A stretch of 63,521 bases of DNA, the filler included, from Sphacelaria rigidula (Eukaryota): the NCBI GenBank assembly GCA_964200075.2. It is 10 parts of 10 records of this genome, joined end to end, with 100 filler letters (N's around TTAATTAATTAA, not from the genome) between each part and the next. Parts side by side here need not be neighbours in the genome. Positions count along the whole stretch, not along the records: positions 6,364 to 12,625 come from CAXNAA020021149.1; 9 more parts are not named here. One strand, 5' to 3'. Under the pieces are notes generated by a model. It was not told the DNA's origin. It was given only the letters and a program-made list of their open reading frames with translations, and searched no databases. The first letter of the stretch is position 1. Every line of letters starts with the position of its first letter. Position numbers and translations under genes: made by a program. Positions 1-63,521 of this stretch are shown here, piece by piece.

Positions 1-129
1 CAGTCAGCAATGGCGGAGTGCAGTTCGGTTATCGTGAGACTATATGACATATTTGCTCTCGGATTGCATTGGTTTTCGGTCTCTTTCTTTCTCTCACCTC
101 GTGTGCGCTTGCGGGAGGTAGCGTCTTTA

Positions 130-1716
130 TCTCTTATAAATCGTCATTGGGCTGAAGAATGGTTCGGCAGACCCGCAATCGCATCACCCTATAGCCTTCT
201 ATTCAGGGTCATCATCCACCCTGTAACATCCCCCCTCAATAGATTCGCCAGGTGTTTTACCAGGTATAGCCTATCGAGTTGACATAAAAGGGGCAACTCC
301 ATACACACTCCTCTATGGCTTTCTCTCGAGAAAGTACCGGATAGAGGCTCGTTTCGGCTGCTCCTAGATTCGGCTGCTACCAGTTTCGGCTGCTACCAGT
401 TTTGGCTGCACTCATGGGACCGGGTAACTTTCTCATATCCTACTGCATCTCCGAGCTTCATTAGAAGTTTCATCCTTGTTCATTCTGCATGGGGTTCTTC
501 ACCTGTAAATCACTCACTCTGGGAGGGGTGCGCGTTTGGTGGCATGGCTTCTGCTTACCTAGAGTTTGCAACCCGTTGTCGGTATGTCCTGGATACCGCT
601 CACTCTGAACTGCAAATTTTACGCAATTCCCCTCCGTTAAATTCCAACCACCCGTTGTTCGGGTATCTCGCACGCTCGTATGGATCAAAGTAATCATATA
701 GCTCACCTGCCTCTACTCTATTGCCGACGTTTCCGAGACGTATCCTGTGATGCTTGCACTCTGTCTCTTGTTTCCCTGCTTGGCTTCTAGGACTACCCTA
801 ACCTTATCTGGTTCGTGTTTCGATATTTGTTTCACAAAATTCTCCAGACCTAACGCGGCGTCAGTGACGGTTATTTGTCGTCCACGCCTGTTTAGGGCTG
901 CCGGGAGAGTACCGTTAAAGAGTATTTCAAATAAGGCATGTTGGAAGGGACGGATGGATCTGGGAGTGTACGTTTGGTCCAACACGTTGAGTCTACGTCC
1001 CCGTCCCACTTGTCCGTACCCTCTCAGCGGTACTTTGACCTCCTGGGTAATTTGCAGGACGGTAGTCCATCGATACCTCCAGTCATCTACATAAATACCT
1101 CACTCATGCTGCTGCGGTTTCCCCCCTTTTTGGCTGTTGTTTAGTCTAGGCATAGCGGAGATTCGACACAGGATCAATAGTAGGATGCGGGCCACCGGTA
1201 TCGACTCTTTCGTCGGTCGGGGGTTGGCAGGAGGTTTCAGTGCCCAGTCGATGACCTATGGTATGTATCGAATACCGGATGTATATATGCAGTGAGTGTG
1301 CTGGAAGTCAATCTCCAAAACAGGGCTACAAAAGGCAACTCTTTACCATCGTTATAAGTTGAGACCGGCCGTTTCCCAGCGTCTGCACCCGTATGATCGA
1401 GCGTACTCGAGGTGGTCTCTGTTCGTACTGTTCGAGCAGAAATGACCCTGCAAAATAGCATGGTGTGTGTTAATTCAATGTGCGTGTATTTAGTGTGTAC
1501 CAGTGTTGTCAGGTCCCTAATCAGTTGTCGTTGGATGACTAAAGTTGACATATGCTCATCACCGGTACCCATAACAGACACTAATCGTCCCTGATGTAGC
1601 ACTCTGAAAAGCGTTCTTCGAGTCCTCCCTCTTCGTATCGTTGAATAGAGCAGCTCGTGTTGGGTTAAGTTGGCGACTGTTGTTTCTTTTCTCTCCCCCT
1701 TTTCTTTTCTTGCCAT
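130..1716 (-). pseudogene. Possible highly decayed LTR-retrotransposon gag/protease region
   Basis: Series of broken minus-strand ORFs (1237-1716, 713-1009, 470-706). 'CDCGSAEPFFS' near 145-185 weakly resembles a retropepsin D-S/T-G-S/A motif. No firm family match. Confidence 0.2.
353..409. repeat. Short tandem repeat, 16-bp unit x3.5 (TTCGGCTGCTACCAGT)
   Basis: Directly visible tandem copies. Confidence 0.8.
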
Positions 1717-4700
1717 TAAATTTCAACAGCTGCACTGGATAAATGGGGGGAAAGTGTTGACAGCGTTGGGGGTTTTGGATATGAAACTAAACGACTTCGG
1801 AGCACAAACCTCAGGTGTCCAACACTCCTGACAAATTACTGCAATAAGCGGCTATATCCGGTTCAACACTTGCAGACATGAAACGCTATGGGGCGGATCG
1901 TTCTCAAATCTTGTCAACAGTACAGGTAAAGGATGACATACCTCCCCAAAAACCAAGCGCATGAGCTGTAAGATGGCAACTAGAATAGCTCGATGAATAG
2001 ATCTGGGGGAAAATTACATCAAAAGAGCACCTGAGTTGACCGTAATGTTCCAAGATATTGTGCCGGATACCAGTATTTCGACGATGAGTCGTCGCGATAG
2101 AGTCGCGATACGGTCTTGATATACCATACTGTTCAAGAAAAGACGGTTGTCATTCGTGAGTGTGAAGGCAAAGCGAAAGCAGCATAACAAAATAAATGAA
2201 ACATAGGAGCATCCACGCTCGAGATAAACACTGCAACACCAGAGTGAAGCGTGGCACGCAACATGGACTATTGGCGGGGGCGACTGTTACGAAAGCAATT
2301 ATCATAGCCCTTGGCAATATGTGATAAGGTACGCGGCGTTCAGTCACACCCAACAGTTAGTTCTGCTATGTAAACAAAAGACGTACAGCAATCACCCAAC
2401 CGAGAAAACATGAGCTTGTTTTCAACGCGGACACATACCGTCCTCGATGTACCGTGCTTCCGCGTCCCGGCGTGGCCTGGTGGGGATAAACGGTCGCCAC
2501 TTCATTTAGCGCCGTTTCTCTCGGTGATGACACATATACCCGGGACAAGGGTGTGGGATGAAGGCAATAAAGTGTAAGGTCAGCCAGGGTCAGCACAAGT
2601 TGGGAGCACTGAGTACATGAAGGTGAGAGCATGCCCTGGTCTTGTCACTCCTGTCACGTATCGACTCGTTCCGTGTCGAGCACTGAATTCGACACATAAC
2701 TCATTATATAAATAAGGGTACGAAAAGCACTCCATCACCCAATGCAACAAGTATAGACATCAGTACGCGAGGAATTGTACGTGTGTAGAATATGCACTGC
2801 GACTAACATCCCAAAATACAAAATATGCGAGACCTACTAAACTCGTGTATTTCGCAGAGCAAAAACGGTCACCGCAAAAATGATATCTGGTGATGCAGTA
2901 CAAGCGAAAACACAACGGTGACAAACACAAACACGAAAAAATATAGCCAGCGAGGTTGAGCAAAAAAAAGAATGTCAGAGTTCCCAAAAGCTAAACTGTC
3001 ACCGCAAGGATGAAACCCTACGGTGTACGGGCAGCGAGAGCGTCGGTAAGGTGAGAAGCCGGACTCAGGGGTCGTCGCGGGAGAAAGCCCAGGAGCATTG
3101 CGGATGAGTGGCAATTCAGCACGTATTGTGGTCATCACATGTGCTCTTCTCCAGAGTTTTAGTGCTCGTGATCGTAAAGCTGTTGCTGCATGAGATGCAA
3201 CAGTGGGAAACCGTTTTTCATCTCCCCCTTTTTATTTTTCAATGGTCGAACAATCTTGGCACTAGGGTTCAGGATAGAACTGCCAGTACATGTTGCTACG
3301 TTACCCTCCCCGTTCTATTCCCCGTTTCGGCTCGTACCTGAACTGGATGATATTACCTGTGTTGCTGGACGGACTCCCGGGTATCTTGCTGCATGTGTCG
3401 TGTTGTGCTCAAGGTCGCATGTATAATCGTGCTGTGGTGCGGTACCGACAATGGTATGGTTCGCGGTACTCATAGAAGGGCTCTGGGACGCTACTACAAA
3501 AAGAAAACGAATGGAAGAGAAGAAATATTCTTTTTATAGATGGATGGGTGGGACCTGATCGAGTCACCCACTATTGTACCTGTCATTTGGCGCCCCAACT
3601 TGAGGCAGGGTTTACCTGGTAGGGGGTAGACCTGTGGAGGGCTGGCTTGTGCATAGATTTCCTCAACTGCATGGTGCACAAATAAATAAATCGAATGTAT
3701 GGAGATTACCCACAGGCGAGCAGACCTCGATATATCGATTTTTCAATGCGGAAAATGAGCCAATCATTTTTTTTTGTTGTTGCGGCGTCGATGTAGTATA
3801 TTAATCGCCTTGCTTCCACGGCATATTGTAACATGTAAGTAGACATTATGTGTTGAACTGGAAGAAAGAAAAAAAATGTAACATTTCCACTCAAGTCGGT
3901 GCTCACTCAGCCGGTGATATATAGTCTGAGTCTGAGTCGGTCGTGTATCGACGTACAACAAAATGCCAAAAAACAATGAAACGCTGCGTGAGAATTGCTT
4001 GCGGCAATCGATCCTGAATAAGGATTTATTTTGTGCGGGGCATGAGCCATTTCTTTTTTTCTCTTTCTTTTTTATTTTTTGCTGGGATCTGTGGTCTGTT
4101 GATCGCGTTGCCCGACACAGAATGTTGTCATGTCAGCTGTTAAAATTGATTGGCGTTTCATGGTTGTTGATGGGATGAGTGACCATCGTGTGTTACATGC
4201 CGGTTTAGAGGAGAACAATGACCTAGGTGCATCTCGTTTCATTACCGTTCATGTCCAAGAAGGGAAGAAAAATAGATAAGGAGAAAAACAAAAAAAATTG
4301 AGCTCATGTCTCGCAAAAAAAAACTTCATTAGTTCCGATTAGTCTCGCAAGCAATCGATGTATCCCTGTTCGGGCAATATTGTGCACGGAAGAATACGCG
4401 TTGCACTGGATGCGAGTCAAGTCGATCGTTGTGTCCGTTACACTGTCGTAGGAGCGATGTGGGGACTAAGATTTGTAATAGACACTTATGCGCTTATAGC
4501 CTGAAAAGAAGGAACCTCCTGCACGTGGAGGGTTGGGGGGGAAATACGGCGTGTTGGGTCGCTTGTGGGAGAGTACCACCGGATATATCGTTATCTTTGT
4601 GGAAGTTACGACCAATTTTTCCGATGGCGGCGGCGATTACTGTTATTTTGTACATTGCATGTGTGGTGTATTTTGACATTTGGGTTAACATTTTATGTTG

Positions 4701-6263
4701 ATGGGTTCGTTGAGTGTGCACCATGTGGGTAGCATGCATGGATAATACATGAGGTTTGTGATGAGTCTCTTTTCATGCGAAAGTTGATCGTCGCCGCTGC
4801 CTGGGAAAGTATGTTCGTTAACTCGAACAAAAAAAAGGGTACATCCGTTATGTTCAGTCCGCGCGAGTAACCAGTTGATTTAAATATGCCTGGGTAGTGT
4901 TCTAGTTTTCAAGTCCTCGGAACGATGTCCCAAAATCTATTGTTCACGGATAGTTCTCATCATGCTGCCCTGTATTACGCGTGTAGTCCATAGTTGCACC
5001 ACTCACACTTTGTCTTGCCAGTCGTGTGAGTGCTCAGGCTTGTGGTTATTACTTGCCAGCCTCCTGTGCGGATAATAATTCGGTGTTTCTCAGGACCGTG
5101 TGATCGCTACGGGGACATGTCTTGGGCTACAATCCGTACTGTACGGATCATCTGTATTCAGTAGTACATAAATGTACGGGTAATAGGTACGGGTACCGCA
5201 GTGCCTATGCCGGTGGAACAGAATGGGGTGTTGATCCCACCGCCGCTGGTCAAGGGTAGTTACTTACCTTCGTTCGCTAGGGTGATGCGCTATGCGACTT
5301 CGTCCAAATCATGTGGGGTAACTGGAGTATGTCTACCATGCAAGGAAGCCAACATAAAAAAAAGCAATCTGCGGACCCTGTAGGGCAGTTTGCTGAGACA
5401 TTGATGAGCAAAAATCTGGCACTGGGTGCACACATTGTTCTGCAGTGAGGCAGACAGCCGCTACCACCAATCACCGAGGATACAGCAGCTCCGTGCTGGG
5501 TCAATCTTTTTGCCTCAACCTATATGCACCTATCTTGCGTGTCTTCTGCGGTACTACGAGTATAGTTACTGCAGACCGAACAGACAGCTGCAGACTCGTC
5601 ACCTGATTATTTGAAAACTTGATTCTGCAGCATTTTGACCTCACCCAGTGTGTGTGCGGACGGAAACAGAGCATGCAGCGGTACAACTGCTCGCGCATTC
5701 TTTAGCGCACATCGCACCGACGTTGCCGTAGAGAGTTTAGAGGCACTACAGCACCGCAACGACTACCGCATTGAGATGACGGCGTCGGGAAGCGCCTAGC
5801 TTGATCACTCGATGCGCAACAACCCACACCCGCTGAAGGTTTGAATATTTGAACAGACAGTAAACAGAACTGCGTGCCTTCCACTATTTCTCACAGAGGA
5901 GAACGTAGTGACAAACACAAAACAGCTCATATGTAGCCTCAGCGGAGGTAAATTTGATACTGAGTGATTGCGTTTGCCTCTTCTGCTCTCTCGGAATTTG
6001 GGCACCATGTCACACAAGAAAAGTAAATGTATTGGTTAGGTGTGGAAGGTAGCCTCTAGATGGGTTGCTCTGGGTACGCAAGACATCCTAGGACCCCGTA
6101 CAACTGTATGCAACGGCTACCGTCATAATACAACTCTTTACATAACGCCAAGACCAAGCATACCTTCTTGTTTGTCGAGTCGATTAGCTTGCAGAAGATC
6201 GGCACGCAATGAGCATTGCGTATAGCATGTAGGTTATCCTTGGTGAAGGGTGGGTGATGTCGC

Positions 6264-6363
6264 NNNNNNNNNNNNNNNNNNNNNNNNNNNNNNNNNNNNN
6301 NNNNNNNTTAATTAATTAANNNNNNNNNNNNNNNNNNNNNNNNNNNNNNNNNNNNNNNNNNNN
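6264..6363. other. Artificial scaffold-joining linker (N44-TTAATTAATTAA-N44)
   Basis: Identical 100-bp pattern recurs every 6362 bp; the 12-mer has stops in all six frames. Confidence 0.98.
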
Positions 6364-6602
6364 ACTTAAGGCGAATGATCAAAGCCACTCTCAATCGTAT
6401 CATCTACTCTCAATCTCACGAAAAGACTGTTGAGTGTGGCAGGTCGTTTGACATACTTTTGAGCCTCTTTTTTCGGGCCATCAAATATCCCTCCCCCCTA
6501 TCATAGGATGACTCTTGCAATTATTCCACACCCTGGACAATACAATATGTTTCCAATATAAACTAGTCGATCATATTGGAATATTGCGATATATTGCTGG
6601 TG

Positions 6603-6902
6603 TAATATATATATATATATTGGTACCCTCAGACTGCACATGTATTGCGCGCCCAATATATATTGATGTCGTGGGACTGCATACATACTGCCTGCCCAGT
6701 ATATATATATATATATATATATATATTGGTACTATTGGGTTGAACACTTATTGTCCCATCAATATGTTTTGGGGCAGCGTGGACGACAGCATATTGCATG
6801 ACCAATACATATTAGGGTCGCATTGATTAGAACATATTGACCGGTCAATATATATATTGGTTCTGCGTGGGTGACAATGTATTGGCCGGTCAATATATAT
6901 TA
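6603..6902. repeat. Left repeat-spacer block (about 7 units of ATATTG-N6/7-CAATATATATTG plus unique spacer)
   Basis: Core starts at 6603, 6654, 6697, 6760, 6803, 6846, 6891. Spacing is about 43 bp once (TA)n expansions inside the cores are discounted. Confidence 0.85.
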
Positions 6903-7340
6903 GATATTATAAGTATCGTGTACGCTGTAGGAGAGATCCAGACGCGATGGATGCCGGAGCCCGTGCAGATTGGGAAACGCTATAAAGGGAGCCGCAGAAG
7001 TTTGCGTGCATTACTTCGGAAAGTTGTGGAATGCGTTTGATATATATATATGTGTGTGCGTGTATTATACTGGTTAGAAAATATGGTGACAGAAGAGGCG
7101 ACCCGGTATATATGCCTCTTGATACCTATTAGGCCACCGGTGCAGGGCCGCCCATCCCCTTTCCAGCATGTAATATAAACATCTTGGCTAAACATCACGA
7201 CGACAGAAAACACGGGTCGATATGCGCCTTTTGGTACCCCTGTGGTCACCGGGGCTGTGTTGCTTATACCCTGGACATTATAATGGGTTCCAATATGATA
7301 CCAATACTTTGTATTGGAGCCAGCGCAAATATTGTCCCTT

Positions 7341-8197
7341 CAATATATTTTGTGTTGAGATGTCCTCGGAGATATCGAAGCAACAACATATATTGCTCGT
7401 GTCATGATCATGAAGTAATGTATGTCAACATATATTGGACATGTAGTTGCGCCGAGAATAAAACATTCAATATATATTGTGCATGCCGGCCGTGTATGTA
7501 TTGAAGTGTCAATACATATTGAGTCGCGACGATGCGTAGCATATTGTTACCATAATATATATTGAACGCAAACCATGCAGAAGTATTGTTTTTCCAATAT
7601 GTATTGCGCACGCTGATCGGATAGCTATTGTGCAGCCAATATATATTGAACACGCTTGAGGAGGAGTACATTGAGTATTTTCGGCATGTAAAATACGTCT
7701 TTGAATGGCGCCCGCGAACAAAGAACTGCCCACTATACTAATTCCAATATAATTTCCAATCCATATGTTGAAAATCAATATATTTTGCAACATCAACATA
7801 TATTGTGACCGTCGGTTCCCTCGTGTGTTGTCCGCCCAATATATATTGGACGCATTGATGCACGACATATTGGGGCGGCAATATATATTGGCGCTTCGGG
7901 TGTCGAGTATATTGAATCGTCAATATATATTGACCTCCGGGGGCAGCAAATATATTACTCGATAAATATATATTGGTGCATTTTCCCACCAACATATTAC
8001 TCGGCTAATATATTTTGAGGTGGCACGTGTCGTGATATATTGTTCGGTCGATATATATTGCATGTCACGAGCCTTGATATATTGATGACACAATACATAT
8101 TGACCCTCTCTCGTGTCATCATACTGCTCGCCCAATATATATTGACCACCCGACGCGTCGATATATTGAGCGGGCAATATATATATATATATATATT
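7341..8197. repeat. Regularly interspaced short palindromic repeat array (18 units, 42-43 bp period, unique spacers)
   Basis: 12-bp palindromic core CAATATATATTG (0-2 mismatches) at 7341, 7384, 7426, 7468, 7510, 7553, 7595, 7637, then 7794, 7837, 7879, 7921, 7964, 8006, 8049, 8091, 8133, 8175. Intervening sequences all differ apart from a conserved ATATTG half-site 6-7 nt before most cores. Confidence 0.92.
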
Positions 8198-8221
8198 ACA
8201 TATTGTATTGTCCAGGGTGTG

Positions 8222-9161
8222 AATTATTCCGATGTCAGGAGGTCATGGATAATGACAAGTTGGGAGGACAGACAAGAGTGCTCTACGATCAACCGCATGT
8301 CGTTCCATCCGAGACCCACGCCATCAACCACCGACAGCAAGGGTCTTGTGGCTTTCACGCGACACTGTCGGCAGTACGACAGGCAAACCGGATCATAGCT
8401 ACCTTTCGTTGCTCTACTGCACGGACTCCCGTCTGCTCAGAGGTGGTCACGGTAACAACATGCACCGAAGTCGCAACAGCTGTGAAAGCTAGAGAGTTTG
8501 ATGTTTATGAACTACATCCACACAATTCAAACGACTCTCAAAACCTGAGGAAAGGTGGCCGCTTCGGGCCCAGTTAAACATCCGAAGATATCATCGAACA
8601 GCAATGCCAAACGTTTCTGGGATCGGCATCAGGCAGTCATCGAAGAGCGGAAAATGAATCGATAAGTTACTGATCGTATTAGAAACCAATGCGCATGGAA
8701 CGCTTTGCAGGGGTTGAAAAACATTTATTTTGATAGAATAAACTCTCCGGGCCTCCGTTTGTGTTGTATTCGCCTGTAAATAATATTTCCTCGTTCATCA
8801 ATACCTGGCTGGGGGACAGGGAAGCCGTCCCCCCTCAGGGTTTGAGAATCGTTTGAATTGTGTGGATGCAGTTCATAAACATCAAACTCTCTAGCTTTCA
8901 CAGCTGTTGCGACTTCGGTGCGTGTTGTTACCGTGACCACCTCTGAGCAGATGGGAGTACGTGCAGTAGAGCAACGAAAGGTAGCTATAATCCGGTTTGC
9001 CTGTCGTACTGCCGACAGTGTCGCGTGAAAGCCACAAGACCCTTGCTGTCGGTGGTTGATGGCGTGGGTCTCGAATGGAACGACATGTGGTTGATCGTAG
9101 AGCACTCTTGTCTGTCCTCCCAACTTGTCATAATCCATGACCTCCTGACATCAGAATGATT
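8222..9161. repeat. Long inverted repeat (arms 8222-8550 and 8833-9161, 282-bp loop)
   Basis: Arms are near-identical reverse complements; ORFs 8203..8577(+) and 8725..9138(-) give almost the same peptide. Mixed-frame peptides 'PDHSYLS' and 'EVATAVKAR' weakly recall the post-RT region of RTE-clade LINEs. Confidence 0.9.
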
Positions 9162-10599
9162 ACTCATTATGAGAAGCTACTCGTACTGTTGTCCCTATTA
9201 TTGAGGTGTTTACGCGGCCAGCCTGTGCTGCAGATTGCGGCATGGCCAGACTCCTATGCGCCACGCTAGCAACAGTTAGGTCACCACCTTAGGTATCGTG
9301 TTTCACTCCGCATGTCAAGAAGGTCTCTACAAGTGTTTGGTTTCTCATACACCCACTTCAACTGGCGTGTGGTACGCTCTTCTGCTCGGGCACCCGGTTA
9401 GGGGGAGGTCGGGGAAAATCAACGATGCAGAACACCCCCTAAGTTCAAATTGGATCCATCTGTTATTGCCGCAGCACCGTCCTTGCTGGCATGTGTGTGA
9501 CAGAGAACAATAGGATCGGTGACGGGAACATTGCCCTGTTTTTCAACGACATGTTTTTCAGCGCACAGAGGCGCGTCCTGTTCAAAAGAAGAGGCAGAGA
9601 GAAATCGATCTTCGCGTTCGTAAGCTCGACAGGCAAGAAGAGACGGAATCTCTCCGCACGTCGACGTTCTGGCACATGGAAAGTTTGGCACACGCTGGTG
9701 CAATAATATCGATAATGCCAGTTGCTCGAGAGATATTATTGGTAGTCGCCGAGCGAGGACACACAAAGGACACGGGCGAGGAGCTTCCTCTCTGTCGTTG
9801 CTTCTGTCTCTGGTGATATCGTCATCGACACGTGTGTACACCGCATTCGTTAGGTGCACCTAGCCACAGCTGCTTAACTGCTGTGGATATTTGGGGGGGA
9901 AGATGACTTCGCTCGGTCGTAAGTATTTCGCGTCTTCCCCGCAGAAGAGAAATGCCACTTCAACCTCATTTTTTGGATGGACCCCATTTTCTAGGACCCA
10001 CTGTTTCTTGTGCTATGCGTTTGTAATTTCGATCATCATATAGATTTCGCCTCCTCACACCAGCCTCTTCTCGAGGGGGCGCACTCGCGGCCCTAGTCAT
10101 CCACGGAAACAAGGGTTCCGAATCCCGTAGATTGTTTGTCTCAATATTGTGCCCCTGCTTTTCTCTTCACAAACATTTAGGAAATGCGTATCAAAACTGG
10201 GCAAATAAATGGCGTACAAAATACTGTGGTGACACATCTGCGAGTATGTACCGAGATACGAATCAGGGCACCATTTATCGCCCAGATATTCGCCATATAA
10301 GGAGTCTGTATACTACAACACTGAAGCAAAGAGATCGGTTCCCCAGAAAATCATCTCGAAGCTACCATGGCACGCACGATACCCATCGGACCTGTGGCAC
10401 TGACACGTTTACGGTTGAGATCAGTCACCAGGCAAAACCTCAATATCAACCATAGCCGCTACCACATCCGAACGTAGAAGCAATGAAAACAAACTTATTG
10501 TGTGAAAAAAAACATCAACGATTTGACACCACCATATGAGTTCGTCAGTGTGTCGATCTCTGTAGGTGGTAACACGAAGCCAGTAGGACTCGAGTACAC

Positions 10600-11150
10600 G
10601 CTAACAGGGATGAGCAAAAAAGGTTACGGATAGTTAGGGTAGAAGGCCTCTGACTTGTCCGTGCACTACTTCGTTTTTACTATTGTCGCAATTGCGTTGG
10701 TTACCATAATCTCTGCACGAATGCTGTGGTGGCGGATCTTAAAGTGTCGGGAAATAAACCTGAAATTAGCGACTGCAAGCGAACACGCGGCATATTCATT
10801 CATGTATGCATTGACTGTACTGTACATACTGGCTCACCGTTGTCGAACAGCAAAACGCAGGATGATGACAGCAAGCGGTATCCAGCACAAGCGATGATCA
10901 GTTCAACACAGAACAGCTCATCCTGGATGTCAGGGTGTCTTGGTTATAGCTTCAGGGGCGATTCAGTTCTGCTTTGTAGTACTGGCGTTTACCAGCACTT
11001 TTCCAAGTATACACCAGGGTGTGCCGGCTGGGATTCGTCCACGAAGAACCGAATTCAAGCCGGATATGACGAGGCATGTTCACGTATCCGTCACCAACGG
11101 ATCCAAACATACTCACTCCTGACTGCGGCTCTTGTCAGTTCCCGCAGTCA
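10600..11150 (-). pseudogene. Decayed Copia-type RT/RNase H fragment
   Basis: Minus-strand 'NAYMNEYAACSLAVANFRFISRHFKIRHHSIRAEI' resembles the Copia RNase H 'DNQAAIALAKNP..HSRTKHIDIRHHFIRE' motif. Upstream 'WTNPS' recalls RT 'MSNPS'. Many stops and frameshifts. Confidence 0.45.
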
Positions 11151-12625
11151 GTCCTCCGGGTCATGTATTCATCAGATCGACGGGTTCATCATCGTTCTGC
11201 CCTACCACCACTACGCCGCAATCCATAACAGAAATACATCCGACTATAGTGCGTAGATTGTCACTTATACACTCTAGCTTCACGCCCTCCACTGAGTGAA
11301 CAGGTACCACGTCTTAACTGAAATAATGGGGACTGTGAATTAACAGCGCTACTCGCTCAAGTTTCAACTAGCCGCTGGCACGAGCAGGATATCCATGGTT
11401 TTGCAGCTAATCAGTAGCTTCGCAGAAACAACTATGAAAACACGGGCGACGAGCGGCGAAACCGCAAGTCCAACGCCCACCCCTGGCTGATGAGGAGACC
11501 TCGCAGTAGCGCCGCCGGACGCACGAATATTCCGGTATACAGTTTTCTTCCCTTCATAACCCTGGGGGTTGTTGTCAACAATGTGAACCCTCACATTGAG
11601 GAGCACGGGGGCTTGAATTACGTTGAAATCTCATTTCAATCGGTGAGCATTTAAAAAAACGTTGATCTGTAGCATGCAGCAGCAGGGACTTTCCTTGAGG
11701 AGCGGGAAATGCGAGCAACGAAGCCAAGGCTAGCACCACGTGAGGATGAGAGCACAAGTTCCGGCGTATAGATCAACCAGCACGCATATAGTGAACACGA
11801 CATGGTGTACGTTGTAATTTGCGGCCAGGGGTTACTGTCTGAAGGTTCGATCTTCTGATGTCGTGCAGTGAAACGACAAATCTTCGTGTACACCCCCTTC
11901 ATTACTTCGAGTTGTGGTGAGCATGTGCTGCATAATGTTTATAATGATTTTCACTATGCCATAAGCGATTGGCAGTTGGATTGCGGCGTTCGGCGGTTCA
12001 GCGCCAAGCGCCCCACTGAAAATATGCCAGGGAAAAACGTTTTTCTTCATTCAATTGTCCAGCCATCGACCTCCACGATGTGTTCGAAAGACGCAGAATT
12101 GCAAAACCACGTGGTACCAACGAAGTGGACGAGACGAAAACGAGTAGAAAACATCCGAGTGAGTCTAATACTGACTTGCCTAGGGCAATGCGTGTGTGTA
12201 TTGTCTGTTGGAAATAAATCTTTTTCGTAGATGCATACAACTTGAGCGGTAGATCAAGTTACGGTTCAGCATGAACAGCAACATACGTAGAACGTAGAAC
12301 ATACAGTACAAACGGGTATTGACTGTAGGGTTACGCAGGATTGATGAGTGGGTAGGTCGGACTGTTTTTGTCAGAATAGTGGAGAGCTTGAGTCGAGGAG
12401 TCTATAGTATCAAGCGTTTATGGATGTAGAGTGCATGGTGATAGAGTTCAGGTCGTACAGTTTATAGTACGAAAGGTTTTGTTGGGATGGCACAGTTTTC
12501 TGAGATGCCACCTTGTGGTCACCCTCCATTTTTTGCACTCAATCAAGCCTTTATTTTCATTATTATTTTTATATCCATCACATTAGCTCGATCTCTCGAA
12601 CCCGTGGTCACAGAGTGCAAGGAGC

Positions 12626-12725
12626 NNNNNNNNNNNNNNNNNNNNNNNNNNNNNNNNNNNNNNNNNNNNTTAATTAATTAANNNNNNNNNNNNNNNNNNN
12701 NNNNNNNNNNNNNNNNNNNNNNNNN
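12626..12725. other. Artificial scaffold-joining linker
   Basis: N44-TTAATTAATTAA-N44. Confidence 0.98.
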
Positions 12726-12737
12726 AGCATGCACACC

Positions 12738-13090
12738 CAGTGCTGTCACGAGTCTGTGATATGCTGCCGTTGCAAAAATACCAAACGCCTCGTACTCTGG
12801 AAGTGTACGTCAATGCACGTACTTCACCTAAAAAAAATCGAGGGAGTCACGATCTCGGAACGGTTTTCCCTCGATTTTTTCGAAAAATCGGGGGAAACCG
12901 TTCCGAGATCGTGACCCCCCCGATTTTTTTGGCCCCGACTTGATCCAAATCCGTGTCCATAAAATGCGTTCCCCGAATTTTTGTCCCCCCGATTTTGAAA
13001 AAATCAAGATTCGTGCTTGCCATAAAAGTGGGTCTAACAGGCGTTTGGCATTTTGCAACAACAGCAGCAGACAGTCTCGTGACAGCACCG
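12738..13090. mobile_element. MITE-like element with about 50-bp imperfect TIRs (CAGTGCTGTCACGAG...) and an internal 100-bp palindrome
   Basis: 12738-12790 pairs with 13039-13090. 12831-12930 is a near-perfect palindrome centred on TTCGAA. No TSD recognised. Confidence 0.7.
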
Positions 13091-14463
13091 ACAGTGCCTG
13101 TGAGTGCCGGCTGCTGGAGCAGCTCCGTACGGGGTTTGACAAACGGATAAGAAGTGTTTACGCCGTACCCTGCGGTGATGGCAAAATTTCATGCTGCACT
13201 GTGCTGCTGTATGTATCATCATAACGACAGGTACTGTACTATTCTTCGCTACTGTAGCGGTTGTTGCAGGGTGACGAATGACACTGCACTCGTGAACTCT
13301 TGTCGCACACGGTGCACTGCTCTCACAATTCCGACTGTACCATCATGTATTACCACACAGCATTATCTTGTGCTGTACTGTGACTGTGCAGTGCAGTGCA
13401 CTGTATCATACCCTACGGTACTACGGTACGACGCTGCTCTTGAAGGATGATTCCCTGCCTGCCTGTTCTCCGGCTTCACTGTGATACCACACCCGCCCAG
13501 AAAATGACCGTTCGTGTACAGAACAATTTCAACAAATCTGTGAAACCATACCGGGGTTACACACAAATCTCAGTTTCACGAATCTGGGTCCCCCCCGATT
13601 TGGCACAGATTTGGGTCCTGCCAGGTTCGGGATTGCCTGCCATACGAAGTGGCAACTAACAAACACAGACTTGACACAGGTAAATACTGGCGCCGCCTTT
13701 GGATTATGACAAACTTTAGAAAAGCCATTCCGGTATCGATTATAGAGACGTTTAGGGCAGGAGGCGCGGTGGTGCGCACGATGCCATCGCTTCTATGCGC
13801 TGAAACTTCGGAAACATCCCATGTACCCCACAGCCAACAAGCTCGAGAGTCTGCAATTAGGGTTCGGCGTTGCAGCAGTGCGCGAGGGGATGAAATGGGT
13901 TCGGATTCTGTTCCGAGATAATTGTTTTTAATTTTGGCGTAGGAGCGATTAGTGCTAAAGAAGTGGGTTTTTCGTCATTCGTCATAAAATGCGTTTTATC
14001 GGGTTTTCTTGAAGCATAATTGGTAGCCTAATAAGAAGCGGCTGGAGTCGGCACCGTACAGGGCGGAACTACTGTCAGGATTATTTATTTTGCATCCCAA
14101 CACGTCACATATTTTTCTCGACATTTCAGACACGGTGCCACCTATTTCACGTCGCCGAGGATGTCTTGGACGTGAAAAGAAAGACCTGAATCAGACCATC
14201 GCTTTAGGGAAGGAGGAATGGACTACAATCAGTCATGGAGGAACCGTCTCCGCCCCCCTGGAGCGCTGTACCTGCGGGCAGGATCCAGGACGCAACTGTA
14301 AAAGATAAATCTGCAAGCGGCGCAGTGAACCGGTAATTTCGCCGCTAAAACCGCGAACAAAACGATTGGGAGCGGAGTTTTTTGTTCACCGCTTACCGAT
14401 CAACTTACATATTTCAGACACCTCGCACACACCTACTCTCTCATCACCGGGAGGCGAGCAACT

Positions 14464-14768
14464 ATGGCTTGTCGACGCACGTTTGCCAACAGAGGCGAAG
14501 TCAAGAATATCTACCGACATAGCAACGCTCCAGATAGAGATGAAGCACAAAGCCGTGGCAACCCTGGAGTGACACCACATGTTCTTGCTGCTTCTCCTGA
14601 TCATGATGATGACGGTGGTGATTATGGCGGTCAAGGTGTAACCACTGTTGTTTCTGTTTCAGACCAGCTTGTACAGCGGCAGAAGGGCGGTAGGAAGCCG
14701 CGCAAGAGCTGTTCGTTTTGTGCGAAGAGAAAGAAGAAGTGCTCCGGCAACGGCATCGACAAGTGCAG
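14464..14768 (+). CDS. Exon of a Zn(II)2Cys6 (GAL4-type) binuclear-cluster transcription factor-like protein (partial)
   Basis: 'RKPRKSCSFCAKRKKKCSGNGIDKC' matches C-x2-C-x6-C-x7-C with the usual basic residues. It is followed directly by a splice donor TGCAG|GTACTA at 14769. The last two Cys would lie in a later exon, which I did not locate. Start codon uncertain. Confidence 0.7.
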
Positions 14769-14967
14769 GTACTATAGGTATGATTTGCACGGTTTGAGTG
14801 TATCTGCAGCACGGTGCAGCAGCCCGAACCTACGTACATCAAGTATAATAGTTGCCGTTACAACAAAGTAGCAAAATTCAACATTTGAACGACCAGATGC
14901 AAAAGTGCAAATCTCAAGTCATCGATTGACCCTACCAGCGTGTCCTTTCATCGTAGGGCTGCCTCGC

Positions 14968-15100
14968 CATCTCCGATACGGTACACGCGTGTCGTCAACG
15001 AGCAGTTGGTGTTGTACAGAGGATATTGCTTCGTCATCTCCGATACGGTACAAATGTGTATCAACAAGCAGTTGGCGTTGTACAGACAGGATTGCTGTTG
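14968..15100. repeat. Tandem duplication, about 67-bp unit x2
   Basis: CATCTCCGATACGGTACA...AGCAGTTGG.GTTGTACAGA occurs twice head-to-tail. Confidence 0.8.
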
Positions 15101-17102
15101 TACGGTACAGCTCCACGATGCGTTCGAAAAAGTAAAGCATAATACCACCGTAGGTATCTTGAGGGTATTGATCGGATGCCTTCATTATATGACTTTACAC
15201 ATACATCTCAGCCCCAATCCTAACCCCTATCCCACCGAGGCAAATCTTCGGGTGGGAGCTTGCATAGACGGTGCCCTTTTCTCGGGCAAGTTTGCGTTGG
15301 CAAAGTCTCAGATCGGCGTTTGACCGATGTGGCCAAAACCGCGCCCTTCACGTGCACCGAAGCGATGGGTCGGGCCCATGATGATATAATACAGTACAGT
15401 ACAGCAGCCTCCTAAGTAAGGATTCGAAATCCCGCGATGTGGGTCTCACCATCATTTCCCAAGTCAACACGACGCCGATACAACGAATGACTCACCCTGG
15501 CGGTGAAGGGGTAAACTCGTCGTGGAACAACCCTATGAGAAGCCTACAGTCTGTGTGTATGAGGGCTGTGTATCTACCGTATTCAACCATACGGGCGATA
15601 TTCATGTAATCAAATACAGGTCAAAAGTTTTGACCAGTGTGGATTTTCTTGGAAACGTAAAATGTTTCGTAATTTTGGCGGTCACGTATGAGAACGGTTG
15701 AAACAGCGGAGCACTTCACTTGCGCCAGCATGCCTCATCTGCTGAGTTGGCATCAATTTCACTTCAGATACGCTCGTGATCAAAGGAGGTCAACCACTGT
15801 TCGCTATCAAGACAGGACGGTCAAAGACTGCAATGACTGGAATTATCTCATTCCTGGCTACTCCCCGCCGATACTATTGTAGAGACGACAATCTATCGAG
15901 CAGGGAGTTGAAGGTTGGCCGTTCCTCATGCGTTATGGAAATCGTCGTCGGAAAAATCAAACGAGTACTTGAAATTGTTGATGCACGCCTCTAGGCTGCG
16001 GCCGCACTATACAAGAATGGTCTACCAATATGATATTTGACCATTTTGCGTTGTGGTCAACTGCATTGTGGTGGACCACGCAGCAAGTTCTTCGTCTGAT
16101 ACTTCATGTGCGTACCTCGCACTAAAGATGCTTACACTCTTCGGTGACCCTAGCTGAGGAGTAAGTCATTGTTACTCCAGTGACAGTACTGTCTGTACAG
16201 TATGCATGATCCAGATGGACAACCCTTCGGCCGGGACGTTGTCCATCTCGGTAACATATCCTCCATACTTATTTCAAGTGAAATTGATGCCGATTCAACA
16301 GATGCCGTTCACCGCTTGATAGACGCTTTGGTTCTGCGAGCTGGGTCTATGCTCACCTACCCGACAAAGTTTCTCAGAACTTTCTTGAATTTAAAATCGA
16401 GTAGTCATGCCGTCAACCATCGATATACGCTCGAAGCTTCAGATCTAGGTCGACTGGCTCACATACAGCGGAGTTTACCCTTTGGTTTGGTTCTATCCGT
16501 AGATGTGCTTGCACTACATCCCGACCCATCGCAGCTTCATGTAATGGTGAGGGTCACATGAGGCGACCTGAAGTCTTGGGCATAGATTTATGATTGATTT
16601 TTTCGAACAAACCGTGAATAACCCTTAATCCAACCGACCAAGACCCTCGGGCAAGGGGGTACATACATCATATTTCATATTTTCAACTATTCGACCGTGG
16701 TGGGGGGTAGTCCATCTGGATGACTAATACCCTTTTCAAGTGAATATTAAACATGGATGCCTATTCAGCAGGTGACCTACCCTCGCGGTCCAAGGGTAAC
16801 AAGCGAAATTGTGTTGTTGCCGTACTGTCCGTGCGAACATTTTTACGATGGTACGTGTGTTTGGCCGTGTCTTATCCGGACAAAGAAGAAGCGTGTCGAT
16901 TGATAGCTGCAATTTCACTCCCCGCGACGAAAACAAAGCGACGGCGTTTTCTCTTCAGGTGGCGGCGTTTTGTCATGAAGCGACGGCGCTTTTTCCAACA
17001 ATGATTTGGGATTATTTTGGGATGGAATATCGGTCCATAGTAAGAAAAAATATGGAACACAGAGCTAGGGATGTGCGAATCGGGGAGATGTCAGTCTCTG
17101 AG

Positions 17103-17963
17103 TAGGCTTTAGTTCCGTATGCGCGCACAAAGTTTAGCTTAATGGGGGTTATGGGCTTAAATAGACTTTTTTTTATCCCAACGGTGATAATTAGCTTGAT
17201 ATGCTTGAAACGCGCATAAAACGCCCATAAACGGCGCATAGAGTTGCGATAAATGTTACGCGTCTTCTGCAGCCAGCTGCCCGCAAGCGCTCCATGTGGC
17301 GTGACTCGTCAGCAGACCGATTGGCTTGGGGCTTCAATACTCCAAACTTCCATGGTCGTGTTTCGTGTTTTTATTTTGGGGCGGGTCTGACCAGGAAAAC
17401 GTTCCATTTTATATTTTTCATAAATGGTACTCTGTTGTAATAAAAAAAAGTGACTCGAGACTATTACATCTGCGCGTGTTCGTACAGCGTACAATCGATA
17501 CCGGTAGTTCGACAAGATTTTCAGCGTCGACTGATGGTAGATGATGAGGAGGGAGATGGAGGCTTGTAGCTTGTGGCTTGCCGGGTGAGAGACCAAAGGC
17601 TGCAATGCCCTGTGTCCAGAGGCTACAATACCCTACCCGTGTACCATGTATCGTGAGTGTAGTGGGATCTATTGTTTCGTACGTGAGTTAGGGTGTAGCT
17701 GTGCAAGTTGTGGCCTTCAAACTCAATGACTGATGAAAAGCTTCGCTTTTCAATTCAAAATAAACATGAAACTTCGAATGCCCAACTCGTCGTTTTGTCC
17801 TCATGCCAGAAGGCGCGCCTCGTGAGGGGATACTGCCACAACGCCACAACAAGGACGGAAATACAAGGCGCATAGAGCGCGCCTAATTTGCGCTGAAAAA
17901 GCTTATACTTTTTTTTCAGATCCTTAATTTCAAGAAAAAACGCGCATACGGAACTTAAGCCTA
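17103..17963. mobile_element. hAT-like MITE (TIR TAGGCTTWAGTTCCGTATGCGCG)
   Basis: 23-bp TIRs with one mismatch. Flanks TCTCTGAG and CCTCTGAA (6/8 match) fit an aged 8-bp TSD; TAG termini. Confidence 0.75.
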
Positions 17964-18018
17964 CCTCTGAATAGTGTCAGGGCCGCTTGACGATATTTTT
18001 CGACCATAGACAACTTGA

Positions 18019-18112
18019 CCCTTAGACCGCGATGCTAGTAGTTCATCTGGATCGTTTTCCAAGTTAATATTGATGCCAATTCAGCAGGTGACCTACCCTC
18101 GCGGTCATGGGG
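18019..18112. mobile_element. piggyBac-type micro-MITE (decayed copy)
   Basis: TTGA|CCCTTAGACCGCGA ... TCGCGGTCATGGGG|TTAA; same family as 21815-21912. Confidence 0.65.
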
Positions 18113-18835
18113 TTAACATCATTTCCTCTTATCCATGTGCGTACACTTGATTTAAAACTACATTCTTAGAACGAGAAAATCGTGCGTTCACGCGACGCCC
18201 TCCCTGATTGATTGATTGATTGATTGATTATCTCACATTAGCTCCTATTCAGACGCCACTTACGCGTCCACAACCCTGACACGCATGCCTAGTCAGACTC
18301 CTTTTTTCTTACCTCTTTCAGAGTCTTTCTAGGATACCCCCCCACAAGAAAAAACAGCCCAAAACTGTTACGAAGAAAATAGTCATAAGAGCTAGGCCAG
18401 CTGACCGTTTTTTTTAATGTTTCCGGGCCTGGCTGTGTGTAATTCGAGAAGTTGGGTGCTTTAATTTTGACACGACATTTTTGTCATCACTACGCACAAC
18501 CTTCGGGGGGATGCAAGGAGAAAGAGGGAAAAACAAAAAGTCAGAGCGATTTGAAATTTCTGCAAGAACTGGGAAAATGCTACGGGTGTAATTCGCTGAA
18601 AAGAAAGAAATACGTCGGCATCCCTCGGGTTGTTGTGCGTACTTGTGTCCAGGATATCCTGGTGCAATTTTTGGCCGAAAAAAACTCAAACTGGGCGCAG
18701 CGGAGCACTTTTTGTGTGACACCGCTGCGCCCGTTTAATCCAAGTGATACAGGAGACTCCAGTTAATAAGGAGGTCACGATTTCGAATCCCGACGGACTC
18801 TTTTTTTTTGTTCCGTCGCCGCCTACTGCCGCCGC

Positions 18836-18970
18836 GCCCCGGTGGTGTAATGATGGTCCGACTGTCGCCATTAGTGTGGAGAGAACGCGGGTCCGATTCC
18901 CGATGCGTTGGGTTTTTTCTTCGCAATGTATGATTTCCACCGTGGAAAGCGTGAGAACGTGAGCGAACGA
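18836..18970 (+). mobile_element. tRNA-derived SINE-like repeat, family 1
   Basis: Pol III box A TGGTGTAATG and box B GGTCCGATTCCC. Homologous copy on the minus strand at 48765-48896, with similarity extending past the tRNA-like head. Confidence 0.65.
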
Positions 18971-18987
18971 AGTAGTCGACTGGGTTT

Positions 18988-19087
18988 NNNNNNNNNNNNN
19001 NNNNNNNNNNNNNNNNNNNNNNNNNNNNNNNTTAATTAATTAANNNNNNNNNNNNNNNNNNNNNNNNNNNNNNNNNNNNNNNNNNNN
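18988..19087. other. Artificial scaffold-joining linker
   Basis: N44-TTAATTAATTAA-N44. Confidence 0.98.
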
Positions 19088-19241
19088 GCAGTACATTTTT
19101 CGACCGTGTATTCCATTGTCCAGGGTATGTACGTATTCGTAAAAAAATGAGCGTCAGAATCCGGGAAAATTTGAAGAAGTTGCGAGCTTGAAAGATGGGA
19201 TACAAGAAGAAATGGAGCGGCAGGAAATCGATCATTATTTT

Positions 19242-19464
19242 TGTGATGAGTTAGAGGACCGCGTGCTTAGAGGATCGTATCAGAATTTCAACACCCCTAT
19301 GGTTAGGGTTAGGGTTAGGGTTAGGGTTAGGGTTAATGTTGGGGTTGGAGTCAAGGGCGTGGTCTTTACAGGGACTGGCCCGATTGATTTTGAACGAAGT
19401 CGATCCTGAAGTGTTTTGGACTACGATGCGATCCCCTAAGCACGCGGTCCTCTCACGCATTGCA
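19242..19464. mobile_element. MITE carrying telomere-type repeats, copy 1
   Basis: TIR consensus TGTAATGCGTGAGAGGACCGCGTGCTTAGAGG; internal (TTAGGG)5 at 19303-19332. Confidence 0.8.
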
Positions 19465-20850
19465 ATTATTGTGTCGTGCAACGAAAGTTCGTACGTGTGA
19501 AGAATAATTGCCGTATGAAACATAACACAGGCGGCCATTTGGTTACCGTCATAAAAATCCTATCGAGGATAAAATACCCTCTAGAGGGTGTTTCATTCCC
19601 AGGTAGCTGCGGTCATAAACGAATCTTCTGGAGGGCATATGACGCTCCTGTGACTCCTGAGGGCTGAATCCCTCGAGAGAAACAAAACAGATGGTGCTCT
19701 GGAGGGTCACGCATCCTCCAAATTCCTCCGGAGGGGTGCGCGGCCCTCCAGAGGCTAAATGTTCGTCTGGAGGCTCGAAAAGTTGACCGGAACAGAGTTT
19801 TTTGGGAGTAGCAAAATGGCCGCATGTGAAATAATTTGCTGGGCTAGAAATGACATTTGGCCGGAATGAGCATGATGCAATCTTTTCGGCGAACCGTGAG
19901 ATATGGTAAAATAATAATATAAACCTCACATCGCTGGCGAAGTAAAGCCTCGAGCCTTGCTACCAAAAGCTGAAAAGCTGTACTTTGTAAGGGGAGCGGC
20001 ACTACTGTATTGGCTTGCTGGTGCCGCGGCTACCACCAAAATCCTCGACAACGTGCCCATCATTGGGCAAAAGCGCATGTTTCGCGAGGCGGGAGCACGT
20101 ATGGTCCTCACACCTTTGAAAGACTGCATCTGTCTGACGGGACCAGTCCTCAACCGAAACATAGTGCGTTTCAACGCGGTATAAGTCTTTTGACGAGAGA
20201 ACTCTTGAAAACGCAACGACTATAATTATTGCGTGTTGTATTCAGCAGTCTGTCTCCCTTGGCCAGTCCTGTTTCTCGAAACAATCATTACGATGTGCAT
20301 GTCCTCACTCACTTCTTGGTGGATCAAAGCCCAAACAAGCACATCACACGTGAAGGAGAGCTACCGTGAGGGTAATTGGGTTCACCGTGAGGGCTGTGTC
20401 GAGCAATGCTTCGGGGATTCGTCGAAGTCTCGTGGCTTACGTTTGAACCGCATCAATCGACCGTGCTTGCCAGTTGCATGTTGGTCGTTGTGGGCAAAAT
20501 GTTATCGTATCCAAGTCAGAGCTGTTATCGGCGCCCGTGTCGGAATATTAAAACACATCCCCATACTTCGCAACCAAGTATACCGGTCACGAGTTCCAGT
20601 CTGGATCACTTCAAGTCACCCCGCAACACCGAAAAACCGTCCACTGCAACTGCGACACCCGCTTCTGTGAACAGTGTTGCCGGGGTAGGATAGTGTCGCT
20701 GGCATTTCATGATAGGTCAAAGATTCAAGAAACAGGATAGTTAGCTTCTCAATTTTAACCTGCAATAGCAGCAGGAGGAGCTGTTCAGCCATCCATGATT
20801 CATTCCATCATGCGACCACGGCTGGATTCCTGGGGGCGTCAGTTACGTTG

Positions 20851-21035
20851 CTGTAATGCGTGGGAGGACCGCGTGCTTAGAGGACCGCATAGTAGTTCAA
20901 AACCAGTCGCGAGTCGCTGCAGGAACCACGCCCCTGACCCTAACCCCAACACTAAGTCTCACCCTAACCCTAGCCCTAGGGGTGTTAGAATTCCGATGCG
21001 ATCCCCGAAGCACGCGGTCGTCCCACGCACTACAG
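20851..21035. mobile_element. MITE carrying telomere-type repeats, copy 2 (opposite orientation, internally shortened)
   Basis: CTGTAATGCGTGGGAGGACCGCGTGCTTAG ... AAGCACGCGGTCGTCCCACGCACTACAG; degenerate CCCTAA units inside. Confidence 0.8.
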
Positions 21036-21814
21036 TGCGACAGTCAATCAATCAAAATCAATCAGGGTCCCAAAACAATTCCTCTCCTCCTGATGAAAAA
21101 CAAACACTATGCGGAACCCTCACAATCAACCCGCAACGCAGAAACGCCATCAGCGCTCATCACTGCAAACGTGACGCCTGCATTTTTAGACAGGGTAGCC
21201 GGCGCAGGGAGGTGTTGCACCATTTACGACAGCAGCAGGAGCTTTTTTTGCATTTGTCTATAGGTTTCCGATAGCTTCGGCTCTAGCCAAAACATTATAC
21301 AGCTTGACCATTGAAAACTCGAGAACCGACATGGCCGACACGGCACTCACACGTACGTACCGCAGCGTGAAAACTACGGTCTATCACCTCTTACCGCATG
21401 AATGACATTGCGGTGCTGACCGCCGCGAATGCGACACACGCGTATGTCCACGAGTGAGCTGCGACAGGGTATAGTATCGCTGTATTCGCGATGACACGCG
21501 CTATCCAGAGATAACAACGTTTTCGTGATATTGAGAGTAGAGGACACGACCAAGAGTGAGAAGAGGTCAATGAGTGAATGAATCGGTTCAGTTCCGAAAA
21601 ATCCCTTCATGAGGCCCGATATGCTTTCTGTAGTAGCTTGTCACTGAAGCCCTTCATATCCCTGAGTAGGATATCGACTTGTAGCTGTAAGCACACGTCA
21701 CTAATACAGGCAAACTAGACACACACATACTGTAAAATTAGTCACTTTGAAGCAAATGATGAAACCCGCTCTCAATCAACGCTTTAACCTCAATTGTCAC
21801 GAAAACAGGGTTAA

Positions 21815-21912
21815 CCCCTAGACAGCGAGAGTAGGTCATGTGTGGAATCGGCATTATTTTTACTTTAAACAAGTTTGCATGGTCCAGGTAGACTGCCCTC
21901 GCGGTCTAAGGG
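21815..21912. mobile_element. piggyBac-type micro-MITE, 98 bp
   Basis: TTAA on both sides (21811-21814, 21913-21916); termini CCCCTAGACAGCGAG ... CTCGCGGTCTAAGGG. Confidence 0.75.
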
Positions 21913-22303
21913 TTAAATGTGTTTTTGTTCTACACGGTTCAACAACAGACAAGTATAAGTGCTAACAATATATTTTGGCGATCATCTCGCGTATCCCCGT
22001 TAAACCCACTCCTTGATAGAGAAAGGACAACAACTGTTCTTTTCGGGGCGGACAGACGTGAGCTCTAGGTATGATTTTCCGCAAGTTTGCAGTTCCACAA
22101 GTACACAGATGTGTGCCAACCATGATTTTGTTTATCCTCTCTCATATATCAAACCCACGTTCAAGAACGTTTTCGTGACATTGAGAGTACAGCGCTGATT
22201 GAGATTGGCTTTGGTAATTCGCTTTAACCTAGCCAATTTTTCATTCCGCGTGTGCTGTTCTTTACCTCTATCACTAGCGTATGCTCACGGCTGCACATCG
22301 ATA

Positions 22304-22516
22304 TTGTAATGCGTGAGAGGGCCGCGTGCTTAAGGGACTGCGCCGAGGCTAGAAACACCTCACGATCGATGTTTTCCAAAACCAACCGGGCCAATCCCTG
22401 CACGTACCACGCCCCTGACCCCAACCCCAACACTAACCCGAACCCCAACCCCAACCATGAGGATGTTCAAAATCCGATGCGGTCCTCTAAGCACGCGCTC
22501 CTCTCACGCATGACAG
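22304..22516. mobile_element. MITE carrying telomere-type repeats, copy 3
   Basis: Same TIRs; internal CCCCAA/CCCTAA-like run. A fourth partial copy lies at about 24858-25010. Confidence 0.8.
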
Positions 22517-24199
22517 ATATTCTACTCAGGGATATCAAGGGCCTCAGTGGCAAGCTACTGCAGAAAGCATATCGGGCCTCGTGGAGGGACATGTCGAAAC
22601 TGAAACGACTCATCAACTAATCGACCGTTTTGCACTCTCAATCGTATCCTCTAGTCTCAATCTCATGAAAAAGTTGATGTTCATGAAAAAAATCGAAAAC
22701 GCCCGTTCATGAACTTCATACCAACGGATTTCACGACGTTCGATGTCCGCACAACACGCCGTTTGATACCCCGCCCTCAACATTTTGGAACCAATTGCAT
22801 TCGATCGCCCCATCTCATCTTTTATTGGTGATTTTGGGAAATATCTGGATGCGCACTCGTTCTGTCGCGGATGTTTATACGCAATGAATGCCGCATGTCC
22901 CGTGAAATGTCAAAACGCATGTCACTTGATAATCGATCATGGTCCTGCGCGTGAGACTTATACTTCGAAGTGTAGATAGTCCGCTCTAAGCTCCGGGTTC
23001 TCCTATTTTATCTAATCGAACGTGTTGGGAACCGCCAAAGTTTCCTCAGCGATGAAGGTCTGATCGTGGAGTCTGGAATATCCTATCTCAAAAGATCCAA
23101 AACCACAAATCCTTTTAGTGTACCCCTCCCCACATCCCGTTCACTCGACCATTTCGCACCTCCTGATTGAAACACACCTCAGGTATACACGTTCAAGAGT
23201 TGGGCACCCGTCACGAGTGGAGCCCACTTTCTTGACCCAATAATTTCCTATACTACTCCAAGCAGTCTGACCCTTTTAACCCACAGGGAGCGGGCGGGGA
23301 GTCTTTGTTGTTCGCCCCGCATGAACGCCATGAGGTTGGTGCATCTCACAGTCGTCGGATCCGCGGCAGCTTCATTCTCGAAAAGCACAGGCGCTGCAGC
23401 GGCAGGTGGCAGCATCAGGGGAACTCTTTCCTCGCCGGGGCGGTTGCTTCAAACGGTGAGAACCACATTGAGAATAGTACGAATAGTCTAGGATGCAGTT
23501 ATTCCATGCTCGTGTGTGAGGGTAATATCGTGTGGGAAGATGGCAGGGGACAACATAGTACAAGGTACAAAGGTTGTATTGTGTAGGGTATACCGGCCGA
23601 AACTCAGGTTCTTACATACGAGCTGGGCCGGCCTACTCGCGGACTTGAGCTCGTAAAGTAATCTTTCATCGACACACAGGAGTTGGGCCGTGATCCGCAT
23701 ATGGTATCGATGCCCTGATCGAGGGGGAACTTGCCCACCTGCTCAAAAGTCTGGGGCCCGTTTTAATCGTTGATTAACCCTTAGACCGGGAGAAGAGTTT
23801 TCTGCTGAATCGGCATCAGTTTCAGGTGGAAAAAAGTATGCACGATCCAGGAACACAAATCTCGCGGTCTCGGAGTTAAACCACGTGTCTGGTCATTCCC
23901 GTACCATGCGGAGATAGAGTCCATACCTACCTCTATATGAAACCCCGAACGATAGATACAGCGGATGGATGATGCCGATTTTTTGAGTGAGCATTCCCTG
24001 GAGCACGGGGAGACGATAGGCACCCTCATCTTCGCCTAAATGCCCCATTCGTGGCTCAGTATTTGAAGGTGGGCCACAAAAAAACGCCAACGACAACGAA
24101 CAGGGCATACCAGAAAAGGTTTGCGTGGGCTCTTTTTTTTTTTCTTCTCATGAGTCGAAGGCAATAATCAGTCTTCGGGTTTCAGTAAAATGTCCTGGT

Positions 24200-24530
24200 C
24201 CAAGTATACGTCTTTGTACTGGGCCCTATTCGGTGTCCTAGACATTGATGAGCTGTGAATGGGCCTGCAAAATACAAATCCGTTTCCATGCTGGCCCAGC
24301 TCGAAAGCATGAAAGGTTTACAAGCGGTAAATATACCCTTTTTAGCCATGCCGGATTGTTCGGAACAAGGCTCGGTATACCCTGCCGGACGATACCAGGA
24401 TCGGCGCACTTTTCGATATGTAGTATGCCAACCAAAAAATCCTCACTTCCGGGTACATACCCTTCACAGTAGTGTAAAACACTACCTTGCAATCAGGTAC
24501 GACACAGCAAACATGGTTTGACGATGAAAC
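24200..24530 (+). pseudogene. Decayed Gypsy RT-RNase H fragment
   Basis: 'PFLAMPDCS' and 'HTLHSSVKHYLAI' resemble Gypsy 'PILAMPD.S' and 'RTLSSAERNYSAT' motifs; frames broken. Confidence 0.3.
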
Positions 24531-25128
24531 GTAGAAGAAGGTTTGAGGTCGCAAAATGTTTCTCATTTTTTCCCCCCATTATGGAGATCGGGTGTGACGC
24601 CCGCGGAGTACAACCTTGCGACTGTGGTTTGTGACGAACAGGCGTGGCATGACTGTATGCATGCACAATACACAGAAGAGGCGAACAAGGGCCAAATGTA
24701 TTTGGAGTGTAGTCATCATCCAGGTAGAAGTGCGTGGTTGTTTTCGCTTGTTTCTTTCAAAGATTCTCCGTCTCTCCGGGGGTCTGCGAGGAGAAAACGT
24801 GTTGGACACATCAGAGTTGTTGAGTTGGGGGGGTGGGGTGGAGAGAGGGGATAATCGAAGTTCAAAACACCTCAGGATCGACGTTTTTCAAAACCAATCG
24901 GGCCAGTCCCTGCTGGGACCACGCCCCCGACTCTACCCCTAATCCTGATCATAGTGACGTTCAAACTCCAGTGCGATCCTCTGAGCACTCCGTCCTTTCT
25001 CGCATTACAGTAAAACCCAGCCTGCTATCCCTTGGTTGAAAGCCGAGGTGTTGGCGGGTGTGGCATTCAGACCAGCTCCCCCCCCCCCCCTAAGCTCATC
25101 TTCAGCAGCTGATCTTGCCATGATTTTA

Positions 25129-25349
25129 CTTCCTCTGTCCCATAAGTCTGTATCGTTATGGACATTTCATCGCGTGGGTATTTCAATGCTCACGATCATG
25201 CTACAGTTGGGCTCGTTGGAGAGATGACGTGCAGACGAAGCTGACTGAGAAAAAAAACGAAAAAAAAAATGTTTTCAATACTAAAATCATATCAAAATAT
25301 ACCCCATTTTGGCCCTTTTGGGTCCACTTACACACCGATGTTGACCGAT
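25129..25349. mobile_element. Tc1/mariner (Stowaway-like) MITE end, truncated by scaffold end
   Basis: TA|CTTCCTCTGTCCCATAAG; aligns to the right arm of 47394-47999. Confidence 0.75.
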
Positions 25350-25449
25350 NNNNNNNNNNNNNNNNNNNNNNNNNNNNNNNNNNNNNNNNNNNNTTAATTA
25401 ATTAANNNNNNNNNNNNNNNNNNNNNNNNNNNNNNNNNNNNNNNNNNNN
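25350..25449. other. Artificial scaffold-joining linker
   Basis: N44-TTAATTAATTAA-N44. Confidence 0.98.
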
Positions 25450-26410
25450 ATATTTCGTATAGGACTATTTTTGCCGACAACCCGATGTTTTTTCACGTGA
25501 CTGAAAAAATCCAGGATCCGGCCAAGAGAAAAAGTGGGAGTACGAAATATCGGACAAGCGTGCTGGAATCCTGGTGAAAAATAGAGCAAATCTTTCCGAA
25601 GAGGCCAAATCCGCCAAGGCCCGTATTCCGCCAATAATCCGTGGTGAAAGGTTCAAAAGAGCAGTTTTCAGACTTATTTTTTTCAGTCTATAAGAAGCGG
25701 CCTTACCATGCGGAAAAGTTAGATTTCCCCATGTGGGGGGAAATAAATCCATCCACATCTGTTATTATGACCGAACTTTCGTCATTTTTTTTTAATTCGG
25801 GAGCCCAGTTTTTTTCAATCTTAGACGGTTACGGGTTTATCCAAACATATAGTAGAGCCTGCACGTGTACCGTAGTGCAGGTAGAACTCGTATCCTCTGC
25901 ATCTGCATGCACTGCCATGTACGTGCATCTGCATGTAGTCTTGAACCTGACAGTCAAGACGGTGTAGAACTGAAGACATTGCCGACATCACCGCTGCCAA
26001 ATGCGAGCCTGTCTCCCGTTGTCGCGAACAGAGATTGACGGCAATACCTCGCATTATGATACAGTACTGTGTTCGCGAATGCAGCCTGCACTTGCAACCT
26101 TACTGCAATACTGTGCTTGCAGAGTACAGGCTATACTTGCAACCTTGCACTCCTGTACTTGCAGTGTACATCAGCACTACTATACTTTGCTTACAGAGTA
26201 CAGCCCGTAGTTGGAAATAGAGTAGAACGAGGTTACAAGCACCACCTGCACTTGTTCTGTGTTTGCCGAGTACAACCTGTTCTTGTAACCTCGTGCTATT
26301 AGCAAAATACACGGCCTGTACTTGTACCGTTGTATAGTGGTTACTTTATCTTCTAGGGTTTCGAAATCCATCGCAAACTTGAAGTGTGCACCGCTTCATG
26401 TATCGTGTAC

Positions 26411-26712
26411 TGTAACGTAATATGAAACGTGTCATGGAACGTGTAACGTCTGATGCATGTGTAACGTGTGTTAGACGTTACACGTTCCATGAAACGTTTC
26501 ATATTACGTGTTTTGAACGTTTGGGCAATTTAACGTTCACGTTACGTTTCATTTGGCACGTCAGAAAAATTCATCGTTACGTTAACGTTTCATGAACATA
26601 TAACGTTACGTTTACGCTACGTTCATCACGTGAAGAAAATTTAACGTTCACGTTACGTTTCGGCCAAAACGTAACGCGTAACGTTGTGGCACGTGTAACG
26701 TATAGACCTCTG
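26411..26712. repeat. ACGTTAC/AACGTT motif cluster with 37-bp-arm hairpin, ending in a CAGAGG-type terminus
   Basis: Hairpin arms 26415-26451 and 26473-26509 (1 mismatch). AATTTAACGTTCACGTTACGTTTC occurs at 26527 and 26638. The reverse complement of the end reads CAGAGGTCTATACGTTAC. Confidence 0.7.
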
Positions 26713-27009
26713 AAAGTTTTGAACCGGTGGTAACAAAATAACTTCCACGGACCAAAATCGTGACGATTTTGAACAAAATTGACCCCCAAATTTTTTGATA
26801 GGACTCTAAATTTTGGCCAGGCATTCAAAACTGGGAAACGATGAATGCTTGGGGACCCCTTCAAAATTTGGGGCAAAACTATATTATGGGATATGTCATG
26901 TTTTCCTCTACCACAACATAAACTCACGGCTGGCTCATGTGCTGCAGCTGTCACTGCACTGTGGTGTGTTTAGACCTTACGCTGTACCGTTGTCGTGTGT
27001 TTGGACCTA

Positions 27010-27559
27010 CAGTAGTGGGCGGTCTAACTATTCAGCGGGGTTTTGAGGTTTTCCTCGCGTACTACATTTCGATAGAACTCGAAATTGCTAGGGTCGGTAT
27101 ATTTTGGTACAATAAACAGATCATCCTCGAAACACGGTGCCCAAGTCAGTGCTAGTTGGTGTCATCGGGCGAAACGAGTATATACCCCGTTCATCAGGAG
27201 GGTGTTATTGACCGTGAACACACAGTTTTTCGGCTCTAGTGCAACAAGTAGGTAGACTTTCAAAAAAATAAAACTGCACAGTTTTTCAGAAATATGATCG
27301 GGACAGGCTCGATCGACCAAAAATACCGAAGAGTAAGAATCTGGGCTGAAACGTCGAAGGACCCCCGATGACCGGTCAGCCCGTAAGTCACTTAATACTG
27401 AGTACAAATAAGTTTTCTTCTTGGAATGTGGAGCGGGTACAGATATCTTCAGATCCCCAATGTGATAAGCGGTGGCAAGGAAGAAGAGCCCAAGAAAATC
27501 GCCAATTGCGAAGAAGTCACAAAATGCCTCAAAATGAATAGTTAGTCCGCCCACTACTG
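27010..27559. mobile_element. Tc1/mariner (pogo-like) MITE, 550 bp
   Basis: TIR CAGTAGTGGGCGGWCTAACTATTCA (1 mismatch); TA on both flanks. Confidence 0.88.
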
Positions 27560-28013
27560 TAGCGAATCTGTCTGGTTTCTTCTGGAATTACCTGAGCTGC
27601 TGCACTGCTCTTGTGTTCGGAACAACTATAGTCGGCATGCAGTGCTGTCTTATCAAAGTTGAAATGCAATATGTGTTTGTTGGATGTTGTGTCTTTCTCC
27701 ACGAACAAGGCCCTTGGTGCACAGACCCAGTATTTCTGTGCCGTAGCTGACACGGTAGTGTGGTGCGTTGGAACCCTGCACAGACGGTGCGATCTGCGCC
27801 GGGGATTTGAGTGAATTGCTGTACTGTTCGGGATGCAAATGGGGGGGGGGGGGGGTGGTTTCCGAAAGTTTCCCGGGTGGTGAAATGAGAGTTCGAAACG
27901 GTGGTTGGGTCCAGGTCGGTAGCCAAGNNNNNNNNNNGGCTGGGGGGTGGGGGTTGGGCGGGGCGGCAGGGGGGGGGGGGGCGGTGGGGGGTGTTTTTGG
28001 GGTTTTGTGGGGT

Positions 28014-28048
<35 letters not shown>

Positions 28049-29149
28049 GTCTCCGAAAGTTGTCCGGGCTGTTCAATAAGCATTCGCAACTGTTGTTGTG
28101 TCCCGGTCGGTATGCAAGTAAAGATACGGCTGAAACCGCCACCATCATCATGGTGTATTTATTGGATGCGCTCTGTCGTCTGTGAAACCAACAATGCGAT
28201 TCGTGCCCACACCTCTCATTTCTATGCTGTAGTTGTCATTGTCATAACTTTCATGCGTTTGAACCCTACGAACACGCTTTAATCTACACGCCAGAGATGG
28301 CCTGAGTTGCTCCACGGCGGCTGGTCAGGTCTGTACAGAGTTGGGGTGGGAACAAAATGCTATTGACACAAAGTCGGAAAAGTCACGTGATGGATGCGCA
28401 GCCGTTACGTGCTTACTCTTCGGGTGCTTTTGTACAGTGTTGTAAAGGTGCATATTCCCGAGGTCAAGCCAACTCCACAACTCCACGTATGTACAACTCC
28501 GATTTTTGTGCCATAAGATAGCTTTTTTTGTCGCCGTTCAAAATTGCGGCAGGCAAAAAACCTCGTCAGTTTTTCCAAAAATGTTTTTTTCAAACGGCTC
28601 TTACAAGGGTTGGTCTCAGGCCGCGTCTTACGTAGATCGATGAAAGAAGCGTGGATCGAAACAAGCGTCCAAAAGCATCATGTCGGCGAGTCGCCGCAAT
28701 GATAGACCCGCTCGGCGACCAGTCAACAAGCTGCTTTTAGACGTTTGTTGCGTTCTACACTTTTTTTTTGTCTCCACAAGGCATGGCATCACCAGGCATA
28801 CGTACCACGCGAAACGAAATTCTACTAAACGTATCACTAATGGAGGCGGTCCGTGCCTCTTCACCTCGCGTGGCATTTCTACATCCTGTTAATAGTGTCA
28901 ATTGTGCACCGCACACAAATGAAAAACAACGAGACACGCACTCCACTATCCCTAGATGATGACCTGAATAACAGTACCTTCCCCATTTTACTTCCCCATC
29001 CTTCACTTCTTACATTTTCCTTCTTCCTCATGTTTTCACCCTGTTGTTCAGCGCTTTGCTTCGCAAACTATACTGCTCACCATTGCCCCATATGAAAACC
29101 CGATCTCTGCCACCCTCCCATGGCTTCCCTTGTCGGGTTGAATGCCGCC

Positions 29150-31680
29150 TGCCAATGCATCGTCTGTGGGTGCCCGAAATATCGCACCTGTGTCCTCCAA
29201 AATAGCCCCAACGTACTCCGTGAAAGTGTCACTATCCCAAGAGCCTTCTCGCTGAATTACTGCCGGCGAAATGCCTGCCACCTGGGGACCAACGCCCAGA
29301 TGGTCATTGTGACTCGTGTACAGAGTCAAGCTGGGGGACATTGAAGGGGATTTGCTCGGTGCGGACGCCCTAGGTGTGGCGGAGGAGTTATTCTGTTATT
29401 CTAAGTCTCAAACTCCTTTGGCGGGGTGGCACCCCCGCCTTGGTACCAACTCGTACGCCGGACCATCATGATGAGAGTTCAACTTTCGGGTTGGGTTTGA
29501 AACGGTGGCGAGGCGGAGCGCACTTCGAAGCGCCGTACGAAGTAGCAATAGCGAAGTGCACGGTAAAGGTTCCTGCTTTTCTCCTGCGGACAAGAGGGAA
29601 AAAAAAATGCTTGCCGCCCGCAAGACGGATTGCGCCACCTACACGCCCCGCCCCGAATGGAGCGCATATTTGATGAGTTTGCACCGTGTTGCCGTACACT
29701 TGCGCGTAGTGCTCTTGTTGCTAGCTCATATGTCCACACCCAACACGTTGTCTGCAATGCGTGTGTTTCCAGCGGGCCGCTGCTGTCCAACTCTGAGTTT
29801 AGTCATATTAAAGAGATCAGTAGTACCGCTGCCCCGCAGCCCCGCGTGCGTAATGCTTGCCCGATATCTGATAACTGTCGCTGGATTGAGGTAAAAAACG
29901 GTTCCTACATAAGAGTGGCCGCTAGTCTTCTTTGGTCGCCTTTGTGCGCCTCGAAGCGTAGTTTCATGCGGTCGGCTGTTTTGCATTCTGAGTGTTTGTG
30001 CAACTGTATGCCATCCCTCTTGAACGCAACGTTCCCGCTTGTGACGCCGATATCCTCGGGGATCCTGCCCTCACCGCACGCAAATAGTTATGATGTCCGA
30101 CATGAAAAGTACTATGAAATGCATAAGTGATGGCCATAGCACATCGCCTCCATCGTCCCATGAGGAAATGAATCTGTGTGCCTCCGCCTCAGCATGACCC
30201 GCCTTAGAGGACGTCGAACGCGTGCACCGTCCCCTTTCGTCGCACGTTCTCTGCTTAAGGCTGCCTTGACTGCCCGTAAATAGTAGTATGTCAAAGGTGG
30301 CTCAATATCCACTAGTTTGTGGAAATATTGTACCGCCGACAAACAATTGTACCAATTGCCGTGGGTAGCGTATTGCCCCTGGAGAAGAACGTTTACACTA
30401 CGAATTTTCCCAGCTCACGTGCCACTGCGTCTTTTCCTTCAGCTGGATCTAGATATATTTCTCTGCTGACGCCCCCTCGTCTAGATTGTTCACATAATTT
30501 CCCACCCCCTCTGTAAGTGGCCTGGCCATAGTCAATGCTGCGCGTCCCGACGCGTGTGCGAACGTCCGCAAGACTTCGGAACGAATTGTCATACCTTGCT
30601 CGCCCCAACTCGCCTTCTACCATGATGTAGACGGGCGTATGGCGTACAATTTGGACGGAATTTCGCTACGCTGCCAGCGATATATTCGGTTGGCGATAGT
30701 GTTGGCGGTACCTGCGACGTGGTGTACCTCGTGACCCCAACCGCCCCTCACATCGATTACCCCAAGTGGGCGCATCAAAGTCATCGCTCGTGGATCTCGG
30801 GCACCCCAACAACGGTTGACGCAGGCGACCGTGACTGCACTATCCCCATTAAAAAATATACCGAATCGTCTGCTGCTGTGGCCCAGTCACCCCTGACTAT
30901 GGTCATGATCCTATCTGCCACTACCATTTCCCAAAAATTCCAGTAAATTAGTTCGAATCTGCGCTATGTTGGGTGCGTTGCCGGTTTACTTACGTGCGCG
31001 AATACTCGTCGGGTGCTAGGTCATACCGCCACTAATTGGCAAGCTCAGCACAGTACCCGCCTGTAGCCCGCAGCGATGTGTCCTATTTCCCGCGCCTTGT
31101 TTTTAGTCCGCAGATCTGGTGGAATTCTGGTGATAATTTCACCCGCTGTCCATCGTGTTTTATTGGCACGTCGTGGCCCTCGTGCTTCCTCCTGTCTGTG
31201 CCAGAAATGGCCAAAGTCCTTCAAACAAAGTATGTCCCCGGTCTAACAGCCGCTGCAATGCGCCGTAGTTTGACAGCTGCTGCAACGTGCCGTAATTTCC
31301 CTAGTATGCTCCACACTTGCCTTGCTGATGCTACCCTCCTGCGTTCCGGCCGCTTGTCCAGAAAAATATGAATCTCGTCCACCAATTTGTCCGGAATTGA
31401 AATACGCGTTGTCTGCGTGTCTATTGTGAAGCCTGACACCTCTTGCACTATCGCCCAGCCTGAGAGTTTGTTAGGCGATGCAGCGGGGACCTAAAGACCT
31501 CGTCGATACCCTAGCATGTGCAGGTGATCTGAAATCGGCGGCTGCATGGCTCGCCGCAGTCTCGAGTTACTGCAGTTGAGGAAAGCCTCCGCTGAAAAAG
31601 TGCCGTCCACGTACGTCTAGCAAAGGAGCGGATCTTCCTGGTCTACCCCCAGTATTGGGGATATATTGGCCTTCGAGGCG
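29150..31680 (-). mobile_element. Decayed DIRS/Ngaro-type tyrosine-recombinase retrotransposon (RT, RNase H, YR)
   Basis: Minus strand, in order. RT: 'YVDG' (degenerate YVDD, about 31600) and 'QEVSGFTIDTQ...SILGKLRHVAAAV..RPGTYFV'. RNase H: 'TGGYCAELAN*WRYDL', 'NLLEFLG', 'VNRCWGARDPRA'. Tyrosine recombinase: 'AVQYFHKL...RVRRPL', 'YFSCRTS*LFA', 'ADRMKLRFEAHKGDQRRL', 'IQREGSWDSDTFTEYV'. Many stops and frameshifts. Confidence 0.88.
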
Positions 31681-31711
31681 GGGGGGGGGTGTACTCATGA
31701 TCATGCATGCC
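31681..31711. repeat. Dispersed repeat end, (G)n-TGTACTCATGATCATGCATGCC
   Basis: Related copies at about 60826-60856 (reverse), 62762-62790 and 63475-63508, on a different scaffold. Confidence 0.7.
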
Positions 31712-31811
31712 NNNNNNNNNNNNNNNNNNNNNNNNNNNNNNNNNNNNNNNNNNNNTTAATTAATTAANNNNNNNNNNNNNNNNNNNNNNNNNNNNNNNNN
31801 NNNNNNNNNNN
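31712..31811. other. Artificial scaffold-joining linker
   Basis: N44-TTAATTAATTAA-N44. Confidence 0.98.
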
Positions 31812-31987
31812 GGGGGGGGGCGGGGGGGGGGTTGAGATTGGGGGCAATTTCTAACGGGCAGATTTTTGTGCAGATCTCAAAAGTCAAACCTCTTAAAGTG
31901 TAGAGCTTAATTAACTTGTACACGCCAAAGAGCCCGAGGGAGACAAATGCCAATGGCAACTGTCTATTACTAGCGGCAAAAAAGCCG

Positions 31988-32497
31988 GTCGGCCCAGTGG
32001 CTTAATTGGTAAAGTTAGGGCCTCTTAGAGATTAGGCCCTGGGTTCAAATCTCGGAACGACTCGAGTTTTTTTCTCACACCTCCCAACAACCGTGGAGAG
32101 CGACGATGTCGTGGGTACACAAAAGTCGACTAAACGGTGGACGAGGAAAAGGGACCACGAGGTACTGAACTCCTCTTCCCACATTAAAAAAGGAAGGCAA
32201 TCACCGCGGAAGGAAGGAGGAGTGTGGTGGAGTACTAAAAACAAACAAAAGAGAAAAAAAACTCCTGTTGTTGTTGACAATCCTTCTCTGTGACCCTGGC
32301 TGGTGAGCCCACATAATATATCGAGAAAAGATGTAGGCCGGCGCCCAGAATAGATAGAACGACAACATACACACACACACAAACACAGACACACACGCAC
32401 GCACGCACGCACGCACGCACGCACACCCTGGCTGGTGAGCCCACATAATATATCGAAAAAAGATGCAGGCCGGCGCCCAGAATAGATAGAACGACAA

Positions 32498-32528
<31 letters not shown>

Positions 32529-32532
32529 GCGC

Positions 32533-32569
<37 letters not shown>

Positions 32570-32570
32570 C
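31988..32570 (+). mobile_element. tRNA-derived SINE, family 2, with duplicated 3' module and (CA)n/(CACG)n tails
   Basis: Box A TGGCTTAATTGG (31998-32009), box B GGTTCAAATC (32042-32051). The 3' module CCCTGGCTGGTGAGCCCACATAAT...GAACGACAAC occurs at about 32294 and 32426, each followed by a microsatellite tail. Confidence 0.75.
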
Positions 32571-35500
32571 GACAACCTGTCCACTGGGCTGTGCTCACCC
32601 AGAACAACAACCCATCAATGATGTGAGTACCGCGGTGAAAGACTTGGTGCTTGTCTTGGGGAAAAAAATAAACGTTGATCAACGACAATAAAGCTTCCGT
32701 CGTGGGCGAGTCTGTTTGTTGTAATGTCTATATATGCAGCTGTAGAAAATGCCACACAACATCCAATACAAGTTCATCTGTGCCCTCTAAAATCCACTAC
32801 TCATTATTGAGTGGTTTAGGCCAGAGGAGTGACGAGCGGGGGAGGGGTGTTGTCTCCCGTCATGCCTGCAACATGCTGCCCGAAATGCTTTGGCAACTCT
32901 ACACAAAGGTTGTGACATATATACTGTATGTAAATCATAACCTTTGTCCCTACACGCTTCCTCACCTAAGCCGACACATGAACATGGCATTGTTCACGTG
33001 TAACTCACATGCTGCGAAGTTCGCGGTGGCTACAGTACAGTCCTCGCAGGACTATCTCTAAGCACAGTCAGTGGCTCTACCTGTAGACGAACATGCAGTT
33101 ACGTTCAGTACCGTACCGTGAAGCAGTGATATACGAGGGGCTCACGATTCTCTTCACGATGCTGTGATACACTTCTTCCAGCACGGTACAGTCCAGAATA
33201 CTACAGCTAGTCAGGGTCTGGTACATACGAGATACAACACTACAGGCAGTACAGTGGTGCTGTATGCTATGTTTTTACAGCGCCGCACCAACCGACGCCA
33301 ACCCGATCGGGGGAATGTTTCACCGCCTGTAGTACCGCGGGTATGCACTACATAGCGGGGAGAATGTGATTGAGTATCGTACGGAAACGGCTCGCTTCAA
33401 ACGATATGACATACAGACCAGGCCTGTATGTCGTACCCTTTGGCTCGCTTGTTTCTGCTATCGCTGCTATCGCTGCTATCTCGAAATCCCGCCGGTTTCG
33501 TAATGTATGGTGTGGTCACACCCGAACCAGCGAAATAAGACATTCTTCAATGGATTTTCGTAGACGTCGGAGGCACATTGTCATCGGTATGACCGCGTTG
33601 CGTTGGCCGCAGGTGTAGATAAAGGAATGTGAAAGGCTACACAAGCATGTGCAGCACAACAGATACAACAAGGATGACACCTCGGAAATATGTTGCGACC
33701 TTCCAGAATCCCTACAATCTACAGTGGTGAAGACTCGGCACACCGAGAAGCCAGCAGAACAACAAGTAGTACATAAGAGAGCGACTGCAGTCAGGAACAA
33801 CATGTGGCCAGTTGTGGCGGCATTGCATTTCAAGTGTAAAGTGAATTAGGAAGTGTTTCAGCACGAACAAATAAATAATATGTCGATGACAGATGGGATT
33901 CTCATCAACCCTTGGACCACGAGGATCGTCTTGAAATCGTTCTTCCTTCCGAGTAACAAACGTGTTGCCGACTCAACATTTGGCCCGTTTTACGGGCCAG
34001 AGGGTTGAAGCCTTGGGAATCTGTTTGTAACACTCTGCTTTTACTAGACATCTCGACGCATCGAGCGAGCACGGCGAGTGCAGAGGATACATTAGAAAGG
34101 TGCTTGGGTGCCGCGGTCAGTGTGGGGCTAGTAATAGAATGGTCAGTGTGGCAGTGGTCTCTCCATCATGTTATGGGCGTCGAGTTCGATTGTTTTGCAC
34201 ATCCGGTATATTTACAATCTGGTGGGATAGATGCATCCGTCGCTCGCTTCGCCCGCTCCGGTTTCACTCCCCCCACCTTGTTGCTTGATACCAACTGTAC
34301 TGTACGAACTATCTAATCTGGCCGGCTCGCGCCTTTGATTCTACGAGTTCTAGACCGGGAAACACATCGAGTAAAAATGTCATGCTGTATCGTCAAATAT
34401 GCACCTGGCGCCCTACACTGCAATTTCAAACCCAGCGCACGCCAGATTGTCGCCCTCGGTGGTACCGGCAGATGCCTCTTTGCGGTCGAAATATGGACCA
34501 CAAACTCTACGCCCATGTTTTCGTGCCCTTACTACGTACCGCACTGTAGTGCAACCTAGCATGAGGCCAATCTGCGTTTTCATTCCTCTATCCCGAAACG
34601 GTCCAAGTCTGTGTCTTCGTTGCCCCATTTCTTGTCAATCGATGCCAGAGCCGCCTGACACCCACCCATCTAGGGCAGCGACATCATCTGAGAGTTTCGC
34701 TGCAGCGGAGCCCGGGGTGACTTACCGCGAAGCACTCGCACGTAACGTGGTGATCACGCTGTGCACTTTGTCCCCTGCGTCAGAAGCTCGTGTCAACTGC
34801 ACCTCGTGTAGGTCGCGGTTTTGCATAGTGTTTGGCGAGCTGCGGAGTCTCCTCCCGAGCCTGTGGCTGGAGGATAAGGCCGCGGCCGGGAACGTGCTGG
34901 TGGACATCTGGCGAGCATCTCCGGTACGTTTCGGACCTGGAGTTGTATTCGATAATGTTGCCGATTGCATTCTAGGCTTTTGCTACTCTCAAAGAGAGAG
35001 CGCAAACGTGCTTCGCGTTGATTATGTTCACCACTTGTAATTTGCCGACACGTAAATGTACCACATTTAGTGTCGAGTGTGGATGGAGAAGGCGGCAACC
35101 CCAAATTAACGGTCGATTTGTGAGGGGCGCACACTCACCAGTACGCTAACGCAGAGAGACACGTTGACAGATCTAGCCGTTGTTACGTGACCAAGTCGAC
35201 TTTCAAGAATGCCTACTCTGCAAACGAAAAATCGAGTATACCTGTAGCAGTACTGCGAATCACGCGAGGTGATGTAGCTGAAGGGGCGGGGGCGTGGGGT
35301 GGGCGCGGGGTATTGCTCTAGGTCGATGATATTTTCATGTTTTCGAGTATAATAGTACTCGATACACACACACATATATATATATATATATATGCTCCCC
35401 AGGAAACGAATGCCACGTTAGAGTTATCAAGCGCCCCCTACCCCTTCCACTTGCATCGCCGCTTCGCGCCATCATTGGCTGCCCGCTAACCCAAGAGAGC

Positions 35501-36079
35501 AGGACATGTTAGTGCCCATTAGAAGAGAAGAAAAGCGCAAGAAGGCGCTGCTTGATTCCATTATGCAAGGGGCTGCACGTGTTGCCGTGACCCATGGGTA
35601 TCCATGAACGTGAGGTGCTCACGAACAAGCAGAGGTACCCCTAGATTCTCACGATTGCCCATGGGCTGTTGGCGCCACAATCCGTTCACTTCTCTATGTC
35701 GTTCTAAGGTTGCAACAAAATGTTTCACGGTTAGGACAAATCATCACGACTCAGAATCACCAAATTCACGATTTCTTCGGCTTGATTGCCCGAAAGGGAG
35801 AAAAAAGGTAATCGCTGGTCCGAGGGGTATCCACACAACTTTTGCGCCATTCCACGTGTCTGGGCTTCGTGTACCTGGGTTGCAACGCTGAAATAAATAC
35901 TAGGGATTGATTCGTCACGAGTCGACTCATCATGCTAAAACCAAGTCATTTTCAGACGAATCATTATTTGTCCGACCCTTGAAATGTTTGTCGTGATGGA
36001 AAGGTTAAAAAAAAAAGTTAGAGAGATTGTGTTGGGATTTTCCCCATGAGTAAGGCCACTTCTTAAGTTGTGTCGAAAC

Positions 36080-36462
36080 CAAATCTTGTTGAAAACTGCC
36101 TTTTTGGTCCTCTTGCGTCGTGTTACGCCCTGCTGAAAGACGGCTAGGAGGACTTCGACACCTTGAAATGACTCGCCCTGCTTGTTGACACCATTGCAGA
36201 GCATATTTGCATTTATTTTCCGGTGGTCTTAGCTTCTTGTTTTCGCCAAATTTTCATTTTCTCAAGAGAGGGCTAGGCGGGTGTTGACATTTTGAAATGA
36301 CTTGCTCTTGTCGGTGAGACCGTTCCAGAACACCTGCCTTTGCGTTTTCCGGTGGCCGTACCTTTTTTTCTTCTTCCAAACTCTCCACATCCGCGTAGCC
36401 CTCCTTCAGGGCGTAAAACGACGACGCAGGAGGACCAAAAATGCAGTTTCCAAGAAGATGTT
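36080..36462. mobile_element. Foldback/MITE-like repeat, same family as 45369-45779
   Basis: Ends GAAAACTGCCTTTTTGGTCC...TTACGCCC and GGGCGTAA...GGACCAAAAATGCAGTTTCC; internal part homologous to 45420-45505. Confidence 0.65.
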
Positions 36463-38073
36463 TTTCCAGATATTAGAAATCGCCTTGAATAAAAAAAGCG
36501 ATGCCCATTTCCCACCAAATCGTGCTTGGAATGAGTAAAAAAAGCCATGCCCATTTCCCACCAAATCGTCTTTGAAACGTCCTTGACTAATGGAAATAAA
36601 ACTCAAAATCTCGGTCTCACTTTTTGTATCACTACCCTGCGATTCTCAATTCCAGATTTAACGCATGAACTACTTAACCCACGCAATATCCTCAATTTAG
36701 TATAGGATGTTACTCGCGCTATATATCTCAGTAAATGACTCGTTAGCTTAAGGTGGCGGCATCATTTGTTTCCCCGTAACCCAAAGACTGTTCACACCAA
36801 AAAAAGGCGCAATCCGTTTTGTACAGTTTCGGGGATTCGCATAAACTTTGGAATGGACATATCTCCGTACGTGATGGGATTTGCTCGGCATGCAGTTTCA
36901 TCAGCAAGAAAGCACCTGGCCAGACTGTTGAGTGGATTGGTTTGATGAGCTTACGCTGTACTTATGATCACTAGCCAAGTGCGCCCGTGAAAATTACAGA
37001 TCAGTTCACTTACTACACCTCACACCTCAACAGCGACAATATGTTAAACCGCCGGGGTGCTACGAGTGTCCTTTCGTTACAATGTCTTTCATGCTCACGC
37101 GAAAGGCACGAGTGGGTTTGATATCTTCTTGATCAACAGGATTAATATCCTCTCTTATCCCGTATCGCTCGTTACATGCTCTTTCCCTCGTCTCACCGGG
37201 CTGAGTGGCCTCCAGAAAATGCCCCGCGTGAAAGTAGAAGCTTTAACTGATACGATACGGCAGAGCATATATCACAGTCGCCTACTGATTAAACATGTTT
37301 GGGCCTGCAAATCCTACAAAAATATCCAAGCGCCAATTGCCACGTCTCCGGGTCTGCGAAGTCATGGCGAAAAACGCTTCTCAGCCTCATGACATTGGCA
37401 TCTTCTGCCCCTTAATAAATCGAGCAACAAGATGTGGAGATCACGGTCCAGTCCGTCTGCCTTGATGAGATGTGGTTGCGATAGTTTGAATCCGTTTTAG
37501 GCTGCCTCACCTTGTAGCAGCATGGCAGATCTTGTTGAACTTGTGAGCACTTGCCCCCACGTGATTTGAATTAGCGATATCTCAAGCCAGCACTGACGAG
37601 CACAATTCACAATTGTTTCTGTACTGTATATAGCGGGACCCAAATATGCGATCCCCGCGAGTAGGAATGCTCTCGATGTGTCGTAACGATAAAGTTTCGG
37701 CAACGTGCTTTTTTGTTAGCGTAACGTTTTCTAGCATATCTTTTGCCAGAGTATGTGTGTCATGAATAAGGTTGACACTTTCGAAAAAATTCATTTGCAC
37801 CACTATCATTTAAGAGCCTGGATCCGTTTTTGAGGTTCAACATTTTAACGAGTTTCAACTCGAAAACAGTGCTTTCCCTGACCTAAAGTCATGACCAATG
37901 AATTTCACATGGACAACCTCATGCCCCTCGACCTCCTTGAAACTATTCCCGGGGGTTGCCCGTCTCCAGTGCCCCCCAAGTGTATATGCGAAAGCACCCA
38001 ATTCGGGCAAAAACATCCCCTTTTTCGCCCCGGTATCGAGGCAAAGAGGTGCTTTCGCACATACGCTTTGGGG

Positions 38074-38173
38074 NNNNNNNNNNNNNNNNNNNNNNNNNNN
38101 NNNNNNNNNNNNNNNNNTTAATTAATTAANNNNNNNNNNNNNNNNNNNNNNNNNNNNNNNNNNNNNNNNNNNN
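38074..38173. other. Artificial scaffold-joining linker
   Basis: N44-TTAATTAATTAA-N44. Confidence 0.98.
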
Positions 38174-38906
38174 ACAAGAAGAGCATCAGTTCTGAAAAGG
38201 GTGACGCTGGAACGATCTCGTTGATAGCTGTCCGAAAACGCGTCGTTTGGTTTTGGCACCCTTTTCATTATGGAGTAATCGAGCTTTGAAAATCGGTCCA
38301 GGGGGTGTGCGATGACTCGCATCCTTACGGTATTTCACAATAGTCGACACAGTGACGGAGGGCTGATAGTCATGATCCAATCCGCGATACCAAAGCGTGA
38401 GGCGAGTACAGGGGAAGAGATGGGCTGATGTTTGAGACGATTGGACCACCGCGGGCATCGACAACGGATTAGTCCCAAGGAAGAGGGGAGAGTTGAAAGT
38501 GCGATGGGAAACGGAAAACGACAGATCAGGTCGATTTTGGGGCCAGATGTACATCCCGATATGATCTTGTGGCGATGGCATTGAACCCTCATCATAATCC
38601 ACTTATTTCATGTTACCTTTGTGGGGGGTGCAGTGAGAGGGGCTTTACAATGCCGTGATACTGTCATAATGCCCTCACGCACGGATCACCGCCCTGCCGT
38701 GTCGATACCATGATGGCGTTGCGCTAGGAGAGTTGTGTAACCTTTGCATGAATGTGTTAACATGCTCGTGTATTGCGTGTATGGGGTGGACTTCTTACGG
38801 TAGTGTCATACCGGTAACGTGACGAATCATGGCACACGTTTGCCACACTGGGATTACGTTTCTTTCGTGGCGGCACTATCGTGCCATGGTGTTATCACGG
38901 AGGACG

Positions 38907-38908
<2 letters not shown>

Positions 38909-38937
<29 letters not shown>

Positions 38938-39303
38938 TTATCATCATCAAAAAAACAATATAAAAAATAATAATAGCAATAATAGCAATAATAACCATAA
39001 TCATAATCATCATAATCATCATCATAATCATAGTCATAATAATAATCATAGTCATAATAACCATAATCATAATCAAAATAATAATAATCATCATAATCAT
39101 AATAGTCATAATCATAATAATCATCATGATCATCATAATAATCATCATCATGATCATCATCATAATCATCATAATTATCATCATCATCATCATCATCATA
39201 GTCATTATCATGGTCATTATAATCATAATCATAATCAAAAGAATAATAATCATTATCGTAATCATGATCATAGCCATAATAACCATAATCATAATAAAAA
39301 AAG

Positions 39304-39352
<49 letters not shown>

Positions 39353-39655
39353 AATAATAATAATAATAAAGATAATAATAATAAAGATCATAATAATAAA
39401 GATAATAATAATAATGATGATAATTGAAATAAGCATAATCATCATAATCGTTATCATAATCATAATCATAATAACCATAATCATAATCAAAATAATAATC
39501 ATAATCATAATCATAATCATAATCATAATAATCATCATGATAATCATAATAACCATCATGATAGTCATAATAATCATAACAATCACAATAATCGTAATGA
39601 TGATGATAATGATAATGATAATCATAATCATAATCATAATCATAATCATAATATT
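38909..39655. repeat. Compound (CAT)n/(AAT)n/(CATAAT)n microsatellite, about 750 bp
   Basis: Directly visible; source of the His/Asn, Ile/Met and Tyr/Asp low-complexity ORFs. Confidence 0.97.
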
Positions 39656-40290
39656 GATTCCTCTGATGAGCCTCATCTCTTGAACCCGCGGTCACAGACG
39701 TAGGCTCGCTTTTCCAGTACCTTCCCTACTGTCCCTTACATGCGACCATGATGCTAAGCTCCCATCGAGCATCAGCCGTGTAAGCGGATGTGTAGCGCTC
39801 TGATGGTAGTTGACCACGGAAAAGGCACAGCTATTTCAGCCTTTGTCAAATCCGTACAGTGACGGTAACTTCTTCAAGGTAGTTGTCAGAAACCCAGTGA
39901 GAATCAAATCAGTGAAGATCATTTGGTCATCACTAGTCATTCTGTGGTTCGCAATTGCTTTCACGATCTACCAACCATCCAGTAAGCATTAACCATTTCC
40001 TGGCTAATCGACCACGTTGTCATGCGGATCAATCAGCGAGCGTCAAACATTCCGAGATAGCTAACCCTCTATGATTTCCAACTATTCGAAGATCGAACGT
40101 TTCCGGTAGAGTCGTAAGCTGACACGTATCCCAAATTGTCAAGCAGATCTCTTTCGTACATGCACGTAGTAGCAACATATCTATCTTACCAACGGCAACT
40201 TCGTACCCCCATTTGGTTGCCCATGACCAAGCCTGCCTTATGGTTCCAATGTACTATATGTTGTACGTTGCATGTGCATCCTTTCCCAAG

Positions 40291-43200
40291 CATGCTCGCG
40301 TCCACGGCTTCACGGCGCAAGAAGGGGGTGCTGCGATTTGGCTGCAGAAGGCCTGGAGAGGAAAAATAGCCCGGGATCAATTCCGTCTGTTGCTGAAGGC
40401 ACAGATGATCTGCAAGTAAGACACGAAAAAAAAAGCGCAAACTACTGATTCAACTATCTCACCACCCCTATTTGCCTCGGTAAGAGTCATAATGATGAAA
40501 GTCGTAGTGGTAACGATAAAAGCAGTATCAAATTCAAACGAGAGAAACATAAAAGTAGTAACAGTCGTGGCAGGCTAGAAGCACAGGACAACGTGCACGT
40601 GTGGCCTACAGTGTAGTACCTGCTCACATGCCCGTGTCGCAAGTCAGCGGATCGAGGATTTGCGAGTAAACGTGAAGCAACCGAAATCGTGTTGCATGGC
40701 CGATCGATCACGGGTTTGGTTTTCCTTGCTTGACCATCCATTCCCGCTGTCCATCCGCTCGAAGGTATGTGTACATATTCGTAAATGTTCGCGTCCGCAC
40801 CGCTTCATTGCAGCTGTTTTTTGCCTTTTTGAGCATGATACGTACGCGAATATCGATGATGGCACTGGCACCAACTTGAGCCAGATGCTGTACTTGGTGC
40901 GTATGTGGCTTTGACCGGAATGTACAGTACATACATGCCGGGATAATGTCTCAAGTAGATGACCCTCTATTTCCGCTTACAACTCGTTGAAAGTCACGTT
41001 TTTGCTTCGTGTCCTCGCGTTGTGTTTGGTCATTCTCCGGTAGTACAGGGTGTCGATAAAGGACTGAAACCTAGCACTCTCTGCCCGATCGGCTCACACC
41101 ACGCTCCACTGCTTTTACCTCGCGCGCGATTTGACTATTTTCCGTTGGTTAGGGGTGCCGAGAAAGACTACCTGGCCAACCCGGACAACCTGCGGTGCCA
41201 AATCAACTACGTTCTTTTCACGCACGTCATGCAGTGAGTCAAAACCACATGGTACAGTAGGTCGCTAGAGCAGTACTTTCTCATACAGTTTCTAGTGTCT
41301 TTTTGTTGTCGTTTTTTGCGTTTTTGATTGTTTGTTGGGTTGATTGATTGATTAATCAATTCATTCATTCATTCATTCATTCATTGGTGGATTCATTGTT
41401 TGATTGATTGTCCGACTGTTTAGTTTTTGTTTGTTTTCTTCAGTCTACTCTATTTGCCTGCCTTATCTTCATTTTTCCTTCATGTTTTTTCAGCAAGTGT
41501 TCATGTCTCGTTTCCCTCGGGTACTGTACCTCTTTTTTGTGACCATGGCATGAATAGGTCCCTCGGGGATCAACTACTGTGCGACAAGCAATCAATGCAA
41601 TGGAATAAATCAATAGCCCTGGTTACTGTGTGTAGTCGTCATCCATGCTTTTTGGCTCATCCAGATATTTGAATACTCTAGCCTGCTACTTCCAGCCCAC
41701 CCAGCTGTTCGAAGTGTTCGCTCGGGCAGTGCTTGTAGAAAGTTCATGAAAATCAAACGCGGTGGCATTCCTGGCGGGGTACACGGAATAACAGCCGTTC
41801 ACAGCGTGGGCAACGATTTTCCCTTTTTCCACACGTTTAATCCATTTGATGGTTCAATTCGGCCGAAGGGGCGAGCATCGCCAAGTGACACAGCAAAATA
41901 CCGCCAACTGGCTCTGCACGTAGTTGTTGTTGTTGTTGTTGTTGTCTCCGCATGAAAAGTGGTTTCGATGTCTGTGTAGTACTCCGTACTTGGCATCTGA
42001 TGCCGACGCCTGTCGTGGTCACAGGATAAATGCCCCAAATAAGGTACGGATGAGGAAGTAAAAAATATAAAGATCAAATGTATAAACGTTGACACAGACG
42101 ACGTTTAATCTAGATGTCCCCTGTAAGTGTACATCTCGTTGACCTCTATATCTTCATTTCTGTCCTTTGTAGCCAGTTGAGATTCTTTATGACCCGACGC
42201 GCGACCCTCGCACGCCGTTCGAATCCTGAATCTTTTCTTTGATGATTCAGGAAGGACTATGGGCGCGCCCGACTGGCATACACAAACGCACTGCGTACGA
42301 TGGGGGAGCGGGGTCCTGATGTGCCCCTGCTGCTATTCGCCTACGCCATATTCTGTCTTGTGACGCGGGTACGGCAAACTGCTGAAATTCACGTACCCGG
42401 AGTTTGGAAGGATGTGACGCCCAATTGGCTGGTTGGTTGACTTGTCGCACATGCGCTGATCTGCAACGAATCCAGCGTTGACTTATGTATTGTTAATTTT
42501 GTTCATGTTTATTTGCTGCACTTTGAACCCCTTCCCTTCCTCGGGACGAGCCTGTGGTCTCAAGGGATCAACCCATCTCTCCCAGTACAATATGTATGTA
42601 TATATATGTCGGGGTCTTGGTAAGGTGTTCGCTTTCTTTTCAATTTATCCTATTCCCCCGGAAAGGAAACGTTTCTCCAAACAATTTTACAGCAAATTTC
42701 AGAACGACGCTGGGTTATAGATCCATTAAAGACTGAGTACGGACACCTCCGAAAGTCTAGCGTGGGAGTTTTATTCAGCAACTTGTTTTTCGGGGAAGTC
42801 AGCAAAACATCCATTTTTTTGAAAATTAAAGAAAAACGTGAAATGCGCGTTAACCCTGGGAGCACTCCTCTCCCGTCCCCGGTCCAAACGCCTCAATACT
42901 TCAAGCGCTGACAAAGAAAGAAAGACGGTGAAAGAAAATACCGACAACATCCATTTATAGAGTGGAAAGCCACAGAAGAATCCACCGACACATGCCATAT
43001 TCGCATCAAAAATATCGCCCCGGTGCTGTCGGATTAGTTTTATCCAATGAGAGGACGCAACGGGTCAAGTGTGTTCAACTTTGTGCACAAGACAAAACTC
43101 AGAACCGCGGCCTCTGGATTTCATACAGCAAAAACCAGCACCACCTGTATATTTTGTATACATGCACTCCCGTGTGGCACTGGGGCACACGTTTATAGCT

Positions 43201-44091
43201 GTGACGCACCCCACCGGAATATTCTAGTGCTACAGTCCGCAGGTCGTACCCCCCAGGCACTTGGCAAGCGTGCTAAGCCGCATCACAGAAACAAGGTAGT
43301 ATGGCCGAGCACACAGAAATCCCTTCACCACACGTTGTAAGATTGAGGTGCGATGTTTGCGCGACTCACCGGCATTTGGAATTCGCGCGGGTCTGACAAA
43401 CACGCCTCGAGCAAAATAGTGCTGCGTATAAGCTGCAAACAATCAACCATATGTCGTTCAAAAAACAGCACGTCGAAACCAGCGCTTTTCCATTGCTAGT
43501 GTCAAAACGGTTAACAAGACCACTTGGTGCACATGAGAATATGTCGCCGGTGAAGAAACGAAGCAATGTTCAGTTTACTTGTCATACGTGAGGGGAAAAA
43601 ATCCGAGGCAAGACGCTGACCCTCAAAAGTAATTATACGCCACTTCACTCCGTGACCATCAGATACATGCGCCCGCCCCACACTCTGCAAAACGTAAAAT
43701 GTTGCGGAAGATGGCGAATGGTAAAGGTCAGAAGCTGTATACGCATGGATCCCTCCTATCCACCGCTTCACATGTTCTTCTCCGATCATGTGAAAACTGT
43801 TGAAACATTCAGTCAAAATTTCCCTGTCCGATCGACGAAACTGCGACAGCTTCTTCGTTTCCGTACCCTACACGCACAGCGTGACGCACAGCGTGGAAAC
43901 ATGCCGACTTCTCCGCCTGCGCTGGTTTCTCCCCCTGGCCCGTTCCGAATGTTCGCTAGGAAGAAGACATGCCGGCTATTCTGGCCTTCGCGGAACGGGG
44001 TCATGAGGCTGAACGACTCATCACGCCGGATATCCCATCACAGGAGACGCACACCAGGAGGAAAAACCCGAAGTCGTTTGCCTTGGCTCAG
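40291..44091 (+). CDS. Partial multi-exon gene: IQ calmodulin-binding motif followed by TPR-like helical repeats. Exons 40291-40415, 41153-41233, 42251-42368, 43960-44091
   Basis: All four exons have AG/GT boundaries with compatible phases (0-2, 2-2, 2-0, 0-0). They splice to an open 152-aa frame: HARVHGFTAQEGGAAIWLQKAWRGKIARDQFRLLLKAQMICKGAEKDYLANPDNLRCQINYVLFTHVMQKDYGRARLAYTNALRTMGERGPDVPLLLFAYAIFCLVTREEDMPAILAFAERGHEAERLITPDIPSQETHTRRKNPKSFALAQ. LQKAWRGKIAR fits the IQ consensus; NY..F....KDY..AR..Y..AL is TPR-like. Confidence 0.85.
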
Positions 44092-44435
44092 GTAAAGACG
44101 GAAAGTGCACTGCGGGGGGGAGGACGTTGTTCGCAGGCTTCGGCCGCATCTTGTTAGGGTCTTCGTCGTTTGTCCTCGCCGAATCCGACTGTGTATCTCC
44201 CGCCAAACTCAACGTCCAGGATTAGGAAATATTAGTGCATCTGAAAGGCTACTGCTGTAACAAGAGGGTGGACGCCGCACGCGCGAACGGCGAATCCGTT
44301 CTCCACAGCGAACACGTACATCAACACAACAACAACGACCAGGTTCCCCCCCCTTAGCAGTACCGTCGCTTGGCGATGACGCTGTAAAACACGCCACTCA
44401 CTACGTAAGCTAGGCAACCAGGTTACCGCTTTTGA

Positions 44436-44535
44436 NNNNNNNNNNNNNNNNNNNNNNNNNNNNNNNNNNNNNNNNNNNNTTAATTAATTAANNNNNNNNN
44501 NNNNNNNNNNNNNNNNNNNNNNNNNNNNNNNNNNN
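44436..44535. other. Artificial scaffold-joining linker
   Basis: N44-TTAATTAATTAA-N44. Confidence 0.98.
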
Positions 44536-45368
44536 GTACCCTGTGCCTGGCCCACAAAAAAGCCTTCGAAGCAAAAGAAAGCCGAAGTTGTCGGGGCTCG
44601 GATTCCCGATTTTTTCATCTGTTACTTGCATTTTATGTAGGCCCGACCTCCCATCCCCCGATTTTCTTTTGGGTCACCATCCTATAGTGAACCCTAGTTG
44701 ATAACACTAACACGTCATGCTCGGGGGAAATGCGGGAATAAGTGTACCCTACTACATATGTGGTCATATTCACAAGGCGACTGAATCTAGCAACGCTGTG
44801 GGACGAGGGGCGGAGCTAGAGGCATGAGTTTCGCGTATCCCTCTGTCAAAGCGGTACAATCGGCGGTGAGGTCGTATCTAGTCGACGGTAACGAACTTGT
44901 TGTGTATAGGCAGCTGGTCTCTGTCGCGGAGAACTGCCCAGAACATGTNNNNNNNNNNCGAAGAGAATTTGCCCCTTGCAACAAAGAGGGAAATCGAGGC
45001 CCACCCCGGCCACAGAGGGCTGTGTGGCAAGGTGATGGGGGACAATATCCAAGGCCACAGGTGGCGGGCGGCGGTTGCCACGTCCTGTTGAAAGCTCTCC
45101 ACCGCGACTGGTACTGCTTGATACATCTATACATTGCCTGATGCGTACAACACCCAAATTATAGTACAGACAGTTTGTCCTGAACCTGGAAATAGATTGG
45201 ATAAAACTTTCGGTCTTGACCTAACCCTGCCGTTACATACATACGTTGATTTTTAGCAACATGAAGTCACTATTTCATGCTTATGCAGGACACGTCATTC
45301 GTAACCAGCCTCGTCGGTCGTTCTGGAGGCCCAGTCCCAAAAGGGTTAATGTTTAAAATAAAAATAAA

Positions 45369-45779
45369 TGAAAACTGCTTGTTTGGCCCCCTCCGCCGTC
45401 GTTCTACGCCCGAAAAAAGGGCTAGGTAGATGTTTGACACCTCGGAATGACTTGCTCTAGTCGTTGAGACCGTCCCAGGGCACCTTCCCGCTTCCAGGTG
45501 GCCGCAGTTTTGTATATGGCCGAACTTGCATCTTCAATAACAAATGGCCAGTTTGTAAAAAATACCAGCACTTTCCCCCCTGTTTTTGATAACTTGATCG
45601 TTTGTTACTGAAGATGCAAGTTTGGCCAAAAACAATTTGCGGCCACCGGAAAACGCAAAGATGCCCCGGAACGGCCTCGACGCGTAGAGCAAGCCACTCC
45701 AAAGTGTCAAACATCCATCTACCTAGCCCTCTTTCCGGGCGTAGAACGACAGACGACAGGGTCAAGAAGGCAGTTTTCA
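45369..45779. mobile_element. Foldback element, about 185-bp imperfect arms
   Basis: TGAAAACTGC...CTTGCATCTTCAATAACAAA pairs with TTTGTTACTGAAGATGCAAG...GCAGTTTTCA. Confidence 0.8.
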
Positions 45780-46323
45780 ACGTTTTTTTTTTTTTACACA
45801 GAAGGAGTGGCCTCACTATTGACCACATATTGTCCTTCCCTTGTCCAAAAAATGGAATCCAACCAACCATCCTGAAAATTAATTAATTAATTAATTATAT
45901 GTATTACATTGTATGTAGACTAAGCTTCGCTAGGGATGAGGCAGTAGAGTCACGGGTCCCGAAGAGGAACGTTGTCGTACCCTGCTGCCGAAGGATCTCC
46001 AGAGCGAAGCGTAATTCTCCGTCTTGTCATTTGGGCAAGGATGTGACCGTGGTCAAGGGTAGGCTAGAAGAACGAGTGAACGGGTTGGTACAGCGTACCG
46101 GTCCTTTGTCAACCAGGATTCATGCGGTGACTCTTGTTATACTGAGTTCTTATACCGTAGATCCCGTTGCCTAGGTTTGCCAAAGGTCCAGTTTCACAGG
46201 TTTGAACGTTTCGAGTCCGCTCATGTGTGTCACTGGCGGGCTCCGTTCCTGAGACTGTTTCTTTGGCTCACATGTGTATATGGATGTCATTACGCTCATG
46301 CATACGTGGTCTCCACATATATG

Positions 46324-46543
46324 ATATTGTCTTTCCCTTGCTCGAAAAAAGAAATCAACCATCCATCCTCAACCATCCAACCATCCATCCTCAAACAATC
46401 ATTAATTTAATTAATTAATTAATTAATTTTATAAAATTAATATACAATCCTATTAGAATAAAATGTATAAATTAATTAATTGATTAAAGATTGTCTGAGG
46501 ATGGATGGTTGGATGGTTGGTTGGATTTTTTGTCCAGGGTGTG
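46324..46543. mobile_element. Short palindromic element ending in TTGTCCAGGGTGTG (same terminus as 6527-8221)
   Basis: (CCAT/CCAA)-rich and (TTAA)n arms pair across 46372-46525. The right terminus is identical to 8208-8221. The left part is duplicated at about 45827-45897. Confidence 0.6.
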
Positions 46544-47091
46544 AAGTATTCCACACGTCGGACTACCTAAAATAACTAATGGAAGAGAACTCTCAGATCC
46601 ATCGTACAAAAACACGAAACACGTGGCAGCAGTGGCCGAGGAGCCAAAGCGTTACCTTCCCGCTACACCGCGTGCTCACCGTACATCGCTATCGGGAGAT
46701 GATGCGGAAATAGTTTCCCAAATGAGCTATAATAGCTCATGATCCGGGTCAGTACTCTGATAAGAAGTAATATCCAGGTAGCTTGCTCATGACCTGTCCA
46801 ACGTGTGAAGCTTGTAATCCCATTGAAAGATGCACGAGACACTATCGCACACTACAATGGTACAGTACAGTAAAGTTTGTGCTGTGTGCTCTTCTCTCCT
46901 CGAACGACATGGATATTTCAACAAATTCAAGGGTCGGACGAAGTGATGATTCGTCCGGAAATTACGTGATTCTAGTGTGATTGGTAGAATCAATCCTCAC
47001 GCTTTGTTTTCAGCGTTGCAACCCAGGTACGCGAAGCCCAGGCACGTGGAATGGTGCAAAAGTTGCGTGGATACCCCTTGGACCAGCGGTC

Positions 47092-47125
<34 letters not shown>

Positions 47126-47393
47126 TAGTTTTTTTCTCTCTTTCGATCAATCAGGTCTAAGAAATAGCGGACTTGGTGATTCGAACCGGTGATGATTCGT
47201 CCGAACCGTGGGATATTTCCGATCAGAAGAATCTTGCTGTGAGGATTGAAGAAACAAAATGTGGATAACATATCGATCTATCTATGTGTGTACATGAATA
47301 TATGTATACACTATCCTCCAGTGGTTAGAAAAGATCGAAGGAGCGACGCTGCAAGCAAATACCGCACTGTATCAACATTTTCCAGTAATGATA

Positions 47394-47999
47394 CTTACTC
47401 TGTCCCATAAGTCTGCGCAGTTGTGTTTATACGAGCCCTTAACGGTGTCCGATTCGATTTTCGATTTTTTTATTGCATTCGTTGGCGTTTTTTGGGCTAA
47501 TACCAACACTCTCTCTACAACGTGGGTGCTCAACGCGTGCAGTCTCGCGGTTGAGAAAAAATAGGTCGGCCGAAAAACGGCAATTTTTCGCTCTTTTTCG
47601 CAGTAAGCATGGGGGATCCGGGAACACGAAAAATCGAGAAAAAACGTGAAAAAAAACGTGAAAATCGAAAAAAAAAAGCCATAGACTTTGGGTACATCCG
47701 TGACGTTCACCTACGCAGGCCCCGTCAAACATATTTTCAGCATGTAATCGCTAGTGTTTGACGTAAAAACGTCAAAAATTGGTCAATGTTGAGGTATACG
47801 TGGACCAAAAATGGGCCAAAATGGGCGTATTTGGACATCATTTTAGTATAGACAAATATATATATATATATATATATATTGCGTCAGCTTCGTTGGCGTT
47901 TCATCTCTCGAACGAACCCGGCTGAAGGATGATCGAGTATGTTCGAATGCGCAAACAATTAAAAGCTCATAGATGCGCAGACTTATGGGACAGAGGAAG
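47394..47999. mobile_element. Tc1/mariner (Stowaway-like) MITE, 606 bp
   Basis: TA|CTTACTCTGTCCCATAAGTCTGCGCA ... TGCGCAGACTTATGGGACAGAGGAAG|TA. Confidence 0.88.
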
Positions 48000-48764
48000 T
48001 AGTAGTGTTGTTTGTGTACTGTAGTAGCGGGAGTACCAAATAGCAGAACCTTCTTCGCAATGGGAGGATCGGAGAGACGAACCGTCTTCTCTTGCGGGAA
48101 GTTCAGAGCATTTAACTGAAAAATGATTCTCGCGTGGGAAGCAAAACGCGCTCCTTGTCAGGGATATTCCTTCGGGAGCAAGGGACACCGTCAGCATGCT
48201 ACAGTAAGCAGCACAGTACCCAGTGAGCGCCGCGTGGTCTTCTCCGTCGACATCGATACCAAGACGGGACTAGTAGTACTTGTCGCACTCAACAAGCTGC
48301 TCTCGTGGGAGTCTCTTTGTTTGTTTGTCTTTGTCACACTTCAAAACCCTCTCCTTTCTCGGGATGAGTCTGTGGTATGCAGCCAAATATCACCGAGCCG
48401 TAAGGTTTCAGTATAATCGCATGCATGATTGGAGCAGTGGCGGGGGACAGGGGATCCTGGATGGATGGCCCTCTTCTGTGTGGCCCCTTGCTGTCTGGCT
48501 CGTGATGTGATCTGTTTAGTATCACTCCGTGATGATAATAACAAGTTAGAAGGAAGGACTTATCGAGCACGAGACCTGTGATACTGCAGGAGTCCCTCGT
48601 TGAAAGTCCTCCTGTCCAGATCGTCTGGCAAAGGCTATATAGGTCTTGAAGGATCAAGCTGTATATCTCCCCGGTATACGTCTTGAATCTTGATCCCCGC
48701 GGATTGGGTCAGCACTCCCGCACCGAGTCAACTCCCGTCAAACGAACTCAGGAAACCCCTTTTT

Positions 48765-48896
48765 TGTTTGCTCACGCACCGGCGCTTTCTACGGTAGAAA
48801 ATCATAAACCTCCAAGAAAGAACCCAACGCGCCGGGAATCGAACACACATTCTCTCCACCCTTCCGGTGACAGTCGGACCATTACACCACGGGGTC
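48765..48896 (-). mobile_element. tRNA-derived SINE-like repeat, family 1, second copy
   Basis: Reverse strand GACCCCGTGGTGTAATGGTCCGACTGTCACC...GTTCGATTCCCGGCGCGTTGGGTT aligns with 18836-18970. Confidence 0.65.
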
Positions 48897-50797
48897 GTGC
48901 GGATTGAGATCCCGCCTCCGCATTGGACGCACTGCGCTCGTTGACGGGGGTTCTCGTGGGTTGGATCTCCACACTTGCGTTGAGCGAAGCTTCCCGAACG
49001 CTCGAGGCGCCTACATCACATGACTGCCGCAAGGCGGTCTAGCCAAGTCTCCGGGTAATCGGGACAGGAACCCGCTTGCGGGGTAAGTGTTGGATGAGGT
49101 TCCCTCCTTCCCCCCTTCAAAGAAGAAGAAGAAGAAGAAGAAGAAGACGAAACATGGCTGCCATTCTCTCCCTCCATTCATCCATGACGTACGGTCCACT
49201 AAGCCCGCCGCATCATCCTACATCTTCCCGCGGGAGGTTATATCACAGAAATAAACTGCAGCTCGAAAAATGCTCCCATGCTGTAGGAGGATCAAGACCA
49301 TTAATAAACGCGTACAAAGTCGTCTATCTTTCCCCAGGAGGAAAGTAAACGCCGTCCAACCACGTCGTCCCAGGACAAAACATGACAACATCTTGATTTG
49401 CGTCTGTTGTCACCAGACAGACTCATGCTCGACGCCCCCCGCGGCGGAACTTTATCTATTCCACGTCATCGATGATCTCCCAGCGGGAAAAACCTCGCAT
49501 TCGAACACACAGTCAGACTTTACATTACGAGAGCAAAGTATCCAAATGGATGTGTGAAGTATACTGGGACGTCATTCGAGAAAATAGGTTAGGAAAAAAA
49601 AGCAATATGATTTGTTCCATGAGAGGACGCGATCACATCTTGATTGGTGTATGGAAGTGTTGCGAGTATTGCCTCACATCGCTGAATAGACCCCGGGAAG
49701 GGAAATATATATATATATATACATATATCTTTGAATATGCAAATTTATATATATATATCTTTGAATATGCAAATTGGATTAAAAATTTGGAAACGTACTC
49801 GTTAACGTAGCAGGACGGATGAGTAAACAAGAATTTGGCCTTTGAAAATCAATGGCGTGGGACTCCGAACACGATTTTCTGATATCGTCATTACGGTACT
49901 TTCTAGACTTCCGTTAAATCGTCCCACTGCTGAAAGCCGGTGTTGCAAAGCTAAGATCCCGAGGCGAGCTATGTCATGGTAGGAGTTGCACACTTGGGCC
50001 TCGATGTTCCTAATTGAGGGGTCCCCAAAACTAGGAGCTACATCAGACGAGGACATTTTTGTTACAAAATTATTTGAGATATAGATCGAAAAATTGCGAT
50101 GGAGGAGGAAAATGCCGATCCGATAGGTCGTGAGTTTAACCTAAATGACGACAGTTGAAATAGCGACGTATCGGATCGGATTTTTTTTCCCCACCGCACA
50201 TGTTCGATTAAAAACAATGTGCTGAGAGATGCCCTCGGTGGATGTGCGACAATCAACCAAATCGATTGAGATATCCGCAAGCCAATTGGTATGCTACGAG
50301 TACTTGTGGCGTGCTCTCACATATTTCGTCAAGTCCTTTTTTTGGATGAGATTAAGGGCTATTACCAGTTCAAACCTGAGATCTATGTTGTGCGCCCCTA
50401 CCGTGGGCACCACTGAAGCGCTTCATCACCAATAACCCCCCCCTCCCCCCCCCGGTGGACTTGGGGCGCTGATAGCGTGCAATTTCAGCCCGATCTGGAT
50501 GGCCACACAGCGTCGAAGGATTGGGATTACAGAAATGGCGCACTTCCTATGAGCGTTCAACTTACTGCACTCAACGTCCAGCGGGTGGGGTTGAAAGTCG
50601 GGCTAGAATTGGTCGTAAGCTGGCTTTGAAGAAGCCGGGCCAGCGCGTGGCGTTTCGTTTCCGTTCCAGATGAACATATCAGACCCCGCCCCCGTTTAGG
50701 GTTAAGGCAAGGAACAAATGAGTACGCCCCCCCCCCCCCCCCCCCCCCCCCCCCGCCGGGGGGGGGTGCGGGGCGCGGCCGCCCCCACAACTACACC

Positions 50798-50897
50798 NNN
50801 NNNNNNNNNNNNNNNNNNNNNNNNNNNNNNNNNNNNNNNNNTTAATTAATTAANNNNNNNNNNNNNNNNNNNNNNNNNNNNNNNNNNNNNNNNNNNN
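50798..50897. other. Artificial scaffold-joining linker
   Basis: N44-TTAATTAATTAA-N44. Confidence 0.98.
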
Positions 50898-50942
50898 TTT
50901 TAAATCTCTTTGAACTGGTGTATTACTGACCATAATGTAATA

Positions 50943-51459
50943 CTTCCTCTGTCCGATAAGTAAAGGTACCTAAATTTGTACGGGTCCTTAACGGTGTCCG
51001 ATCGTTTTTTTTTTTAATAAACTCAACGGTGTTTTTTGGGTTAAGAAAACGTGTTTAAAATATTCAGCTCGTGCTTGAACCATGCTGCCGAACGGCTGCA
51101 AAAAAAGTAGTCGGCCCCAAAATGGCCGTTTTTTGCTCCTTTCCGAGAGGGAAAAAAGTGTCGATTTTTCGTTTTTTTAACCGCCCCCGCCTTCACTGGG
51201 GCTTGCTGCCAGGAAGTCCCACGCGGTTAAGAAAAAAATCGACACTTTTTTCCCCCTCGGAAAGGGGCAAAAAACGGTCATTTTGGGGCCGACTACTTTT
51301 TTTGCAGCCGTTCGGCGGCATGGTTCAAGCACGAGCTGCAAATTTCAAACACATTATCTTGACCCAAAAAACACCGTAGAGTCTATTAAAAAAAAAACGA
51401 TCGGGCATCGTTAAGAGCCCGTACAAATTCAGGTACCTTTACTTATGGGACAGAGGAAG
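50943..51459. mobile_element. Fully palindromic (foldback) Stowaway-like MITE, 517 bp
   Basis: TA|CTTCCTCTGTCC ... GGACAGAGGAAG|TA; arms of about 240 bp pair up to a short central loop at about 51185-51222. Confidence 0.92.
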
Positions 51460-51556
51460 TAGGTGCAGCAGATGTCGCGGTGGATGGTAATGTGTCCGTG
51501 CGCCGCAAAAATATGTTGTAATCGATGGTCGCGCTGTCCGTGTAAGATTTCGGGAT

Positions 51557-52048
51557 ATGCCATACTACGACCGCAAGTTCTCGAGTGAGCAAACTGCCCA
51601 CTTTCTGCGGCAGTATGAGGATTACATTCGTGAGGTGCACGCGGCGAATGCGCTTCGGGAAGGCTGGAACGTTCTTGAGGAGCCAGCGGTTTCTAACCCC
51701 ATGCGTAGGCATATTGAGCATGCGTCTTATGCATCGTCGAGTGTGGTGCACGATAATGTGAAGGTCGAAATGCTCAAACAGTACATGTCTGTCGGAGGTG
51801 ACAGGCACGACAGTGCATCCGTGGATAGTGCAGCAGTTCGAGCACCCACGCTTTTGAGGCAACGATGCGGGATAGCTGCCTGCACCGTTAGGGCAGCAAA
51901 TATGACACAGCATGTGCTTTTCCGAAGGGACAGGCACGACGGTTCGTCTGCAGAGTGCAGTAGTTGGAATTCGCCAGCGGCTGAAGCAACAACACAGCGC
52001 CACTTTGAAGGGCGGGAAGGTGACAAAGCATATCTCAGAGGTCTATAA
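51557..52048 (+). pseudogene. Possible Gypsy gag-like fragment
   Basis: N-terminal 'KFSSEQTAHFLRQYEDYIREVHAAN' recalls stramenopile Gypsy gag N-termini; internal duplication GACAGGCACGAC; sits among Gypsy relics. Confidence 0.35.
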
Positions 52049-52329
52049 GACACAAACCGGGTAAATTTCATCTTATTTCGGACACTCTCTCTCGACTATT
52101 CGCTTTTCAGCAACGGCAAGAAGCTGAAATCAAACCATTGCTGACACCAATATGTCGTAATGTGCCAGATGATCTCGCGTTGCGAACAGCAAGACCACAA
52201 CCCAGTTTCAAATATCAGCTGATAAGCTTGACTAACAATAACAATTGCAAACTCACAGAGAGCTGTTTACCGTGAAACCAGTATGCGTGAGCGCCGCAAA
52301 CGTCTCCATGTCAGTCGGCCGTGAAAAAT

Positions 52330-53460
52330 TGCAAAAAGAGCAGGCACTCGAGTACGGACCTCACATCCGATATATCACCGACGAGAACGATTCAACACCA
52401 GAGAAAGAGTCGATTGCATCCATGTCATACTTTTCAGTACAATACGGAGTGCTTTTTAAAATCATACCTTCCGGGGCACATGAAAAAACGAAGTACATTC
52501 CGTGACCAACTAGCATTACCGAAGTCTTTGGTTGGCTTTGTGCTACACTCATATCATGACCATGCGCTGTCCGGAGGCCACTTGGGATTCAAGATAACGT
52601 TCGAAAAACAATCGCCACAAAAAGTACTGGGCATCAATGGACCGCGATATCAAGGATTGGTGCCCTGAATGTCAAGAATGCCAACGCCGAAAAACGGCCC
52701 ACAGCCGGCCAAACTTACCGATGGGATCCGTTCCAGTAGAACAACCATACGAAGACTATCGGCAGATCTGGTCGGATACAAAACAGCTTCGATGTCAAAC
52801 GCTGGAGTACTATGTAAATGTGCACTGTCCGTAATGAACCACCTCACTAGGTGTGCCCTGCTTGTTCCGGTGCTCAATGAAGAGGCTACGTCGATCGCCG
52901 AAACTCTCATTGATTGAGTGTTCACCACATTTGGCATTCCGGAAAAGCTGCACTCCGACCAAGGCGCCGAGTTTGAAAACAAGCTAATATATGCACTGCA
53001 ACCAGAGGTGGGTTTCAACAAAACTCGCACGATACCGTTACGCCCGCAAGGCAATTCAGTGACGGAACGAGTTCCCTCTACTATGCACGCGATGCTAGCT
53101 ACGCATATTTCAGTTGGAAACAAAAATTGGGCGCTCCTGCTCCCGTTTGTGCAAGTGGCGTACAACACGTCATATCACAACACGGTGCACGAGACGCCAC
53201 ACCTTTTAATGTTCGGAAGATAGCTTAGATTGCCAGTTGGCTTCATCTTAACCCTTAGACCGCAGTGCGGGTAGTCCATCTAGATCACGCACACATTTGA
53301 CCTTACGAGACAAGCTTTAGGAGAAAGAGCGAATGAGCAAAGAATCTAGAACAAATAAAAAACACACCCAGTGTCCAAAACCCGGTCAAAACGTGCTTCT
53401 TTACAGACCGTACCAGGACTCAAAAGGTCAGAATACGAAACTTCAATTACCATGGAGAGG
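52330..53460 (+). pseudogene. Gypsy (Ty3) integrase, disrupted
   Basis: HHCC finger 'HDHALSGGHLG...CPECQECQRRK'. DDE core 'SADLVG', 'FGIPEKLHSDQGAEFEN', 'RPQGNSVTER', then 'WALLLPFVQVAYNTSYH..VHETPHLLMFGR'. Contains frameshifts, stops and a piggyBac-MITE end at TTAA 53248. Confidence 0.93.
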
Positions 53461-53699
53461 AGTGTAGACTTCTGTCACTCAAGATCAGATTGCCATGTGG
53501 ACTCCTCCTATCACGGGCACATGGACTTCAGCAGCTTTAGTTATTCATATATTAACCCTCAGCATAGTACAGGAGAACAGGACCATAGCCTCTTTTCACC
53601 AGAGTAGAAAAACCGGCTCTACTCGTCATGGAGGTCACCATCACAGAGTCCGGCAATCAGACCCGCAACTCCACCTACAATGTGCCTGACCTTAGGTAA

Positions 53700-56300
53700 C
53701 AATGGTGGCCAGAGTCTACAGCACTCCCAAAGCTCTCTACTACCAACAAGTAGTTATATCAGAGCTTAACAAACTCAGACATCATTGGTGCTTGATAGTA
53801 CCGTCGTTTCCCGCAAATAATAGCAATCTCTTCCGCTGCTTTCGACAACAGCTCCATACAAGCTTGCCTCACTTCCGAAGATCTCGCAAGAGATCCCAAG
53901 AAAATATCGTCCATCATGAACATGCAATCACGCTACTTGTATCACTTCGAGTTACAAAAGCGATAGCTAGCGCCGAATTCTCAAATGTTCGCCCACAACA
54001 AGTCCCTTGACTCTTCATCGGCACGAAACCGGAAATACCAGCGAACGTCCAATTCAAGAGCATTCGTGACTCATCGCCCCTCTCATCCGACACAAGGTAC
54101 TTATCAACATACAAAATGCACTCTTTGTACGTTCAACACCTGCGCAACGGAGTGTCACAGCCAAATAATACATCACCCTCACGCTAGAAGGAAATAAGCA
54201 CCCAACACGTCTAAAACGCACCTGGCCTCTTGCCTCTGCAACACCGTAAAATTGTGTGCATCGCATGCCTCCCCGCCGTCAAAGCTTCAATGCTTCAACT
54301 TGTCATCGTTTCATTGAGACAATCAAAAGAAAGCCATGACTCAAACCGCGATTCAAATCATGCATACTAATCCAACGACGGCGAACAGACCTCGACCTCG
54401 GCCATCATTGATCACCCCTCGTGATCTCGTTTTCGAACTCTTGTGTTCGAGCAAATCCCGGACATTTCTATATCTCGTTTGGATCTTGGACTGTCATATC
54501 CCATCCGTACATCAGCCAAAATGTAAAAATAATGAATTTCTCGACACTCTTGCAGTCCCCCTGCACCAGTTCTTCGAACAAATGGACGCCTCATCCACAT
54601 GATCCTTCTGACATGAACGAAAAAACAACCACGTGCTCGTTCAAACACGTGACAATCCATACAAAATGTGCCACGGTCAAAGATCATTGATGCATGCGCG
54701 TATGCTGTCCTTATCTTCAACCACCGGAAGCACTGGCGTCATACCTGCTCACATACAACGAGCCTACGCATTTCGTATCTTTCAGCTCATTTTCACGCTA
54801 ACAGCAGATGTCACCGTCTCCTGCAGTCGGTACGAGCCTACGCATTCCGTAGTTATTTGCTCATTTTCAAGCTAACAGCAGCAATCCATATATCCTGCAA
54901 TCAGTACGTGCAAACCGCACAAATATGATTCGACTGTGTCCCTGCGCGAACAAGATTACACGAGCTTCTCTTCGTCTCGCATACAGCAGTATATTGAAAA
55001 CTACCCCACCCGAGGTCGTCACCAGATACCATTCATATCAGTACCATTCAAGCAAAAATTCGCACGTGCCTGCCAAAATTCCACTCAGCACATAAAGATC
55101 CGCACATGCATCCCAATATTTCACTCAGCACATGCGATGCCACCTTCCTCGCAGTAAGCACCATGCATCGTCCGTGCCAACCACATCAGCACAACATATA
55201 CATGCCAAATATACACGTGTACGCCAGGGTTTTACCCTGCACACGCGATACGATCATACTCGCTCAACAACCATGTTTCATGCGCAAGCATGACCACAAA
55301 CCACACAATAACAAGCTGAAATCATTCTCAAAACGACTCGCGAATACCAGTCACAAAGTGTTTCCTCATTCTCAACGAGCGCTTAATCATCACAGCACTT
55401 GCTCCTCAACATCAGTACCCAACCCGGCGCTCACTACAAGAGCAAGCACCTCAGGTAATAATGCCTTCTTTGTGGTCCTTCAACCCGCTCCTGAGAAACA
55501 GCAGCACTCGAACCACAGCCCCGTGCACAGCGTAGAGCATCCTTTCCTCTCGGACACTCGCTCCTCGCGCCAGGAGTCTAGCTACACCTGGCACCCCCAT
55601 GGTGTAGCTCAAAACGCCTCTGAAAGGTATATTCGCACCGCCAAACCAATGCGACAGATCATCTGCCTCTACAGATACTTGGGCAGTACTGAACACCTGT
55701 GCTTCAGTCAGTTTTACAGAGGAAACCAGAGGCAAAACGGGAACAGCTATACAGTCCCGCATAGCAACACCCCCCAATGGCACAATGTAGCATCTGACCG
55801 TACAGCGACAAAGACAACGCAATCAACGCCGCCAAATACGCCAAAGCTGTCCATGCATACAGCAGTGCACACGACCACGCCAACACCACGCGACGCTCGT
55901 CGTCGCCGTCAGAGTAGTGATTGCTGACAGCATCACGAGCTTGTAGCTCGCTCTGCGTACCCGCTTCACGCGAGTCACACGCCCCGACTGTTTCGATCAT
56001 ACAGGGCGTGTCCACAGCTACGCGCTGGTCCGGCGGCAATCCACAGCTACGCGCTGGTCCGGCGGCGATTCCGCCAGCCCAGCATCCACCCGTCCTTCAA
56101 GCAGACACCCCTGCGAATCACCTGAACGATCTCCCGCCATGTCACTGGCGCGGATAGATTCACCATGAGCATGACAAGCCCCACGCTCACCCTGCTCGCT
56201 CGCAATACGCGAATGAGACCCACTGCAGCTTCGAGCATGCAGGAAGTATCTCCAGCTACGCGCTGGTCGGGCGGCAAGAGGCAACGGGGGCCTCCGCCCA
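53700..56300 (-). pseudogene. Decayed Gypsy gag-protease-RT relic
   Basis: Minus strand: protease-like 'VPVLPLVSSVKL...VEADDL' (55451-55822) and RT-like 'MFMMDDIFLG' (about 53900-53925). Repeats of CAGCTACGCGCTGGTCCGGCGGC at about 56014, 56044 and 56253. Confidence 0.5.
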
Positions 56301-56382
56301 CCTGTACTTGCTCATTGGTGTAGGCCCCGCCCGGTCACTATCGCCAACAGCAGCAGCAGTGTCACACATGCAGCTACAGCTC

Positions 56383-56715
56383 TCACAGCTGTCCCGAAAA
56401 CCAGTGTGCAATGCCCTGCACGGCAGGTACCAAACCCATCCAGGTGTTGGCATCGCGTCTTCCTCTCTGCATTATGACCTTAAAGGTCCGAACAATGTCA
56501 CGCACCATTCGCTCATATTCACGATGTGACAACCGCGAGTTGGCCACCACGAATCTGCGATCCATCAGCACCTTCTTGAGCACTCTCACCACACGATTCT
56601 CATCTTCTTGCGATACCGTATCGCTGACCCATCCCTCCTGCGGCCCCAGCGCTTTGCACCATGTCAACAGATGCTTCGCCGTCGTCGCCGCCGTACAAGA
56701 CTCCGCGGGCGCCAA
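56383..56715 (-). pseudogene. Gypsy integrase core fragment (second lineage)
   Basis: 'LLTWCKALG...WVSDT...NRV...FVVANS...ERMVRDIVRTFKVI...W..LVPAVQ' matches the D-35-E half of an rve domain. Confidence 0.75.
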
Positions 56716-57091
56716 CTGCGAAGTGGTGTAAGTAGCGTGATTACATGTTCATGATGGACGATATTTTCTTGGAATCTCTTGCGAGTTGTTCGGGAGTGGG
56801 GCAAGCTTGTATGGAGCTGTTGTGGAAAGCAGCAGAAGAGAGTGCTATTCTTTGCGGAGTTTCGGGGGTGCTGTAGAATAGTCCACCTCCAGTACACGTA
56901 CGTGCAGGTTTATGATGATATACAAGTGGAACAATCTGCTGTAGGCGTTTTCCATTGGTTAACGGACGTGCGGGTCTGATCGGCAGACTATTTGAATTTG
57001 AACATCACATGCTTCACGCATGTGGTTACTTCCGATAACGAAGGCTGTGTGTTTATGAATAACAACTTCTTGAAGTCTTTTGTGACAGTTT

Positions 57092-57159
57092 AAGAGACTA
57101 CCAACTAGACTACTGACCAGTCAGCGCTGACTGGTCAGGAGTCTAGTTGGTTGTCTCTT
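57092..57159. repeat. 68-bp near-perfect palindrome at scaffold end
   Basis: AAGAGACTACCAACTAGACTACTGACCAGTCAGC|GCTGACTGGTCAGGAGTCTAGTTGGTTGTCTCTT, 2 mismatches, no loop. Confidence 0.9.
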
Positions 57160-57259
57160 NNNNNNNNNNNNNNNNNNNNNNNNNNNNNNNNNNNNNNNNN
57201 NNNTTAATTAATTAANNNNNNNNNNNNNNNNNNNNNNNNNNNNNNNNNNNNNNNNNNNN
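57160..57259. other. Artificial scaffold-joining linker
   Basis: N44-TTAATTAATTAA-N44. Confidence 0.98.
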
Positions 57260-57292
<33 letters not shown>

Positions 57293-57428
57293 GTCATCAC
57301 CATCGTCATCATCACCATCGTCATCGTCATCATCGTTATCATCGTCATCATCGTCATCATCGTCATCATCATCATCATTATCATCATTATCATCATCATC
57401 AACAACAACAACAACAACAACAACAACA
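57260..57428. repeat. (ATC)n/(AAC)n microsatellite
   Basis: Directly visible. Confidence 0.95.
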
Positions 57429-57455
57429 CCGATGACGCTATGCAGGGACGCGTAC

Positions 57456-57546
57456 CTCGGGGATGAACCGACTCAGCACGTACGTGGGTGTTACTCTCCA
57501 GTTCCCGACATTCGTAGAACACGGGCCATATACATGTCTCGATGGC
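57456..57546 (-). CDS. Candidate further exon of the GH3-like gene
   Basis: Acceptor TTGCTTATGCTCTAG and donor GAG|GTACGC; phase fits exon 59720-59476; peptide PSRHVYGPCSTNVGNWRVTPTYVLSRFIPE has only weak GH3 resemblance. Confidence 0.35.
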
Positions 57547-59475
57547 CTAGAGCATAAGCAACAACCATCGATACGTTCGTTGAACCACGGCTTTCACGTA
57601 TTCCTTCCTCACCGGTGGCGGACCTGCTTGGCGCGACTACTTCCACCTCTCTCTACAGGCACAACTGCGACTTGTCAACATGAGCGAGGTCAGCTAACAG
57701 CTAACCCGAAGAAGTACAGTACATGAACGGACAGAGTATCATCTACTCCAGGCTACAGACGCTCCAACCCCTGGCAACGAACGGCAATGAAACACCAGAG
57801 GAGTACCGATACGATTATAAGGGATGTGGCAACCCTTCCCACATACTTTCACCGACAACGGGAGTGTGTCACACATCACACATCACACATCACCTTCCGC
57901 ACGGCTCCCACGCTCGAACTTCTCGGACGTCCTCTCAGTCTCGAACTCGCCAGCCGAACCTCAGATTCCATTTCTCCCCCGGCTACACTCCTCCTTTGCC
58001 GCCTGACCCTACGTCAACAGCACATCGTAAGCCAGTGAACGGCGGGTTCGTCACTGGTTTATTAGTCGGGAGGAACGTAGTGGTAATCGTCTTGTTCCAG
58101 TATACCTGGATAATAGACATCTTCCCTCCTACTTTCCACTTAAACCGTGGAACGGATTCATCTGAATCCTCACTGTGCTTTCACGCGTAGCTCCGTGTCC
58201 TACCTATGACGAAGGATGTTCAGACCGCTACAGATTAATGTGGGAATGGTCCGTTGATTATAGGTACTGCCGATGTCATTTCAGCGCAGTATTGGACTTA
58301 AGTGTAGACATCGAAATCCGGATCTTTGAAGGGGGCTGTGCTCCTGGCGTGCTTCTAGCGTGCGCATAACGTGTTTTAATCTAAATCGGCGCCTGGGGCG
58401 CCGAGTTGAGGTCTGCCAACGCACACTTCGCCTAGGGAATACGCTGCACCCCCCTTGCTCGAGGGTTCTCGGTACGTCTTCGTTGGGGTTGGGGTGAGGA
58501 TAAGGGTTAGGGTAAGTGTTATTCGAAATGCATCAGCACCTGCACAAACCATTAATTTCCGAGAAATATCTGTCAACCACCAATCGGTAAAGTCACCTCA
58601 ACTAAAGTCACGTTATGTCTCCCACCCTTTTGCGGCCCGCCTGGATCTGCTTGATTTTGATTTATTTCTTCGTTGTCCCAGATTTAGGAGTCCTACTAAG
58701 GTGCCGGGCGTGGTCACTATAGACGTCTCAAAGGGAAATAAACGGAGACTTTGATGAGTGGGTTTTCTCCGCGGCAGAATCGTGTTGTCTCGGAAATAAA
58801 TCGTGAACCGCGAGCCTTGGTGAGCGAAAAATCCTGAAGTACAAATAGAAAAATACGATGTTGCGCAACTTTTGGTTGAAATCCACTTCAACATGCAGAG
58901 CGTACTGGCCCTGTACCATGAAGGCAGCACGATTAGAAGGAGAAATCGGCTTTTGATTGCTGCTTCGGCCGCGCAGCGCCTACGGCGCGATCCGCCCTAC
59001 ATGACGCTGGGGGTACACTCTGAAACGTCAGATTTGTCGTATGAAAGAGAAGCCATATGTAGCCCACCGTCCACTGCCGAAACGTAGGGATACTAGGAAC
59101 TGCCGCCAAGACTTGTTGAATGGATGCCGGTAAAAACACTCGAAACGAAGCCGAGGTGTTGATGTTTTTGTCCGACTTCAGAATCTGTGCAACATTCACC
59201 TAAGATGTGTGTGTCACGCCATAGGGGCTACACCTCCAAGCACCATATACAACATTTTCCCCATATATATGTTTCATGTACAGTACGGGTGAGTCATCAC
59301 CCAGCCATATTTTCCGCCCGACATCATCCGATTGAACCAACACATAGATGTATGCCCCCTCCATCACTGTACCAAGTTTTTCGACGTAGAATAAATCCAT
59401 TCATGCGAGAAACGAGGAAATCATATTCCAAGATACGCGGGTGGCACGCCGAAATGCTCCTTCCAAGCAACTCAC

Positions 59476-62201
59476 CTGCCAGCCGCAACAATATCGACGT
59501 TATCCGCTGTGCCGGGCCGCTTCCTAGAGGCGTCCACCCTCTCCGCCATAGACTCCTCTCGGTCTGTTTCTGAAAGGTGTGCACTGCTGTTAATGCTGCT
59601 GCTTCTGACATCGTTCTTAGAAGGTGCGGAGAATTTTCCGGATGCCCGAGCGTGGAACCCGAGGACGCGTAACACCTCGTCCAACTGTTGCGCTCGTTTC
59701 TTGTTGGGAATCATTAGAGTCTGTTCTGCCCGTTTTGATTCAGTGTGCGGCGATGCATGTGGGTTTAGAACAAAGCAAATGTTTTACCGTAGAAAGGGGC
59801 ACATGAGCTCGATTGCGAGACAGCGGACACTACGCGATGATTGCGGATTAATTCACACATTGTAAAACGTAGCAGAAAAAACGTGTCGGGGAATGATGGA
59901 ACCGAAGACCTCAGATGAAATGCGTAATACACATTTTCATAGCGTATACCTAGACCCATTAAGTCGAAGCCCTACCCGCGATTCACATCCCGACCCCAAC
60001 CGCCCTTCTGTCCGTGTGTGGACGGGGTGGTATTCCTATCGCGCATATTTGTTGAACGAAAACATGCAAGTCGAATAGTGTGTTGACATTCATGGAAGCG
60101 TACATTACGCATTTTTAACGGCCCACTACGGCTCAGGATAAACCCCTCCAGGGCAACGTTCGAGTCGGATTAGGAGTGCGGTACTTGTTGGGGAGCGATC
60201 ACATGCGAGCCATTAAAACGCCCGACAAACCACCACACCAAAATAAATTATAAATTAACCGGCAAGTACTACGTCGGTTAGACCGAAAACATTATTGCTG
60301 CTCGTGGGCCGAGGCTACGCGCGTGTTACGCGTCACGTCGTTTCCCGCTTCGAAAGTAAGCGTGACGTACATCAAATACTCTTGACGTGCGTAAGTTTGT
60401 GTGACCCGGCGCACCTCCACTCTCTCCCTCTGGTCATGTGAAATAGGTAAGTGAGGGTCCAGGCGGCCGTTCCTGATGTCCTTGACGAGTTTGCGCCAGT
60501 GACGCTCGAAAAACACCGCGTGTCTGCCCGTGTAGGTGGACCGAAGGTGCGAGAAGGCATGAAGAGATAGATATAGATCGAAACTGTTCGAGGCCGAGGC
60601 TCGCTTAGCGGATGAGAAATTTCTCTTCTGAAATATTTTTGATTTCAATGTCGATCACTGATTTGACCGCGACAAGGTGAGATGTCATCGGAAGGGTCGG
60701 GAAAATCGCCAAAACTGACGAAATATGACGGAAACATCGCTAAGAAGTAAAACACTATTTTATATCGGTTCATCTCCATTTCTTGCCGCACAAGAACCCC
60801 CCCCCCCATGGTCTTATGGCTATATGGCATGCATGATCATGAATACTCCCCCCCCCCTCCTCCCCTCAGGAAAACTGTGAAACGCATTTTTTTTTTTAAC
60901 ATGAACCTTACGGCCATAACGCGGGCACTGAGTTTAGTTGGTGGTCATGCAAGCATAAACAAGGATACGCGCAAAGCACATGCAGATTTAGTGACAAAAT
61001 ACCGCAAGCCGTTTCCCCCTGTAGGACTGTCGCGAGGGTACCGTGCATCAACCACTGGCGCGGGCATCACACAGCGCACGACATCCTAAACGCGCGTTTC
61101 TCTATCCCTTCACTGAAGTGGATGGCTTGCACAGACCTACCCCTCTAAGTACTAAACAAATGCACTTCCTGACCAGCGGGAACGGGGCACCGAGGGCGTG
61201 CGTGACGGGCTCAGAAATCTGCTTCACTCGAAAGATGGTCGATAGACGTGACTTTTTTCTCGTAGTGACACCATATTTCCGCCGGTGGTTGATTGATTGA
61301 TATACTGAGTGACTGTTGCACATGAACAGATGGATCTCGAAGGGAAGCAGCCGTGGTCACATTATAGACCTCAACACTCGCTGAATGGCCGACAGTGAAT
61401 GCCGGGAGGGCGACCGATCTGATGGTGTGTACGTGTAGCGACGGCGACCATGCCTCGTCGTGTCTTCATGGTCGACTAATCCCAACGCCGAAATAGCGAT
61501 GTGTCTTACGGCATTGCTCTCCACTCTCTACCAGCTGGGCCCGTACCGTAGTCTCCTCTCACCAGCTTAGCGGACGAAATGAGTGGAGTGATGAGTACGT
61601 CTCAACCACAAAACAACGCTTTCCCTGATCTCAAACTAATTATGCACGATGACTTTCCTTGTCGACCTCATGACCCTCGATTGCGTGGATACTTCTTCAG
61701 CGGCTTTCATCGACTCTGTGCGCCAACAGCGCTGAATTGATGTGCCATTTGCCTCCGTGTTGTGATCCTTGAACTAGGAGCTGCGGATGCACAGAGTTGA
61801 GTGGAAGCCGCTCAAAAGTACGTACGTAATCGAGGGGCATAATGCCGGCAGGAAACATTTTTTGGGTTTCATTAGATTTTGTTCAGAGAAAGCGCTGTTT
61901 TGGTTTGAGACCCATTTCGTGACTGGAATGTGTGAGGATTGTCAGACGAAAATTGTCCCTTGTACGAGGTAGGCTGTACTGGGAAAGCAAGCGTGCGTTC
62001 CGTGACAAAAAAAACAAGAAGTTCTACTCACCATTCCCCGTGGCTTTAAGGGTGCCCTTCTGTGATCGTGTCATGCTTCAGTAAGGTACTGCACCTGGCC
62101 ACGAAGTTTGTGATCTTCTTGTTATCCTCCAGTAACCCCAGTCGTGTATCCGAAAGGGACCTGAGCAAGTACAGGTACAGCCCTACAGGATCCATCGTTG
62201 C
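59476..62201 (-). CDS. Partial multi-exon GH3-family (acyl acid amido synthetase-like / GH3 domain) gene. Exons 62201-62095, 60523-60415, 59720-59476
   Basis: CAG/GT boundaries with compatible phases splice to ATMDPVGLYLYLLRSLSDTRLGLLEDNKKITNFVARHAVFFERHWRKLVKDIRNGRLDPHLPISHDQRERVETLMIPNKKRAQQLDEVL... The motifs 'LY..LL..L', 'E.HW..L..DIR.G.L' and 'PN..RA..L' occur in GH3-domain order. Confidence 0.78.
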
Positions 62202-63521
62202 CTGCGAGTTGAGATAGAACCGGCGGTTCGATTTCACACCAAGCGTTGAAAACTACCCAAGCGACGCCACAAATTTCACATGAAGCGATATAAGAAATGC
62301 TGAAGTGACCGTTCAGGAGGCATATGTGAGCGACCGTGAGGGGAAGGGGAGGGGGGGGGGGGGGGGGGGGATTTTTCCCGGGGCCTTGGTGAGAAAACCA
62401 AAAAAAAGGGGGAGGTTTTTTCTTTACTATGAAGANNNNNNNNNNAAAGGAGAGAGAGGGGGGGCTGGAGGGGGGGGCGAGGGGGCGTGAATGGGGGAGG
62501 TAGGGGGGGGGGGAGGGCCGCAGAGAATCTTCTCCGAGACTATCGTACGACATCGCAATAACAGGGAGAGATTTTACCTTACACTGTAGACACAGTAGAA
62601 CATGGCGAAATATATTTTCAGAGCTTCAACGTGACTTTACCAGCAATCTACGCCTGAGAAACATCACCCCAACTCAAAACATTCGGGGCTGGGCTATTTC
62701 CCGCAGCTGCAGTCATACTCCATAGATGGGGGAGGGGCGACGGGGGGAGGAGAGGGGGCAGGGAGGGCGTACTCATCATCTTGCATGCCGTAGTCGTGTG
62801 GCCATTGACCACGACATAGGTATGCCCCCTACCATCGGAGGAAGCTCTCTGTCTTTCTCGTCACACCACTCCGATCTAAACTTGATAAAACTGCGCGCGC
62901 GGGGGGGGGGGGGGGGGGGGGGGGTGGGGAACTTTCAATTCTTTGTATCTCTTTTCAGCGGTCGGTTTCATTCTCGAGCCAACCTTAAGCACTCCTCCAT
63001 TGACGAAGGGAATGGGGTCCGAAATGGAGAAGCCGCGGTGAACTTCTTTCTTGCTCGGCACGGCCGCAAGAGATACCCTCCAGTCCGACCGAGCTTCGTT
63101 TGCAGCAAGATCGGCTTGCACTGGGGCGCCACGCAAAAGTGCGGGGAAAACAAAGACGCCGACGGGGGAAGAACGCTGGCACGATCAGAACATGTTTTTT
63201 TCTATGACCAGCAGGTGGTAAACTTCATTTGAAGTTTTTTTTTTCTTCAAAAAGCGACAACGTGAAGAAGATCACGTTCACGTCCTCGTATTATCAGATA
63301 ATTACCTTGTTGCTGACCTGCAATACTTTTACAACCCATAAATAAAATAGGTGGATTCCCGCAACCCCTGATGTACGCCGACCAGGGATGTCTTATTCAG
63401 AGGGAAAATATGATGATGCTGTGTCGTTCAAGTGAGATAGGCTTATTCAGCTATGGGTAACCCACCCTACGGTCGGGGGGGGGGGTGTACTCATGATCGT
63501 GCATACCCTAGTCACCTTGGG

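What the first reader, a model, noticed from the sequence alone, without database searches (positions are those of the whole stretch)
7341..8197. CRISPR-like regularly interspaced palindromic repeat-spacer array inside a eukaryotic DNA transposon
Seen: 18 copies of a 12-bp palindrome (CAATATATATTG) at a strict 42-43 bp period, in two blocks (7341-7648 and 7794-8197), plus about 7 more at 6603-6902. Each unit is ATATTG-N6/7-CAATATATATTG, which can form a small hairpin with a variable loop, followed by a 17-19 nt spacer. Spacers are mostly GC-rich and mutually different (e.g. TGCATGCCGGCCGTGTAT, AGTCGCGACGATGCGTAGC, GACGCATTGATGCACGAC, GCGCTTCGGGTGTCGAGT, ACCTCCGGGGGCAGCAAAT, AGGTGGCACGTGTCGTGAT, ACCACCCGACGCGTCGAT). 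An ordinary minisatellite would have homologous units throughout; here length and core are conserved while spacer sequence is free. Inference: most conservatively these are phased protein-binding sites (42 bp is about four helical turns), akin to the subterminal repeats of CACTA and foldback elements, though here they fill most of the element in one orientation. Alternatives are a nucleosome-positioning or bending track, or a precursor processed into small RNAs. No cas or nuclease gene is present.
Basis: partly seen in the sequence, partly recalled or inferred. Interest (0 to 1): 0.85.

Follow-up and report, generated by a model that had tools for sequence, protein, structure and literature searches.

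The report
Transposon packed with phased palindromic binding-site repeats
This is a gene-less, high-copy cut-and-paste transposon of an alga whose interior is a regular array of one short palindrome, most likely docking sites for its transposase, and it is not a CRISPR-like memory because the copies examined carry the same spacers in the same order.

Summary
Positions 6527-8221 hold a 1695-bp element with perfect 24-bp terminal inverted repeats and a perfect 8-bp target-site duplication. About 63% of it consists of 25 units of 42-43 bp. Each unit has a 12-bp palindrome, a roughly 17-19-nt spacer with near-random columns, an ATATTG half-site and a 6-nt GC-rich gap.

The CRISPR-like reading fails. 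Contigs from public runs of the same alga, an independent "algae metagenome" study and a second organism lie on the arrays at 80-99% identity, often without gaps. Out-of-register identity inside the window copy is only 0.42-0.55, so these copies share the same spacers in the same order. Copies differ by point changes, by skips of exactly one 42-bp unit and by skips of whole modules. There is no cas gene, no coding signal and no significant hairpin covariation.

The best reading is a non-autonomous transposon with an 8-bp duplication, possibly hAT-like. It is built from three "end-leader + array" modules. The arrays would be phased (about four helical turns) multi-copy binding sites for the mobilising transposase. 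This resembles the Muta1 and Galileo repeats and the Hermes/Tol2 "palindrome plus third site" module. Binding is inferred, and no transposase was found. I rate it a new variant of a known kind, of modest interest.

The parts
6519..6526 (.). left copy of the 8-bp target-site duplication AATTATTC
   Evidence: Identical 8-mer directly flanks both TIRs. The paralogous right arm of the host foldback has a single related 8-mer.
6527..6550 (+). 5' terminal inverted repeat, 24 bp, perfect; its inner half carries two CAATA motifs
6551..6610 (+). leader 1: 5' subterminal region with CAATAT/ATATTG motifs in both orientations
   Evidence: Motif track; alignment A1.
6611..6933 (+). array A: 7 units of 43-45 bp (63 bp where an (AT)n run is expanded)
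6934..7261 (.). motif-free internal segment that belongs to the repeated family
   Evidence: No TATTG/CAATA motifs. Contigs of other copies run through part of it, for example 7147-7673 (table 8).
7262..7340 (+). leader 2: degenerate internal copy of the 5' end (TIR-like plus subterminal)
   Evidence: Aligns with leaders 1 and 3 at 67% mean column identity.
7341..7679 (+). array B: 8 units, mean period 42.29; the first three units lack a clear half-site
7680..7734 (.). short motif-free linker
7735..7793 (+). leader 3: second degenerate copy of the 5' subterminal leader
7794..8197 (+). array C: 10 units, mean period 42.33; the last core is expanded to (AT)n and abuts the 3' TIR
8198..8221 (-). 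3' terminal inverted repeat, 24 bp, perfect
8222..8229 (.). right copy of the 8-bp target-site duplication
8222..9161 (.). host of the insertion: a foldback-type inverted repeat (arms 8222-8550 and 8833-9161, 329 nt, 96% complementary); the element sits at or within a few bases of its left tip
   Evidence: flanks read

Best explanation
SHOWN. Positions 6527-8221 hold one copy of a repeated, gene-less cut-and-paste DNA transposon family of an alga. It has 24-bp perfect TIRs and an 8-bp target-site duplication, and it inserted at the tip of an older foldback element. It consists of three tandem modules. Each module is a copy of the 5' end leader (only the first is intact) followed by a unidirectional array of 42-43-bp units. 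A unit is a 12-bp palindrome, a sequence-free spacer of fixed length, and a third half-site 6 bp before the next palindrome. The spacers are a fixed, inherited set shared by the other copies examined and by copies in a second organism.

INFERRED. The TATTG-based motifs also form the inner half of both TIRs. I read them as recognition sites for the DNA-binding domain of the unidentified transposase that mobilises the family. A dimer would sit on each palindrome and a further subunit on the third half-site. The 42.3-bp period (4 turns of about 10.6 bp) would put all sites on one face of the helix, so that many subunits bind cooperatively. That would raise the element's affinity for transposase and its chance of synapsis and excision. 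Because the core is a palindrome, a one-way array presents the same sites to both ends. Selection among transposing lineages would keep motif and spacing while spacers drift. Diverged spacers may also protect the array from unequal recombination. After insertion the copy decays neutrally.
For: TIR and TSD. There were 0 chance matches to the TIR in 100 shuffles.

Motif enrichment and phasing: cores with up to 1 mismatch number 19 inside the element against 1 outside, with shuffle mean 0.10. TATTG occurs 41 times and CAATA 23 times in 1695 nt, against 1.45 expected for each from the rest of the window. Both TIRs contain two such pentamers. Block periods are 42.29 and 42.33.

Conservation profile: motif columns 1.1-1.9 bits; spacer columns 0.0-0.3 bits apart from three at 0.4-0.8. 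Length is held to 42-43 bp in 22 of 25 units although the spacers are essentially unalignable.

Family evidence:
- 52-108 contigs (counted up to 128) cover each of the 20 listed places in run X1, with similar numbers in X3, an independent study.
- Organism B (X10) has pieces at about 85-92% identity with 0-4 gaps.
- Several pieces are ungapped at about 80% identity over 256-351 nt.
- Out-of-register identity inside the window copy is only 0.42-0.55, so these are the same spacers in register.
- At all 6 listed places that fall in a core or half-site (6748, 6808, 7515, 7601, 8006, 8096), the majority of copies carry the canonical motif letter that the window copy has lost.

Module structure: three leaders align at 67% mean column identity. 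Joints in other copies skip whole modules or exactly 42 bp (table 5).

Published analogues:
- Muta1: 12-bp subterminal repeats with variable 3-4-bp linkers, where more repeats give more transposase binding and more excision (PMC5499845, passages).
- Hermes: a left-end quasi-palindrome bound cooperatively by two BED domains plus a third site, with 'exact phasing crucial'.
- Tol2: a palindrome plus a third antisense site (both from bioRxiv 10.1101/2022.09.16.508221, passages).
Against: - No transposase or autonomous partner was found. None of the 56 ORFs scanned (of 173 ORFs of 90 aa or more) had a transposase hit, and no genome is held. Binding is therefore pure inference.
- The arrays fill 63% of the element and all point one way, unlike the classical subterminal or foldback repeats, which are inverted at the two ends.
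- The first three units of block B lack the half-site.
- The 'majority restores the motif' result is expected for any private mutation. It only shows that the family's common sequence has cleaner motifs.
- I saw only 40 of 817 variable places and 15 of 261 joints, so a per-column comparison of cores and spacers across copies was not possible.
- Some joints have a shorter side under 30 letters, which the tool warns may come from repeats.
Confidence: 0.62

Rival explanations
1. A functionless old minisatellite carried by the transposon. A 42-mer was tandemly amplified long ago. Spacers decayed, while the AT palindromes persisted for mutational or structural reasons such as (AT)n slippage or conversion between palindromes. 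The array merely hitch-hikes.
For: Slight residual spacer similarity: mean local score 4.24 against 3.93, and 5 pairs with 9 or more of 10 letters against about 0.7 expected. The 6-nt gap is weakly conserved. Cores expand into (AT)8-13 at three places. Copies lose exact 42-bp units.
Against: Slippage does not explain the conserved CA...TG ends of the core, the separate half-site, or the presence of the same pentamer in both TIRs. Neutral decay to unalignable spacers should also have scrambled unit length, yet 22 of 25 units are 42-43 bp.
Confidence: 0.15
2. Sites for a host protein or a chromatin or DNA-structure function. Examples are nucleosome positioning, matrix attachment, an unwinding or origin-like track, or cruciform-prone AT palindromes alternating with GC-rich spacers. 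The transposon spreads this function.
For: Sharp alternation of 17% GC cores and 57% GC spacers at a period of four helical turns. Palindromic AT cores. Single strands of array C fold better than shuffles, with z of -5.5 and -6.6 from core-core pairing.
Against: The motif is part of the element's own TIRs, which points to the transposition machinery. Of the 17 listed places inside the arrays where the window copy departs from the family majority, 6 are motif positions and a 7th (7666) sits just before a degenerate half-site. That is 6-7 of 17 against about 43% expected if decay is uniform, so there is no sign of constraint on the inserted copy (small sample). No chromatin data are available.
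Confidence: 0.1
3. A transcribed precursor of structured or small RNAs, with each unit forming a small hairpin (ATATTG-N6-CAATAT).
For: The inverted half-sites can pair: 111 of 132 positions are Watson-Crick. Two of 6 unit hairpins folded as DNA beat all 200 shuffles.
Against: Covariation is not significant. Shuffled-partner p is 0.054 for pairing and 0.12 for the 3 compensatory changes. For 2 of those 3, the core-side change is private to the window copy; the half-site partners were not among the listed places. Unit hairpins are weak, at -0.7 to -6.4 kcal/mol. There was no Rfam match.
Confidence: 0.04
4. A CRISPR-like adaptive array that acquires new spacers from invaders.
For: Only the visual resemblance: a conserved palindromic repeat with length-constant, dissimilar spacers.
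Against: The same spacers in the same order occur in many copies, in an independent study and in a second organism. Variation is loss of units, not polar gain. The repeat is 12 bp plus a half-site. There is no cas or nuclease gene. The array is one copy of an interspersed transposon family, not a locus. The architecture pattern is absent from the viral, metagenome and prokaryotic genome collections.
Confidence: 0.01

Closest known systems
Muta1 (Mutator-like element of Aedes aegypti) and other 'type 2 foldback' ends
   Same: A short conserved repeat (12 bp) is iterated many times with non-conserved linkers. Sequence differences between the ends fall in the linkers. Repeat number raises transposase binding, cleavage and excision (PMC5499845, passages read).
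   Different: Muta1 repeats have a period of about 15-16 bp, lie inside long TIRs and are therefore inverted at the two ends. Here the period is 42-43 bp, the TIR is only 24 bp, the arrays all point one way and fill 63% of the element, and the core is a perfect palindrome.
Hermes and Tol2 (hAT) left-end recognition module
   Same: An 8-bp target duplication. A palindromic pair of subterminal repeats plus a third nearby site, bound cooperatively by BED domains, with exact phasing crucial. Tol2 has a perfect palindrome directly after the TIR and a third antisense site (bioRxiv 10.1101/2022.09.16.508221, passages). Read inward from the 3' TIR, this element likewise shows TIR, then palindrome, then a 6-nt gap, then an antisense half-site.
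   Different: In Hermes the module occurs once near one end. Here it is iterated about 25 times. No BED or hAT transposase is known for this family. The TIR does not begin with the hAT-type terminal consensus (that consensus is recalled, not checked in a call).
Galileo / Foldback / Tetris elements of Drosophila
   Same: Non-coding or non-autonomous elements dominated by internal tandem repeats. In Galileo the tandem repeats hold extra transposase (THAP) binding sites, proposed to give binding specificity (PMC3688188, passages). Tetris is modular with many rearranged forms (PMC4079207, abstract).
   Different: Their repeats are whole-unit homologous (136-220 bp) and form long inverted TIRs. Here only 17-20 of 42 positions are conserved and the orientation is direct.
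MULEs with tandem TIRs (maize, rice, tomato, Arabidopsis)
   Same: Elements carry extra, tandemly duplicated end sequences and still amplify (PMC3310237, abstract). This matches the three 'leader + array' modules here.
   Different: It is a different superfamily feature (long TIRs, and by my recall a 9-bp duplication). The internal leaders here are degenerate.
CRISPR arrays
   Same: A partly palindromic repeat alternating with length-constant, dissimilar spacers.
   Different: The spacers are a fixed set. The array is a multi-copy interspersed eukaryotic transposon. There are no cas genes and no leader-polar growth, and the repeat is too short.

Membership tests
Class II cut-and-paste (TIR) DNA transposon, non-autonomous | terminal inverted repeats | tested here: met
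   24 of 24 bp complementary; 0 chance matches in 100 shuffles
Class II cut-and-paste (TIR) DNA transposon, non-autonomous | target-site duplication directly flanking the TIRs | tested here: met
   8 of 8 bp AATTATTC on both sides. The paralogous foldback arm has one related 8-mer.
Class II cut-and-paste (TIR) DNA transposon, non-autonomous | many dispersed copies | tested here: met
   52-108 distinct contigs per listed place in X1, with similar numbers in X3. Depth is not a copy number.
Class II cut-and-paste (TIR) DNA transposon, non-autonomous | no transposase gene of its own, mobilised in trans | tested here: inconclusive
   Nothing in the element looks coding. The 2 array ORFs scanned had no Pfam hit and the 136-aa ORF has no homologue. 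The partner was not found, because no genome is held.
hAT superfamily | 8-bp target-site duplication | tested here: met
   The 8-bp rule for hAT comes from bioRxiv 10.1101/2022.09.16.508221. By my recall, 8 bp also occurs in P, Merlin and a few other superfamilies.
hAT superfamily | target preference nTnnnnAn (Ac family) or nnnTAnnn (Buster family) | tested here: inconclusive
   The single TSD AATTATTC fits nnnTAnnn and not nTnnnnAn. One site is not a test.
hAT superfamily | hAT-type terminal nucleotides of the TIR (consensus recalled as YARNG) | tested here: not met
   The TIR starts CACAC. The consensus itself is recalled, not from a call.
hAT superfamily | transposase with BED finger, DDE/RNase-H fold and hAT dimerisation domain | not testable with these tools
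   No autonomous copy is available.
Foldback / type 2 foldback elements | long TIRs made of tandem subrepeats, inverted at the two ends | tested here: not met
   The TIR is 24 bp. All three arrays have the same polarity (half-site before core).
CRISPR array | spacers differ between copies or strains, with polar acquisition | tested here: not met
   Copies lie at 80-99% in register. The differences seen are substitutions and unit losses.
CRISPR array | adjacent cas genes or leader | tested here: not met
   No Pfam hit near the array among the 56 ORFs scanned.
Minisatellite | head-to-tail units homologous over their whole length | tested here: not met
   TRF finds no 42-bp array at score 30. Out-of-register identity is 0.42-0.55. 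Spacer columns carry 0.0-0.3 bits apart from three at 0.4-0.8. Only weak residual similarity remains.

The most novel reading that the evidence does not exclude
The strict four-helical-turn phasing with sequence-free, length-locked spacers would mean the array is more than a pile of binding sites. Iterating a hAT-left-end-like 'palindrome plus third site' module about 25 times on one face of the DNA would nucleate a cooperative transposase lattice. That would make this gene-less element a super-competitor, or sponge, for the transposase of its autonomous partner. It would be a new cis-architecture by which a parasite of a transposon wins, or damps, transposition, using palindromic sites so that one unidirectional array serves both ends.
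Probability: 0.25. Interest if true: 0.5.

Novelty: new variant of a known kind. Interest (0 to 1): 0.3.

Why it matters
The finding removes a tempting false lead of a 'eukaryotic CRISPR-like array' by showing that the spacers are a fixed, inherited set.

What remains is a clean natural example of how cis-acting sites of a non-autonomous transposon evolve. Motif and helical phasing are kept while the intervening sequence is free. If the binding model holds, the family offers a ready-made series of natural variants for testing how site number and phasing control transposase recruitment. These variants include unit losses and one to three modules. Algae are a group where DNA transposons are, to my knowledge, little studied; I made no search on this.

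The conserved 12-mer is also a handle for finding the family's transposase.

Tried and rejected
- Own genome: none is held. I could not collect copies by TIR or find the autonomous partner.
- Collection scans: the two-core architecture pattern found 0 loci in viral, metagenome and prokaryotic genome contigs. The TIR 20-mer also found 0 loci in the same three collections. The eukaryotic family is simply not in these collections, so this says nothing about rarity in algae.
- Literature: searching for the core 12-mer and two TIR strings found 0 papers. Repeat libraries such as Repbase could not be searched, so 'undescribed' is not shown.
- Earlier notes of this scan: nothing for this genome or sequence and nothing for the first word set. 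One search gave analogous cases in other genomes only.
- RNA evidence: no RNA holder was listed. Run X6 is only guessed to be RNA. Its contigs overlap the element at depth 2.5-15.9, but this cannot show transcription.
- Rfam: 0 matches in the whole window.
- Coding reading of the 42-bp (14-codon) period: rejected. The 43-bp units break the frame. ORFs across the arrays are expected from stop-free cores and GC-rich spacers. There was no Pfam hit for 7509-7919(-) or 7133-7504(+), and no homologue at E of 0.001 or better among proteins of 74-238 residues, where 13 candidates shared words with the query.
- Collinear paralogy between blocks A, B and C: no diagonal appears in the all-against-all spacer matrix.
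- Excess of short palindromes inside spacers: marginal (6-mers 10 against 5.4, p=0.04; 10-mers 2 against 0.26, p=0.03). Only 6 of 23 spacers contribute, so I did not build on it.
- timed out and was rerun with faster code.

Full report
**Setting.** The window is not one stretch of genome. It is ten 6262-nt pieces joined by N44-TTAATTAATTAA-N44 linkers. The finding lies wholly in piece 2 (6364-12625). No genome is held for the window. Labels of public runs that hold the sequence point to an alga: organism names are coded, and one independent study is labelled 'algae metagenome'.

**Observation.** I read 5800-9200 and located every match to the core CAATATATATTG.
- Inside 6527-8221 there are 7 exact matches, 19 with up to 1 mismatch and 27 with up to 2. 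In the remaining ~62 kb the counts are 0, 1 and 3. In 500 dinucleotide shuffles of the element the count at up to 1 mismatch had mean 0.10 and maximum 2.
- The cores fall into three blocks: A at 6611-6933 (7 units), B at 7341-7679 (8 units) and C at 7794-8197 (10 units).
- Successive distances are 42 or 43 bp in B and C (means 42.29 and 42.33). In A they are 43-45 bp, or 63 bp where an (AT)n run has grown.
- Each unit is the core, then about 17-19 variable letters, then (AT)ATATTG, then 6 letters (6 in 20 of 22 units), then the next core.
- Column information content is 1.1-1.9 bits in core and half-site and 0.4-0.5 bits over CGG in the 6-nt gap. It is 0.0-0.3 bits in the long spacer apart from three columns at 0.4-0.8 (a random column has mean 0.13 and 99th percentile 0.50).
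- Tandem Repeats Finder sees no 42-bp array even at score 30.
- Cores are 17% GC and spacers 57% GC, with no CpG depletion (observed/expected 1.19).

**Are the spacers unrelated?** Almost.
- All-against-all local alignment of the first 18 nt of each spacer gives mean 4.24 against 3.93 for shuffled spacers. The standard deviation of shuffled means is 0.06, and the best pair scores 10.
- A global score matrix shows no collinear relation between blocks.
- Five pairs share 9 or more of 10 letters in either orientation, against about 0.7 expected.
- There is a marginal excess of short palindromes within spacers.

This is a faint trace of common descent, not an alignable 42-mer.

**The element.**
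- A perfect 24-bp inverted repeat sits at 6527-6550 and 8198-8221. The identical 8-mer AATTATTC lies directly outside both ends.
- The element sits at the left tip of a foldback-type inverted repeat, with arms 8222-8550 and 8833-9161, 329 nt, 96% complementary. The right arm of that foldback carries a single related 8-mer at the corresponding place, as expected of an uninterrupted paralogue.
- The interior is modular. Three 'leader' segments (6519-6625, 7254-7352, 7715-7806) align with 67% mean column identity. The first contains the working 5' TIR, and the other two are degenerate internal copies of the same end. Each leader is followed by an array.
- Arrays make up 1066 of 1695 bp, or 63%.
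- All arrays have the same polarity, with the half-site before the core.
- The pentamer TATTG occurs 41 times and its complement CAATA 23 times, against 1.45 expected for each. Two such pentamers form the inner half of each TIR.
- Read inward from the 3' end, the order is TIR, (expanded) palindrome, 6-nt gap, antisense half-site.

**Other copies.** I laid the contigs of four public runs on 6364-9300 at 80% or more likeness.
- X1 is the best holder. X3 is another study, labelled algae metagenome. X6 is a third study. X10 is a different organism B.
- Every bin of the element is covered in all four runs.
- At the 20 best-supported variable places inside the element, 52-108 distinct contigs (counted up to 128) cover each place in X1, with similar numbers in X3. 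The family is therefore highly repeated. The tool's depth figures are not copy numbers.
- Long pieces lie on the arrays with few or no gaps. In X1, 7322-7652 has 65 differences and 0 gaps, and 7335-7685 has 66 differences and 0 gaps.
- In organism B, 7307-7514 has 28 differences and 0 gaps, and 7962-8161 has 17 differences and 2 gaps.
- Within the window copy, any out-of-register ungapped comparison of 200-nt array segments gives only 0.42-0.55 identity. Matches at 80-99% must therefore be the same units with the same spacers in the same order.
- Of the 15 joints shown (of 261), two skip exactly 42 bp (7429>7472 and 7836>7879). Several skip whole modules (6555>7312, 6559>7339, 6626>7801). Some have a shorter side under 30 letters, which the tool flags as less safe.
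- Among the 20 listed places, six fall in a core or half-site (6748, 6808, 7515, 7601, 8006, 8096). At all six, the majority of copies carry the canonical motif letter that the window copy has lost.
- Counting 7666, which sits just before a degenerate half-site, 6-7 of the 17 listed places inside arrays are motif positions. That is about the 43% expected if the inserted copy decays evenly. The sample is small and is the tool's selection of 40 rows from 817.

**What this rules out.** A CRISPR-like memory needs spacers that differ between copies or strains and grow at one end. Here they are a fixed set carried by an interspersed transposon, shared between studies and with a second organism. Variation is by substitution and by loss of units.
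- No cas or other gene is present. I scanned 56 of the 173 ORFs of 90 aa or more. Only two weak, sub-threshold Pfam hits appeared, both far from the element.
- The architecture pattern and the TIR are absent from the viral, metagenome and prokaryotic genome collections.
- A coding reading of the 14-codon period fails. The 43-bp units break the frame, and there is no Pfam hit and no homologue.
- The hairpin reading is weak. 111 of 132 half-site/core positions pair, but partner shuffling gives p=0.054. The three compensatory changes give p=0.12. For two of the three, the core-side change is private to this copy.
- Unit hairpins fold at only -0.7 to -6.4 kcal/mol as DNA.
- The low folding energy of the whole array (z of -5.5 and -6.6) comes from palindromic cores pairing with each other.
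- There is no Rfam match.

**Most likely mechanism (inferred).** The motif shared by TIRs, leaders and arrays is the recognition sequence of the family's transposase.
- Each unit offers a palindrome for a dimer and a third half-site 6 bp away.
- The 42.3-bp period equals four turns of about 10.6 bp, so all units face the same side of the helix and can be bound cooperatively.
- Lineages that keep motif and spacing are mobilised more often, which explains clean cores in the common family sequence.
- Spacer letters are free, and divergent spacers may reduce unit loss by unequal recombination.
- That unit length stayed at 42-43 bp while spacers diverged beyond alignment argues for selection on spacing, not just on sites.
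- A palindromic core makes a one-way array equivalent from both ends. The polar half-site makes the two ends unequal, as in many transposons.

**Published parallels, from passages or abstracts I read.**
- Muta1 has nine 12-bp subterminal repeats with 3-4-bp linkers. End-to-end differences lie in the linkers, and more repeats give stronger binding, cleavage and excision (PMC5499845).
- Galileo's THAP domain binds sites inside the tandem repeats of its long TIRs, proposed to supply specificity (PMC3688188).
- The Hermes left end has a quasi-palindromic pair of subterminal repeats bound cooperatively by two BED domains plus a third site, with phasing crucial. Tol2 has a perfect palindrome after the TIR plus a third antisense site. 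hAT elements make 8-bp duplications with preference nTnnnnAn or nnnTAnnn (bioRxiv 10.1101/2022.09.16.508221).
- MULEs with tandem TIRs amplify successfully (PMC3310237, abstract).
- Tetris is a modular, rearranging foldback element with internal tandem repeats (PMC4079207, abstract).

Two earlier notes of this scan describe phased arrays of a conserved core with drifting spacers at transposon ends in rotifers. They are unchecked AI notes and serve only as leads.

**Membership.** The element meets the definition of a non-autonomous TIR transposon. Superfamily is open.
- The 8-bp duplication and the single target AATTATTC fit hAT of the Buster type.
- The TIR start CACAC does not fit the hAT terminal consensus as I recall it.
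- By my recall, 8 bp also occurs in other superfamilies.
- No transposase is available.
- It is not a foldback element in the strict sense (short TIR, direct arrays), not a minisatellite in the usual sense, and not a CRISPR array.

**Verdict.** This is a real and well-formed feature, ordinary in kind but unusual in degree and regularity: a transposon carrying iterated binding-site repeats. The family was not found in print by motif search, and repeat libraries could not be searched. I rate it a new variant of a known kind, with interest about 0.3. The strongest open point is whether the strict phasing reflects a cooperative transposase lattice. That needs the genome, the transposase and binding assays.

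Noticed in passing
window 6264-6363 and every 6362 nt thereafter: The window is a concatenation of ten 6262-nt pieces joined by N44-TTAATTAATTAA-N44 linkers. Neighbouring pieces need not be adjacent in the genome. Three further N10 gaps lie at 27928, 44949 and 62436.
   Followed up: yes
window 8222-9161: A foldback-type element with 329-nt arms that are 96% complementary around a 282-nt centre. It is itself highly repeated in the runs (summed depths several times those of the studied element). The studied transposon inserted at its left tip.
   Followed up: partly
window 6364-6431 and 9206-9300: Two short stretches with by far the highest summed contig depth in the runs (about 3.1 million and 1.4 million in X1, against about 0.1 million for the element). 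They have sharp boundaries at 6386, 6424/6431 and 9297-9299 where hundreds of contigs run on into unlike sequence. They are probably ends of very abundant short repeats.
   Followed up: no
window 19301-19346, 20932-20978, 58482-58521: Short interstitial telomere-like hexamer arrays, (GGTTAG)n and (CCCTAA)n, of about 7-8 copies.
   Followed up: no
window 38910-39652 and 57260-57428: A long degenerate hexamer microsatellite (AATCAT, about 110 copies) and an (ATC)n/(CAA)n tract.
   Followed up: no
window 27841-28045, 31812-31831, 62338-62929: Long G-rich and poly-G runs, some next to N10 gaps. These are possible assembly-edge artefacts or G-rich repeats.
   Followed up: no
window 52291-52668 (+) and 60292-60654 (-): Weak, sub-threshold Pfam hits. 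One is to the integrase zinc-binding domain (E=0.0043, a likely retroelement remnant). The other is to the GH3 N-terminal domain (E=0.0011).
   Followed up: no
window 7396-7405, 7523-7530, 8150-8159: Some spacers contain perfect GC-rich palindromes of 8-10 nt. The overall excess over dinucleotide shuffles is marginal (p about 0.03-0.04), and only 6 of 23 spacers contribute.
   Followed up: partly
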